From the NCBI RefSeq assembly GCF_054482595.1, contig NZ_CM137008.1: DNA of 64,000 bases; one strand, given 5' to 3'. Below, piece after piece: positions 1 to 64,000 of the stretch (within the stretch, counting starts at the first letter, position 1; every line of letters begins with the position of its first letter). The position numbers were made by a program, and so were the translations under genes. The notes below the pieces were generated by a model. That model had not been told where the DNA came from. It did not search any database and was given only the letters and a program-made list of their open reading frames with translations.

Positions 1-20733: not shown

Positions 20734-21285
20734 TCACGGCAATTCCGGCGGCAGCCACTCTTCCACTTCAATCAACACCAGCAACGCCGCATCACCACCG
20801 TACTCTTTCGGCGCCTGGTGAAATGCCATCACATGTGGATGTTGCGCCAGCCACAGCGGCGTTTGCTGTTTCAAAATATGCTTACCATGCCCATGCATCA
20901 CACAGGCACAAAACACATGTTCACGGCGGCAGGCGGCAATCAATGCGCCCAGTTCCTGCTTGGCCTGCAGCTGCGTCAGACCGTGTAAATCCAAAAACAA
21001 TTCCGGCGAATAATCACCGCGTCGCAACTTTTTCGCCTCAAAATGACTCACATCCGGGCGAACATATTTAACCGGACCTTCGGTATTTAATAACGGCTGA
21101 AACTCATCGGAGAAATAATGGCTGGCATCAGCCTGCTCCTGGATCAAGCGTTTCACCGGCACTTCGCTGACTTTTTTACGCTGTGGTCGGTGGACAATCG
21201 TGTCCTGCTTAATCTTGCGAGTCCCCGCCATCAACTGGCGAAACAGAGCCTGGTCCTCCTCGCTAAGTGTTGTTTTCTTTTTCAT
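20734..21285 (-). CDS. smrB: Smr-domain protein (ribosome rescue endonuclease SmrB)
   Basis: 183-aa [21 protein letters not shown]... with C-terminal Smr-like region ([15 protein letters not shown]). Confidence 0.85.
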
Positions 21286-21450
21286 TTATCTGTCTCTATT
21301 TCTAATTTTCCTACAGTTTACCCGACTCGTAGCACAATCGATCGTTTTAAACGTATTTTTCCTCACTCACCGCGCGTGAATGCTGATTTATCGTCATCTT
21401 CATGGCAAACTAGCCGCCGAAATTATTGCGATCATGCCCTGGAGGAATAC

Positions 21451-22383
21451 GTGGATAAAATTTTCGTTGATGAAGCAGTAAATGAGCTGCAAACCATTCA
21501 GGACATGTTGCGCTGGTCGGTAAGCCGCTTCAGCGCGGCAAATATCTGGTACGGTCACGGCACCGATAACCCGTGGGATGAAGCCGTACAGCTGGTGTTA
21601 CCATCGCTCTACCTGCCGCTGGATATCCCGGAAGATATGCGCACCGCGCGTCTGACCTCCAGCGAAAAACACCGTATTGTTGAACGCGTGATCCGCCGCG
21701 TCAACGAGCGCATTCCGGTGGCTTACCTGACCAACAAAGCCTGGTTCTGCGGTCATGAATTTTACGTCGATGAACGCGTGCTGGTACCGCGCTCGCCGAT
21801 TGGTGAACTGATCAACAATAAATTTGCCGGACTCATCAGCAAGCAACCGCAGCATATTTTAGATATGTGTACCGGTAGCGGCTGCATCGCCATTGCCTGT
21901 GCTTATGCCTTCCCGGAAGCGGAAGTCGACGCGGTAGATATCTCTCCCGACGCGCTGGCGGTTGCCGAACAGAACATCGAAGAACACGGTCTGATCCACA
22001 ACGTCATTCCGATTCGTTCCGATCTGTTCCGTGATTTGCCGAAAGTGCAATACGATCTGATTGTCACTAACCCGCCGTATGTCGACGCGGAAGATATGTC
22101 CGACCTGCCAAACGAATACCGTCACGAGCCGGAACTGGGCCTGGCATCTGGCACCGACGGCCTTAAACTGACACGTCGCATTCTTGGAAACGCGGCAGAT
22201 TACCTTGCTGATGATGGCGTGTTGATTTGTGAAGTCGGCAACAGCATGGTACATCTTATGGAACAATATCCGGATGTTCCGTTCACCTGGCTGGAGTTTG
22301 ATAACGGCGGCGATGGTGTGTTTATGCTCACCAAAGAGCAGCTGCTGGCGGCCCGTGAATATTTCGCGATTTATAAAGATTAA
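21451..22383 (+). CDS. prmB: Ribosomal protein L3 glutamine N5-methyltransferase
   Basis: GTG start giving 310 aa ([13 protein letters not shown]...); SAM-binding [10 protein letters not shown] and NPPY motif (VTNPPYV). The ORF-track start at 21118 is an upstream extension. Confidence 0.85.
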
Positions 22384-22417
22384 GTAAACACGCAAACACA
22401 ACAATAACGGAGCCGTG

Positions 22418-23503
22418 ATGGCTGGAAACACAATTGGACAACTCTTTCGCGTAACCACCTTCGGCGAATCGCATGGGCTGGCGCTCGGCTGCATCGTCGA
22501 TGGTGTTCCGCCAGGCATTCCGCTGACGGAAGCGGACCTGCAACATGACCTCGACCGTCGTCGCCCTGGGACATCGCGCTATACCACCCAGCGCCGCGAG
22601 CCGGATCAGGTCAAAATTCTCTCCGGTGTTTTTGAAGGCGTTACTACCGGCACCAGCATTGGCTTGTTGATCGAAAACACTGACCAGCGCTCTCAGGATT
22701 ACAGCGCAATTAAAGACGTTTTCCGCCCAGGCCATGCTGATTACACCTACGAACAAAAATACGGTCTGCGCGATTATCGCGGCGGTGGACGTTCTTCCGC
22801 CCGCGAAACCGCCATGCGCGTGGCGGCAGGGGCGATTGCCAAAAAATATCTCGCCGAGAAATTTGGTATTGAAATCCGCGGCTGCTTGACCCAGATGGGC
22901 GACATTCCGCTGGAAATCAAAGACTGGTCGCTGGTTGAACAAAATCCGTTCTTCTGCCCGGACCCCGACAAAATCGACGCGTTAGATGAACTGATGCGCG
23001 CGCTGAAAAAAGAGGGCGACTCCATCGGCGCGAAAGTCACCGTTGTTGCCAGTGGTGTCCCCGCCGGACTTGGCGAGCCGGTCTTTGACCGCCTGGATGC
23101 CGACATCGCCCATGCGCTGATGAGCATCAACGCGGTGAAAGGCGTGGAAATTGGCGACGGTTTTGACGTAGTGGCGCTGCGCGGCAGCCAGAACCGCGAC
23201 GAAATCACCAAAGACGGTTTCCAGAGCAACCATGCGGGCGGCATTCTCGGCGGTATCAGCAGCGGGCAGCAAATCATTGCTCATATGGCGCTGAAACCGA
23301 CCTCCAGCATTACCGTGCCGGGGCGCACTATTAACCGCTTTGGCGAAGAAGTTGAGATGATCACCAAAGGCCGTCACGATCCCTGTGTCGGGATCCGTGC
23401 AGTGCCGATCGCTGAAGCGATGCTGGCGATCGTTTTAATGGATCACCTGTTACGGCAGCGGGCGCAAAATGCCGATGTGAAGACTGATATTCCACGCTGG
23501 TAA
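22418..23503 (+). CDS. aroC: Chorismate synthase
   Basis: 361-aa [23 protein letters not shown]... Confidence 0.93.
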
Positions 23504-23506
23504 AAA

Positions 23507-24331
23507 ATGAACAAAACCGCGATTGCGCTGCTGGCTCTGCTTGCCAGTAGCGCTAGCCTGGCAGCGACGCCGTGGCAAAAAATAACCCAACCTGTGCCGG
23601 GTAGCGCACAATCGATAGGCAGTTTTTCTAATGGCTGTATCGTCGGTGCTGACACGCTGCCGATACAGTCCGAACATTATCAGGTCATGCGTACCGATCA
23701 GCGTCGCTATTTCGGTCACCCGGACCTGGTGATGTTTATCCAGCGTCTGAGTAGCCAGGTGAGCAATCTGGGCATGGGTACGGTGCTGATTGGCGATATG
23801 GGGATGCCCGCTGGTGGGCGTTTCAACGGCGGTCATGCCAGCCACCAGACCGGACTGGATGTCGATATCTTTCTGCAACTGCCGAAAACTCGCTGGACCT
23901 CCGCGCAGCTCTTGCGCCCGCAAGCACTGGACTTAGTTTCCCGCGACGGTAAACACGTTGTCTCCACGCTGTGGAAGCCAGAAATTTTCAGCTTGATCAA
24001 ACTCGCCGCCCAGGACAAAGACGTCACGCGCATTTTTGTTAATCCGGCGATTAAACAACAACTTTGCCTTGATGCGGGCACCGATCGCGACTGGTTGCGC
24101 AAAGTGCGACCCTGGTTCCAGCATCGCGCGCATATGCATGTACGATTACGTTGCCCTGCCGATAGTCTGGAGTGTGAAGATCAACCTTTACCGCCACCAG
24201 GCGATGGTTGCGGGGCAGAACTGCAAAGCTGGTTTGAACCTCCAAAACCGGGAACAACAAAGCCTGAGAAGAAGACACCGCCTCCGTTGCCGCCTTCCTG
24301 CCAGGCGCTACTGGATGAGCACGTGATCTAA
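23507..24331 (+). CDS. mepA: Penicillin-insensitive murein endopeptidase
   Basis: 274-aa secreted ORF 3 bp after aroC; stop overlaps the yfcA start. Confidence 0.9.
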
Positions 24332-25140
24332 TGGAAACGTTTAATAGCCTGTTTATGGTTTCCCCGCTGTTGCTGGGAGTTCTCTTTTTTGTCGCCATGC
24401 TGGCGGGATTTATCGACTCGATTGCCGGTGGCGGTGGGTTACTCACCATTCCGGCATTGATGGCAGCGGGGATGTCTCCCGCTAATGCGCTGGCAACCAA
24501 TAAACTGCAAGCCTGCGGCGGCTCTATTTCCGCCACTATCTACTTTATTCGCCGCAAAGTGGTTAGTTTAAGCGATCAGAAACTCAATATCGCCATGACC
24601 TTTATCGGCTCAATGAGCGGCGCACTGCTGGTGCAATACGTTCAGGCTGATGTCTTACGGCAGATTTTGCCCATTCTGGTGATTTGTATCGGCCTCTATT
24701 TCTTGCTGATGCCAAAGCTGGGTGAAGAAGACCGCCAGCGCCGGATGTACGGTTTACCCTTCGCGTTAATTGCCGGTGGCTGCGTCGGTTTTTATGATGG
24801 ATTCTTTGGCCCGGCTGCCGGGTCGTTTTACGCGCTGGCCTTCGTTACGCTGTGCGGATTTAACCTCGCCAAAGCCACGGCTCACGCCAAATTGCTCAAC
24901 GCAACGTCAAACATCGGCGGTTTGCTGCTGTTTATTCTCGGCGGCAAAGTTATTTGGGCGACAGGCTTTGTGATGCTGGTGGGGCAGTTCCTCGGCGCGC
25001 GCATGGGTTCAAGACTGGTGTTGAGCAAAGGACAAAAGCTGATCCGCCCGATGATCGTTATCGTCTCGGCGGTGATGAGTGCCAAATTACTTTATGATAG
25101 CCACGGACAGGAGATCCTCCACTGGTTGGGGATGAACTAA
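24331..25140 (+). CDS. yfcA: TauE/SafE-family inner membrane protein
   Basis: 269-aa polytopic membrane ORF, translationally coupled to mepA and epmC. Confidence 0.85.
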   Translation: METFNSLFMVSPLLLGVLFFVAMLAGFIDSIAGGGGLLTIPALMAAGMSPANALATNKLQACGGSISATIYFIRRKVVSLSDQKLNIAMTFIGSMSGALLVQYVQADVLRQILPILVICIGLYFLLMPKLGEEDRQRRMYGLPFALIAGGCVGFYDGFFGPAAGSFYALAFVTLCGFNLAKATAHAKLLNATSNIGGLLLFILGGKVIWATGFVMLVGQFLGARMGSRLVLSKGQKLIRPMIVIVSAVMSAKLLYDSHGQEILHWLGMN

Positions 25141-25688
25141 TGAACAGTACACACCACTATGAGCAGTTAATTGAAATTTTTAATAGCTGCTTTGCCGATG
25201 AATTTAATACCTGTCTAATTAAAGGCGACGACGAACCGATCTATCTTCCCGCTGATGCGGAAGTACCGTATAACCGAATCGTCTTTGCCCACGGCTTTTA
25301 TGCCAGCGCAATTCATGAGATTTCGCACTGGTGTATTGCCGGGAAAGCGCGCCGCGAGCAGGTTGATTTCGGCTACTGGTATTGCCCGGACGGTCGCGAT
25401 GCCCAAACGCAAAGCCAGTTTGAAGATGTTGAAGTGAAGCCGCAGGCGCTTGACTGGTTGTTCTGCGTGGCGGCGGGATATCCGTTTAACGTCAGTTGCG
25501 ACAATCTGGAAGGCGACTTCGAACCGGACCGCGTGGTGTTTCAACGGCGAGTACATGCGCAGGTGATGGATTATCTAACAAATGGCATTCCGGAACGCCC
25601 GGCACGTTTCATTAAAGCACTACAAAATTATTATCACACGCCGGAACTTACGGCGGAACAGTTCCCGTGGCCGGAAGCGCTCAACTGA
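25140..25688 (+). CDS. epmC: Elongation factor P hydroxylase
   Basis: 182-aa ORF MNSTHHYEQLIEIFNSCF...; start overlaps the yfcA stop. Confidence 0.85.
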   Translation: MNSTHHYEQLIEIFNSCFADEFNTCLIKGDDEPIYLPADAEVPYNRIVFAHGFYASAIHEISHWCIAGKARREQVDFGYWYCPDGRDAQTQSQFEDVEVKPQALDWLFCVAAGYPFNVSCDNLEGDFEPDRVVFQRRVHAQVMDYLTNGIPERPARFIKALQNYYHTPELTAEQFPWPEALN

Positions 25689-25721
25689 AGCCAGCGCCAC
25701 GTTTTACAATGAGGAAAGAAG

Positions 25722-26000
25722 ATGATCGCGGAGTTTGAATCACGCATTCTGGCATTAATCGACGGTATGGTTGACCATGCCAGTGATGATGAGTTGTTTG
25801 CCAGTGGGTATTTGCGTGGCCACCTGACATTAGCCATCGCAGAACTGGAAAGTGGTGATGACCACTCCGCTCAGGCGGTGCATACGACCGTTAGCCAGAG
25901 TCTGGAAAAAGCCATTGGTGCTGGTGAATTGTCGCCGCGTGACCAGGCGCTGGTGACCGATATGTGGGAAAACCTGTTTCAGCAGGCGTCACAGCAGTAA
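25722..26000 (+). CDS. yfcL: Small uncharacterized protein YfcL
   Basis: 92-aa ORF with ribosome-binding site; last gene of the aroC cluster. Confidence 0.8.
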
Positions 26001-26006
26001 GTTGCG

Positions 26007-26107
<101 letters not shown>

Positions 26108-26120
26108 ATGCCAAAGCTGG

Positions 26121-28193
<2,073 letters not shown>

Positions 28194-28204
28194 CTATTAA
28201 TTGG

Positions 28205-28238
28205 CTGATCGGACTTGTTCGGCGTACAAGTGTACGCT
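28205..28238 (+). promoter_or_regulatory. fabB promoter operators: FadR box (GCTGATCGGACTTGTTC) adjoining FabR palindrome (GGCGTACAAGTGTACGCT)
   Basis: Both motifs read directly about 50–80 bp upstream of the fabB ATG. Confidence 0.6.
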
Positions 28239-28285
28239 ATTGTGCATTCGAAACTTACTCTATGTGCGACTTACAGAGGTATTGA

Positions 28286-29506
28286 ATGAAACGTGCAGTG
28301 ATTACTGGCCTGGGCATTGTTTCCAGCATCGGTAATAACCAGCAGGAAGTCCTGGCATCTCTGCGTGAAGGACGTTCAGGGATCACTTTCTCTCAGGAGC
28401 TGAAGGATTCCGGCATGCGTAGCCACGTCTGGGGCAACGTAAAACTGGATACCACTGGCCTCATTGACCGCAAAGTTGTGCGCTTTATGAGCGACGCATC
28501 CATTTATGCATTCCTTTCTATGGAGCAGGCAATCGCAGATGCGGGCCTTTCTCCGGAAGCTTACCAGAATAACCCGCGCGTTGGCCTGATTGCAGGTTCC
28601 GGCGGCGGCTCCCCGCGTTTCCAGGTGTTCGGCGCTGACGCAATGCGCGGTCCGCGCGGCCTGAAAGCGGTTGGCCCATATGTGGTCACCAAAGCGATGG
28701 CATCCGGCGTTTCTGCCTGTCTCGCCACGCCGTTTAAAATTCATGGCGTTAACTACTCCATCAGCTCCGCGTGTGCGACTTCCGCACACTGTATCGGTAA
28801 CGCAGTAGAGCAGATCCAACTGGGCAAACAGGACATCGTGTTTGCTGGCGGCGGCGAAGAGCTGTGCTGGGAAATGGCTTGCGAATTCGACGCAATGGGT
28901 GCGCTGTCTACTAAATACAACGACACCCCGGAAAAAGCCTCCCGTACTTACGATGCTCACCGTGACGGTTTCGTTATCGCTGGCGGCGGCGGTATGGTGG
29001 TGGTTGAAGAGCTGGAACACGCGCTGGCGCGTGGTGCTCATATCTATGCTGAAATCGTTGGCTACGGCGCAACGTCTGATGGCGCAGACATGGTTGCTCC
29101 GTCTGGCGAAGGCGCAGTACGCTGCATGAAGATGGCGATGCATGGCGTTGATACCCCAATCGATTACCTGAACTCCCACGGTACTTCGACTCCGGTTGGC
29201 GACGTGAAAGAGCTGGCAGCTATCCGTGAAGTGTTCGGCGATAAGAGCCCGGCGATTTCTGCAACCAAAGCCATGACCGGTCACTCTCTGGGCGCTGCTG
29301 GCGTACAGGAAGCTATCTACTCTCTGCTGATGCTGGAACACGGCTTTATCGCCCCGAGCATCAACATTGAAGAGCTGGACGAGCAGGCTGCGGGTCTGAA
29401 CATCGTGACCGAAACGACCGATCGCGAACTGACCACTGTTATGTCTAACAGTTTCGGCTTCGGCGGCACCAACGCCACGCTGGTAATGCGCAAGCTGAAA
29501 GATTAA
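28286..29506 (+). CDS. fabB: 3-oxoacyl-ACP synthase I (KAS I)
   Basis: 406-aa [21 protein letters not shown]...; active-site Cys in the SSACATS context. Confidence 0.95.
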
Positions 29507-29509
29507 TTC

Positions 29510-29620
29510 GCAGTAGGTCGGAGTAGTCGGAGTAGGTCGGATAAGACGCGCCAGCGTCGCATCCGACATTACGCGCCAGCGTCGCATCCGACGTTACGCG
29601 CCAATGCGGCCTCCGGCACT
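29510..29620. repeat. REP/BIME cluster
   Basis: Repeated GTAGGTCGGA and GCGCCAGCGTCGCATCCGAC units after fabB. Confidence 0.8.
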
Positions 29621-29811
29621 AACGCCAAAGGGAACCTGATGGTTCCCTTTTTCACATCATTGACAATCGCCGCCTGTACCAGGCAAACTTCCCGCTTTGT
29701 CGATTTCCTTCTGAAAAGACGTACGCGTTAATTCCTGCCAACGCACCGTAACCCTGAAACCAGAGAGATGAGACGGGGATACTCCTCGCCTTGCGCTGCA
29801 TTCTGGAGTAA

Positions 29812-31985
<2,174 letters not shown>

Positions 31986-32083
31986 TACGTATCCTTATAC
32001 CTGAAATCTTCGCAAGTATGCCTGGCCGCGAGATTATGGCACACTTGTCCGGTTAACTCTCGTCTCATACAGGTAACACAAAC

Positions 32084-33220
32084 GTGAAAATCCTTGTTGA
32101 TGAAAATATGCCTTATGCCCGCGACTTATTTAGCCGTTTGGGTGAGGTGACCGCGGTTCCCGGGCGTCCAATCCCCGTCGCTCAACTGGCAGACGCGGAT
32201 GCGCTGATGGTGCGTTCGGTCACGAAAGTGAATGAATCTTTGCTGGCAGGAAAACCCATTAAATTTGTTGGCACTGCCACTGCGGGGACCGACCATGTCG
32301 ATGAAGCATGGTTGAAGCAGGCGGGAATTGGTTTTTCCGCTGCACCTGGCTGTAATGCGATTGCGGTGGTGGAATATGTTTTCTCCTCCCTGCTGATGCT
32401 TGCCGAACGCGATGGATTTTCACTGCACGAGCGTACCGTGGGGATCGTAGGCGTTGGTAACGTTGGTCGACGTTTACAGGCACGACTGGAAGCGTTAGGG
32501 ATTAAAACCTTACTTTGCGATCCGCCTCGCGCCGACCGTGGGGATGAGGGTGATTTCCGCTCGCTGGATGAATTAGTTCAGCATGCGGATATTCTGACTT
32601 TCCATACGCCACTCTTCAAAGACGGGCCGTACAAAACGCTGCATCTGGCGGATGAAAAACTGATCCGTAACCTGAAGCCCGGAGCGATTCTGATTAACGC
32701 CTGCCGTGGCGCAGTCGTCGATAATACCGCGCTGCTGACCTGCCTGAATGAAGGCCAGAAGTTAAGCGTGGTGCTGGATGTCTGGGAAGGCGAGCCGGAA
32801 CTAAATGTGGAATTGCTGACAAAAGTGGATATCGGCACGCCGCATATTGCAGGCTATACCCTGGAAGGTAAAGCACGCGGTACTACGCAAGTGTTTGAAG
32901 CCTATAGCAAGTTTATTGGGCATGAACAGCACGTTGCGCTGGATACATTACTGCCCGCGCCAGAGTTTGGTCGCATTACGCTGCATGGCCCGCTCGATCA
33001 ACCGACGCTGAAAAGGCTGGTGCATTTGGTGTATGATGTGCGCCGCGATGACGCACCGCTGCGTAAAGTCGCCGGGATACCGGGTGAGTTCGATAAACTG
33101 CGCAAAAACTATCTTGAGCGCCGTGAATGGTCATCTCTGTATGTAATTTGTGATGACGCCAGTGCGGCATCATTGCTGTGTAAACTGGGTTTTAACGCCG
33201 TTCATCATCCGGCACGTTAA
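32084..33220 (+). CDS. pdxB: Erythronate-4-phosphate dehydrogenase
   Basis: 378-aa [19 protein letters not shown]...; NAD-binding GIVGVGNVG motif. Confidence 0.93.
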
Positions 33221-33285
33221 TCTCTTCTTCATGCTCTCTGCTGTAACATTGGCAGGGAGCTTTGCTATTTCTGGAGTAAACCACC

Positions 33286-34299
33286 ATGTCTGAAGGCTGG
33301 AACATTGCCGTCCTGGGCGCAACTGGCGCTGTGGGCGAAGCCCTGCTTGAAACGCTGGCTGAACGTCAGTTCCCGGTTGGGGAAATTTATGCACTGGCAC
33401 GTAACGAAAGCGCAGGCGAACAACTGCGCTTTGGTGGTAAGACAATCACCGTGCAGGATGCTGCTGAATTCGACTGGACGCAGGCGCAGCTGGCATTTTT
33501 TGTCGCAGGCAAAGAAGCTACCGCAGCCTGGGTTGAAGAAGCGACCAACTCAGGTTGCCTGGTGATCGACAGCAGCGGATTGTTTGCTCTCGAACCCGAC
33601 GTACCGCTGGTGGTGCCGGAAGTAAACCCGTTTGTACTGACCGATTACCGCAACCGGAATGTCATCGCCGTACCGGACAGTCTGACCAGCCAGCTGCTGG
33701 CGGCACTGAAACCGTTAATCGATCAGGGCGGTTTATCACGTATCAGCGTTACCAGCCTGATTTCAGCCTCCGCCCAGGGCAAAAAAGCGGTCGATGCGTT
33801 AGCGGGGCAGAGTGCTAAATTGCTCAACGGCATTCCGATTGACGAAGAAGATTTCTTCGGGCGTCAGCTGGCGTTCAACATGCTGCCGTTACTGCCGGAT
33901 AGCGAAGGTAGCGTGCGTGAAGAACGTCGTATCGTTGACGAAGTACGCAAAATCCTGCAGGACGAAGGACTGATGATTTCGGCAAGCGTCGTCCAGGCAC
34001 CGGTATTCTACGGTCATGCCCAGATGGTCAACTTTGAAGCACTGCGTCCGCTGGCGGCAGAAGAAGCGCGTGATGCGTTTGCTCAAGGCGAAGATATTGT
34101 GCTCTCTGAAGAGAACGAATTCCCAACTCAGGTAGGTGATGCTTCTGGTACGCCGCATCTTTCTGTTGGCTGCGTGCGTAATGACTACGGTATGCCGGAG
34201 CAAGTCCAGTTCTGGTCGGTGGCCGATAACGTTCGCTTTGGCGGCGCGCTGATGGCAGTAAAAATCGCCGAGAAACTGGTGCAGGAGTATCTGTACTAA
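33286..34299 (+). CDS. usg: USG-1 protein (aspartate-semialdehyde dehydrogenase homologue)
   Basis: 337-aa ORF with N-terminal Rossmann motif [11 protein letters not shown]; stop overlaps the truA start. Confidence 0.88.
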
Positions 34300-35111
34300 T
34301 GTCCGACCAGCAACAACCGCCAGTTTATAAAATTGCGCTGGGCATTGAGTACGACGGCAGTAGGTATTACGGCTGGCAACGGCAGAATGAAGTCCGCAGT
34401 GTGCAGGAGAAGCTGGAAAAGGCGCTCTCTCAGGTGGCGAACGAACCCATCACCGTCTTCTGCGCCGGGCGTACTGACGCCGGTGTACACGGTACCGGGC
34501 AGGTGGTGCATTTCGAAACTACCGCGCAGCGCAAAGACGCTGCGTGGACGTTGGGCGTAAATGCGAATTTACCTGGTGACATCGCCGTGCGTTGGGTTAA
34601 AGCTGTACCTGATGATTTTCATGCCCGATTTAGCGCCACGGCTCGCCGTTATCGCTACATCATCTACAATCATCGGCTGCGCCCGGCGGTACTGAGTAAA
34701 GGGGTAACCCATTTTTACGAACCGCTGGACGCTGAACGGATGCATCGGGCTGCGCAATGCTTGCTGGGCGAGAATGATTTCACCTCGTTCCGTGCGGTGC
34801 AGTGCCAGTCCCGAACCCCGTGGCGCAACGTTATGCATATTAATGTCACGCGTCACGGTCCTTATGTGGTGGTAGATATCAAAGCGAATGCCTTTGTACA
34901 TCATATGGTCAGGAATATTGTCGGCAGCCTGATGGAAGTCGGTGCCCACAACCAGCCGGAGAGCTGGATAGCAGAGTTGCTGGCGGCAAAGGACAGAACG
35001 CTGGCGGCAGCAACGGCAAAAGCGGAAGGGCTGTATCTGGTCGCGGTGGATTACCCTGACCGGTATGATCTTCCAAAACCGCCAATGGGCCCGCTATTTC
35101 TGGCGGACTAA
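34299..35111 (+). CDS. truA: tRNA pseudouridine(38-40) synthase
   Basis: 270-aa ORF; catalytic Asp in GRTDAGVH motif. Confidence 0.92.
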
Positions 35112-35193
35112 CGAGAATAACGCTCGTAACATTTCAGGCTGTAGCCAACGTAGTTACAGCCTGAAAGATGACGAGTACAAGGCATAGGCAAAT

Positions 35194-35853
35194 ATGGACC
35201 TGATTTATTTCCTCATCGATTTTATCCTGCACATTGACGTGCATCTGGCAGAGCTGGTCGCGGAGTACGGCGTCTGGGTTTATGCCATTCTGTTTTTGAT
35301 TCTGTTCTGCGAAACGGGGCTGGTGGTAACGCCATTCCTGCCTGGTGATTCGCTGCTGTTTGTTGCTGGTGCATTGGCGTCGCTGGAAACTAACGATCTC
35401 AATGTCCATATGATGGTGGTGCTTATGTTGATTGCCGCTATTGTCGGTGATGCAGTGAACTATACCATTGGACGGTTATTTGGTGACAAACTGTTCAGTA
35501 ACCCGGATTCGAAAATCTTTCGTCGCAGTTATCTTGATAAGACTCATCAGTTTTACGAGAGACATGGCGGCAAAACGATTATTCTCGCCCGTTTTGTACC
35601 GATCGTCAGAACGTTCGCGCCGTTTGTTGCGGGAATGGGCCACATGTCGTACCGTCATTTCGCCGCTTATAACGTGATCGGCGCACTGTTGTGGGTACTG
35701 ATTTTTACCTACGCGGGTTATTTCTTCGGCACGCTCCCCTTCATTCAGAGCAACCTTAAGCTGATGATTGTTGGCATTATTTTTGTTTCAATATTGCCTG
35801 GGGTTTTCGAATTTATTCGTCACAAACGCGCTGCGGCACGCGCCGCAAAATAA
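35194..35853 (+). CDS. dedA: DedA-family inner membrane protein
   Basis: 219-aa membrane ORF. Confidence 0.88.
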
Positions 35854-36008
35854 AAAGTAACTCCGCGGTTCGACCACTTTTTTATCCAAAGTTTCGGGCT
35901 GTTATGTTTTAATGTGCAACATTCATGGTCTGTTGGGGGCAAAAATGGCATTATGCGTCCCCAAAGATAAAACTGGCATCGAACCAGGTTCAGACAGAAA
36001 GGTCCCTA

Positions 36009-36923
36009 ATGAGCTGGATTGAACGAATTAAAAGCAACATTACTCCCACCCGCAAGGCGAGCATTCCTGAAGGGGTGTGGACTAAGTGTGATAGCTGCGG
36101 TCAGGTTTTATACCGCGCTGAGCTGGAACGTAATCTTGAGGTCTGTCCGAAGTGTGACCATCACATGCGTATGACAGCGCGTAATCGCCTGCATAGCCTG
36201 TTAGATGAAGGAAGCCTTGTGGAGCTGGGTAGCGAGCTTGAGCCGAAAGATGTGCTGAAGTTTCGTGACTCCAAGAAGTATAAAGACCGTCTGGCTTCTG
36301 CGCAGAAAGAAACCGGCGAAAAAGATGCGCTGGTGGTGATGAAAGGCACTCTGTATGGAATGCCGGTTGTCGCTGCGGCATTCGAGTTCGCCTTTATGGG
36401 CGGTTCAATGGGGTCTGTTGTGGGTGCACGTTTCGTGCGTGCCGTTGAGCAGGCGCTGGAAGATAACTGCCCGCTGATCTGCTTCTCCGCCTCTGGTGGC
36501 GCACGTATGCAGGAAGCACTGATGTCGCTGATGCAGATGGCGAAAACCTCTGCGGCACTGGCAAAAATGCAGGAGCGCGGCTTGCCGTACATCTCCGTGC
36601 TGACCGACCCGACGATGGGCGGTGTTTCTGCAAGTTTCGCCATGCTGGGCGATCTCAACATCGCTGAACCGAAAGCGTTAATTGGCTTTGCCGGTCCGCG
36701 TGTTATCGAACAGACCGTTCGCGAAAAACTGCCGCCAGGATTCCAGCGCAGTGAATTCCTGATCGAGAAAGGCGCCATCGACATGATCGTCCGTCGTCCG
36801 GAAATGCGCCTGAAACTGGCGAGCATTCTGGCGAAGTTGATGAATCTGCCAGCGCCGAATCCTGAAGCGCCGCGTGAAGGCGTAGTGGTACCCCCGGTAC
36901 CGGATCAGGAACCTGAGGCCTGA
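36009..36923 (+). CDS. accD: Acetyl-CoA carboxylase carboxyltransferase beta subunit
   Basis: 304 aa from [11 protein letters not shown]...; N-terminal zinc ribbon CDSCGQ...CPKCDHH. The ORF-track start at 35925 is an upstream extension. Confidence 0.92.
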
Positions 36924-36932
36924 TAACTGATA

Positions 36933-36962
36933 AGGGCAGGGCCACTGGCTCTGCCCTTTTGC
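36933..36962 (+). terminator. Hairpin plus T-tract after accD
   Basis: AGGGCAG-gccactggct-CTGCCCT-TTTGC. Confidence 0.5.
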
Positions 36963-36992
36963 TATTCTCACCGTAACGAATCAGCGGATACC

Positions 36993-38261
36993 ATGATTAT
37001 CAAACGCACTCCTCAAGCCGCGTCGCCTCTGGCTTCGTGGCTTTCTTATCTGGAAAACCTGCACAGTAAAACTATCGATCTCGGCCTTGAGCGCGTGAGC
37101 CAGGTCGCGGCGCGTCTTGACGTTCTGAAACCAGCGCCATTTGTGTTTACCGTTGCGGGTACGAATGGCAAAGGCACCACCTGCCGTACGCTGGAGTCGA
37201 TTCTGATGGCGGCAGGGTACAAAGTGGGCGTCTACAGTTCGCCTCATCTGGTGCGTTATACCGAGCGCGTACGTGTGCAGGGCCAGGAATTGCCGGAATC
37301 GGCCCACACCGCCTCTTTTGCGGAGATTGAATCGGCACGCGGTGATATTTCCCTGACCTATTTCGAGTACGGTACGCTGTCGGCGTTGTGGCTGTTCAAG
37401 CAGGCACAACTTGACGTGGTGATTCTGGAAGTAGGGCTGGGCGGTCGTCTGGACGCAACCAATATTGTCGATGCCGATGTCGCGGTAGTAACCAGTATTG
37501 CGCTGGATCATACCGACTGGCTGGGTCCAGATCGCGAAAGTATTGGTCGCGAGAAAGCAGGCATCTTCCGCAGCGAAAAACCGGCAATTGTCGGTGAGCC
37601 TGAAATGCCTTCTACCATTGCTGATGTGGCGCAGGAAAAAGGTGCACTGTTACAACGTCGGGGCGTTGAGTGGAACTATTCCGTCACCGATCATGACTGG
37701 GCGTTTAGCGATGCTCACGGCACGCTGGAAAACCTGCCGTTGCCGCTTGTCCCGCAACCGAATGCCGCAACGGCGCTGGCGGCACTGCGTGCCAGCGGGC
37801 TGGAGGTCAGTGAAAATGCCATTCGCGACGGGATTGCCAGCGCAATTTTGCCGGGACGTTTCCAGATTGTGAGCGAGTCGCCACGCGTTATTTTTGATGT
37901 CGCGCATAATCCACATGCGGCGGAATATCTCACCGGGCGTATGAAAGCGCTACCGAAAAACGGGCGCGTGCTGGCGGTTATCGGTATGCTACATGATAAA
38001 GATATTGCCGGAACTCTGGCCTGGTTGAAAAGCGTGGTTGATGACTGGTATTGTGCGCCACTGGAAGGGCCGCGCGGTGCCACGGCAGAACAACTGCTTG
38101 AGCATTTGGGTAACGGCAAATCATTTGATAGCGTTGCGCAGGCATGGGATGCCGCAATGGCGGACGCTAAAGCGGAAGACACCGTGCTGGTGTGTGGTTC
38201 TTTCCACACGGTCGCACATGTCATGGAAGTGATTGACGCGAGGAGAAGCGGTGGCAAGTAA
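36993..38261 (+). CDS. folC: Dihydrofolate synthase / folylpolyglutamate synthase
   Basis: 422-aa ORF with Mur-ligase P-loop VAGTNGKGTT. Confidence 0.93.
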   Translation: MIIKRTPQAASPLASWLSYLENLHSKTIDLGLERVSQVAARLDVLKPAPFVFTVAGTNGKGTTCRTLESILMAAGYKVGVYSSPHLVRYTERVRVQGQELPESAHTASFAEIESARGDISLTYFEYGTLSALWLFKQAQLDVVILEVGLGGRLDATNIVDADVAVVTSIALDHTDWLGPDRESIGREKAGIFRSEKPAIVGEPEMPSTIADVAQEKGALLQRRGVEWNYSVTDHDWAFSDAHGTLENLPLPLVPQPNAATALAALRASGLEVSENAIRDGIASAILPGRFQIVSESPRVIFDVAHNPHAAEYLTGRMKALPKNGRVLAVIGMLHDKDIAGTLAWLKSVVDDWYCAPLEGPRGATAEQLLEHLGNGKSFDSVAQAWDAAMADAKAEDTVLVCGSFHTVAHVMEVIDARRSGGK

Positions 38262-38913
38262 GTTTCAGAATCGGTTAGTGGGCACGATCGTGCTGGTGGC
38301 GCTGGGGGTGATTGTACTTCCAGGGCTGCTGGACGGGCAGAAAAAACATTATCAGGATGAGTTCGCGGCTATCCCGCTGGTGCCGAAAGCGGGCGATCGT
38401 GATGAGCCTGATATGATGCCAGCCGCCACCCAGGCGTTGCCGACGCAGCCGCCGGAAGGCGCAGCGGAAGAGGTGCGGGCAGGTGATGCCGCAGCACCGT
38501 CGCTCGATCCGGCCACTATTGCAGCCAATAACACCGAGTTTGAACCGGAACCTGCACCGGTCGCCCCACCGAAGCCGAAACCGGTGGAGCCGCCTAAACC
38601 AAAGGTTGAAGCACCACCTGCGCCGAAGCCAGAACCGAAGCCGGTCGTGGAAGAAAAAGCTGCACCGACGGGTAAAGCCTATGTTGTGCAACTGGGTGCG
38701 CTGAAAAATGCCGATAAAGTGAATGAAATTGTCGGTAAGCTGCGCGGTGCCGGTTATCGGGTTTATACGTCGCCATCCACGCCAGTGCAGGGTAAAATTA
38801 CCCGTATTCTGGTTGGGCCGGATGCCTCGAAAGATAAGCTGAAAGGTTCGCTGGGTGAGTTGAAGCAACTTTCTGGCTTAAGTGGCGTGGTAATGGGCTA
38901 TACGCCGAATTAA
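38251..38913 (+). CDS. dedD: Cell division protein DedD (SPOR domain)
   Basis: GTG start preceded by AGGAG; 220 aa, N-terminal membrane helix, Pro/Ala/Lys/Glu-rich linker, C-terminal SPOR-like region; overlaps the folC end by 11 nt. Confidence 0.85.
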   Translation: MASKFQNRLVGTIVLVALGVIVLPGLLDGQKKHYQDEFAAIPLVPKAGDRDEPDMMPAATQALPTQPPEGAAEEVRAGDAAAPSLDPATIAANNTEFEPEPAPVAPPKPKPVEPPKPKVEAPPAPKPEPKPVVEEKAAPTGKAYVVQLGALKNADKVNEIVGKLRGAGYRVYTSPSTPVQGKITRILVGPDASKDKLKGSLGELKQLSGLSGVVMGYTPN

Positions 38914-38918
38914 TACGG

Positions 38919-39295
<377 letters not shown>

Positions 39296-39372
39296 CGCAA
39301 AGGCATAAAAAGTCGATGGCGTTGAATATTTTTTCAGCGCCATTTTTATTGATGCGCGGGAAGGAAATCCCT

Positions 39373-39388
39373 ACGCAAACGTTTTCTT
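39373..39388 (+). promoter_or_regulatory. PurR box upstream of the cvpA-purF operon
   Basis: ACGCAAACGTTTTCTT matches the PurR operator consensus (ACGCAAACGTTTTCNT). Confidence 0.65.
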
Positions 39389-39444
39389 TTTCTGTTAGAA
39401 TGCGCCCCGAACAGGATGACAGGGCGTAAAATCGTGGGACACAT

Positions 39445-39933
39445 ATGGTCTGGATTGATTACGCCATAATCGCGGTGATTGCTTTTTCCTCTCTGGTTAG
39501 CCTGATCCGCGGCTTTGTTCGTGAAGCGTTATCGCTGGTGACATGGGGTTGTGCTTTCTTTGTTGCCAGTCATTACTACACTTACCTGTCAGTCTGGTTT
39601 ACGGGCTTTGAAGACGAACTGGTTCGAAATGGGATTGCCATCGCGGTACTGTTTATCGCTACCCTGATCGTTGGTGCTATCGTGAACTTCGTGATAGGCC
39701 AGCTGGTGGAGAAAACGGGGTTGTCAGGCACCGATCGGGTGCTGGGCGTCTGTTTCGGTGCGTTGCGCGGTGTGTTGATTGTTGCTGCCATTCTCTTCTT
39801 TCTCGACTCCTTTACCGGGGTGTCGAAAAGCGAAGACTGGAGCAAATCACAGCTGATCCCGCAGTTCAGTTTTATCATCAGATGGTTTTTTGATTATCTG
39901 CAAAGCTCGTCAAGTTTCTTGCCCAGAGCGTAA
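39445..39933 (+). CDS. cvpA: Colicin V production membrane protein
   Basis: 162-aa membrane ORF immediately upstream of purF. Confidence 0.88.
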   Translation: MVWIDYAIIAVIAFSSLVSLIRGFVREALSLVTWGCAFFVASHYYTYLSVWFTGFEDELVRNGIAIAVLFIATLIVGAIVNFVIGQLVEKTGLSGTDRVLGVCFGALRGVLIVAAILFFLDSFTGVSKSEDWSKSQLIPQFSFIIRWFFDYLQSSSSFLPRA

Positions 39934-39969
39934 GTGCTCTGAGATGTGGCTTAACGAGGAAAAAGACGT

Positions 39970-41487
39970 ATGTGCGGTATTGTCGGTATCGCCGGTGTTA
40001 TGCCGGTTAACCAGTCGATTTATGATGCCTTAACGGTGCTTCAGCATCGCGGTCAGGATGCCGCCGGCATCATCACCATAGATGCCAATAACTGCTTCCG
40101 TTTGCGTAAAGCGAACGGGCTGGTGAGCGATGTATTTGAAGCTCGCCATATGCAGCGTTTGCAGGGCAATATGGGCATTGGTCATGTGCGTTACCCTACG
40201 GCTGGCAGCTCCAGCGCCTCTGAAGCGCAGCCGTTTTACGTTAACTCCCCGTATGGCATTACGCTTGCCCACAACGGCAATCTGACCAACGCTCACGAGT
40301 TGCGTAAAAAACTGTTTGAAGAAAAACGCCGCCACATCAACACCACTTCCGACTCGGAAATTCTGCTTAATATCTTCGCCAGCGAGCTGGACAACTTCCG
40401 CCACTACCCGCTGGAAGCCGACAATATTTTCGCTGCCATTGCTGCCACAAACCGCTTAATCCGCGGCGCATATGCCTGTGTGGCGATGATTATCGGCCAC
40501 GGTATGGTTGCTTTCCGCGATCCAAACGGGATTCGTCCGCTGGTACTGGGAAAACGTGATATTGACGAGAACCGTACAGAATATATGGTCGCTTCCGAAA
40601 GCGTAGCGCTCGATACGCTGGGCTTTGATTTCCTGCGTGACGTCGCGCCGGGCGAAGCGATTTACATCACTGAAGAAGGGCAGTTGTTTACCCGTCAGTG
40701 TGCTGACAATCCGGTCAGCAATCCGTGCCTGTTTGAGTATGTATACTTTGCCCGTCCGGACTCGTTCATCGACAAAATTTCCGTTTACAGCGCGCGTGTG
40801 AATATGGGCACGAAACTGGGCGAGAAAATTGCCCGCGAGTGGGAAGATCTGGATATCGACGTGGTGATCCCGATCCCGGAAACCTCGTGTGATATCGCGC
40901 TGGAAATTGCGCGTATTCTGGGCAAACCGTACCGCCAGGGCTTCGTTAAAAACCGCTATGTTGGCCGCACCTTCATCATGCCGGGCCAGCAGCTGCGTCG
41001 TAAGTCCGTGCGCCGTAAACTGAATGCCAACCGCGCCGAGTTCCGCGATAAAAACGTCCTGCTGGTCGACGACTCCATCGTCCGTGGCACCACTTCTGAG
41101 CAGATTATCGAGATGGCACGCGAAGCTGGCGCGAAGAAAGTGTACCTCGCCTCGGCGGCACCGGAAATTCGCTTCCCGAACGTTTACGGGATTGATATGC
41201 CAAGCGCCACGGAGCTGATCGCTCACGGTCGTGAAGTGGATGAAATTCGCCAGATCATTGGTGCTGACGGTTTGATTTTCCAGGATCTGAACGATCTAAT
41301 CGAAGCCGTTCGCGCTGAGAACCCGGACATTCAGCAGTTTGAATGCTCGGTGTTCAACGGCGTATACGTCACCAAAGACGTTGATCAGGGCTACCTCGAT
41401 TTCCTCGATACTTTACGTAATGACGACGCCAAAGCGGTGCAGCGCCAGAACGAAGTGGAAAATCTCGAAATGCATAACGAAGGATGA
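39970..41487 (+). CDS. purF: Amidophosphoribosyltransferase
   Basis: 505-aa ORF beginning MCGIVGI (Ntn glutamine amidotransferase catalytic Cys after Met). Confidence 0.95.
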
Positions 41488-41581
41488 TGCCTTCGCTCAG
41501 GGTGCCGGTCTGGCACCCTGACTTGCAACTCCCGCCGAAATCCTGCAAAGTCTGCCTGCAAGTCTGACAGGGCAACTATTT

Positions 41582-42151
41582 ATGAAACGACTTATTGTGG
41601 GCATCAGCGGTGCCAGCGGTGCGATTTATGGCGTGCGCTTATTACAGGTTCTGCGCGATGTCACAGATATCGAAACGCATCTGGTGATGAGCCAGGCGGC
41701 GCGCCAGACCTTATCCCTCGAAACGGATTTTTCCCTGCGCGAAGTGCAGGCGTTAGCCGATGTCACGCACGATGCGCGCGATATTGCCGCCAGCATCTCT
41801 TCCGGTTCTTTCCAGACGCTGGGGATGGTGATTTTACCCTGTTCAATCAAAACCCTTTCCGGCATTGTCCATAGCTATACTGATGGCTTACTGACCCGTG
41901 CGGCAGATGTGGTGCTGAAAGAGCGTCGCCCGTTGGTGCTCTGCGTGCGTGAAACACCATTGCACTTAGGTCATCTGCGTTTAATGACTCAGGCAGCAGA
42001 AATCGGTGCGGTGATTATGCCTCCCGTTCCGGCGTTTTATCATCGCCCGCAATCCCTTGATGATGTGATAAATCAGACGGTTAATCGTGTTCTTGACCAG
42101 TTTGCGATAACCCTTCCTGAAGATCTCTTTGCCCGCTGGCAGGGCGCATAA
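41582..42151 (+). CDS. ubiX: Flavin prenyltransferase UbiX
   Basis: 189-aa ORF MKRLIVGISGASGAIYGVRLL... Confidence 0.92.
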   Translation: MKRLIVGISGASGAIYGVRLLQVLRDVTDIETHLVMSQAARQTLSLETDFSLREVQALADVTHDARDIAASISSGSFQTLGMVILPCSIKTLSGIVHSYTDGLLTRAADVVLKERRPLVLCVRETPLHLGHLRLMTQAAEIGAVIMPPVPAFYHRPQSLDDVINQTVNRVLDQFAITLPEDLFARWQGA

Positions 42152-42159
42152 CTCCGCTG

Positions 42160-42183
42160 TTGCCCTGTTTCAGGGCAATTTTG
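42160..42183 (+). terminator. Rho-independent terminator after ubiX
   Basis: TTGCCCTG-ttt-CAGGGCAA-TTTTG. Confidence 0.6.
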
Positions 42184-42332
42184 CAACCGCGATCAAATCC
42201 TCGACATTTTGTTTCTGCCATTCAATCGAAACGCTGCGATTCAACCGCTATACCTGCTATCTTCAACTTTAGGACAATAATGCAACGTCTTATTAACATA
42301 TTTAACGTTGAATGTTACTGTTGTCGTCAAGA

Positions 42333-42348
42333 TGGCATAAGACCTGCA
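42333..42348 (+). promoter_or_regulatory. Sigma-54 (-24/-12) promoter for argT
   Basis: TGGCAT-aagac-CTGCA matches the TGGCAC-N5-TTGCW pattern about 70 bp upstream of the argT ATG. Confidence 0.6.
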
Positions 42349-42415
42349 TGAAAGAGCCTGCAAACACACAACACAATACACAACATAAAAAGCCATTTTC
42401 ACTTGAGGGTTATGT

Positions 42416-43198
42416 ATGAAGAAGTCGATTCTCGCTCTGTCTTTGTTAGTCGGTCTCTCCGCAGCGGCTTCCAGCTATGCGGCGCTACCGGAGACGGTAC
42501 GTATCGGAACTGATACCACCTATGCGCCGTTCTCGTCGAAAGATGCTAAAGGTGATTTTGTTGGCTTTGATATCGATCTCGGTAACGAGATGTGCAAACG
42601 GATGCAGGTGAAATGTACCTGGGTTGCCAGTGACTTTGACGCGCTGATCCCCTCACTGAAAGCGAAAAAAATCGACGCCATTATTTCGTCGCTCTCCATT
42701 ACCGATAAACGTCAGCAGGAGATTGCTTTCTCCGACAAGTTGTACGCCGCAGATTCTCGTTTGATTGCCGCCAAAGGTTCGCCGATTCAGCCAACGCTGG
42801 ATTCACTGAAAGGTAAACATGTTGGTGTGCTGCAGGGATCAACCCAGGAAGCTTACGCTAACGAGACCTGGCGTAGCAAAGGTGTGGATGTGGTGGCCTA
42901 TGCCAACCAGGATTTGGTCTATTCCGATCTGGCTGCAGGACGTCTGGATGCTGCACTGCAGGATGAAGTTGCTGCCAGCGAAGGATTCCTCAAGCAACCT
43001 GCTGGTAAAGACTTCGCCTTTGCTGGCTCATCAGTAAAAGACAAAAAATACTTCGGTGATGGCACCGGTGTAGGGCTACGTAAAGATGATGCTGAACTGA
43101 CGGCTGCTTTCAATAAGGCGCTTGGCGAGCTGCGTCAGGACGGCACCTACGACAAGATGGCGAAAAAGTATTTCGACTTTAATGTCTACGGTGACTGA
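42416..43198 (+). CDS. argT: Lysine/arginine/ornithine-binding periplasmic protein
   Basis: 260-aa secreted ORF, paralogous to hisJ downstream. Confidence 0.92.
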
Positions 43199-43256
43199 TA
43201 CGTCGCTGGGAAGCTGTACCTGATGGAATGATCATCATGGTGCACGCCAGGTTTGT

Positions 43257-43273
43257 TGCACTATCGTGGTGCA
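43257..43273 (+). promoter_or_regulatory. NtrC-like binding site upstream of hisJ
   Basis: TGCACTATCGTGGTGCA fits the NtrC consensus TGCACCA-N3-TGGTGCA with one mismatch. Confidence 0.5.
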
Positions 43274-43418
43274 TTGAAATGCATACTTAAGCATTTTTAA
43301 TGAAAAATAATACGTCTAACGGGGCGGGATATTTTGCCTTGATGGTCAATTTTATGGCACGATAAGTGTAACAAACCTGTAAATATTCCCTATAAAAAGA
43401 CTGTCAGTTGAGGACATT

Positions 43419-44201
43419 ATGAAAAAACTGGTGCTATCGCTCTCTCTGGTTCTGGCCTTCTCCAGCGCAACTGCGGCATTTGCTGCGATTCCGCAAAACA
43501 TCCGCATCGGTACCGACCCGACCTATGCGCCATTTGAATCAAAAAATTCACAAGGCGAACTGGTTGGCTTCGATATCGATCTGGCAAAGGAATTATGCAA
43601 ACGCATCAATACGCAATGTACGTTTGTCGAAAATCCGCTGGATGCGTTAATCCCGTCCTTAAAAGCGAAGAAGATTGACGCCATCATGTCATCGCTTTCC
43701 ATTACGGAAAAACGTCAGCAAGAAATAGCCTTCACCGACAAACTGTACGCTGCCGATTCTCGTTTGGTGGTGGCGAAAAATTCTGACATTCAGCCGACAG
43801 TCGAGTCGCTGAAAGGCAAACGGGTAGGCGTATTGCAGGGCACCACTCAGGAGACGTTCGGTAACGAACACTGGGCACCAAAAGGCATTGAAATCGTCTC
43901 GTATCAGGGGCAGGACAACATTTATTCTGACCTGACTGCCGGACGTATTGATGCCGCGTTCCAGGATGAGGTCGCTGCCAGTGAAGGTTTCCTCAAACAA
44001 CCCGTCGGTAAAGATTACAAATTCGGTGGCCCGTCTGTTAAAGATGAAAAACTGTTTGGCGTAGGGACCGGCATGGGCCTGCGTAAAGAAGATAACGAAC
44101 TGCGCGAGGCACTGAACAAAGCCTTTGCCGAAATGCGCGCTGACGGTACTTACGAGAAATTAGCGAAAAAGTACTTCGATTTTGATGTTTATGGCGGTTA
44201 A
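43419..44201 (+). CDS. hisJ: Histidine-binding periplasmic protein
   Basis: 260-aa secreted ORF, highly similar to argT. Confidence 0.93.
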
Positions 44202-44290
44202 TCGCCATCGGTGAAAGAAAGCCCGCTCCCTTCGGGTAACCGGAGGGAGACAAGAGGCGGTAATTCACCACACACGACAGGACAGGCAGC

Positions 44291-44977
44291 ATGTTGTATG
44301 GGTTTTCAGGTGTTATTTTACAGGGTGCGCTCGTCACGCTGGAGCTGGCTATCAGCTCTGTAGTGCTCGCTGTAATCATCGGTTTAATTGGCGCTGGCGG
44401 TAAGCTCTCGCAAAATCGGCTTTCGGGGCTGATTTTCGAAGGGTACACCACGCTGATTCGTGGCGTGCCGGACTTAGTGTTGATGCTGCTGATTTTCTAC
44501 GGTTTGCAGATTGCGCTAAACACGGTGACGGAGGCGATGGGCGTCGGGCAGATTGATATCGATCCGATGGTCGCTGGTATTATCACTCTCGGTTTTATCT
44601 ACGGTGCTTATTTTACCGAAACGTTCCGTGGTGCTTTTATGGCAGTGCCGAAAGGACATATAGAGGCGGCGACGGCGTTCGGTTTTACTCGTGGGCAAGT
44701 GTTTCGGCGGATCATGTTTCCGGCGATGATGCGTTACGCCCTGCCAGGCATTGGCAACAACTGGCAGGTGATCCTCAAATCTACCGCACTGGTTTCGTTA
44801 CTCGGCCTGGAAGATGTGGTCAAAGCCACCCAACTGGCAGGCAAAAGTACCTGGGAACCGTTCTATTTCGCCATCGTCTGTGGCGTGATTTACCTGGTTT
44901 TCACCACTGTTTCCAATGGTGTGCTGCTGTTCCTTGAGCGCCGCTACTCCGTGGGTGTGAAGAGGGCTGACCTGTGA
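44291..44977 (+). CDS. hisQ: Histidine ABC transporter permease
   Basis: 228-aa membrane ORF; stop overlaps the hisM start. Confidence 0.92.
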   Translation: MLYGFSGVILQGALVTLELAISSVVLAVIIGLIGAGGKLSQNRLSGLIFEGYTTLIRGVPDLVLMLLIFYGLQIALNTVTEAMGVGQIDIDPMVAGIITLGFIYGAYFTETFRGAFMAVPKGHIEAATAFGFTRGQVFRRIMFPAMMRYALPGIGNNWQVILKSTALVSLLGLEDVVKATQLAGKSTWEPFYFAIVCGVIYLVFTTVSNGVLLFLERRYSVGVKRADL

Positions 44978-45690
44978 TCGAAATCTTACATGAATACTGG
45001 AAACCGCTGCTGTGGACCGACGGTTATCGCTTTACTGGTGTGGCGATCACTCTGTGGCTGCTTATTTTGTCGGTAGTGATAGGCGGAGTCCTGGCGCTGT
45101 TTCTGGCGATTGGTCGTGTCTCCAGTAATAAATACATCCAGTTTCCAATCTGGTTATTTACCTATATTTTTCGCGGTACGCCGCTGTATGTTCAGTTGCT
45201 GGTGTTCTATTCCGGCATGTACACGCTTGAGATTGTTAAGGGAACCGAATTCCTTAACGCTTTCTTCCGCAGTGGCCTGAACTGTACCGTGCTGGCGCTG
45301 ACGCTTAACACCTGCGCTTACACTACCGAGATTTTTGCTGGGGCAATCCGTTCAGTGCCGCATGGGGAAATTGAAGCCGCCAGAGCCTATGGCTTCTCGA
45401 CCTTTAAAATGTATCGCTGCATTATTTTGCCTTCTGCCCTGCGTATTGCTCTACCGGCATACAGCAACGAAGTGATCCTGATGCTGCACTCTACTGCGTT
45501 GGCGTTTACTGCCACGGTGCCGGATCTGTTGAAAATAGCCCGCGATATTAACGCCGCCACGTATCAACCTTTTACCGCCTTCGGCATTGCCGCGGTGCTC
45601 TATTTAATCATCTCTTATGTCCTGATCAGCCTCTTTCGCAGAGCGGAAAAACGCTGGTTGCAGCATGTGAAACCTTCTTCAACGCACTGA
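44974..45690 (+). CDS. hisM: Histidine ABC transporter permease
   Basis: 238-aa membrane ORF. Confidence 0.92.
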
Positions 45691-45697
45691 GAATACG

Positions 45698-46471
45698 ATG
45701 TCCGAAAATAAATTAAACGTTATCGATTTGCACAAACGCTACGGCGAACACGAAGTGCTGAAAGGGGTCTCACTACAAGCGAATGCCGGAGATGTAATAA
45801 GCATCATCGGATCGTCGGGATCGGGGAAAAGTACCTTTCTGCGCTGCATTAACTTCCTCGAAAAACCGAGTGAAGGATCGATCGTGGTCAATGGCCAGAC
45901 GATCAATCTGGTGCGCGACAAAGACGGTCAACTCAAAGTCGCCGATAAAAATCAGCTGCGCTTACTGCGCACACGCCTGACGATGGTATTCCAGCACTTC
46001 AATCTCTGGAGCCATATGACGGTGCTGGAAAACGTCATGGAAGCGCCGATTCAGGTGTTGGGCCTGAGCAAGCAGGAAGCGCGCGAGCGGGCGGTGAAGT
46101 ATCTGGCAAAAGTCGGGATAGACGAACGTGCACAGGGGAAATATCCGGTGCATCTTTCCGGCGGTCAGCAACAGCGTGTTTCTATCGCGCGGGCGCTGGC
46201 GATGGAACCGGAAGTTTTACTGTTTGATGAACCTACCTCGGCGCTCGATCCTGAACTGGTAGGCGAAGTGTTGCGTATTATGCAGCAACTGGCAGAAGAG
46301 GGGAAAACCATGGTGGTAGTGACTCACGAAATGGGCTTTGCTCGCCATGTTTCTACTCACGTCATTTTCCTCCATCAGGGGAAAATAGAAGAAGAAGGCG
46401 CGCCGGAGCAGTTATTTGGCAACCCGCAAAGCCCTCGTCTGCAACAGTTCCTTAAGGGATCGCTGAAATAA
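45698..46471 (+). CDS. hisP: Histidine ABC transporter ATP-binding protein
   Basis: 257-aa ORF; Walker [10 protein letters not shown] and ABC signature LSGGQQQR. Confidence 0.95.
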
Positions 46472-46475
46472 TTTC

Positions 46476-46508
46476 CTCTCCGGTGGCTAACGCTGCCGGA
46501 GTATTTTC
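46476..46508 (+). terminator. Hairpin plus T-tract after hisP
   Basis: CTCCGG-tggctaacgctg-CCGGAG-TATTTT. Confidence 0.45.
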
Positions 46509-46667
46509 ATGGGGAATTTGCGAGTCAGCTTCCGCTGAAATGTAAAAGTTGCAGTCCGCTAAAAATACTTCTGAATTCGCTGTCCAAAGATAAAAACTGC
46601 CTGCTGCATTGGGTGTTAATCGTGGTTATTGTCGCGTCATCTTAAATTTGAGGGGTGACGGAACGCC

Positions 46668-47558
46668 ATGACAATATCGACAACTTCCACGCCGCATGAT
46701 GCGGTATTTAAATCTTTTTTACGCCATCCAGACACCGCGCGGGATTTTATTGATATTCATCTTCCCGCGCCGCTGCGCAAACTGTGTGATTTAACGACGC
46801 TTAAACTAGAACCAAACAGTTTTATTGATGAAGACCTGCGGCAATATTATTCCGACCTCTTGTGGTCTGTGAAAACGCAGGAGGGAGTGGGTTATATTTA
46901 TGTAGTGATAGAGCACCAAAGTAAGCCGGAAGAATTAATGGCTTTTCGCATGATGCGTTATTCCATTGCGGCAATGCAAAACCATCTTGATGCGGGCTAT
47001 AAAGAGCTTCCATTGGTGATCCCGATGCTGTTTTATCATGGTTGCAGAAGTCCTTATCCTTATTCACTCTGTTGGCTTGATGAATTTGCCGAGCCTGCGA
47101 TTGCCCGTAAAATATATTCATCGGCTTTTCCGTTGGTGGATATTACCGTGGTGCCGGATGACGAGATTATGCAACATCGCAAAATGGCGCTGTTGGAGTT
47201 AATTCAGAAACATATTCGTCAGCGCGATCTGTTGGGATTAGTCGACCAAATTGTTTCGCTGCTAGTTACAGGGAACACTAATGACAGACAGCTAAAAGCC
47301 CTGTTTAATTATGTATTACAAACGGGAGATGCCCAGCGTTTCCGTGCATTTATTGGTGAGATAACAGAACGCGCACCACAAGAAAAGGAGAAACTGATGA
47401 CCATTGCTGACAGATTACGTGAAGAAGGCGCAATGCAGGGCAAACACGAAGAAGCTCTGCGTATTGCTCAGGAGATGCTGGAAAAAGGATTTGACCACGA
47501 TGTCATCCTGACGCTGACCCGACTTTCACCAGACGATCTTATCGCGCAAAGCCACTAA
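46668..47558 (+). CDS. rpnB: Rpn-family recombination-promoting nuclease / putative transposase (PD-(D/E)XK)
   Basis: 296-aa [21 protein letters not shown]...YSDLLWSV...VVIEHQS...; AT-rich relative to neighbours. Confidence 0.8.
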
Positions 47559-47605
47559 CCCTGTAACACCGGGAGTTAACTGGCGGATGTTTGCAGTAAA
47601 CCACA

Positions 47606-48499
47606 TCAGCGAACGACATCCGCCAGCGCCTCTTCTAAATCGTACCAGCGAAACGCAAAACCCGCTTCTTCCAGCCGTTTAGGCAGCGCGCGTTGTCCAC
47701 CTAATACCAGTATTGAAGATTCGCCCATTAACAGCCGAATGGCGGTTGCGGGGACGCGCAAAATGGCCGGGCGATGCAGCGCTTGACCGAGCGCATGGGC
47801 AAATTGTTCATTGCGTACCGGGTAGGGCGAAACCATATTAAATGGCCCGCGCAGCTCGTTATCCAGCAGCCAGAGAATGCCGTTGACCATATCATCAATA
47901 TGAATCCAGGCCAGATACTGCCGACCAGAGCCAATCGGCCCGCCCAGGCCAAGACGAAACGGCGGCAGCATTTTACCGAGAATACCGCCATCCGGTGCCA
48001 GCACTACACCGGTACGCAGCAGGCACACTCGCGTTTTGTCACTTTGCGCCCGGCAGGCAATTTCTTCCCAGCGGGCGCAGAGTTTATGGGTAAATTCGTT
48101 ATGCGGCGGTTCCTCTTCGGTAACCACCACTTCACCTAAGTCGCCATAATAGCCCGTTGCCGAGCCGGAAATGAGTACCGACGGCGGCGTGTCGCTGGCA
48201 TTAATCAAATCGACCAGTTTTTGCGTGATATTCCAGCGGCTTTGGCAGAGACGCTCTTTTTGCTTGTGAGTCCAGCGTTTATCAGCAATCGGTTCTCCGG
48301 CCAGGTTGATTACCGCATCAACGCCGTTGAGGTTGCTTTGATCGGCAAGCCCTTGCCATAGTGTCACCCGAGGGCCGAGAACGGAACTGGCTTTCTGCGG
48401 GTTACGCGTCACTACCGTAATTTGATGGCCCAGCTCCAGCAAACGCGGAATCAAATGGCGACCAATTAATCCCGTCCCTCCGGTGATCACTATGTTCAT
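47606..48499 (-). CDS. yfcH: NAD-dependent epimerase/dehydratase-family protein YfcH
   Basis: 297-aa ORF with N-terminal Rossmann motif [12 protein letters not shown]. Confidence 0.88.
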
Positions 48500-48519
48500 G
48501 CAGCCTCCCGATATGGCGA

Positions 48520-48882
48520 TTAACGCTGCCAGCTTAAGGTCATGGATACCGAATCGGCGTAGCGCAGCGCGTGCAGTTTATCGATCTCCACTTCAGCATA
48601 CGTCACCCAGTGATGTTCACGTGCGATATCGAGCACATCCTGAGTTAATTTTTCCAGCAAAGAGAAACGGTTATTCTCTACATGCTGAATAATGTTTTTC
48701 GTTACGGTGCGATAATTCAGCGCATCGTTGATATCTTCGCTAGTGCGCGCTTTATCGGCGGGGTAGTGGATCGTCACATTGATAACAATATCCTGACGGT
48801 TGTTAATTTCTTCTTCCTTAATTCCGATAAACGTACGTAAACGAAGGTTCTTTATACGAATAATAGCGGCAGGTTGTGCCAT
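48520..48882 (-). CDS. folX: Dihydroneopterin triphosphate 2'-epimerase
   Basis: 120-aa [24 protein letters not shown]... Confidence 0.9.
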
Positions 48883-48938
48883 TGCAGGTTCTCCGTTGTT
48901 TTACTTAGGATGAAATAATACACGAGAACCTGTTTCTG

Positions 48939-50415
<1,477 letters not shown>

Positions 50416-50418
50416 TGA

Positions 50419-50973
50419 GTGATGAAACTGATGTTTGCATCGGACATTCATGGGTCGTTACCGGCGACGGAACGTGTTCTGGAGTTGTTTGCCCAAAGCG
50501 GTGCCCAGTGGCTGGTGATCCTTGGCGACGTGTTGAATCATGGCCCGCGTAATGCTTTACCGGAGGGTTACGCGCCAGCCAAAGTCGCTGAACGGCTTAA
50601 TGAAGTGGCACATAAGGTTATCGCTGTGCGCGGCAACTGCGACAGCGAAGTGGATCAAATGCTGCTGCATTTCCCGATAACCGCGCCGTGGCAACAGGTA
50701 TTACTGGAAAAACAACGTCTGTTTTTGACGCATGGTCATCTTTTTGGCCCGGAAAATCTGCCTGCTTTAAACCAGAACGATGTGCTGGTGTACGGTCATA
50801 CCCATCTGCCAGTGGCAGAACAGCGGGGGGAGATTTTCCACTTCAACCCCGGCTCGGTGAGTATTCCGAAAGGCGGTAATCCGGCGAGTTATGGCATGCT
50901 GGATAATGACGTACTTAGTGTAATCGCACTCAATGATCAAAGTATCATTGCGCAGGTAGCGATTAATCCGTAA
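50419..50973 (+). CDS. yfcE: Metallophosphoesterase (phosphodiesterase)
   Basis: 184-aa ORF with DIHGS and GHTH motifs. Confidence 0.88.
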   Translation: MMKLMFASDIHGSLPATERVLELFAQSGAQWLVILGDVLNHGPRNALPEGYAPAKVAERLNEVAHKVIAVRGNCDSEVDQMLLHFPITAPWQQVLLEKQRLFLTHGHLFGPENLPALNQNDVLVYGHTHLPVAEQRGEIFHFNPGSVSIPKGGNPASYGMLDNDVLSVIALNDQSIIAQVAINP

Positions 50974-51030
50974 TTTACCCACAACTCAAAATGCGCCGTA
51001 AGAGCGCCAGAAAAAGAAGGTTTCCTGATA

Positions 51031-51573
51031 ATGGAACAGCGTCGTTTGGCAAGTACTGAATGGGTGGATATTGTCAATGAAGAGAACGAAGTCATTGCAC
51101 AAGCCAGCCGGGAACAAATGCGGGCACAGTGTCTGCGTCATCGTGCAACTTACATCGTCGTGCATGATGGCATGGGCAAAATTCTGGTCCAGCGTCGTAC
51201 CGAGACAAAAGACTTTTTACCCGGCATGTTAGATGCGACCGCAGGCGGTGTGGTCCAGGCCGATGAGCAACTGCTGGAATCCGCGCGTCGCGAAGCGGAA
51301 GAAGAGTTGGGCATTGCCGGTGTCCCCTTTGCCGAGCACGGGCAGTTCTATTTCGAAGATAAAAATTGCCGTGTCTGGGGCGCGTTGTTCAGCTGCGTCT
51401 CTCACGGTCCCTTCGCTCTACAGGAAGATGAAGTCAGTGAAGTTTGCTGGCTGACGCCGGAAGAAATCACCGCACGCTGCGATGAGTTCACTCCAGACTC
51501 GCTGAAAGCGCTGGCGTTGTGGATGAAGCGCAATGCCAAAAATGAAGCCGTAGAGACTGAAACGGCAGAATGA
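51031..51573 (+). CDS. yfcD: Nudix hydrolase
   Basis: 180-aa ORF containing a Nudix box ([24 protein letters not shown]). Confidence 0.88.
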
Positions 51574-51600
51574 AAAAAGAGCCGCAATTGCGGCTCTTAA
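51573..51600. terminator. Bidirectional terminator between convergent yfcD and yfcC
   Basis: AAAAAA-GAGCCGC-aatt-GCGGCTC-TTAACATTTTT. Confidence 0.7.
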
Positions 51601-51605
51601 CATTT

Positions 51606-53126
51606 TTAGTGGTAGCCCATCAACTGAGCGCCGATCACCACGACGCTGGACATAATAAACAGCAGTCCAAGCAGTGTCGCGCCCACCTTCAGCCAGTTAC
51701 GGAAGTCCACCCGGCAAACACCGAGCGTCGCCATTAACGAAGCTGAGGTTGGGTAAATGATGTGGCTGAAGCCATCACCAAACTGGAATGCCAGCACGGT
51801 AACCTGACGGTTAACACCGACCAGATCGCCAAGCGGTGCCAGTAACGGCATGGTTAACGCCGCCTGACCAGAACCGGATGTCACAAAGAAATTAAATACC
51901 GCCTGGAAGAGCAACATAAACCAGGCCGCGACAGCGTTGTCCAGACCGCTAATGGCATTGGCAATGCTGTTGAGGATGGTATTTAACACGCTGGCATCAC
52001 CCGCTTCACCATTACCGACCAGCAGCAAAATCCCTTTGGCGAAACCCACCAGCAGGGCAGGGGCGATCATCATTCGCGCCCCTTCGGTAAAGGATGAAGC
52101 CATGGTATTAACCGTCATGCCGTTAAGGCGGAAAACAACGCCGATGATGCCAATCACCAGACCCATGGTGAAGAACTGGCTGGCAATTTCTGGAATAAAC
52201 CAGGCATTAACGATCACGCCCCAAATCACCCAGACCATTACGGCGGTCAGGACAATCAATACCAGCCAGTCACCAAAGGTAAACGGACGTTGTTCAACAT
52301 CCGCCTGCTTTTCACGAAAGAAGCGGTCGGACTCATGCACGCGTGACAGAAGAGGATTCTTTTTCACTCGTGAGGCGTACACCATGGTAAAGATCAGGCC
52401 AATCAGAGTGGCGATAACCCACACCACGATGCGCAACCCGGAGCCAGAAAGCACCGGAACGCCGGCAATCCCCTGAGCAACAACCACACAAAACGGGTTC
52501 ATCCACGAACTGGCAAAACCGATTTGCGTGGCAATATAGGTCACCAGGACGGTGGTAATACTGTCATAGCCCAGCCGGACCATTAGCGGTGCGATGATAA
52601 TGGCAAAGGCGACGGCCTCTTCCCCCATACCAAATACCGCGCCGCCAAGTGAAAACAGAATAAACAGCGCAGGAATAAAGAGAATTTCATTCCCGCGGGT
52701 ATGGCGAATAAGCGCCAGGATACCGTTATCAATGGTTCCTGTACGCATCACAATGCCAAACGCGCCGCCAATCACCAGCATAAACATGATGATGCCAACG
52801 GCTGTCCCGTATTTCGATCCTGAGGTTAACCCTTCAAACGGGAAGTTCATCAGGCCCGGGCGTTCATCGCCCGTCGTGAACAGCTGTACGCGGTGATACT
52901 CAGGTTCGCCTGCTTCGTTAGTCAGAATGCGAAATGAGTGTGGATCTACGACTTTGCGTGTTTTTGTTTGACCATCAACCTGATACTGCACTTCCTGACT
53001 GTCAAACATCCCCACCGGAACTACCCAGGTGGCAAGGCTGGTTAAAATAGCAACAAAAAAGATAATCACCAACGTATCGGGCATTGCCCATCTTCTTGTT
53101 GGTTTGGATTCAGTGATTGCGGACAT
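51606..53126 (-). CDS. yfcC: Putative anaerobic C4-dicarboxylate-type membrane transporter
   Basis: Polytopic membrane ORF; start placed at the second in-frame Met (MSAITESK..., 506 aa); start not certain. Confidence 0.8.
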   Translation of the reverse strand: MSAITESKPTRRWAMPDTLVIIFFVAILTSLATWVVPVGMFDSQEVQYQVDGQTKTRKVVDPHSFRILTNEAGEPEYHRVQLFTTGDERPGLMNFPFEGLTSGSKYGTAVGIIMFMLVIGGAFGIVMRTGTIDNGILALIRHTRGNEILFIPALFILFSLGGAVFGMGEEAVAFAIIIAPLMVRLGYDSITTVLVTYIATQIGFASSWMNPFCVVVAQGIAGVPVLSGSGLRIVVWVIATLIGLIFTMVYASRVKKNPLLSRVHESDRFFREKQADVEQRPFTFGDWLVLIVLTAVMVWVIWGVIVNAWFIPEIASQFFTMGLVIGIIGVVFRLNGMTVNTMASSFTEGARMMIAPALLVGFAKGILLLVGNGEAGDASVLNTILNSIANAISGLDNAVAAWFMLLFQAVFNFFVTSGSGQAALTMPLLAPLGDLVGVNRQVTVLAFQFGDGFSHIIYPTSASLMATLGVCRVDFRNWLKVGATLLGLLFIMSSVVVIGAQLMGYH

Positions 53127-53246
53127 AGCGCAAATATTCCCTTGCACAAAACAAAGTGGTAAGTATGCAAAGTGAAATGGCGCAATTCATTGATGCAGCG
53201 CAGTTAAGCAAGATAATCAGAAAGGATTAATGCAAATTAAGAGAAT

Positions 53247-53275
53247 AAAAAACCGGAAATAGTGACTATTTCCGG
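53247..53275 (-). terminator. Rho-independent terminator after pta
   Basis: On the minus strand, hairpin CCGGAAATA-gtcac-TATTTCCGG followed by a U-run; second hairpin ATCCGCAGC-gcaaa-GCTGCGGAT at 53283–53305. Confidence 0.6.
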
Positions 53276-53315
53276 TCCAGATATCCGCAGCGCAAAGCTG
53301 CGGATGATGACGAGA

Positions 53316-55460
53316 TTACTGCTGCTGTGCAGACTGAATCGCAGTCAGCGCGATGGTGTAGACGATATCGTCAACCAGTGCGCCACGGGACAGGTCGTTA
53401 ACCGGCTTGCGCATACCCTGCAGCATCGGCCCGATGGAGATCAGGTCGGCAGAACGCTGTACCGCTTTGTAGGTGGTGTTACCGGTGTTCAGATCCGGGA
53501 AGATGAACACGGTAGCGCGACCTGCAACCGGAGAGTTCGGCGCTTTGGATTTCGCAACGTCAGCCATTACCGCAGCGTCGTACTGCAGCGGACCGTCGAT
53601 CATCAGGTCAGGACGTTTTTCCTGCGCCAGACGAGTTGCTTCGCGAACTTTTTCTACGTCGCTACCTGCACCAGAAGTACCGGTGGAGTAGGAGAGCATA
53701 GCAACGCGCGGTTCGATACCGAAGGCTGCAGCGGAATCAGCGGACTGAATCGCGATTTCTGCCAGCTGTTCTGCGGTCGGATCCGGGTTGATCGCACAGT
53801 CACCGTAAACGTAAACCTGTTCCGGCAGCAGCATGAAGAACACGGAAGATACCAGGGAGCTGCCCGGTGCAGTTTTGATCAGCTGCAGCGGCGGACGGAT
53901 GGTGTTTGCGGTAGTGTGAACAGCACCGGAAACCAGACCATCAACTTCATCCTGTTCCAGCATCAGCGTACCGAGCACCACGTTGTCTTCCAGCTGTTCG
54001 CGGGCAACGGTTTCGGTCATGCCTTTGTTCTTACGCAGCTCGACCAGACGACCAACATAGCTTTCGCGAACCACTTCTGGATCAACGATTTCAATGCCTG
54101 TACCCAGTTCTACACCCTGAGACGCTGCAACACGGTTGATCTCTGCCGGATTACCCAGCAGTACGCAAGTTGCGATACCACGTTCAGCACAGATAGCGGC
54201 TGCTTTAACGGTACGCGGTTCGTCACCTTCCGGCAGTACGATACGTTTGCCCGCTTTGCGCGCAAGTTCAGTCAGCTGATAACGGAACGCTGGCGGAGAC
54301 AGACGACGGCTGCGCTCAGAAGTGGCAGTCAGAGAATCGATCCAGTCAGCGTTGATGTAGTTAGCAACGTATTCCTGAACTTTCTCGATACGCTCGTGAT
54401 CGTCAACTGGAACTTCCAGGTTGAAGCTCTGCAGGCTCAGAGAAGTCTGCCAGGTGTTGGTGTTCACCATAAATACCGGCAGGCCGGTAGCGAAAGCACG
54501 TTCGCACAGTTTAGAAATGCGCGCGTCCATTTCGTAGCCGCCAGTCAGCAGCAGGGCACCGATTTCTACGCCGTTCATGGCAGCCAGGCAAGCGGCAACC
54601 AGCACGTCAGGACGGTCTGCGGAAGTCACCAGCAGAGAACCGGCACGGAAGTGCTCCAGCATGTGCGGAATGCTGCGTGCGCAGAAAGTGACGGATTTAA
54701 CGCGGCGAGTATTGATGTCGCCTTCGTTGATGATGGTCGCATTCAGGTGGCGAGCCATATCGATCGCACGAGTCGCGATCAGGTCAAAGCTCCACGGCAC
54801 AGCGCCGAGAACCGGCAGCGGGCTGGATTCTTGCAGCTTCGCCGGATCAACATTGTTTACTTTAGCTTTGGAAGAGTCGTCGAAAATCTCGGACAGATCC
54901 GGGCGAGTACGACCCTGTTCATCAACCGGTGCGTTCAGTTTGTTAACGATAACGCCGGTGATGTTGGTGTTTTTGGCACCGCCGAAGCTGTTGCGGGTCA
55001 GTTCGATACGCTCTTTCAGCTGTTCCGGGGTGTCAGTGCCCTGAGACATAACGAAGACGATTTCCGCATTCAGCGTTTTAGCGATTTCGTAGTTCAGAGA
55101 CTGGGCAAACTGGTGCTTACGTGTCGGGACCAGACCTTCAACCAGAACGACTTCAGCGTCTTTGGTGTTAGCGTGGTAGTTTGCGACGATCTCTTCCATC
55201 AGCACATCTTTCTGATTGCTGGAAAGCAGACCTTCAACGTAGCTCATTTTCAGCGGTTCAGCGGCCGTCGTAGTGGAAGAGTTCGCACGTACGATAGTCG
55301 TAGTCTGATCGGGCGCATCGCCACCGGTACGCGGCTGAGCGATAGGTTTGAAAACGCTCAGACGAACGCCTTTGCGTTCCATTGCACGGATCACGCCAAG
55401 GCTGACGCTGGTCAGACCGACGCTGGTTCCGGTAGGGATCAGCATAATAATACGGGACAC
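53316..55460 (-). CDS. pta: Phosphate acetyltransferase
   Basis: 714-aa ORF from GTG start ([17 protein letters not shown]...). Confidence 0.95.
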
Positions 55461-55534
55461 GGTTTATCCTCTTTCGTTACCGCCGATTTGGCGGGTTACA
55501 AAACAGCACCGCCAGCTGAGCTGGCGGTGTGAAA

Positions 55535-56737
55535 TCAGGCAGTCAGGCGGCTCGCGTCTTGCGCGATAACCAGTTCTTCGTTGGTTGGGATAACCACCGC
55601 AGGACGGGTACCTTCTTTGTTGATGAAACCAGATTTGCCGAAACGTGCAGCCAGGTTGCGTTCATGATCAACTTCAAAGCCCAGCACGCCCAGTTTGCCC
55701 AGAGACAGTTCACGAACCATCGCGGCATTTTCACCGATACCACCGGTGAATACAACAGCGTCCAGACGACCATCCATCAGCGCAGTGTAGGCACCGATGT
55801 ATTTCGCCAGGCGGTGGCAGTAAACGTCCATTGCGCGCTTCGCGTCTTCTTTCGTCGCGTAGTTGTCTTCAACATAGCGGCAGTCGCTGGTCACTTCGGT
55901 CAGACCCAGCAGGCCAGACTCTTTGGTCAGCAGTTTGTTGATTGCGTCAACGCTCATGCCCAGGGTGTCGTGCAGGTGGAAGATGATCGCCGGATCGATA
56001 TCACCAGAACGGGTACCCATGACCAGACCTTCCAGCGGGGTCAGGCCCATAGATGTGTCAACGCATTTACCGTTGCGGATAGCAGAAACGGAACCACCGT
56101 TGCCCAGGTGGCAGGTGATGATGTTCAGTTCTTCTACCGGTTTGTTCAGCATTTTTGCCGCTTCCTGGGTTACATAGAAGTGGCTGGTGCCGTGCGCGCC
56201 GTAACGACGGATGCCGTGCTCTTTGTACAGGTTGTACGGCAGGGCGTAGAGGTAAGACTCTTCCGGCATAGTCTGGTGGAACGCGGTGTCAAATACAGCA
56301 ACGTTTTTGTCTTTCAGCTGTGGGAAAGATTTCAGAGCTTCTTCGATACCGATCAGGTGAGCCGGGTTGTGCAGCGGTGCAAAAGAAGCTGCATCTTTGA
56401 TACCCTGAATAACAGACTCATCGATCACTACGGAGCTGGTATACTTTTCGCCGCCGTGTACGATACGGTGACCGATAGCAGTCAGCTGCGCAGACAGTTC
56501 TGGTTTTTGTGCCAGAATAGTATTAACGATAAAGTTGAGCGCTTCGCTGTGAGCGGCGCCTGCACCTAAAGCCGCTTCCTGTTTATTGCCGTCCATTTTC
56601 CATTTGATACGTGCTTCGGGCAGGTGGAAACATTCGGCTAAACCAGAAAGGTACTCTTCACCATTTACTGCATCGATGATGGCAAATTTCAGTGAAGAAC
56701 TACCGCAGTTCAGAACCAGTACTAACTTACTCGACAT
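55535..56737 (-). CDS. ackA: Acetate kinase
   Basis: 400-aa [23 protein letters not shown]... Confidence 0.95.
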
Positions 56738-57074
56738 GGAAGTACCTATAATTGATACGTGGCTAAAAAAACGTCAGGGAGCCATAGAGCGTAGCGCATG
56801 ATGACACCGACATTTATGATTAACATCATGCACTGCAAATTTTTTTTGCATGATGGAAGAAATATCTTGAGTCTATGCCATTTTGCGTAATTTTCAGCCA
56901 ATGGCATAATGTATATGAATTTGACGACTCAATGAATATGTACTACTTAGGCCTTCAGGCTGCTAAAGGATACCTGATAGTGGGTATGGAAGACAAAATG
57001 TTTTGAACGTTGTCCCGCTGAGTTGTGAATTTGCACAAATTTTTGAATCTTTATATGTGAAGTTGAGGTGAAGC

Positions 57075-57530
57075 ATGTCAACGCCGGATAATCGTTCTGT
57101 TAATTTTTTTAGCTTGTTTCGCCGGGGACAGCATTACTCAAAGACGTGGCCGCTGGAAAAACGCCTTGCCCCGGTCTTTGTCGAAAATCGCGTTATCAAG
57201 ATGACGCGTTATGCGATCCGTTTTATGCCGCCGATCGCCGTATTTACTCTCTGCTGGCAGATTGCCCTGGGCGGTCAGCTTGGGCCGGCAGTTGCCACTG
57301 CGCTGTTCGCCTTAAGTTTACCCATGCAGGGATTGTGGTGGCTGGGCAAGCGTTCTGTAACGCCATTACCCCCTGCAATCCTCAACTGGTTTTATGAAGT
57401 TCGCGGTAAATTGCAGGAGTCTGGACAGGTGTTGGCACCCGTTGAAGGCAAGCCTGATTACCAGGCATTAGCTGACACGCTTAAGCGCGCCTTCAAACAA
57501 CTGGATAAAACTTTCCTTGATGATTTGTAA
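57075..57530 (+). CDS. yfbV: UPF0208 membrane protein YfbV
   Basis: 151-aa ORF with two hydrophobic helices; divergent from ackA. Confidence 0.85.
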
Positions 57531-57534
57531 TTGA

Positions 57535-58107
<573 letters not shown>

Positions 58108-58117
58108 GGAGGCCCGC

Positions 58118-58768
58118 GTGCGGTGCAAAGGTTTTCTGTTTGATCTTGATGGAACGCTGGTGGATTCCCTGCCTGCGGTAGAACGGGCGTGGAGCAACTG
58201 GGCCAGACGTCATGGGTTAGCGCCGGAAGAGGTGCTGGCTTTCATTCACGGTAAACAGGCGATCACCTCTCTGCGCCATTTTATGGCGGGCAAATCCGAG
58301 GCTGATATTGCCGCCGAGTTTACGCGTCTGGAGCAAATCGAGGCCACGGAAACCGAAGGTATTACCGCGCTTCCGGGGGCAATCGCCTTACTCAATCATT
58401 TGAATAAAGCAGGTATTCCGTGGGCCATTGTGACTTCTGGCTCCATGCCGGTAGCGCGAGCGCGCCATAAAATAGCGGGGCTTCCCGCACCAGAGGTGTT
58501 TGTAACCGCTGAGCGAGTGAAGCGCGGAAAACCAGAACCTGATGCGTATCTGTTAGGCGCGCAGCTGCTGGGGCTTGCGCCGCAGGAGTGTGTGGTGGTG
58601 GAAGATGCTCCCGCTGGCGTGCTTTCTGGCCTGGCGGCGGGTTGCCATGTCATTGCGGTTAACGCTCCGGCAGATACCCCGCGCCTGAATGAGGTCGATT
58701 TGGTCCTCCACAGTCTGGAGCAAATTACTGTGACCAAACAGCCAAATGGCGATGTTATTATTCAGTGA
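58118..58768 (+). CDS. hxpA: HAD-family sugar-phosphate phosphatase
   Basis: 216-aa ORF with HAD motif I FLFDLDGTLVDS. Confidence 0.88.
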   Translation: MRCKGFLFDLDGTLVDSLPAVERAWSNWARRHGLAPEEVLAFIHGKQAITSLRHFMAGKSEADIAAEFTRLEQIEATETEGITALPGAIALLNHLNKAGIPWAIVTSGSMPVARARHKIAGLPAPEVFVTAERVKRGKPEPDAYLLGAQLLGLAPQECVVVEDAPAGVLSGLAAGCHVIAVNAPADTPRLNEVDLVLHSLEQITVTKQPNGDVIIQ

Positions 58769-58787
58769 AACACCTGATCATGATTTA

Positions 58788-58811
58788 GCCCCGTCTCGTC
58801 GGGGCTTTTTT
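58788..58811 (+). terminator. Rho-independent terminator after hxpA
   Basis: GCCCCG-tctcgt-CGGGGC-TTTTTT. Confidence 0.75.
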
Positions 58812-58854
58812 ATGGCAGAATCAAGTCATCCCCCTCAATTAACAAGGATAAGTT

Positions 58855-60687
58855 GTGAACGGTGAATTGATTTGGGTTCTTTCATTACTGGCCGTTGCCA
58901 TCGTCTTGTTTGCGACGGGCAGAGTGCGTATGGATGCGGTCGCTTTGTTTGTTATTGTCGCGTTTGCATTAAGCGGAACGCTGACAGTCCCAGAAGTATT
59001 TTCCGGCTTTTCTGATCCTAACGTTGTCCTGATTGCCGCCTTGTTTATTATTGGCGATGGTTTGGTCCGTACCGGTGTTGCCACCGTAATGGGAACATGG
59101 CTGGTCAAAGTTGCGGGCAACAGTGAAATCAAAATGTTGGTTTTGTTGATGCTGACCGTCGCGGGGCTTGGCGCGTTTATGAGTTCAACCGGCGTTGTCG
59201 CTATCTTTATTCCCGTGGTGTTAAGCGTTGCCATGCGTATGCAAACGTCGCCGTCACGTCTGATGATGCCGTTAAGTTTTGCCGGGCTGATTAGCGGCAT
59301 GATGACGCTGGTGGCGACGCCGCCGAACTTGGTAGTCAATAGTGAATTGCTGCGTGAAGGCTATCACGGCTTCAGTTTCTTTAGCGTAACACCTATTGGC
59401 CTGGTCGTGCTGGTGCTGGGTATTTTGTATATGTTAGTGATGCGTTTCATGCTGAAAGGGGATACCCAGACCCCGCAGCGCGAAGGCTGGACGCGTCGAA
59501 CCTTTCGCGATCTTATCCGTGAATATCGACTGACCGGGCGTGCGCGACGTCTGGCTATTCGCCCCGGATCGCCAATGATTGGTCAACGGTTGGACGATCT
59601 CAAATTACGTGAGCGTTATGGCGCTAACGTCATCGGTGTTGAACGCTGGCGGCGTTTTCGTCGCGTTATCGTGAACGTTAATGGGGTTTCTGAATTTCGC
59701 GCGCGTGACGTTTTGCTTATTGATATGTCTGCGGCTGATGTCGATCTCCGGCAATTTTGTAGTGAGCAATTGCTGGAGCCGATGGTACTGCGCGGCGAGT
59801 ATTTTTCTGACCAGGCCCTTGATGTGGGCATGGCAGAGATTTCATTAATTCCTGAGTCAGAACTTATTGGTAAATCGGTGCGCGAAATTGGTTTTCGTAC
59901 CCGCTACGGACTGAATGTGGTGGGGCTAAAGCGCAATGGCGTGGCGCTGGAAGGTTCGCTGGCGGATGAGCCTCTGCTGCTGGGCGATATCATCCTGGTT
60001 GTGGGTAACTGGAAACTGATCGGTATGCTGGCCAAACAGGGCCGCGACTTCGTAGCGCTGAACTTACCGGAAGAGGTGAGTGAAGCATCGCCCGCGCACA
60101 GCCAGGCACCCCATGCCATTTTCTGTCTGGTGCTAATGGTGGCGTTAATGCTGACAGATGAAATTCCTAATCCTGTTGCCGCTATCATCGCCTGCCTGCT
60201 GATGGGGAAATTCCGCTGTATAGATGCTGAAAGCGCCTATAAATCCATTCACTGGCCGAGCATTATTTTGATCGTTGGGATGATGCCGTTTGCTGTGGCA
60301 TTACAGAAAACGGGAGGTGTCGCGCTGGCGGTGAAAGGGCTGATGGACATTGGCGGTGGTTACGGGCCACATATGATGCTGGCTTGTTTGTTTGTCTTGT
60401 CGGCGGTTATTGGGCTGTTTATCTCTAATACCGCGACGGCGGTGTTGATGGCTCCGATTGCGCTGGCTGCTGCCAAAACGATGGGGGTGTCGCCTTATCC
60501 ATTCGCGATGGTCGTGGCGATGGCAGCATCCGCCGCCTTTATGACACCGGTTTCTTCACCTGTTAACACACTGGTTTTAGGTCCGGGAAATTACAGCTTC
60601 AGTGACTTTGTGAAGTTGGGGGTACCGTTCACCATTATCGTGATGGCGGTTTGTGTGGTGATGATCCCGATGCTGTTTCCGTTTTGA
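58855..60687 (+). CDS. yfbS: Putative anion transporter with central TrkA-C domains
   Basis: 610-aa ORF: membrane halves flanking a soluble central region. Confidence 0.85.
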
Positions 60688-60693
60688 CAAGAG

Positions 60694-60735
60694 CCTGATG
60701 TCGCATCCGGCGCTTATTGCCTGATGCGACGCAGA
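60694..60735. repeat. Short REP-like element
   Basis: GCCTGATGTCGCATCCGGCGCTTATTGCCTGATGCGACGC between yfbS and yfbR. Confidence 0.6.
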
Positions 60736-60745
60736 CTCCGGCTGC

Positions 60746-61345
60746 TTACAGCGGTGAATCCTGGCTAATCTCATCGAGCGAAAGATGGAAGCTGGGAACA
60801 AATACTTCCATGAAGTAGTCCATCTCCTGGCTGCGGCGCGCTTCAAGCGTCGCTTCCAGTCGCGTTTTTGCCAGCAAGAATTCATTATTTCCCGCCGCGA
60901 GTTCTTCCAGACATTTCAGATATGCACACAGTGCATCTGCCTGTTTCACCAACGATTTTTCTTCATCGCTATATGCATGCTCGTCAATTAACGGCGCAAA
61001 GATATCCTGCAGCTCTTCCGGAACCATATCGACCAGTTTTTGCTGAGCGATTTTTTCAATAGCCTTGTATTCCTGAGCGATTTGCGAATTGAAGTATTTC
61101 ACCGGAGTAGGGAGATCGCCGGTGAGCACTTCTGAAGCATCGTGGTACATCGCCAGTAAAGCGATACGTTCGGCGTTGACATTACCGCCAAATTTACGAT
61201 TTTTGATAGCTGCCAGCGCATGGGCGACCATCGCTACCTGCAAACTGTGTTCGGACACATTTTCCGTCCGCACGTTGCGCATGAGCGGCCAGCGGTTAAT
61301 GAGTTTCAGGCGGGAGAGATGGGCAAAAAAATGGCTCTGTTTCAT
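60746..61345 (-). CDS. yfbR: 5'-deoxynucleotidase (HD domain)
   Basis: 199-aa ORF with HD motifs ([10 protein letters not shown]...[10 protein letters not shown]). Confidence 0.9.
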
Positions 61346-61428
61346 AGTGACCTTTCGTATGATGACATCATCAGGTCATTGTGGCGGGATAACACTGCCG
61401 GATGCAATCTCCGGCAGTGAAATTAAGA

Positions 61429-62646
61429 TTACAGCTGATGATAACCAGAAAGGAAACGCGCGAACTTACTCAAAGACAGCTCGATATCATCGACACGCGG
61501 TAGCGTGACAATGCGGAAGTGGTCCGGCCACGGCCAGTTGAATGCCGTCCCTTGCACCAACAGAACTTTTTCCTGCAACAGGAAATCCAGCACCATTTTC
61601 TGATCGTCGTGAATGTTAAAGCGTTTGGCGTCGATTTTCGGGAACATGTACAGCGCACCACGAGGTTTCACGCAGGAAACGCCCGGAATATCGTTGATCA
61701 ATTCCCACGCGCGGTTACGCTGCTCATAAAGACGACCGCCAGGGGTAATAAATTCACTGATGCTCTGATAACCACCCAGCGCGGTCTGAATGGCGTGTTG
61801 CGCAGGAACGTTAGCACACAGGCGCATTGAAGCCAGCATTTCCAGACCTTCGATGTAGCCTTTGGCGTGTTTTTTCGGCCCGTTCAACACCATCCATCCC
61901 TGACGGAAGCCTGCAACGCGGTACGTTTTCGACAGTCCATTAAAGGTAATGGTCAGCAGGTCAGGTGCCAGCGGCGCAATTGAGTGATGCTCAGCGTCGT
62001 CGTAGAGAATTTTGTCATAAATTTCATCGGCGAAGATAATGAGATTATGCTGACGTGCAATCTCCACAATCTCCATTAAAAGCTCTTTGGAATATACCGC
62101 GCCGGTTGGGTTATTTGGGTTGATAATAACGATCCCACGCGTACGAGGCGTAATTTTAGCGCGAATATCATCGAGGTCCGGGAACCAGTCAGAGGATTCA
62201 TCGCAAAGATAATGCACCGCTTTACCGCTGGAAAGCGAAACCGCCGCGGTCCATAGTGGGTAATCTGGTGCAGGAACCAACATTTCGTCCCCGCTGTTCA
62301 GCAATGCCTGCATTGCCTGAACGATAAGCTCCGATACACCATTGCCGATGTAAATATCTTCCACGGTAACATCACGCATGCCACGAGCCTGGTAGTGCTG
62401 CATGATGGCTTTACGCGCGGAGTAAAGACCTTTGGAATCGCAATACCCTTGAGCTGTAGGCAGGTTGCGTATCACGTCAACGAGGATTTCATCTGGCGCG
62501 TCAAAACCGAACGGGGCTGGGTTGCCGATGTTCAGTTTCAGTACCTTGTTACCTTCTTCTTCCAGGCGTTTTGCTTCTTTCAGCACCGGACCACGGATGT
62601 CATAACAGACATTCTCTAATTTGCTGGATTTTTCAATGGGGGACAT
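61429..62646 (-). CDS. alaA: Glutamate-pyruvate aminotransferase (PLP-dependent)
   Basis: 405-aa class I/II aminotransferase-type ORF. Confidence 0.9.
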   Translation of the reverse strand: MSPIEKSSKLENVCYDIRGPVLKEAKRLEEEGNKVLKLNIGNPAPFGFDAPDEILVDVIRNLPTAQGYCDSKGLYSARKAIMQHYQARGMRDVTVEDIYIGNGVSELIVQAMQALLNSGDEMLVPAPDYPLWTAAVSLSSGKAVHYLCDESSDWFPDLDDIRAKITPRTRGIVIINPNNPTGAVYSKELLMEIVEIARQHNLIIFADEIYDKILYDDAEHHSIAPLAPDLLTITFNGLSKTYRVAGFRQGWMVLNGPKKHAKGYIEGLEMLASMRLCANVPAQHAIQTALGGYQSISEFITPGGRLYEQRNRAWELINDIPGVSCVKPRGALYMFPKIDAKRFNIHDDQKMVLDFLLQEKVLLVQGTAFNWPWPDHFRIVTLPRVDDIELSLSKFARFLSGYHQL

Positions 62647-63562
62647 GAATCTTGACCTTTTTTGCTGTTATCGCCACTCCCTGCCGTGGAAGTCAGCTTA
62701 GAACAATGTACTCCCCCAGGACGGTGTTTTGAAGGTCTGCAGAATAAGATTTTGCCAGAGGGGAAGGCTCGATTGTGCTGTTAATAACTTAATAATGACA
62801 AAATAATGAGGTGTATATGCTTTACATGTAATGTTATATAGTGAATTGTTCTGATTCTTAATTGTAAGTCTGGTTTTTTTATCTGTAAGATAATTGTGTG
62901 AAAATGCCTCATTTAAGAATTCACTAATGAAACGCGATGATGATATTTCCGCATTACGGAGAGTTTAACAGCGTGATGATTTCCGAGGTGTCGCAATGGG
63001 GGCAAGGTGTGAAACTATTGTTAAGCGGAATTAATGAATGAGGATGATGCTAATTAATTATTATTTAATATTCAAAAAGGTTTTGATGTGCTTATTAATA
63101 ATAGAAGATTACTTTGCCTAACATAACATAACTTTGCATCAGATAATTCGCAATGACCCTTATAAATAAAAGGTTTTTGGGGTAAAATGCCCGCATAAAT
63201 GACGGATCCCTGCTCTTGATGCCGCCTCACCATTGCTGTTTGTACGTGTTCGCGTATGACCAGCGATGCTGCACGAGAGTGGAACAAGGACTCACATTTA
63301 CATTTATACAAACACGCGCATGTCATAAATAGAAAAGAGTGAGTAACTTAATAGATATGCGATCCCTGAAGATATATTCTGTGATCTACTTCAGGCATTA
63401 TAACGGAACAATGTGAGTCGCTTTTTTAGTGCAACTCATATGCATTTTTACTTTCGTCCGGGTTCCGGATGAAACTGCCAGGGAGGCACATTACAAATGG
63501 AATTGCTTGTTTGTGTGTGCACAGCATTAACCAGCTCAGTATGAGCCGCCAGTAAGTGATAA

Positions 63563-64000: not shown

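What the first reader, a model, noticed from the sequence alone, without database searches (positions are those of the whole stretch)
28205..28238. Adjacent FadR box and FabR palindrome upstream of fabB
GCTGATCGGACTTGTTC (FadR-like) is immediately followed by the perfect palindrome GGCGTACAAGTGTACGCT (FabR-like). This matches the known dual control of unsaturated fatty acid synthesis genes and is a good internal check that the motif reading in this window is sound.
Basis: partly seen in the sequence, partly recalled or inferred. Interest (0 to 1): 0.25.

Follow-up and report, generated by a model that had tools for sequence, protein, structure and literature searches.

The report
Known FadR/FabR operators at fabB promoter
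This is the textbook control region of the E. coli fabB gene, where an activator site (FadR) and a repressor site (FabR) sit side by side on the promoter to tune unsaturated fatty acid synthesis; it is real, strongly conserved and already well described.

Summary
The window is E. coli chromosome. The finding lies in the 158-bp divergent mnmC/fabB intergenic region. Both strings are present and adjacent, with three corrections:
- The standard 17-bp FadR register is 28203-28219 (GGCTGATCGGACTTGTT).
- The 18-mer GGCGTACAAGTGTACGCT (28221-28238) is not a perfect palindrome. It has perfect 7-nt arms (GCGTACA/TGTACGC) around a non-symmetric AG centre, so 14 of 18 positions are self-complementary.

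The sequence equals the published E. coli fabB probe that FadR shifts in EMSA, in which this exact 18-mer is marked as the FabR palindrome.

A published genome-wide TSS map puts +1 at window 28250. That gives:
- FadR box at -47..-31, overlapping a weak -35 (TTGTTC)
- FabR box at -29..-12, filling the 17-bp spacer
- -10 TATTGT, whose first T is the last base of the FabR box

The operator stretch (28203-28240) is identical in 5425 of 5426 complete E. coli genomes. Each box is about 93% conserved across 80 Enterobacterales fabB loci, against about 60% for the flanks.

Nothing here is new: activation by FadR, relieved by acyl-CoA, and spacer occlusion by FabR, tuned by acyl-ACP. Interest is low.

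The parts
28203..28219 (+). FadR operator, 17-bp register GGCTGATCGGACTTGTT; -47..-31 relative to the fabB TSS, centre -39
   Evidence: It matches the consensus aaCTGGTCnGACC(T/A)Gtt (PMC9329746) at 10 of 12 core positions plus the terminal tt. The matrix scan peaks at 28203(+). It lies inside the published FadR EMSA probes. Positions 28205-28219 are nearly invariant in 75 of 80 Enterobacterales loci; 28203-28204 vary.
28215..28220 (+). -35 hexamer TTGTTC (3/6 to TTGACA) of the fabB promoter; overlaps the right end of the FadR box
   Evidence: Inferred from the published TSS and a 17-bp spacing to the -10. It is conserved in the orthologues. The consensus scan did not call this promoter because only 7 of 12 hexamer positions match.
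28221..28238 (.). FabR operator 18-mer GGCGTACAAGTGTACGCT; -29..-12; fills the -35/-10 spacer
   Evidence: Identical to the string marked as the predicted FabR palindrome in PMC4537474 Table 2. It fits the E. coli FabR motif AGCGTACACGTGTTCGCT quoted in PMC4273635 and the core ACAnnTGTnnnnT of PMC4804515. 79 of 80 orthologous loci keep it at 14/18 or better.
28222..28228 (.). Left arm GCGTACA of the FabR inverted repeat
   Evidence: (repeat I2): 7 nt, 100% complementary to 28231-28237, with 2 nt between the arms.
28231..28237 (.). Right arm TGTACGC of the FabR inverted repeat
   Evidence: repeat I2. The centre dinucleotide 28229-28230 (AG) varies among species: AG 43, AC 26, TC 6, GG 4.
28238..28243 (+). 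-10 hexamer TATTGT (-12..-7); its first T is the last base of the FabR 18-mer
   Evidence: Position follows from the TSS. Orthologues keep TAnnnT: TATTGT 25, TAAAGT 24, TAGAGT 15, TATCTT 11.
28250..28250 (+). fabB transcription start site (G), giving a 36-nt 5'UTR
   Evidence: Kim et al. 2012, PMC3415461, supplementary file 2. TSS at NC_000913.2 2439663(-), 5'UTR of 36 nt, upstream sequence ending ...GCTATTGTGCATTCG. Mapped to the window through the K-12 alignment.
28286..29506 (+). fabB coding sequence (beta-ketoacyl-ACP synthase I, 406 aa), the regulated gene
   Evidence: NF005935 equivalog, 804.9 bits, cut-off 630.
26121..28127 (-). mnmC, the divergent neighbour; its TSS maps to 28152(-), 98 bp from the fabB TSS
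   Evidence: NF002480 MnmC equivalog. mnmC TSS at 2439761(+). mnmC is the divergent neighbour in 77 of 80 loci.

Best explanation
The segment is the operator region of the sigma-70 promoter of E. coli fabB. Two transcription factors, both encoded outside this window, read the lipid state of the cell and set fabB transcription.

FadR (activator)
- FadR is a GntR-family dimer. It binds the 17-bp pseudo-palindrome at -47..-31, which overlaps the weak -35 hexamer TTGTTC.
- From there it helps RNA polymerase use a promoter whose hexamers match the consensus at only 7 of 12 positions.
- Long-chain acyl-CoA, made from exogenous fatty acids, releases FadR, and activation is lost.

FabR (repressor)
- FabR is a TetR-family dimer. 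It binds the 7+2+7 inverted repeat at -29..-12.
- This site occupies the whole 17-bp spacer and the first base of the -10, so a bound FabR should sterically exclude RNA polymerase.
- Repression is strengthened by unsaturated acyl-ACP or acyl-CoA and relieved by saturated species. This makes a negative feedback on the unsaturated/saturated ratio.

Shown here: the sequence, its identity to the published probes, its geometry relative to a published TSS, and purifying selection on exactly these bases.

Taken from the literature: binding and ligand effects.

Inferred: the steric-occlusion step and activation through contact at the -35.
For: Identity
- The locus is the E. coli mnmC/fabB intergenic region.
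- The sequence matches the published FadR EMSA probe with its marked FabR palindrome.

Geometry
- The published TSS maps to 28250. That places the FadR box over the -35 and the FabR box in the spacer.

Selection
- 28203-28240 is invariant in 5425 of 5426 E. coli genomes, while the flanks vary.
- Across 80 Enterobacterales loci, mean identity to the window is 0.93 for each box, against 0.60 upstream and 0.57 in the 5'UTR.
- The linker is 1 nt in 73 of the 75 loci with a recognisable FadR box.
- The variable positions are those expected to be tolerated: the two central bases of the palindrome, the mirror positions 28224 and 28235, and the two outer bases of the FadR box.

Paralogous design
- The K-12 fabA promoter has the same composite. 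CTGATCGGACTTGTTC is identical, the FabR box matches at 14/18, and GCTAT follows.
- The composite occurs at a median of two places per E. coli genome.

Function, from the literature
- FadR activates fabA and fabB and acts from upstream of the -35 (PMC9329746).
- FabR with C18:1-ACP represses fabB, and C16:0-ACP relieves it. FabB rises about 4-fold in a fabR deletion (PMC11525553).
- FabR binds the fabB promoter more strongly than the fabA promoter (PMC3549993). This fits the perfect arms in fabB against two arm mismatches in fabA.
- A FabR ChIP peak lies in the Salmonella fabB-mnmC intergenic region.
Against: Nothing contradicts it. The limits are these.
- No binding experiment can be done here.
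- The primary papers were not held (Campbell & Cronan 2001; Zhang et al. 2002; Zhu et al. 2009; Feng & Cronan 2011). Footprint boundaries are therefore taken from secondary sources and from probe tables.
- The simple consensus promoter scan does not call this promoter. That is expected for an activator-dependent promoter, but the -35 assignment rests on spacing and the TSS, not on a strong match.
- PMC4804515, citing Feng & Cronan 2011, notes that flanking sequence matters for FabR binding when no ligand is present. The 18-mer may therefore not be the whole determinant.
Confidence: 0.95

Rival explanations
1. The two motifs are chance look-alikes with no regulatory role.
For: Loose versions of both patterns are at chance level in the window. 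FadR-like with up to 3 mismatches: 17 found, 13.9 expected. FabR-like with up to 3 mismatches: 2 found, 2.5 expected. Bare 7+7 inverted repeats with a 2-nt spacer occur 5 times.
Against: - There is an exact 16-nt match to the FabR core and a 1-mismatch match to the FadR core, abutting each other at the right distance from a mapped TSS.
- The sequence is identical to published probes.
- It is invariant in 5425 E. coli genomes and about 93% conserved over Enterobacterales, against about 60% for the flanks.
Confidence: 0.005
2. The inverted repeat acts as an RNA or DNA hairpin (terminator, attenuator or mRNA stability element) rather than as a protein operator.
For: It is a G+C-rich 7-bp inverted repeat with a short loop.
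Against: - It lies upstream of both mapped TSSs, fabB +1 at 28250 and mnmC +1 at 28152 on the other strand. Neither mRNA contains it.
- No terminator-like site was found and there is no T run.
- There is no Rfam match at E <= 1.
- A 2-nt loop is sterically poor for a hairpin.
- Arm changes in orthologues are mostly one-sided (20 of 79 loci have one arm mismatch). That is tolerable for a dimeric protein site but not what a selected stem would show.
Confidence: 0.01
3. The conservation reflects only core promoter constraints (-35, spacer length, -10), not transcription-factor binding.
For: The boxes overlap the -35, the spacer and the -10 (plus the sequence).
Against: - Spacer sequence is normally free to drift. 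Here 14 of the 17 spacer bases are invariant or nearly so (at most one variant locus) across 79 loci, and they are dyad-symmetric.
- The conserved block extends 12 nt upstream of the -35 into CTGATCGGAC.
- The actual -10 hexamer interior is the least conserved part (0.76).
- EMSA and ChIP in the literature show protein binding.
Confidence: 0.01
4. The composite operator is shared: besides fabB, it also modulates the divergent mnmC promoter 98 bp away.
For: - mnmC is the divergent neighbour in 77 of 80 loci.
- The Salmonella ChIP study lists both fabB and STM2379 (mnmC) as possible targets of the same peak.
- The boxes lie at about -51 to -86 relative to the mnmC TSS.
Against: - No report of mnmC regulation by FadR or FabR was found in the papers read.
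- The synteny may simply be inherited.
- A repressor site at -70 to -86 is poorly placed for occlusion.
- This would add to the main explanation, not replace it.
Confidence: 0.05

Closest known systems
E. coli K-12 fabB promoter (FadR activator site plus FabR repressor site; Campbell & Cronan 2001, Zhang et al. 2002, Feng & Cronan 2011, as cited in PMC4537474, PMC4259882 and PMC9329746)
   Same: It is the same locus. 180 of 181 aligned bases are identical, and both operators, the -35, the -10, the TSS position and the 5'UTR are all identical.
   Different: One base differs: window 28201 is T where K-12 has A (-49, two bases outside the 17-mer). The exact 41-mer carrying T is found in 2312 of 5426 complete genomes, so it is a common allele.
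E. coli fabA promoter (paralogous FadR/FabR composite)
   Same: - Same order and the same one-base linker.
- CTGATCGGACTTGTTC is identical.
- The FabR box occupies the spacer and is followed by GCTAT.
- Same two regulators.
   Different: - The fabA palindrome is imperfect (GCGTACA / TGTTAGC, two arm mismatches), and its centre is CG, not AG. This agrees with the reported weaker FabR binding and repression at fabA.
- The fabA FadR box overlaps the stop codon of the upstream gene ycbZ.
FadR repressor sites of fad genes (fadL, fadI in this same window; fadBA, fadD)
   Same: Same 17-bp motif family and the same protein.
   Different: - The fad sites keep CTGGTC, while fabA and fabB have CTGATC.
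- The fad sites sit at or downstream of the promoter to block RNA polymerase. Here the site is upstream, overlapping the -35, and activates.
Shewanella / Vibrio fabB promoters ('fad regulon contraction', PMC4537474)
   Same: FabR control of the unsaturated fatty acid genes is retained.
   Different: - Those fabB promoters lack a FadR site. The window has the full enterobacterial composite.
- Similar FadR-box loss with FabR-box retention appears in Rosenbergiella (L045, L056) and Candidatus Schmidhempelia (L073).

Membership tests
FadR (GntR-family) operator | 17-bp pseudo-palindrome fitting aaCTGGTCnGACC(T/A)Gtt | tested here: met
   GGCTGATCGGACTTGTT (28203-28219) matches 10 of 12 core positions plus tt (consensus from PMC9329746). 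It ranks 7th of about 128,000 positions with a matrix built from fad sites only.
FadR (GntR-family) operator | For an activated gene: site upstream of or overlapping the -35 of the target promoter | tested here: met
   The site spans -47..-31 relative to the published TSS. The rule is stated in PMC9329746.
FadR (GntR-family) operator | Bound by FadR protein and released by long-chain acyl-CoA | not testable with these tools
   The literature reports EMSA with FadR on a probe identical over both boxes (PMC4259882; PMC4537474). This was not repeated here.
FadR (GntR-family) operator | Evolutionary conservation of the site at orthologous promoters | tested here: met
   28205-28219 is nearly invariant in the 75 of 80 Enterobacterales fabB loci that keep a recognisable box. 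71 of 80 score 15/17 or better.
FabR (TetR-family) operator | 18-bp dyad-symmetric site resembling AGCGTACACGTGTTCGCT, with core ACAnnTGTnnnnT | tested here: met
   GGCGTACAAGTGTACGCT has perfect 7-nt arms and contains ACAagTGTacgcT (core from PMC4804515). It matches the motif quoted in PMC4273635 at 14 of 18 positions and is identical to the palindrome marked in PMC4537474.
   14 of 18 positions are self-complementary. The centre AG and the outer G/T break the symmetry. This is not a defining feature of the family: the published fabA site is less symmetric still.
FabR (TetR-family) operator | Located immediately downstream of the FadR box, overlapping core promoter elements of fabA or fabB | tested here: met
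   A one-base linker, and the site spans -29..-12. The fabA layout is the same.
FabR (TetR-family) operator | Occupied by FabR in vivo or in vitro; fabB de-repressed in a fabR mutant | not testable with these tools
   From the literature: a Salmonella ChIP-chip peak in the fabB-STM2379 intergenic region with fabB up in the fabR deletion, and about 4-fold more FabB in an E. coli fabR deletion.
Sigma-70 promoter | -35 and -10 hexamers 16-18 bp apart, upstream of a mapped TSS | tested here: met
   TTGTTC, 17 bp, TATTGT, with +1 seven bases after the -10 (sequence). The T-A-n-n-n-T pattern of the -10 is conserved.
Sigma-70 promoter | At least 9 of 12 matches to the consensus hexamers | tested here: not met
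   7 of 12 match, and the scan found no site. This is consistent with dependence on an activator.

The most novel reading that the evidence does not exclude
The most novel reading the evidence leaves open is that this composite is not dedicated to fabB alone.
- It sits 98 bp from the TSS of mnmC, which is divergently adjacent in 77 of 80 loci.
- A further conserved block, GCAAATTT (28184-28191), lies between the two promoters.
- FadR and/or FabR might therefore also tune mnmC, a tRNA wobble-uridine modification enzyme. That would link membrane lipid state to translation.

A smaller variant concerns a few lineages (Rosenbergiella, Candidatus Schmidhempelia). They have dropped the FadR half of the composite and kept FabR. 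In Schmidhempelia this comes with a consensus TATAAT -10. This would extend 'fad regulon contraction' into or next to Enterobacterales.
Probability: 0.07. Interest if true: 0.35.

Novelty: already known. Interest (0 to 1): 0.07.

Why it matters
As a discovery it does not matter: this is one of the best-studied bacterial lipid-regulation promoters. Its value is as a positive control. The first-stage reader recognised two real operators from raw sequence and named the correct regulators and gene, so its motif reading in this window can be trusted to about one base of register. The footprint also gives a clean, quantified picture of which operator bases are under selection across Enterobacterales.

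Tried and rejected
Papers not held
- Campbell & Cronan 2001 (PMC99677), Feng & Cronan 2011 (DOI and PMC4072462), Zhu et al. 2009 (PMC2787350), McCue et al. 2001 (PMC30389) and Feng & Cronan 2009 (PMC2785586) could not be read.
- I used probe tables, reviews and a TSS supplement instead.
- Full-text searches for the operator strings found only PMC4259882.

Scans that found nothing
- The consensus promoter/terminator scan of 28050-28350 found nothing. I explain this by the weak hexamers.
- The Rfam scan of 28050-28350 at E <= 1 found nothing.

Ideas considered and dropped
- A second inverted repeat, ACTTGTTCG/CGTACAAGT (28213-28231), bridges the two boxes and might have been a functional element. 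It depends on the centre dinucleotide AG, which is AC, TC or GG in 36 of 79 orthologues, so it is incidental.
- The other FadR-like matrix hits (47634-, 44572+, 27641+, 19894-, 11633-) and the FabR-like site at 52876 with 2 mismatches are at chance frequency. Those I placed (52876, 47634, 27641) fall inside long ORFs, and none was pursued.
- I tried to assign the conserved block 28184-28191 to fabB or to mnmC, using loci that lack mnmC. Only 3 such loci exist, so the test is uninformative.

Full report
**Locus.** The window is Escherichia coli chromosome. A 301-nt query around the finding matches 5425 of 5426 complete E. coli genomes, under features annotated fabB and mnmC. The ORF at 28286-29506 (+) is FabB: NCBIfam NF005935, beta-ketoacyl-ACP synthase I, 804.9 bits against a cut-off of 630. 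The ORF ending at 28127 (-) is MnmC. The finding lies in the 158-bp divergent intergenic region between them. Against K-12 MG1655, 180 of 181 aligned bases are identical. The only difference is T (window 28201) for A.

**Checking the observation.**
- Both quoted strings are present and abut: GCTGATCGGACTTGTTC = 28204-28220 and GGCGTACAAGTGTACGCT = 28221-28238. The stated start, 28205, is one base off.
- The standard FadR operator is a 17-bp pseudo-palindrome, aaCTGGTCnGACC(T/A)Gtt (PMC9329746). In that register the site is GGCTGATCGGACTTGTT, 28203-28219, which is where my matrix scan peaks. One linker base (C28220) then separates it from the FabR box.
- The 18-mer is not a perfect palindrome. 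Only 14 of 18 positions are self-complementary. The symmetry is two perfect 7-nt arms, GCGTACA (28222-28228) and TGTACGC (28231-28237), around a non-symmetric centre AG.

**Chance.**
- Loose versions of either motif occur at chance frequency in the window.
- A bare 7+7 inverted repeat with a 2-nt gap occurs five times. Symmetry alone is therefore not the signal.
- The exact FabR core occurs once.
- The FadR site ranks 7th of about 128,000 positions with a matrix built only from published fad-gene sites. The higher ranks include the real fadL and fadI operators, which are also in this window.
- The two sites abut at a fixed distance from a mapped TSS.

**Match to curated and published sequence.**
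- The E. coli fabB EMSA probe printed in PMC4259882 and PMC4537474 is TCTATTAAATGGCTGATCGGACTTGTTCGGCGTACAAGTGTACGCTATTGTGCATTC. It equals the window except at 28201.
- FadR shifts this probe.
- The table in PMC4537474 marks exactly GGCGTACAAGTGTACGCT as the predicted FabR palindrome.
- PMC4273635 quotes the E. coli FabR motif as AGCGTACACGTGTTCGCT. PMC4804515 gives the core as ACAnnTGTnnnnT. The window site fits both.

**Promoter geometry.** The genome-wide TSS table of Kim et al. 2012 (PMC3415461, supplementary file 2) lists a fabB TSS with a 36-nt 5'UTR and upstream sequence ending ...GCTATTGTGCATTCG. This maps to window 28250.

| Element | Window coordinates | Position relative to +1 |
|---|---|---|
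| FadR box | 28203-28219 | -47..-31 |
| -35, TTGTTC | 28215-28220 | -35..-30 |
| FabR box | 28221-28238 | -29..-12 |
| -10, TATTGT | 28238-28243 | -12..-7 |

- The spacer is 17 bp.
- The FadR box overlaps the -35. The FabR box fills the whole spacer and supplies the first T of the -10.
- Only 7 of 12 hexamer positions match the consensus. That explains why the consensus scan is silent, and it fits an activator-dependent promoter.
- The mnmC TSS in the same table maps to 28152 on the minus strand, 98 bp away.

**Selection.**
- Within E. coli, the 38 nt from 28203 to 28240 match at 100% identity in 5425 genomes. At least one alignment was trimmed by two bases at the 5' end. Over the 301-nt region, 626 genomes fall below 99%.
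- Across 80 fabB loci from different Enterobacterales and neighbouring species, mean identity to the window is 0.93 for each box. It is 0.60 for the upstream flank and 0.57 for the 5'UTR.
- The linker is one base in 73 of the 75 loci with a recognisable FadR box.
- Variation falls where a dimeric protein site should tolerate it:
  - the two central bases of the palindrome (AG 43, AC 26, TC 6, GG 4)
  - the mirror positions 28224 (G/T) and 28235 (C/A)
  - the two outermost bases of the FadR box
- The -10 keeps T-A-n-n-n-T.

**Paralogue.** The K-12 fabA promoter has the same layout. CTGATCGGACTTGTTC is identical, then comes a one-base-different linker and a FabR box matching at 14 of 18, followed by GCTAT. 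A sensitive search finds the composite at a median of two places per E. coli genome. The fabA palindrome has two arm mismatches. This fits the reported weaker FabR binding at fabA than at fabB (PMC3549993).

**Mechanism (literature plus inference).**
- FadR activates fabA and fabB from a position just upstream of the -35. It loses DNA binding when long-chain acyl-CoA is present.
- FabR represses. [quoted passage not shown] FabB rises about 4-fold in a fabR deletion (PMC11525553).
- FabR occupies the fabB-mnmC intergenic region in Salmonella in vivo. The composite is 36/36 identical in the Salmonella locus I fetched (subsp. diarizonae, L010).
- FabR most likely works by sterically excluding RNA polymerase from the spacer and -10. 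This is my inference from the geometry.

**Rivals.**
- An RNA hairpin or terminator is excluded. The repeat lies upstream of both TSSs, has no T run and has no Rfam match.
- Conservation caused only by the core promoter is unlikely. The spacer is more conserved than the interior of the -10, and conservation extends 12 nt upstream of the -35.
- A shared role in mnmC control cannot be excluded, but nothing I read supports it.

**Verdict.** The feature is already known.

Noticed in passing
window 8522-8562 (- strand), upstream of ORF 7096-8442 (-): The two published FadR operators of fadL are present: AGCTGGTCCGACCTATA at 8546-8562 and CACTGGTCTGATTTCTA at 8522-8538. They are the top two matrix hits in the window. 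The ORF is FadL (NF007988, 829 bits) (probe sequences).
   Followed up: partly
window 9230-9246, 27 nt upstream of ORF 9273-10583 (+): A nearly palindromic FadR-like site, AAGTGGTCTGACCTGAT, scores on both strands. It lies just upstream of fadI (TIGR02446, 905.7 bits), which is followed by fadJ at 10583-12727. It is presumably the fadIJ operator. One 64-kb window thus holds three FadR-controlled promoters.
   Followed up: partly
window 28201: T here against A in K-12, at -49 of the fabB promoter and two bases outside the FadR 17-mer. The exact 41-mer carrying T is found in 2312 of 5426 complete E. coli genomes. E. albertii also shows T; the Citrobacter and Salmonella loci fetched show A. It is a common polymorphism of unknown effect.
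   Followed up: partly
window 28184-28191 (GCAAATTT) and 28158-28186: A second conserved block lies 12 nt upstream of the FadR box, with 0.8-0.9 identity over 80 loci. It overlaps a plausible mnmC promoter on the minus strand: -35 TTGCGC at 28186->28181, 17-nt spacer, -10 TAAGAT at 28163->28158, and the published TSS at 28152. It could instead, or also, be an UP-like element for fabB (-66..-59). The test using loci without mnmC was uninformative.
   Followed up: partly
window 28271-28279; L002 1973-1981 (- strand): The 9-mer CTTACAGAG sits just before the start codon of both fabB and K-12 fabA. It covers the Shine-Dalgarno region and is only moderately conserved among fabB orthologues. It may be chance (roughly 0.04 expected) or a relic of a shared origin.
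   Followed up: no
window 28213-28231: The inverted repeat ACTTGTTCG / CGTACAAGT (9 nt, 89% complementary) bridges the right half of the FadR box and the left half of the FabR box. It depends on the centre AG, which varies among species, so it is probably incidental.
   Followed up: yes
L045, L056 (Rosenbergiella), L073 (Candidatus Schmidhempelia bombi), L076 (Candidatus Gullanella endobia), L069 and L071 (Edwardsiella), L082 (Alkalimonas MAG); about 40-100 nt upstream of fabB, locus positions about 1390-1460: Lineage exceptions to the composite:
- Rosenbergiella and Schmidhempelia have lost the left part of the FadR box but keep the FabR palindrome. Schmidhempelia has a consensus TATAAT -10.
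- In the endosymbiont Gullanella the FabR box has decayed and part of the FadR box remains.
- Edwardsiella has a 2-nt linker instead of 1.
- Alkalimonas has only a FabR-like site.

Whether fadR or fabR is missing in these genomes was not checked.
   Followed up: no
L002 2029-2045 (K-12 fabA upstream region): The fabA FadR box AACTGATCGGACTTGTT contains the TGA stop codon of the upstream gene ycbZ (the CDS ends at L002 2040). The activator site therefore overlaps a coding sequence.
   Followed up: no
E. coli plasmid records, e.g. NZ_OZ547091.1 36884-36919: Four matches to the composite lie on plasmids. One is 88.9% identical, lies under a ycbZ annotation and sits on a 262-kb plasmid. This suggests a plasmid-borne copy of the ycbZ-fabA region. 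One of the 5426 genomes has no match at all.
   Followed up: no

Follow-up and report, generated by a model that had tools for sequence, protein, structure and literature searches.

Is the 16-nt sequence ACGCAAACGTTTTCTT in front of cvpA (positions 39373-39388, + strand, of the 64,000-nucleotide stretch of DNA analysed here, hereafter the window) a working operator of the purine repressor PurR, and how does it control the genes downstream? The original prediction described it as a near-perfect PurR operator about 55 bp upstream of cvpA, consistent with purine repression of a cvpA-purF-ubiX transcription unit. The evidence assembled below makes it about 97% probable that the box is the classical operator of purF (cvpA-purF-ubiX) in the pur regulon, at which PurR bound to its corepressor represses cvpA, purF and ubiX.

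The cvpA-purF-ubiX locus

The window belongs to the E. coli chromosome. A 2.2-kb stretch of it was matched in 5425 of 5426 complete genomes, with one chromosomal copy in each, and the genes over this stretch are annotated as cvpA and purF in the matching genomes; the identities of the downstream genes cvpA, purF and ubiX come from RefSeq annotation on 100% identical DNA. The gene order is dedA-accD-folC-dedD, cvpA-purF-ubiX and argT-hisJQM. PurF catalyses the first committed step of de novo purine synthesis. The features of the locus are collected in Table 1.

Table 1. Features of the cvpA-purF-ubiX control region and operon, in window coordinates.
Feature	Position	Strand	Basis and remarks
Terminator-like hairpin and T-run	39315-39344	+	Sequence scan
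PurR operator (PUR box) ACGCAAACGTTTTCTT	39373-39388	.	Sequence, published motif, conservation
Candidate weak -35 hexamer ACGCAA	39373-39378	+	Position of the -10 and start site; 17-bp spacing
Extended -10, TGtTAGAAT	39393-39401	+	TG at 39393-39394; hexamer TAGAAT at 39396-39401 (-13 to -8)
GC-rich discriminator GCGCCCC, 7 nt	39402-39408	+	Sequence; 92% conserved across Enterobacterales
cvpA transcription start site, +1 (G)	39409	+	Published map; 5'UTR 39409-39444, 36 nt
cvpA, 162 aa, operon gene 1	39445-39933	+	ORF, annotation
purF, 505 aa, amidophosphoribosyltransferase	39970-41487	+	ORF, annotation
ubiX, 189 aa, operon gene 3	41582-42151	+	ORF, annotation; one transcription unit in PMC3159470

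In published in vitro transcription with the sigma-70 holoenzyme, cvpA, purF and ubiX gave similar ratios and the operon was preferentially transcribed by this holoenzyme (PMC3141248). When a terminator-like site was looked for in the purF-ubiX gap, none was found, and this together with the like behaviour of the three genes in vitro fits a single cvpA-purF-ubiX unit. Upstream, the hairpin listed in Table 1 probably ends the folC-dedD unit and insulates the cvpA promoter.

The dedD-cvpA intergenic region is filled by four tandem 91-bp REP/BIME units (38921-39280) that are 98% identical to each other. It measures 531 bp here and 258 bp in K-12, which is exactly the difference of three units, K-12 having a single one in a different strain background. 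Three of the units matched naRNA4 (RF02564, a REP-derived nucleoid-associated RNA) above the gathering threshold on the + strand, at 38976-39046, 39067-39137 and 39158-39228. These lie upstream only, and in the Rfam scan of 38800-39700 no family fell over the PurR box or the 5'UTR; a riboswitch or sRNA reading of either element was rejected on this result. In an in vitro run-off microarray, the region upstream of cvpA also gave transcripts of the opposite orientation to cvpA, again preferentially by the sigma-70 holoenzyme (PMC3141248), and the corresponding K-12 probe, IG2428784_2429041, covers about 39188-39444 of the window.

Match to the PurR consensus

The box agrees with the perfect palindrome ACGCAAACGTTTGCGT at 14 of 16 positions. 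Its left half, ACGCAAAC, is the consensus, whereas the right half, GTTTTCTT, carries two mismatches (G13 to T and G15 to T); the reverse complement of the whole box reads AAGAAAACGTTTGCGT. The central core AAACGTTT occupies 39377-39384, with the CG step at 39380-39381 and AAA and TTT on its sides. In PurR-DNA structures, the hinge helices contact the minor groove at the CpG step of the operator. The box and the ATG of cvpA at 39445 are separated by 56 nt, in line with the predicted distance of about 55 bp.

When the 64 kb were searched for sites with up to three mismatches to the palindrome, the cvpA box alone was found. With up to two mismatches, 0.03 sites are expected per window. A weight matrix was then built from 26 published ChIP-chip motif sites, from which the cvpA box and the other listed site lying in the window had been omitted. 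With this matrix, the box scored 21.7 bits and ranked first in the window, the next unrelated site reaching 13.3 bits. Genuine PurR sites (n = 26) range from 12.1 to 24.7 bits, so that the cvpA box falls in their upper half. The near-perfect operator of the original prediction is thereby borne out.

How far could chance account for such a match without any regulatory role? Sites with up to two mismatches were present in 3 of 100 dinucleotide-preserving shuffles of the window, a point in favour of chance, and the p value from sequence alone is about 0.003-0.03 per window, which is of modest significance. On the other side, none of 300 windows simulated with a first-order Markov model reached 21.7 bits (maximum 21.66), the box stands exactly at -36 to -21 in the promoter of the first gene of the purine pathway, it does not vary in about 5400 E. 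coli genomes or across at least 20 genera, and binding has been published by both ChIP and EMSA. In view of the promoter position, the conservation and the binding reported in print, chance is an untenable explanation, and we regard its probability as negligible.

The second and third matrix scores of the window were 13.3 bits for ACGAACGCCTTTGCGT (55362-55377) and 12.4 bits for ACGGCGACGTTTGCAT (59239-59254). Both lie below the mean maximum of the simulated windows (15.3 bits) and are most likely chance matches. With the same matrix, no second PUR box that might serve looping or cooperativity was found above 10.6 bits within 5 kb of the cvpA box. PurR is not known to share the tetramerisation and looping of LacI.

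A further sequence of the window, ACCAAAGCGATGGCAT, is the motif that was given to a weak 'fabB-mnmC' PurR ChIP peak, with a log2 value of 0.97 (Cho et al., 2011; PMC3159470). It is found at 28688-28703, about 400 nt within the fabB coding sequence and outside the fabB-mnmC intergenic region, and scores 10.3 bits, far under the typical maximum of a random 64-kb sequence (mean 15.3 bits). As a PUR box it is probably spurious.

Published binding and regulation

The comparison with published PurR sites that had been proposed as a check gave an exact result: the PurR ChIP-chip data of Cho et al. (2011) give AAGAAAACGTTTGCGT as the motif of cvpA-purF-ubiX, at 2,428,842-2,428,857 in the older K-12 numbering (Table 1 of PMC3159470). 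The corresponding peak reached a log2 value of 1.77 with adenine and was undetected without it, and purF is listed among the genes of the IMP pathway that are repressed by PurR-hypoxanthine (PMC3159470). In addition, purified PurR shifts a cvpA-purF fragment from -171 to +56 in EMSA (PMC5829826), cvpA-purF is a member of the PurR-controlled Pur-1 iModulon (PMC8376909), and cvpA has been described as 'repressed by PurR' (PMC9501238). The control region of the window, about 150 bp between the last REP unit and the start of cvpA and including the 16-mer, is the same as in K-12 MG1655 at every base. The proposed purine repression of cvpA-purF-ubiX is thus supported by the ChIP-chip motif, the EMSA and the iModulon, and the opposite case, a lack of PurR-dependent regulation, is contradicted by PMC3159470, PMC5829826 and PMC8376909. 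Since both binding by PurR and regulation have been described for the same sequence in K-12, this is a known operator and raises no new question. Its value here is that of a positive control, in which a textbook operator was recognised from raw sequence with exact coordinates.

The purF operator has been a model for the biochemistry and structure of PurR since the 1980s. The primary footprinting and mutational work on it is said to be that of Makaroff and Zalkin in 1985 and of Rolfes and Zalkin in 1988, and in the classical literature mutation of the central CG reportedly abolished the PurR footprint or signal, while purine repression was reportedly lost in a purR mutant. A PDB search returned several PurR crystal structures, including 1PNR, 1QPZ and 1WET, and one published structure names, in its title, a complex of PurR, guanine and the purF operator.

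A different possibility is that a paralogous repressor of the LacI/GalR family, for example RbsR, shares the cvpA box, so that regulation would not be purely PurR-dependent. The neighbours of PurR in the PDB are RbsR and CcpA, RbsR being the nearest paralogue (9ny7, E = 4.6e-95), and the centre of the box is AAACGTTT, a core common to many LacI-family operators. However, the outer positions (ACGC...) are consensus positions specific to PurR, the dependence of occupancy on adenine fits PurR with its corepressor, and the literature retrieved shows no other regulator at cvpAp. Sharing with a paralogue is therefore very unlikely, and we retain PurR as the regulator that acts at this box.

The operator overlaps the core promoter

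The cvpA start site was mapped by Kim et al. (2012) with 240 reads and a 36-nt 5'UTR (PMC3415461, supplementary file 2), and the sequence from -50 to +1 given there, GGAAGGAAATCCCTACGCAAACGTTTTCTTTTTCTGTTAGAATGCGCCCCG, is the same in the window, which places +1 at 39409. The PurR box therefore extends from -36 to -21, with its centre at -28.5, and the published K-12 coordinates of the ChIP motif and the start site (2,428,821) give the same offset (2,428,842 - 2,428,821 = 21). This refines the earlier reading of the box: besides lying upstream of cvpA, it shares bases with the core promoter.

The hexamer of the extended -10 element ends 7 nt before +1, and the arrangement is that of a sigma-70 extended -10 promoter. 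The -35 region is poor, with 2-3 of 6 positions in agreement; the hexamer ACGCAA, which agrees with TTGACA at 2 of 6 and should be the weak -35 element, lies entirely within the operator. A scan of 38900-39600 for consensus sigma-70 promoters found none, because the promoter combines a weak -35 with an extended -10. The box thus lies where PUR boxes are expected, in the promoter of a nucleotide-metabolism unit and over or between the -35 and -10 elements; PurR sites are usually found between these two elements (PMC3159470).

As for the mechanism, a PurR dimer (LacI/GalR family) carrying hypoxanthine or guanine would bind the 16-bp imperfect palindrome and cover the -35 region plus the upstream two-thirds of the spacer of the sigma-70 extended -10 promoter. 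PurR bends its DNA site, with the hinge helices entering at the central CpG, to a degree comparable with that given in the literature. The bound and bent operator would keep RNA polymerase off the promoter, a block at initiation such as is usual where a PUR box stands between -35 and -10 (PMC3159470), and when purines are abundant cvpA, purF and ubiX would be repressed. Judging by the position of the box, steric occlusion of the -35 region should be the means of repression.

Conservation within E. coli

The sequences around the box are nearly invariant in the species. Of 5425 E. coli genomes, 5371 share at least 99% identity over the 165-bp control region; over the 2.2-kb stretch, which takes in coding DNA as well, identity is 95-99% in nearly all of them. 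A 36-mer from the box to the -10 (39366-39401) is 100% identical in 5404 of the 5425, and an exact 28-mer across the PurR box is kept in 5420 of the 5425 genomes bearing the locus, from which it follows that at most five genomes have a change inside 39374-39393.

Conservation across species

Species-representative genomes were scanned by means of a degenerate pattern that covers cvpA codons 1 to 7 and is blind to the operator, and the 300 nt upstream of each cvpA locus were scored for a PUR box. At least 120 loci were obtained. The sample consists of species whose CvpA starts with MVWIDYA; Salmonella, Klebsiella, Yersinia and Vibrio are absent among the matches listed. The boxes of other species are given in the minus-strand reading.

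Among the matches listed, 42 loci were Enterobacteriaceae-like (Escherichia, Citrobacter, Enterobacter, Kluyvera, Kosakonia, Pluralibacter, Cedecea, Pantoea, Shimwellia, Siccibacter and others), and 41 of these carry exactly AAGAAAACGTTTGCGT, the remaining one having a T to A variant, at 55-58 nt from the ATG. All six Morganellaceae listed (Morganella, two Proteus, Providencia and two Arsenophonus) have ACGAAAACGTTTGCGT or ACAAAAACGTTTGCGT at 53-56 nt, and all seven Aeromonas listed have ACAAAAACGATTGCGC or a variant ending in GCGG at 36 nt. No box above 9.6 bits was found within 300 nt upstream of cvpA in the 25 Shewanella loci among the matches listed, nor in those of Colwellia, Idiomarina, Pseudidiomarina, Rheinheimera, Psychrosphaera, Thalassotalea and Zobellella. 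The ceiling of 9.6 bits in the Shewanella, Alteromonadales-type and Zobellella loci is below the largest score obtained with shuffles (16.6 bits). Among the matches listed, the PUR box upstream of cvpA is clade-restricted, to Enterobacteriaceae, Morganellaceae and Aeromonas. Examples among loci L003-L122 are L003, L011 and L021 (Shewanella) and L006 and L012 (Colwellia), all without a box, and L015 and L023 (Aeromonas), both with one.

When 43 distinct upstream sequences from Enterobacterales were aligned, conservation was 99.0% in the box, 99.7% in the remaining spacer, 99.6% in the -10 hexamer and 91.6% in the discriminator, with flanks on both sides conserved at about 80%. Box, spacer and -10 hexamer form one uninterrupted conserved block, and conservation by itself therefore does not tell constraint on the operator from constraint on the promoter. 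Within the Enterobacteriaceae-like species sampled, the two non-consensus bases of the right half, T at -24 and T at -22, are as invariant as the consensus ones.

The continuity of this block and the invariance of the two non-consensus bases would both be expected if the 16-mer were conserved only as part of the promoter (-35 and spacer), its likeness to a PUR box being incidental and PurR inactive here. Against this, the hexamer that would be preserved is a poor -35, and a ChIP-chip peak with the exact motif, its dependence on adenine and the EMSA shift by PurR all document binding. Moreover, the variants of Morganellaceae and Aeromonas stay on or approach the PurR consensus (ACGAAAACGTTTGCGT reaches 24.7 bits), a drift expected of an operator and not of a -35 element. 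Conservation as a promoter part only is thus extremely unlikely, and the box is best read as a PurR operator embedded in the promoter. The small additions made here to what was known of this operator are the map of its presence and absence by clade and the finding that the half-site with the two mismatches varies as little as the consensus one.

Comparison with other operators

The boxes of purT, purMN, purL, purHD, purC and purEK have in common with the cvpA box the 16-bp palindrome ACGNAAACGTTTGCNT and a position over the -35 and -10 elements or between them, and they too mediate repression by PurR carrying hypoxanthine or guanine. The cvpA box differs from the other promoter boxes by two half-site substitutions (AAGAAAAC for ACGNAAAC, minus strand) and in that its occupancy was seen only when adenine was added, while PurR was found on purC, purMN, purT and purEK in its absence as well (PMC3159470). 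The operators of purB, purR and carAB P1 use the same repressor and 16-bp motif. However, those of purB and purR are situated within transcribed or coding sequence, where they act as a 'roadblock' to elongation (PMC3159470), whereas the cvpA box acts at initiation, and the PUR box of carAB P1 is distal, at -128.5, and cannot repress alone, in contrast to the overlap with the core promoter seen here. More generally, the cvpA box resembles the operators of the LacI/GalR family (lacO, RbsR and CcpA cre sites) in being a palindrome of about 16 bp with a central CG, bound by dimeric helix-turn-helix repressors. PurR differs in that it requires a corepressor for binding and not an inducer for release.

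The discriminator of the cvpA promoter is rich in GC. Promoters that ppGpp/DksA inhibit typically have a discriminator of this kind, and that of cvpA could have this role. A literature search on the cvpA discriminator and ppGpp returned only the post-translational inhibition of the PurF enzyme by ppGpp, and no effect on the promoter. Four observations, namely the invariant T at -24 and T at -22, the better palindrome of Morganellaceae, the occupancy with adenine only and the conserved GCGCCCC, led us to consider that the threshold of this promoter is tuned. The operator would then have a submaximal affinity under a dual constraint, in a promoter responding also to ppGpp/DksA, and the first committed step would have a derepression point of its own. 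We consider this unlikely, although conceivable, and if true it would refine a known system and not add a new one.

A last observation concerns one of the two Arsenophonus loci, that of the endosymbiont of Aleurodicus floccissimus (L057, match at 3061-3080, minus strand), in which the cvpA frame has only 56 codons and possibly represents a pseudogene of a reduced genome. Even so, the PUR box ACGAAAACGTTTGCGT, with a perfect score of 24.7 bits, is kept 55 nt upstream of this cvpA, presumably because the promoter still serves purF.

Follow-up and report, generated by a model that had tools for sequence, protein, structure and literature searches.

A sigma-54 promoter and an NtrC site in the control regions of the Escherichia coli argT-hisJQMP amino acid uptake cluster

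Related nitrogen-controlled systems and the locus

The glnAp2 promoter of E. coli combines a -24/-12 element with two NtrC dyads about 110 and 140 bp 5' of its start. The glnHPQ, gltIJKL and yhdWXYZ operons encode further NtrC/sigma-54-controlled ABC systems that scavenge nitrogen-containing amino acids, and appear in the same ChIP-seq lists as the locus studied here. Each of them has one promoter for one binding protein, whereas argT-hisJQMP has two tandem paralogous binding-protein genes that serve one membrane complex from separate, differently built control regions. The closest described system is the Salmonella locus, which is orthologous, has the same gene order and carries an identical argT -24/-12 sequence, TGGCATAAGACCTGCATG, bound by sigma-54 in ChIP-chip; a ChIP-chip and array study lists Salmonella argT among the experimentally shown sigma-54/NtrC operons. 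An NtrC palindrome likewise occupies the corresponding place in its argT-hisJ spacer, and a sigma-54-like element precedes hisJ. Dependence of argT on sigma-54 and NtrC is also stated in a recent arginine-transport review.

Here, we analyzed a 64-kb stretch of the E. coli chromosome (the window) that contains the purF-ubiX-argT-hisJQMP region. Its relevant genes are as follows.

42416..43198, plus strand: argT, lysine/arginine/ornithine periplasmic binding protein (open reading frame; NCBIfam equivalog NF011586, 583 bits)
43419..44201, plus strand: hisJ, histidine periplasmic binding protein (open reading frame; NCBIfam equivalog NF011965, 599 bits)
44291..46471, plus strand: hisQ, hisM and hisP, membrane and ATPase components common to ArgT and HisJ (open reading frames, NCBIfam, K-12 annotation)

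ArgT, HisJ and HisP passed the NCBIfam equivalog cut-offs and HisQ and HisM the subfamily cut-offs, while the ATG positions (42416 for argT and 43419 for hisJ) were taken from the open reading frame list. The gene annotation agrees with that of K-12 and of the top matches listed (5,423 genomes cover at least 80% of the query), and the argT-hisJ spacer is 100% identical to that of K-12. The NCBIfam matches confirm the gene identities; ArgT and HisJ are 69% identical. A search of 41400-44400 against Rfam at E <= 1 returned zero matches, and known RNA elements therefore do not account for the spacers. Simple sigma-70 and terminator scans gave matches no commoner than in shuffled sequence, and the former missed the documented hisJ sigma-70 promoter.

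As detailed below, we conclude with a probability of about 0.9 that the region represents the nitrogen-regulated control of basic-amino-acid uptake by the argT-hisJQMP cluster of E. coli, comprising the argT sigma-54 promoter and an NtrC site occupied in vivo. Both motifs are long-known nitrogen-starvation control elements of argT-hisJQMP, so that their original identification was correct and the elements themselves already known.

The argT promoter and its upstream spacer

Two features were placed in the ubiX-argT spacer.

42160..42178, no strand assigned: palindrome TTGCCCTG-TTT-CAGGGCAA followed by TTTTG, directly 3' of the ubiX stop, with a 9-bp stem fold
42333..42348, plus strand: argTp, sigma-54 -24/-12 promoter TGGCATAAGACCTGCA, with a predicted start at ~42359, 57-58 nt before the ATG

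The argTp motif reads TGGCAT-AAGAC-CTGCA, with the GG (42334-42335) and GC (42346-42347) 10 bp apart. It begins 83 nt and ends 67 nt 5' of the ATG, in agreement with the sigma-54 motif predicted about 70 bp before argT. Allowing up to two mismatches, the loose sigma-54 consensus matched the window 18 times against 27.5 expected, which alone is not significant, while the exact form TGGCAY-N5-YTGCA was found once against 0.27 expected. Since the loose consensus was uninformative, we used instead a matrix derived from published ChIP sites; it was built from 49 other ChIP-defined sites, which themselves score between 7.7 and 21.1 bits with a median of 15.8. In this RpoN matrix scan, a check proposed along with the original prediction, the argT site scored 14.74 bits and ranked 1 of 127,968 positions. 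Two intragenic matches nearly equalled it (14.70 and 14.57 bits), and the sequence alone would thus leave the argT site unsettled. What settles it is its position, its conservation and the published ChIP data. The -24/-12 element was recovered in 76/76 ubiX-argT spacers, 62-105 nt 5' of the ATG, in a sample of Enterobacteriaceae with conserved ubiX-argT-hisJ-hisQ gene order; the E. coli sigma-54 ChIP-seq site OS22 (ATGGCATAAGACCTGCA) is the argT motif itself; and an RpoN gSELEX peak falls in the ubiX-argT spacer. Nitrogen signalling has also been found to affect argTp reporters. An overlapping sigma-70 promoter, repressed by sigma-54, has been described at argT, and its expression is therefore not purely sigma-54-dependent. 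One 'argT promoter' of the literature is that of the tRNA gene argT and is irrelevant here.

In the mechanism that we propose for argT, the sigma-54 RNA polymerase would wait at 42333-42348 as a closed complex, until phosphorylated NtrC, made under nitrogen limitation, loops the DNA, contacts the polymerase and hydrolyses ATP to yield the open complex. In the ubiX-argT spacers of E. coli, Salmonella and Citrobacter, the best NtrC match departs from the consensus at 5-6 positions, no better than expected by chance, and no recognisable site was found there, a point that the original prediction had overlooked. A weak NtrC ChIP-seq peak (5.4-fold) has been reported at argTp and maps to 42288-42368 of the window; the 18-bp pseudo-dyad TGCATGAAAGAGCCTGCA (42345-42362) was considered as its source and rejected, its spacing being wrong by 1 bp. 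The palindrome after ubiX, which forms the 5' end of the 'argTp' fragment in PMC7045595, looks by its sequence like a ubiX terminator hairpin. It may in addition serve argTp as a weak NtrC site, its centre lying ~190 bp 5' of the start predicted for argT; it departs from the NtrC consensus at 6 positions, compared with 1-3 in the palindromes of other genera at the same position.

The control region between argT and hisJ

The following elements were placed in the argT-hisJ spacer.

43228..43244, no strand assigned: weak NtrC-like site ATGATCATCATGGTGCA, right half perfect, left half poor, 4 mismatches
43257..43273, no strand assigned: strong NtrC (GlnG) site TGCACTATCGTGGTGCA, one mismatch (C6 to T) to TGCACCA-N3-TGGTGCA, centre 43265
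43278..43316, no strand assigned: predicted ArgR operator, ARG boxes AATGCATACTTAAGCATT and AATGAAAAATAATACGTC 3 bp apart, 4 bp 3' of the strong NtrC site
43355..43370, plus strand: sigma-54-like element TGGCACGATAAGTGTA (TGGCAC-N5-GTGTA), GG at -24 and GT at -12, predicted start ~43381

The NtrC consensus, as quoted in the literature, is the 17-bp dyad TGCACCA-N3-TGGTGCA. At one mismatch or fewer, it matched the 64-kb window only at 43257-43273 (0.02 expected), 162 nt (start) and 145 nt (end) 5' of the hisJ ATG, which confirms the predicted one-mismatch site about 150 bp before hisJ. Brown et al. 2014 assigned to hisJQMP a 23.7-fold peak in NtrC ChIP-seq, which maps to 43208-43288 of the window and has the palindrome in its middle; our mapping of the peaks, when compared with the Bonocora argT motif centre, agreed within 1 bp. 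The same study lists argT and hisJQMP as NtrC-regulated from expression evidence. Among the NtrC gSELEX targets tabulated in Shimada 2021, the argT-hisJ spacer is missing, all argT and hisJ entries being found in the RpoN holoenzyme or combined tables. Taken together, the NtrC ChIP peak, the expression evidence and the reports on argT establish nitrogen-limitation control of argT and hisJ, and the published NtrC and sigma-54 ChIP data and the expression listing agree with the original prediction that both binding-protein genes are controlled in this way. We regard 43257-43273 as a genuine NtrC site that is occupied in vivo in nitrogen-starved cells, probably acting together with the weaker site at 43228-43244, whose centre lies 29 bp 5' of that of the strong site. 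The weak site is included in a 12-bp-stem hairpin (43215-43244) just 3' of argT.

Conservation of these sites was extensive. NtrC-like sites with up to 3 mismatches occurred in 71/76 argT-hisJ spacers, as opposed to ~1% of shuffled spacers. Across 79 loci, the TGGTGCA half of the weak site was kept in at least 90%, and sites orthologous to the strong one were present in nearly all, with a perfect consensus in Salmonella diarizonae. The S. diarizonae sequence, TGCACCATTTTGGTGCA, fits the consensus TGCACC(A/T)4TGGTGCA, which is attributed to a 1985 paper. Other genera display 2-3 clearer NtrC sites in this spacer, compared with one strong and one weak site (4 mismatches) in E. coli. Unlike Salmonella, E. 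coli has one mismatch in its NtrC site and lacks ~21 bp between this site and the ARG boxes, which brings the site from ~136 to 116 bp 5' of the predicted start.

The documented hisJ promoter is sigma-70-dependent and ArgR-repressed, according to the arginine-transport review, with two ARG boxes 17 bp upstream of its -35. The ARG-box pair that we predict at 43278-43316 is the best in the spacer and matches 24/32 consensus positions, a score reached at just 3 window positions; the block is conserved across genera. The second-best pair (43268-43306) shares sequence with the right half of the NtrC site. As a guess from the 17-bp distance, the sigma-70 promoter may consist of TTGCCT at 43334-43339 and, after an 18-bp spacer, CACGAT at 43358-43363; the -10 so guessed overlaps the TGGCAC of the sigma-54-like element, and this placement conflicts with a prediction of TTGAAA-16-TTTAAT at 43274-43301.

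The sigma-54-like element before hisJ had been overlooked in the original prediction. It lacks the GG and GC 10 bp apart, having GT in place of GC at -12, and scored 12.41 bits in the matrix scan (rank 9 of 127,968); an in silico change of T43369 to C raised this to 15.70. GC occupies the -12 position in 64/79 loci, while GT was found only in Escherichia and one other locus. A 57-mer around the element was found in its C form in no E. coli genome searched, the T being fixed in E. coli. Salmonella weakened the element differently, with TCGCA or CCGCA where Escherichia has GTGTA, and its version has been annotated as 'not an active promoter'. In 19/76 loci, several Enterobacter-group and Klebsiella ones among them, the hisJ -24/-12 has decayed and the NtrC sites persist. 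The -12 of glnAp2 is GC, and sigma-54 occupies this promoter strongly (OS37). At hisJ, by contrast, no occupancy of the GT-bearing element has been detected, the upstream NtrC site is weak, and a predicted ArgR operator separates the NtrC sites from the promoter. No peak at the hisJ element was reported among the 135 high-stringency E. coli sigma-54 ChIP-seq sites or in the supplements, from cells in mid-log growth in M9 minimal medium, and RpoN gSELEX gave no peak in the argT-hisJ spacer, with or without NtrC. The pspA, pspG and ygeW promoters (TTGGCACGCAAATTGTA, TTGGCATGATTCTTGTA and CTGGCACACTTATTGTT) likewise have GT at -12 and are bound in vivo, so GT alone does not prevent sigma-54 binding; they differ in keeping TT before the G (TTGT), whereas the hisJ element, itself missing from the bound sites, has GTGT and so departs from the consensus a second time. 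The hisJ element probably derives from an ancestral NtrC/sigma-54 promoter of hisJ that was weakened or inactivated.

The target of the NtrC site

An NtrC site requires a sigma-54 promoter as its target, and two candidates lie within looping range of the strong site: the imperfect element about 100 bp 3' (motif centre 43362) and argTp 0.9 kb 5'. The anatomy is that of an NtrC/sigma-54 promoter for hisJ, in a layout common to most Enterobacteriaceae, and we tentatively entertain the possibility, implied by the original prediction and on which we would not wager at even odds, that the NtrC sites in 43228-43273 directly drive a sigma-54 hisJQMP promoter at 43355-43370 with a start ~38 nt 5' of the hisJ ATG. 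In support of this notion, the site centres lie 116 and 145 bp 5' of the predicted start, as at glnAp2, and across the 51 loci in which the hisJ element is good, NtrC-like sites cluster ~114, 136 and 165 bp 5' of the predicted start. The loss of ~21 bp 5' of the ARG boxes, specific to Escherichia, keeps the helical phase, and the stretch from 43355 to the ATG is identical in E. albertii (a single locus compared), although the spacer further upstream differs. The score of the element falls inside the range of the ChIP-bound sites, which include promoters with the same GT, and Brown et al. give their peak to hisJQMP. Set against this are the GT together with the G for T three bases upstream (GTGTA versus TTGCA), the missing ChIP-seq and gSELEX peaks, the Salmonella annotation, the sigma-70 dependence of the known promoter and the decay of the -24/-12 in loci that retain the NtrC sites. 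Two caveats thus attach to the original assignment of the NtrC site to hisJ: the documented promoter is sigma-70-dependent and ArgR-repressed, and the sigma-54 candidate carries GT at -12 and has no published occupancy. Alternatively, the argT-hisJ sites might be the main enhancer of argTp, looping from ~0.9 kb 3' of the argT start, while read-through of the argT transcript would induce hisJQMP under nitrogen limitation, a proposal that we consider doubtful. Reitzer and Magasanik reportedly observed in 1986 that NtrC sites act at distances of kilobases, whichever side of glnAp2 they are on. In E. coli, Salmonella and Citrobacter, argTp is retained without a recognisable NtrC site 5' of it, and the downstream sites could for this reason be its physiological enhancer. 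Loss of the hisJ -24/-12 leaves NtrC sites with up to 3 mismatches in 19/19 loci, the weak ChIP peak falls on the argT promoter itself and not on a site 5' of it, as expected for a looped contact, no canonical intrinsic terminator was found between argT and hisJ, and two sources write the unit as argT-hisJQMP. However, in published reporters the plasmid fragment 42161-42357 (that of PMC7045595), which is devoid of the downstream sites, was the strongest sigma-54 promoter tested, and argTp-lacZ, when placed at the lac locus, remains responsive to deletion of glnK. In addition, the palindrome at 42161-42177, whose orthologs elsewhere match the consensus better, may supply a weak site, and the compared loci are related, so the persistence of their NtrC sites is not independent evidence.

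A further explanation dispenses with sigma-54 at hisJ: NtrC at 43257-43273 might act on the sigma-70 promoter, for example by competing with ArgR and relieving arginine repression when nitrogen is scarce, or the site might be largely vestigial in Escherichia. To our knowledge, NtrC does not activate sigma-70 promoters and represses those on which it acts (glnAp1 and glnL, for example), which weighs against the former; the strong ChIP occupancy and the family-wide conservation of the NtrC sites weigh against the latter. Both remain compatible with the lack of published sigma-54 occupancy at the hisJ element. The competition model draws on the best ARG-box pair next to the NtrC site and on the next-best pair overlapping its right half, although these coordinates are predicted, and on a report in the arginine-transport review that ArgR represses PhisJ weakly, by an atypical, non-steric mechanism. 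Altogether we judge this explanation unlikely. Finally, both motifs might match their short consensus sequences by chance and regulate nothing, a reading for which one could cite the lack of enrichment of the loose sigma-54 consensus in the window and the intragenic matches that score close to argTp without published binding. This idea has a negligible probability, being refuted by the rarity of the NtrC match, by conservation (the argT motif in every locus compared, NtrC-like sites in nearly as many) and by published sigma-54 and NtrC ChIP-seq at exactly these positions.

These considerations can be joined in a single evolutionary scenario, which we think rather improbable as a whole: in Escherichia, a fixed GC-to-GT change would have disabled the ancestral NtrC/sigma-54 promoter of hisJQMP, the retained and strongly occupied enhancer would have been re-assigned to argTp 0.9 kb back, and hisJQMP would be reached by read-through. 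If true, this would be a natural bacterial enhancer located downstream of its gene and re-assigned after its original promoter decayed. Comparative interest is otherwise modest and concerns a hisJ-proximal sigma-54 element that is widespread in Enterobacteriaceae and decayed in several lineages where the NtrC sites persist. Work on the sigma-54 promoter of argT and on the NtrC site 5' of hisJ dates back to the 1980s, genome-wide ChIP has re-found both, and our analysis confirms their annotation. Together, the two elements explain the higher uptake of lysine, arginine, ornithine and histidine in enteric bacteria when nitrogen is scarce.

Locus organization and the argT promoter

Several E. coli chromosomes carry the 2.8-kb region around both motifs with 100% identity, and at least 80% of it was matched in 5,423 of 5,426 complete genomes, chromosomally in every case, with ubiX, argT, hisJ, and hisQ annotated in the matches shown. 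In K-12, the order on the minus strand is purF, ubiX, argT, hisJ, hisQ, hisM, hisP. ArgT, HisJ, and HisP passed the curated cut-offs of NCBIfam equivalog models, and HisQ and HisM those of subfamily models; ArgT and HisJ share 69% identity. Since every base of the argT-hisJ spacer is the same as in K-12, experiments in K-12 are directly applicable.

Features of the locus (window coordinates)
42151: end of ubiX
42333-42348, coding strand: argTp, the sigma-54 -24/-12 motif of argT (TGGCATAAGACCTGCA), ending 67 nt upstream of the argT ATG
42416-43198: argT ORF
43228-43244: weak NtrC-like site, 29 bp upstream of the strong site
43257-43273: strong NtrC site (TGCACTATCGTGGTGCA), ending 145 nt upstream of the hisJ ATG
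43355-43370: hisJ element, a sigma-54-like sequence (TGGCACGATAAGTGTA), ending 48 nt upstream of the hisJ ATG
43419-44201: hisJ ORF
44291-46471: hisQMP ORFs

The original prediction placed a sigma-54 motif about 70 bp upstream of argT, and argTp confirms it. By consensus counts the motif was ambiguous, as exact TGGCAY-N5-YTGCA gave one match in the window against 0.27 expected and the loose consensus (two mismatches) 18 against 27.5. A matrix was therefore built that omitted argT and drew on the other 49 intergenic ChIP-seq motifs listed by Bonocora et al. 2015 (Table 1); on it, argTp had the highest score (14.74 bits) of the 127,968 positions scanned over both strands. Two intragenic matches scored nearly as high, TTGGCATTATTTTTGTT (35771-35787, +; 14.70 bits) and GTGGCAAAAAACCTGCA (15034-15050, +; 14.57 bits), so that the argT sequence is by itself suggestive and not decisive; when their coordinates are converted to K-12, neither corresponds to a site in the main text of the paper reporting sigma-54 ChIP-seq in E. 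coli.

A GG-N10-GC element lies 62-105 nt upstream of the argT ATG in all 76 Enterobacteriaceae ubiX-argT spacers, and many genera carry the same 16-mer as E. coli. Upstream of argT, ATGGCATAAGACCTGCA is sigma-54 ChIP-seq site OS22 (Bonocora et al.); the same sequence is bound in Salmonella, where Samuels et al. count argT among four operons whose sigma-54 dependence, with activation by NtrC, has been demonstrated experimentally, and an RpoN holoenzyme gSELEX peak falls within the ubiX-argT spacer (Shimada et al. 2021). Published and comparative evidence argues strongly for a mechanism in which sigma-54 forms a closed complex at argT, to be activated by NtrC-P under nitrogen limitation, and additionally competes with a sigma-70 promoter reported to overlap argTp.

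In the ubiX-argT spacers of E. coli, Salmonella, and Citrobacter, the best NtrC-like matches have 5-6 mismatches, no better than in shuffled sequence. Palindromes that differ from the consensus by 1-3 mismatches occur in Buttiauxella, Klebsiella, Pseudocitrobacter, and some Enterobacter, some 255 and 285 nt ahead of the argT ATG; the E. coli sequence at that position, TTGCCCTG-TTT-CAGGGCAA followed by TTTTG, has 6 mismatches to the NtrC consensus and looks like the ubiX terminator hairpin. Between this hairpin and argTp, ATTTTGCAACCGCGATCAAATCCTCGACATTTT (42178-42210) is ~80-100% conserved across the 76 spacers; it might bind a bending protein, as its ATCAA core resembles that of IHF sites, or serve argTp as an activator site that has gone unrecognised.

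NtrC sites and a sigma-54-like element upstream of hisJ

The strong NtrC site bears out the one-mismatch site foreseen about 150 bp upstream of hisJ; it is the sole match to TGCACCA-N3-TGGTGCA at that level in the 64 kb (0.02 expected). At the same position, Salmonella diarizonae carries TGCACCATTTTGGTGCA, an exact fit to the published NtrC consensus, and we infer that the argT-hisJ locus helped to define it. Brown et al. 2014 assigned to hisJQMP a 23.7-fold NtrC ChIP-seq peak, which converts to 43208-43288, its centre between the strong and weak sites. Their weak 5.4-fold peak at argT, missed by the authors' peak caller, converts to 42288-42368, on the sigma-54 promoter itself and not on an upstream site. 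The conversion is validated by its agreement, within 1 bp, with the Bonocora argT motif centre 2425890. Citing the expression data of Zimmer et al. 2000, Brown et al. 2014 listed both argT and hisJQMP as regulated by NtrC. Given the published sigma-54/NtrC ChIP-seq, gSELEX, and expression evidence, both original observations, and the overall interpretation of nitrogen-limitation control of argT and hisJ, are correct and already in the literature.

The hisJ element, which the original prediction had not noticed, scored 12.41 bits with the sigma-54 matrix (window rank 9), inside the range of bound sites. With the start set 19 bp past the motif centre (Bonocora convention), transcription is predicted to begin at ~43381, and the NtrC site centres lie 116 bp (strong) and 145 bp (weak) upstream, essentially the enhancer-promoter layout of glnAp2. 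A T to C change at -12 would lift the E. coli element to 15.7 bits; the exact 57-mer around this T is found in 4,354 complete E. coli genomes and the C form in 0. Evidence on use of the element in Escherichia is mostly negative. It is neither among the 135 high-stringency sigma-54 sites nor in the supplements of Bonocora et al., RpoN gSELEX did not list it whether NtrC was present or not, and a footnote credits a 1985 paper for the remark that its Salmonella counterpart is an inactive promoter. The documented E. coli hisJ promoter depends on sigma-70, and ArgR represses it weakly via a pair of ARG boxes that lie 17 bp ahead of the -35; the best predicted ARG-box pair (43278-43316) begins 4 bp past the NtrC site.

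In a histidine-auxotroph evolution experiment (PMC6415869), nearly every lineage carried a substitution, to any other base, at T43333, 86 nt upstream of the hisJ ATG. This base lies in a T-run after a weak hairpin (43313-43326), 1 nt before a conserved TTGCCT, and may mark a weak terminator or negative site limiting hisJQMP expression. In both spacers, NtrC-like palindromes overlap RNA hairpins just past the upstream gene's stop codon (42160-42183, 43215-43244), so the same DNA may act as protein-binding dyad and 3'-end hairpin. The hisJ-hisQ spacer (44202-44290) holds a very stable hairpin, CUCCCUUCGG-GUAA-CCGGAGGGAG, nested in an extended stem (-34.4 kcal/mol, z = -3.1), at the place where the histidine transport operon has its classic intercistronic stem-loop. 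Its probable role is to stabilise the hisJ portion of the transcript and to reduce expression of hisQMP compared with that of hisJ.

Target of the NtrC site

To our knowledge, NtrC sites act solely through a sigma-54 promoter. We give a probability of roughly 0.35 to direct activation of hisJ, a reading for which proximity, the glnAp2-like layout, and family-wide conservation speak, but whose partner promoter in Escherichia departs from consensus and gave no signal in binding assays, the documented one being sigma-70-dependent. GT at -12 is nevertheless tolerated at pspA, pspG, and ygeW, which are bound by sigma-54 in vivo (Bonocora et al. 2015), and the published sigma-54 map comes from mid-log cells in M9 minimal medium that were not nitrogen-starved.

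Slightly less likely is that the spacer sites act instead on argTp from 0.9 kb downstream, with hisJQMP induced by read-through. The poor matches in the ubiX-argT spacers of E. coli, Salmonella, and Citrobacter and the weak ChIP peak on argTp itself would fit such an arrangement, as would the lack of a canonical terminator between argT and hisJ, several authors writing argT-hisJQMP as a unit. However, a plasmid fragment limited to 42161-42357 gave the highest activity among the tested sigma-54 promoters, and an argTp-lacZ fusion kept its response to glnK deletion when moved to the lac locus. Loci with a hisJ element below 9 bits keep spacer NtrC-like sites at no more than 3 mismatches in 19 of 19 cases, but such persistence is weak evidence because the loci compared are related. 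The remaining weight is split between interplay with ArgR and a vestigial site.

The hisJ element across Enterobacteriaceae

Across 80 loci, one genome per species, the ubiX-argT-hisJ-hisQ order is retained. The hisJ element reaches at least 12 bits in 51 of 79 loci (e.g. TGGCACGATAACTGCA in Citrobacter and TGGCATGAAACATGCA in Buttiauxella), with NtrC-like sites grouped about 114, 136, and 165 bp ahead of where transcription is predicted to start. Its -12 dinucleotide is GC in 64/79 loci, GT being confined to Escherichia (E. coli, E. albertii, and two further species) and one Pluralibacter locus. In L027, L028, L056, L066, L072, L074, and other Enterobacter-group/Klebsiella loci, TGGCAC is retained ~65 nt before hisJ and the -12 GC is lost in differing ways (e.g. 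...AACGCCA, ...ACTGGC). The TGGCACGAT block in front of hisJ stays conserved despite the -12 losses, possibly owing to overlap with the -10 region of the sigma-70 promoter. On these sequence comparisons, the hisJ element looks like an ancestral NtrC/sigma-54 promoter of hisJQMP that was weakened in Escherichia, and the pattern suggests repeated, independent decay of this promoter.

Follow-up and report, generated by a model that had tools for sequence, protein, structure and literature searches.

The stretch of DNA analysed here (the window, 64,000 nt) carries a single gene between the his transporter operon and yfcH. In the six-frame ORF list, hisP ends at 46471, and yfcH occupies 47606-48499 on the minus strand, convergent with the gene in question. 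The sole ATG-to-stop ORF listed between them runs from 46668 to 47558 on the plus strand and encodes 296 amino acids, the full-length RpnB_L, a PD-(D/E)XK nuclease toxin. An earlier note on this DNA had assigned positions 46480-47560 to rpnB and described the gene as standing alone between the his transporter and yfcH. The standalone position is confirmed by these coordinates. The assigned interval does hold the 296-aa ORF, and it also takes in the 196-nt spacer between hisP and rpnB, as its start at 46480 simply follows the hisP stop region.

Both sides of the gene carry hairpins. A hairpin of 10 pairs, 7 of them G-C, followed by TATTTTC, lies at 46478-46501 on the plus strand and forms the intrinsic terminator of hisP. 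It sets rpnB apart from the his transporter operon and is kept in the rpnB-less allele described below. The promoter of RpnB_L must lie within the 5′ region of rpnB at 46502-46667 (plus strand), of which 46578-46667 is absent from the deletion allele; a simple scan of this region found no plus-strand sigma-70 site. On the other side, an inverted-repeat search detected a perfect repeat of 11 bp around a 25-nt loop at 47580-47626, straddling the yfcH stop codon. The RNA fold of this element reaches −28.6 kcal/mol (z = −3.64), a stability matched by 0 of 200 shuffles, and the hairpin is retained in the deletion allele. No clear T-run follows it; the hairpin probably serves as a terminator for both convergent genes, rpnB and yfcH. 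Searching Rfam with 45600-48600 returned no RNA family at E ≤1.

By sequence, the 296-aa ORF is the E. coli rpnB (yfcI, b2305) in an intact copy. Residues 8-209, encoded at 46689-47294 on the plus strand, match the 203-position PF04754 model (Transposase_31, YhgA-like) with E=4.5e-91, and the Rpn subfamily model TIGR01784 is passed with 188 bits (cut-off 52). The N-terminal Transposase_31 domain that defines the Rpn/YhgA-like family (PF04754, TIGR01784, COG5464) is thus present in the window protein. Two further NCBIfam models stay below threshold, namely the RpnA equivalog (466 vs a cut-off of 583) and the ‘ISNCY family transposase’ (460 bits vs 583). The name rpnB and the assignment to the Rpn (YhgA-like, PD-(D/E)XK) family, both proposed earlier, are therefore upheld, with a similarity far beyond chance. 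Among the K-12 paralogues RpnA-E, RpnB is the closest, with 96% identity overall, 99.2% over residues 1-243 and 81% over residues 244-296. K-12 RpnA, RpnC, and RpnE are 51-66% identical to the window protein, and the RpnD pseudogene is 69% identical over the nuclease part. Together with its place between hisP and yfcH, this identifies the gene as the rpnB orthologue, and none of the results speaks against that identity. A tblastn search with RpnB found no other RpnB-like gene in the 64-kb window.

The gene is ordinary for E. coli and has already been characterised. A 1.5-kb query around rpnB found a match in 5,425 of 5,426 complete E. coli genomes, and at least 80% of the query was covered in 4,745 of them. 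Among the matches listed, all full-length ones in E. coli genomes carry the rpnB annotation and the hisP and yfcH flanks. The sequence of strain XH990 is 100% identical, and the ORFs of the window agree base for base with the annotation there.

The N-terminal core of the window protein shows the restriction endonuclease-like fold. As the earlier note had suggested, we aligned the window protein with RpnA-E, and the essential residues are all conserved, with the same numbering as in RpnA. These are D11 (46698-46700), D63 (46854-46856), E82 (46911-46913), Q84 (46917-46919), R94 (46947-46949), and the PDDEI motif at residues 163-167 (47154-47168), all on the plus strand. In RpnA, the D11A, D63A, E82A, and Q84K mutants lose all phenotypes, and D165A is hyperactive. 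Mg2+-dependent DNA endonuclease activity has been published in vitro for RpnA, and overexpression of K-12 RpnB is toxic and SOS-inducing. By analogy with the published RpnA and K-12 RpnB, the window RpnB would be expected to have nuclease activity, to be toxic, and to induce SOS.

A small C-terminal inhibitor ORF, whose search had likewise been proposed, is found as an in-frame internal start within rpnB. A perfect Shine-Dalgarno sequence, AAGGAG (47385-47390, plus strand), lies 6 nt ahead of the ATG of M244. From this start, an internal gene, rpnB_S (47397-47558, plus strand), encodes a 53-aa antitoxin (M244-H296) that has its frame and stop codon in common with RpnB_L. K-12 is identical over the 22 nt 5′ of the M244 ATG and over the opening 9 nt of rpnB_S. 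Moreover, the pattern (A/G)GGAG-N6-7-ATGAC at codons 242-245 is kept in all five K-12 paralogues. Zhong et al. 2023 (PMC10400941) used ribosome profiling together with chromosomal tags to show that K-12 makes RpnB_S. The same study found that K-12 RpnB_L is more toxic without RpnB_S, that RpnB-dependent SOS induction is blocked by RpnB_S and not by RpnA_S, and that a stop at ‘D29’ of RpnB_S ends the block. Counting from M244, residue 29 is D in K-12 and E in the window. Since the K-12 residue is D, as in the published D29 mutant, M244 is the start of RpnB_S. Thus, the name of the gene is correct, the gene has been studied experimentally, and the question of a small inhibitor has already been answered in print, with which the present sequence agrees.

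Structural comparisons place the small protein in a known domain family. The crystallised RpnA_S (chain 7th0_A, 1-48) aligns over its whole length with residues 244-295 of RpnB (E=0.0026), and the RpnS part of the window RpnB is 49% identical to that of RpnA and colinear with it. Proteins near-identical to the window RpnB bear the precomputed database label PF27070 (HTH_Rpn_C). The AF2 model contains a long helix at 237-254 and three helices within 260-295, with pLDDT <50 over 245-258. Three marks of the gene-within-gene arrangement are therefore present: an internal start with its own ribosome-binding site, a C-terminal HTH_Rpn_C-like domain, and a hypervariable region. Matches of RpnB_S to designer pentatricopeptide-repeat proteins in the PDB (E 1e-22 to 1e-9) were rejected as an artefact, as ten repeats hit the same 28 RpnB_S residues weakly; the E values per stretch are only 7-14, and summing them inflates the score.

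The ATG of the full-length rpnB has no good Shine-Dalgarno sequence; a GAGGGG stands about 15 nt upstream. With no signal comparable to that of the internal start, this arrangement would favour an excess of antitoxin. An internal transcription start site has been reported in K-12 from dRNA-seq (Zhong et al. 2023, PMC10400941). A strict scan of the window for internal promoters returned one 9/12 site (47086-47113), and a lenient scan returned 8/12 sites at 47158 and 47285. Consensus scans located no convincing promoter for either rpnB transcript.

We consider, at roughly 90%, that the locus is best explained as an intact rpnB encoding an RpnB_L/RpnB_S gene-within-gene toxin-antitoxin that likely serves in phage defence. 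Under this explanation, rpnB would be a one-gene, two-protein unit. The full ORF would yield RpnB_L, a predicted PD-(D/E)XK DNA endonuclease that, if unchecked, may damage the DNA of its own cell. The second, stronger ribosome-binding site in the same frame (AAGGAG-N6-ATG) would yield the 53-aa RpnB_S. RpnB_S, which has the same sequence as the helical domain at the C-terminus of RpnB_L, would bind that domain and hold RpnB_L inactive. The specificity of this pairing would reside in the hypervariable stretch common to both proteins, which may decide which S fits which L. Phage infection would be the likely trigger that releases the nuclease. The sequence itself shows the ORF and the family it belongs to, catalytic residues that are intact, an internal start signal, the hypervariability, and how the gene has evolved. 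Neutralisation of the window RpnB_L by the window RpnB_S is expected by analogy with the K-12 allele, from which the window RpnB_S differs at 10 of 53 residues. The antiphage role of a chromosomal rpnB is suggested by the plasmid-borne RpnP2, the sole Rpn for which phage protection has been published, and by the pattern of selection on the gene. PADLOC-DB 2.0 has no model matching rpnB. The neighbours of rpnB are housekeeping genes and do not form a defence island; this, and the absence of the gene from about 12% of complete E. coli genomes, tempers the reading as a defence gene.

The part of the gene that encodes RpnB_S varies far more among E. coli than the part that encodes the nuclease. 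With a 181-nt RpnB_S query, the E. coli carriers fell into bands of 427 genomes at ≥99% identity, 463 at 95-99%, 2,279 at 90-95%, and 1,512 at 80-90%. In the same bands, a nuclease-domain control of 181 nt gave 1,948, 2,423, 349, and 0 genomes, and was never below 90%. For 14 E. coli alleles, picked to span the identity range and thus not a random sample, the mean pN was 0.064 in RpnB_S vs 0.004 in residues 1-243. The corresponding dN/dS values were about 0.41 for RpnB_S and about 0.05 for the nuclease part. The contrast persisted when five other Escherichia genomes were added, with the nuclease part at 0.04-0.05. These values indicate strong purifying selection on the nuclease domain, both within E. 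coli and across Escherichia species.

The allele alignments resolve the variation into two modules, both on the plus strand. Module 1 comprises residues 254-260 (RpnB_S 11-17; 47427-47447) and reads GAMQGKH in the window and in K-12. Other alleles read GRNDGLILGKR, a gain of 4 aa, and one pseudogene has gained 8 aa. The insertion point follows RpnB_S residue 11-12 and so falls within the published hypervariable region, where 4-aa insertions occur 8-20 residues past the RpnS start (Zhong et al. 2023, PMC10400941). The window rpnB allele contains no tandem repeat and represents the minimal form. Module 2 comprises residues 272-283 (RpnB_S 29-40; 47481-47516). In K-12 it reads DRGLDRELVMMV, from which the window differs at 10 of 12 residues and, by hand count, at about 15 of 36 nt. 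Outside module 2, the rpnB of the window and that of K-12 are about 2% divergent. The window-type patch is shared with O157:H7 Sakai, where it reads EKGFDHEVILTL. Among carriers, we estimate from row spacing that the window-type patch occurs in about one-fifth, the K-12 type in about half, and the +4-aa type in about a quarter. All sampled non-coli Escherichia have an ERGLDRELV-like module 2; therefore, the window-type module 2 looks derived within E. coli.

Where this patch came from was also considered. A search of 4,681 E. coli genomes and of the plasmid collection turned up neither a second copy nor a donor of the window module-2 patch. The best ‘plasmid’ matches to the module-2 query are mislabelled chromosomes with a K-12-type allele. 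Gene conversion is unsupported as the origin of module 2, as no donor was found and, by our reading of the alignment, none of the K-12 paralogues is closer to the patch; RpnE shares 4 of the 12 residues with each of the two alleles. The patch lies in helix 2, the turn, and helix 3. Conceivably, it is a second specificity determinant apart from the 4-aa repeat site, such that at least three non-cross-neutralising RpnB ‘immunity types’ would be held in balance by phage-driven selection. This suggestion is tentative, and we regard it as rather doubtful. Still, ‘immunity types’ defined by module 2 are the sole loose thread worth a bench test, and the window strain carries a minimal-length RpnB_S with a divergent patch, a form outside those tested in the literature.

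An uninterrupted rpnB is not universal in E. coli. A single, uniform rpnB-less allele occurs in 670 of 5,426 complete genomes (~12%), including EC958, JJ1886, JJ1887, SE15, and several strains labelled O25b:H4-ST131. In this allele, the span 46578-47579 is replaced by 27 nt. Of these filler nucleotides, 21 match rpnB codons 149-155 (47112-47132, plus strand), with 18/21 identities to the window and 19/21 to non-coli Escherichia alleles; 0 of 2,000 shuffles reached this score. The diverged 21-nt copy is all that is left of rpnB in the 670 genomes. At the right junction of the deletion, there is a microhomology, TTGGTGGAT / CTGGCGGAT. Because the ‘empty’ site holds a relic of rpnB, it reflects a single secondary deletion and not the ancestral state. 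Sporadic inactivation also occurs, since one IS1 insertion allele and one internal-stop allele were seen in E. coli. The ~12% loss, together with these occasional inactive alleles, indicates that rpnB is dispensable.

Beyond E. coli, the gene was followed in a survey with one genome for each species, limited in reach to close relatives. A full-length RpnB of 91-96% identity is present in six Escherichia records: the E. coli-labelled SCPM-O-B-8794 and E69, E. albertii, E. whittamii, and two further Escherichia species. E. fergusonii was not among the species recovered, an absence from which nothing follows, given the reach of the survey. The gene lies between hisP and yfcH in E69, E. whittamii, and the two further species. 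For E. albertii (yfcH cut off) and SCPM-O-B-8794 (hisP cut off), contig ends allowed one rpnB flank to be checked. The closest proteins outside Escherichia are 64-69% identical and sit at other paralogue loci. Two candidate orthologues were rejected on this ground: the Salmonella protein P0085 lies between feoC and bioH, which is the rpnA site, and the C. koseri protein P0106 adjoins yjiR/yjiS-like genes, like rpnD. No rpn gene was found at the hisP-yfcH junction of Salmonella, Citrobacter koseri, or Klebsiella. Salmonella has a 51-nt spacer without a gene there, C. koseri has one GNAT acetyltransferase gene, and Klebsiella has three genes. As the junction differs by genus and, among the genera compared, has an rpn gene only in Escherichia, rpnB would have been acquired in the ancestor of the sampled Escherichia. 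The comparison thus supports a genus-level acquisition at hisP-yfcH, before the sampled Escherichia species split.

The composition of the gene was also compared with its surroundings. The GC content of rpnB is 0.451 vs 0.508 for the window, at the 9th percentile of 891-bp windows. Its GC3 is 0.434 vs 0.496-0.616 in hisJ, hisQ, hisM, hisP, yfcH, folX, and yfcG, and is the lowest among the five K-12 rpn paralogues (range given 0.50-0.55). The AT-richer composition pointed out in the earlier note is thus real, and it is moderate, not extreme. The same note had taken it, with the standalone position, as a sign of old horizontal acquisition. The age holds, given the fixed site in Escherichia and the outgroup junctions without rpn. 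For the source, the sequences are consistent with either a duplicated paralogue or a foreign gene, with RpnB about equally distant from both.

The family names raise the alternative that rpnB is mobile, either an insertion sequence (ISNCY-type or ‘transposase_31’) or a transposase domesticated not long ago, and that it jumped into the spacer between hisP and yfcH. Legacy names speak for it: Pfam calls the domain ‘Putative transposase, YhgA-like’, the ‘ISNCY family transposase’ model gives 460 bits, and the Sakai record uses ‘transposase’. Like insertion sequences and ISNCY transposases, rpnB is also a single-gene unit of lower GC, and the K-12 paralogues, too, stand singly between conserved operons. 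However, the features that define an insertion sequence, that is, terminal inverted repeats, target-site duplications, and multiple or variable sites, are not those of rpnB. A repeat search around the gene found no inverted-repeat pair bracketing it and no flanking direct repeats. The copy number per E. coli genome has a median of 1 and a maximum of 2, and the one two-place genome inspected has an rpnB split by IS1. No copy of rpnB was on a plasmid, and the same site is occupied in five other Escherichia genomes (one flank checked in E. albertii). In addition, the ISNCY equivalog model gives a score short of its cut-off, the PD-(D/E)XK nuclease fold is not known from autonomous transposases, and the published analysis, which found no evidence of transposition, argues against it (Zhong et al. 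2023, PMC10400941). A mobile element is therefore highly improbable. The earlier description of the gene as transposase-like, or derived from a domesticated transposase, goes back to legacy annotation only, and does not fit a gene that is almost always single-copy and keeps one site.

Two other readings accept a stationary gene and differ on what it does. In one, the physiological job of RpnB is RecA-independent recombination and gene acquisition, and the small protein only regulates that activity. Overexpressed K-12 RpnB does raise the RecA-independent recovery of recombinants 19-fold in a conjugal assay, and it has been speculated that RpnL itself may drive repeat expansion and local duplications (Zhong et al. 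2023, PMC10400941). Yet deletion of rpnA, rpnB, rpnC, and rpnD left the basal recombinant frequency unchanged, and the effect requires overexpression, which is itself toxic. Strong diversification is, moreover, confined to the antitoxin/oligomerisation domain, which is typical of conflict systems and not of a housekeeping recombination enzyme. This role is unlikely in our view, and the statement in the earlier note that E. coli paralogues can promote RecA-independent recombination holds for overexpression and not for the basal level. In the other reading, rpnB is a selfish or decaying addiction-type cassette that brings no present benefit to the host and is kept because its loss is slow. The deletion in 670 of the 5,426 genomes (the successful ST131 lineage among the 670), the IS1-insertion and internal-stop alleles, and the absence of defence genes from the neighbourhood would all fit such a cassette. 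It is quite improbable nonetheless, given the low dN/dS of the nuclease domain in E. coli and across Escherichia species, the fully intact catalytic residues of the window RpnB, and the retention of the gene at a single site from before the divergence of the sampled Escherichia species. The gene is thus probably best viewed as a toxin-antitoxin of the gene-within-gene kind that probably acts against phage, and not chiefly as a recombination enzyme.

For the toxin-antitoxin reading, the nearest known system is K-12 RpnB/RpnB_S (Kingston et al. 2017, PMC5350276; Zhong et al. 2023, PMC10400941), which has the same locus, the same length of 296 aa, the same internal SD/ATG context, and the same 53-aa frame. 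The difference is concentrated in the small protein, where the window RpnB_S is 81% identical to that of K-12, with nearly all of the differing residues in module 2, including the tested D29, which is E29 in the window. The biochemically characterised RpnA/RpnA_S (PDB 7TH0) agrees with RpnB in domain order, catalytic numbering, and the internal start at codon 244. It differs in being a paralogue, located at feoC-rpnA-bioH and 66% identical overall to the window RpnB, and in the published data, RpnA_S and RpnB do not cross-neutralise (Zhong et al. 2023, PMC10400941). The plasmid RpnP2 belongs to the same family and, according to the paper, has the same L/S gene-within-gene layout. RpnP2 is plasmid-borne, whereas the window rpnB is chromosomal among housekeeping genes, and the phage phenotype has been published for RpnP2 only.

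Classical type II toxin-antitoxin modules resemble rpnB in that a toxic enzyme is bound directly by a small, more abundant protein, and also in their rapid diversification and patchy distribution. Unlike in those modules, the antitoxin of rpnB would be an in-frame C-terminal isoform of the toxin and not the product of a separate gene. As an isoform of RpnB_L, RpnB_S must co-evolve with it residue for residue. Insertion sequences, which share with rpnB an older-record annotation besides the traits weighed above, differ in having terminal inverted repeats and target duplications; rpnB has neither, is nearly always single-copy, and keeps a fixed site across species. For work on such a unit, ST131 and the other rpnB-less genomes offer natural rpnB-minus backgrounds.

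The hisP-yfcH allele that lacks rpnB is present in 670 genomes, strains labelled ST131 among them. The span absent from this allele corresponds to window positions 46578-47579, in place of which 27 nt stand at the compared locus L001 (1778-1804). Of rpnB, the allele retains a relic of 21 nt that corresponds to codons 149-155, and the right junction of the allele lies within a 9-nt microhomology. Taken together, the relic and the microhomology at the right junction show that the rpnB-less allele is the product of a single secondary deletion, as opposed to a site that was never occupied. Inactivated rpnB alleles also occur sporadically: the CREC_5 gene is split by an IS1A insertion (L015 2269-3936), and that of 14EC047 (L014 207-1121) carries an internal stop within module 1 (the variable RpnB_S residues 11-17), which is lengthened by 8 aa. 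In E. albertii rpnB, a 12-nt tandem duplication in the nuclease domain (L017 about 3385-3396) converts SPYPY to SPYPYPYPY, a repeat of 4 aa that falls outside the hypervariable region already known.

The cargo at the hisP-yfcH junction varies by genus. The Salmonella junction is empty, with a 51-nt spacer (L030 3395-3445), that of C. koseri holds a GNAT acetyltransferase gene (L032 3438-3977), and that of Klebsiella a GNAT gene and two small unknown genes (L033 3610-4999). From these comparisons, the junction looks like a recurrent insertion spot. Every K-12 rpn paralogue is a solitary gene flanked by conserved housekeeping genes or operons, in the arrangements panD-rpnC-panC (L026), glpC-rpnE-yfaU (L027), feoC-rpnA-bioH (L028), and mdtM-rpnD-yjiR (L029). 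The 61-aa ORF 3′ of K-12 rpnE is the published RpnE_Ss/YpaA.

The helix-turn-helix part (residues 13-40; window 47433-47516) of RpnB_S, the 53-aa C-terminal antitoxin isoform, is similar to the consensus pentatricopeptide repeat (PPR) GKLDEALKLFEEMVEKGIKPDV. This PPR-like part inflated the phmmer E-values of RpnB_S against designer PPR proteins. Since the single stretches were each non-significant, the match to these proteins was regarded as an artefact. A C-terminal RpnB sequence with 89% identity to that of E. coli is found in a contig of Novosphingobium sp. BW1 (L023). Because this contig is small (380 nt) and has a coverage of 0.9, the fragment most likely represents Escherichia contamination of the assembly.

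Elsewhere in the window, GC falls to 0.34-0.42, far below that of rpnB, in three stretches (4750-7500, 13000-14750, and 62250-63750). The first contains an annotated hypothetical protein gene (5700-6731, minus strand) between mlaA and fadL, the second comprises the sixA-yfcV spacer and the beginning of a fimbrial operon, and the third is located past the end of the annotated region that was compared. Downstream of the sucrose (csc) utilisation cluster, a 153-nt DUF4942 gene fragment adjoins a tRNA-Arg gene (2814-3250) and may be the leftover edge of an element integrated at tRNA-Arg.
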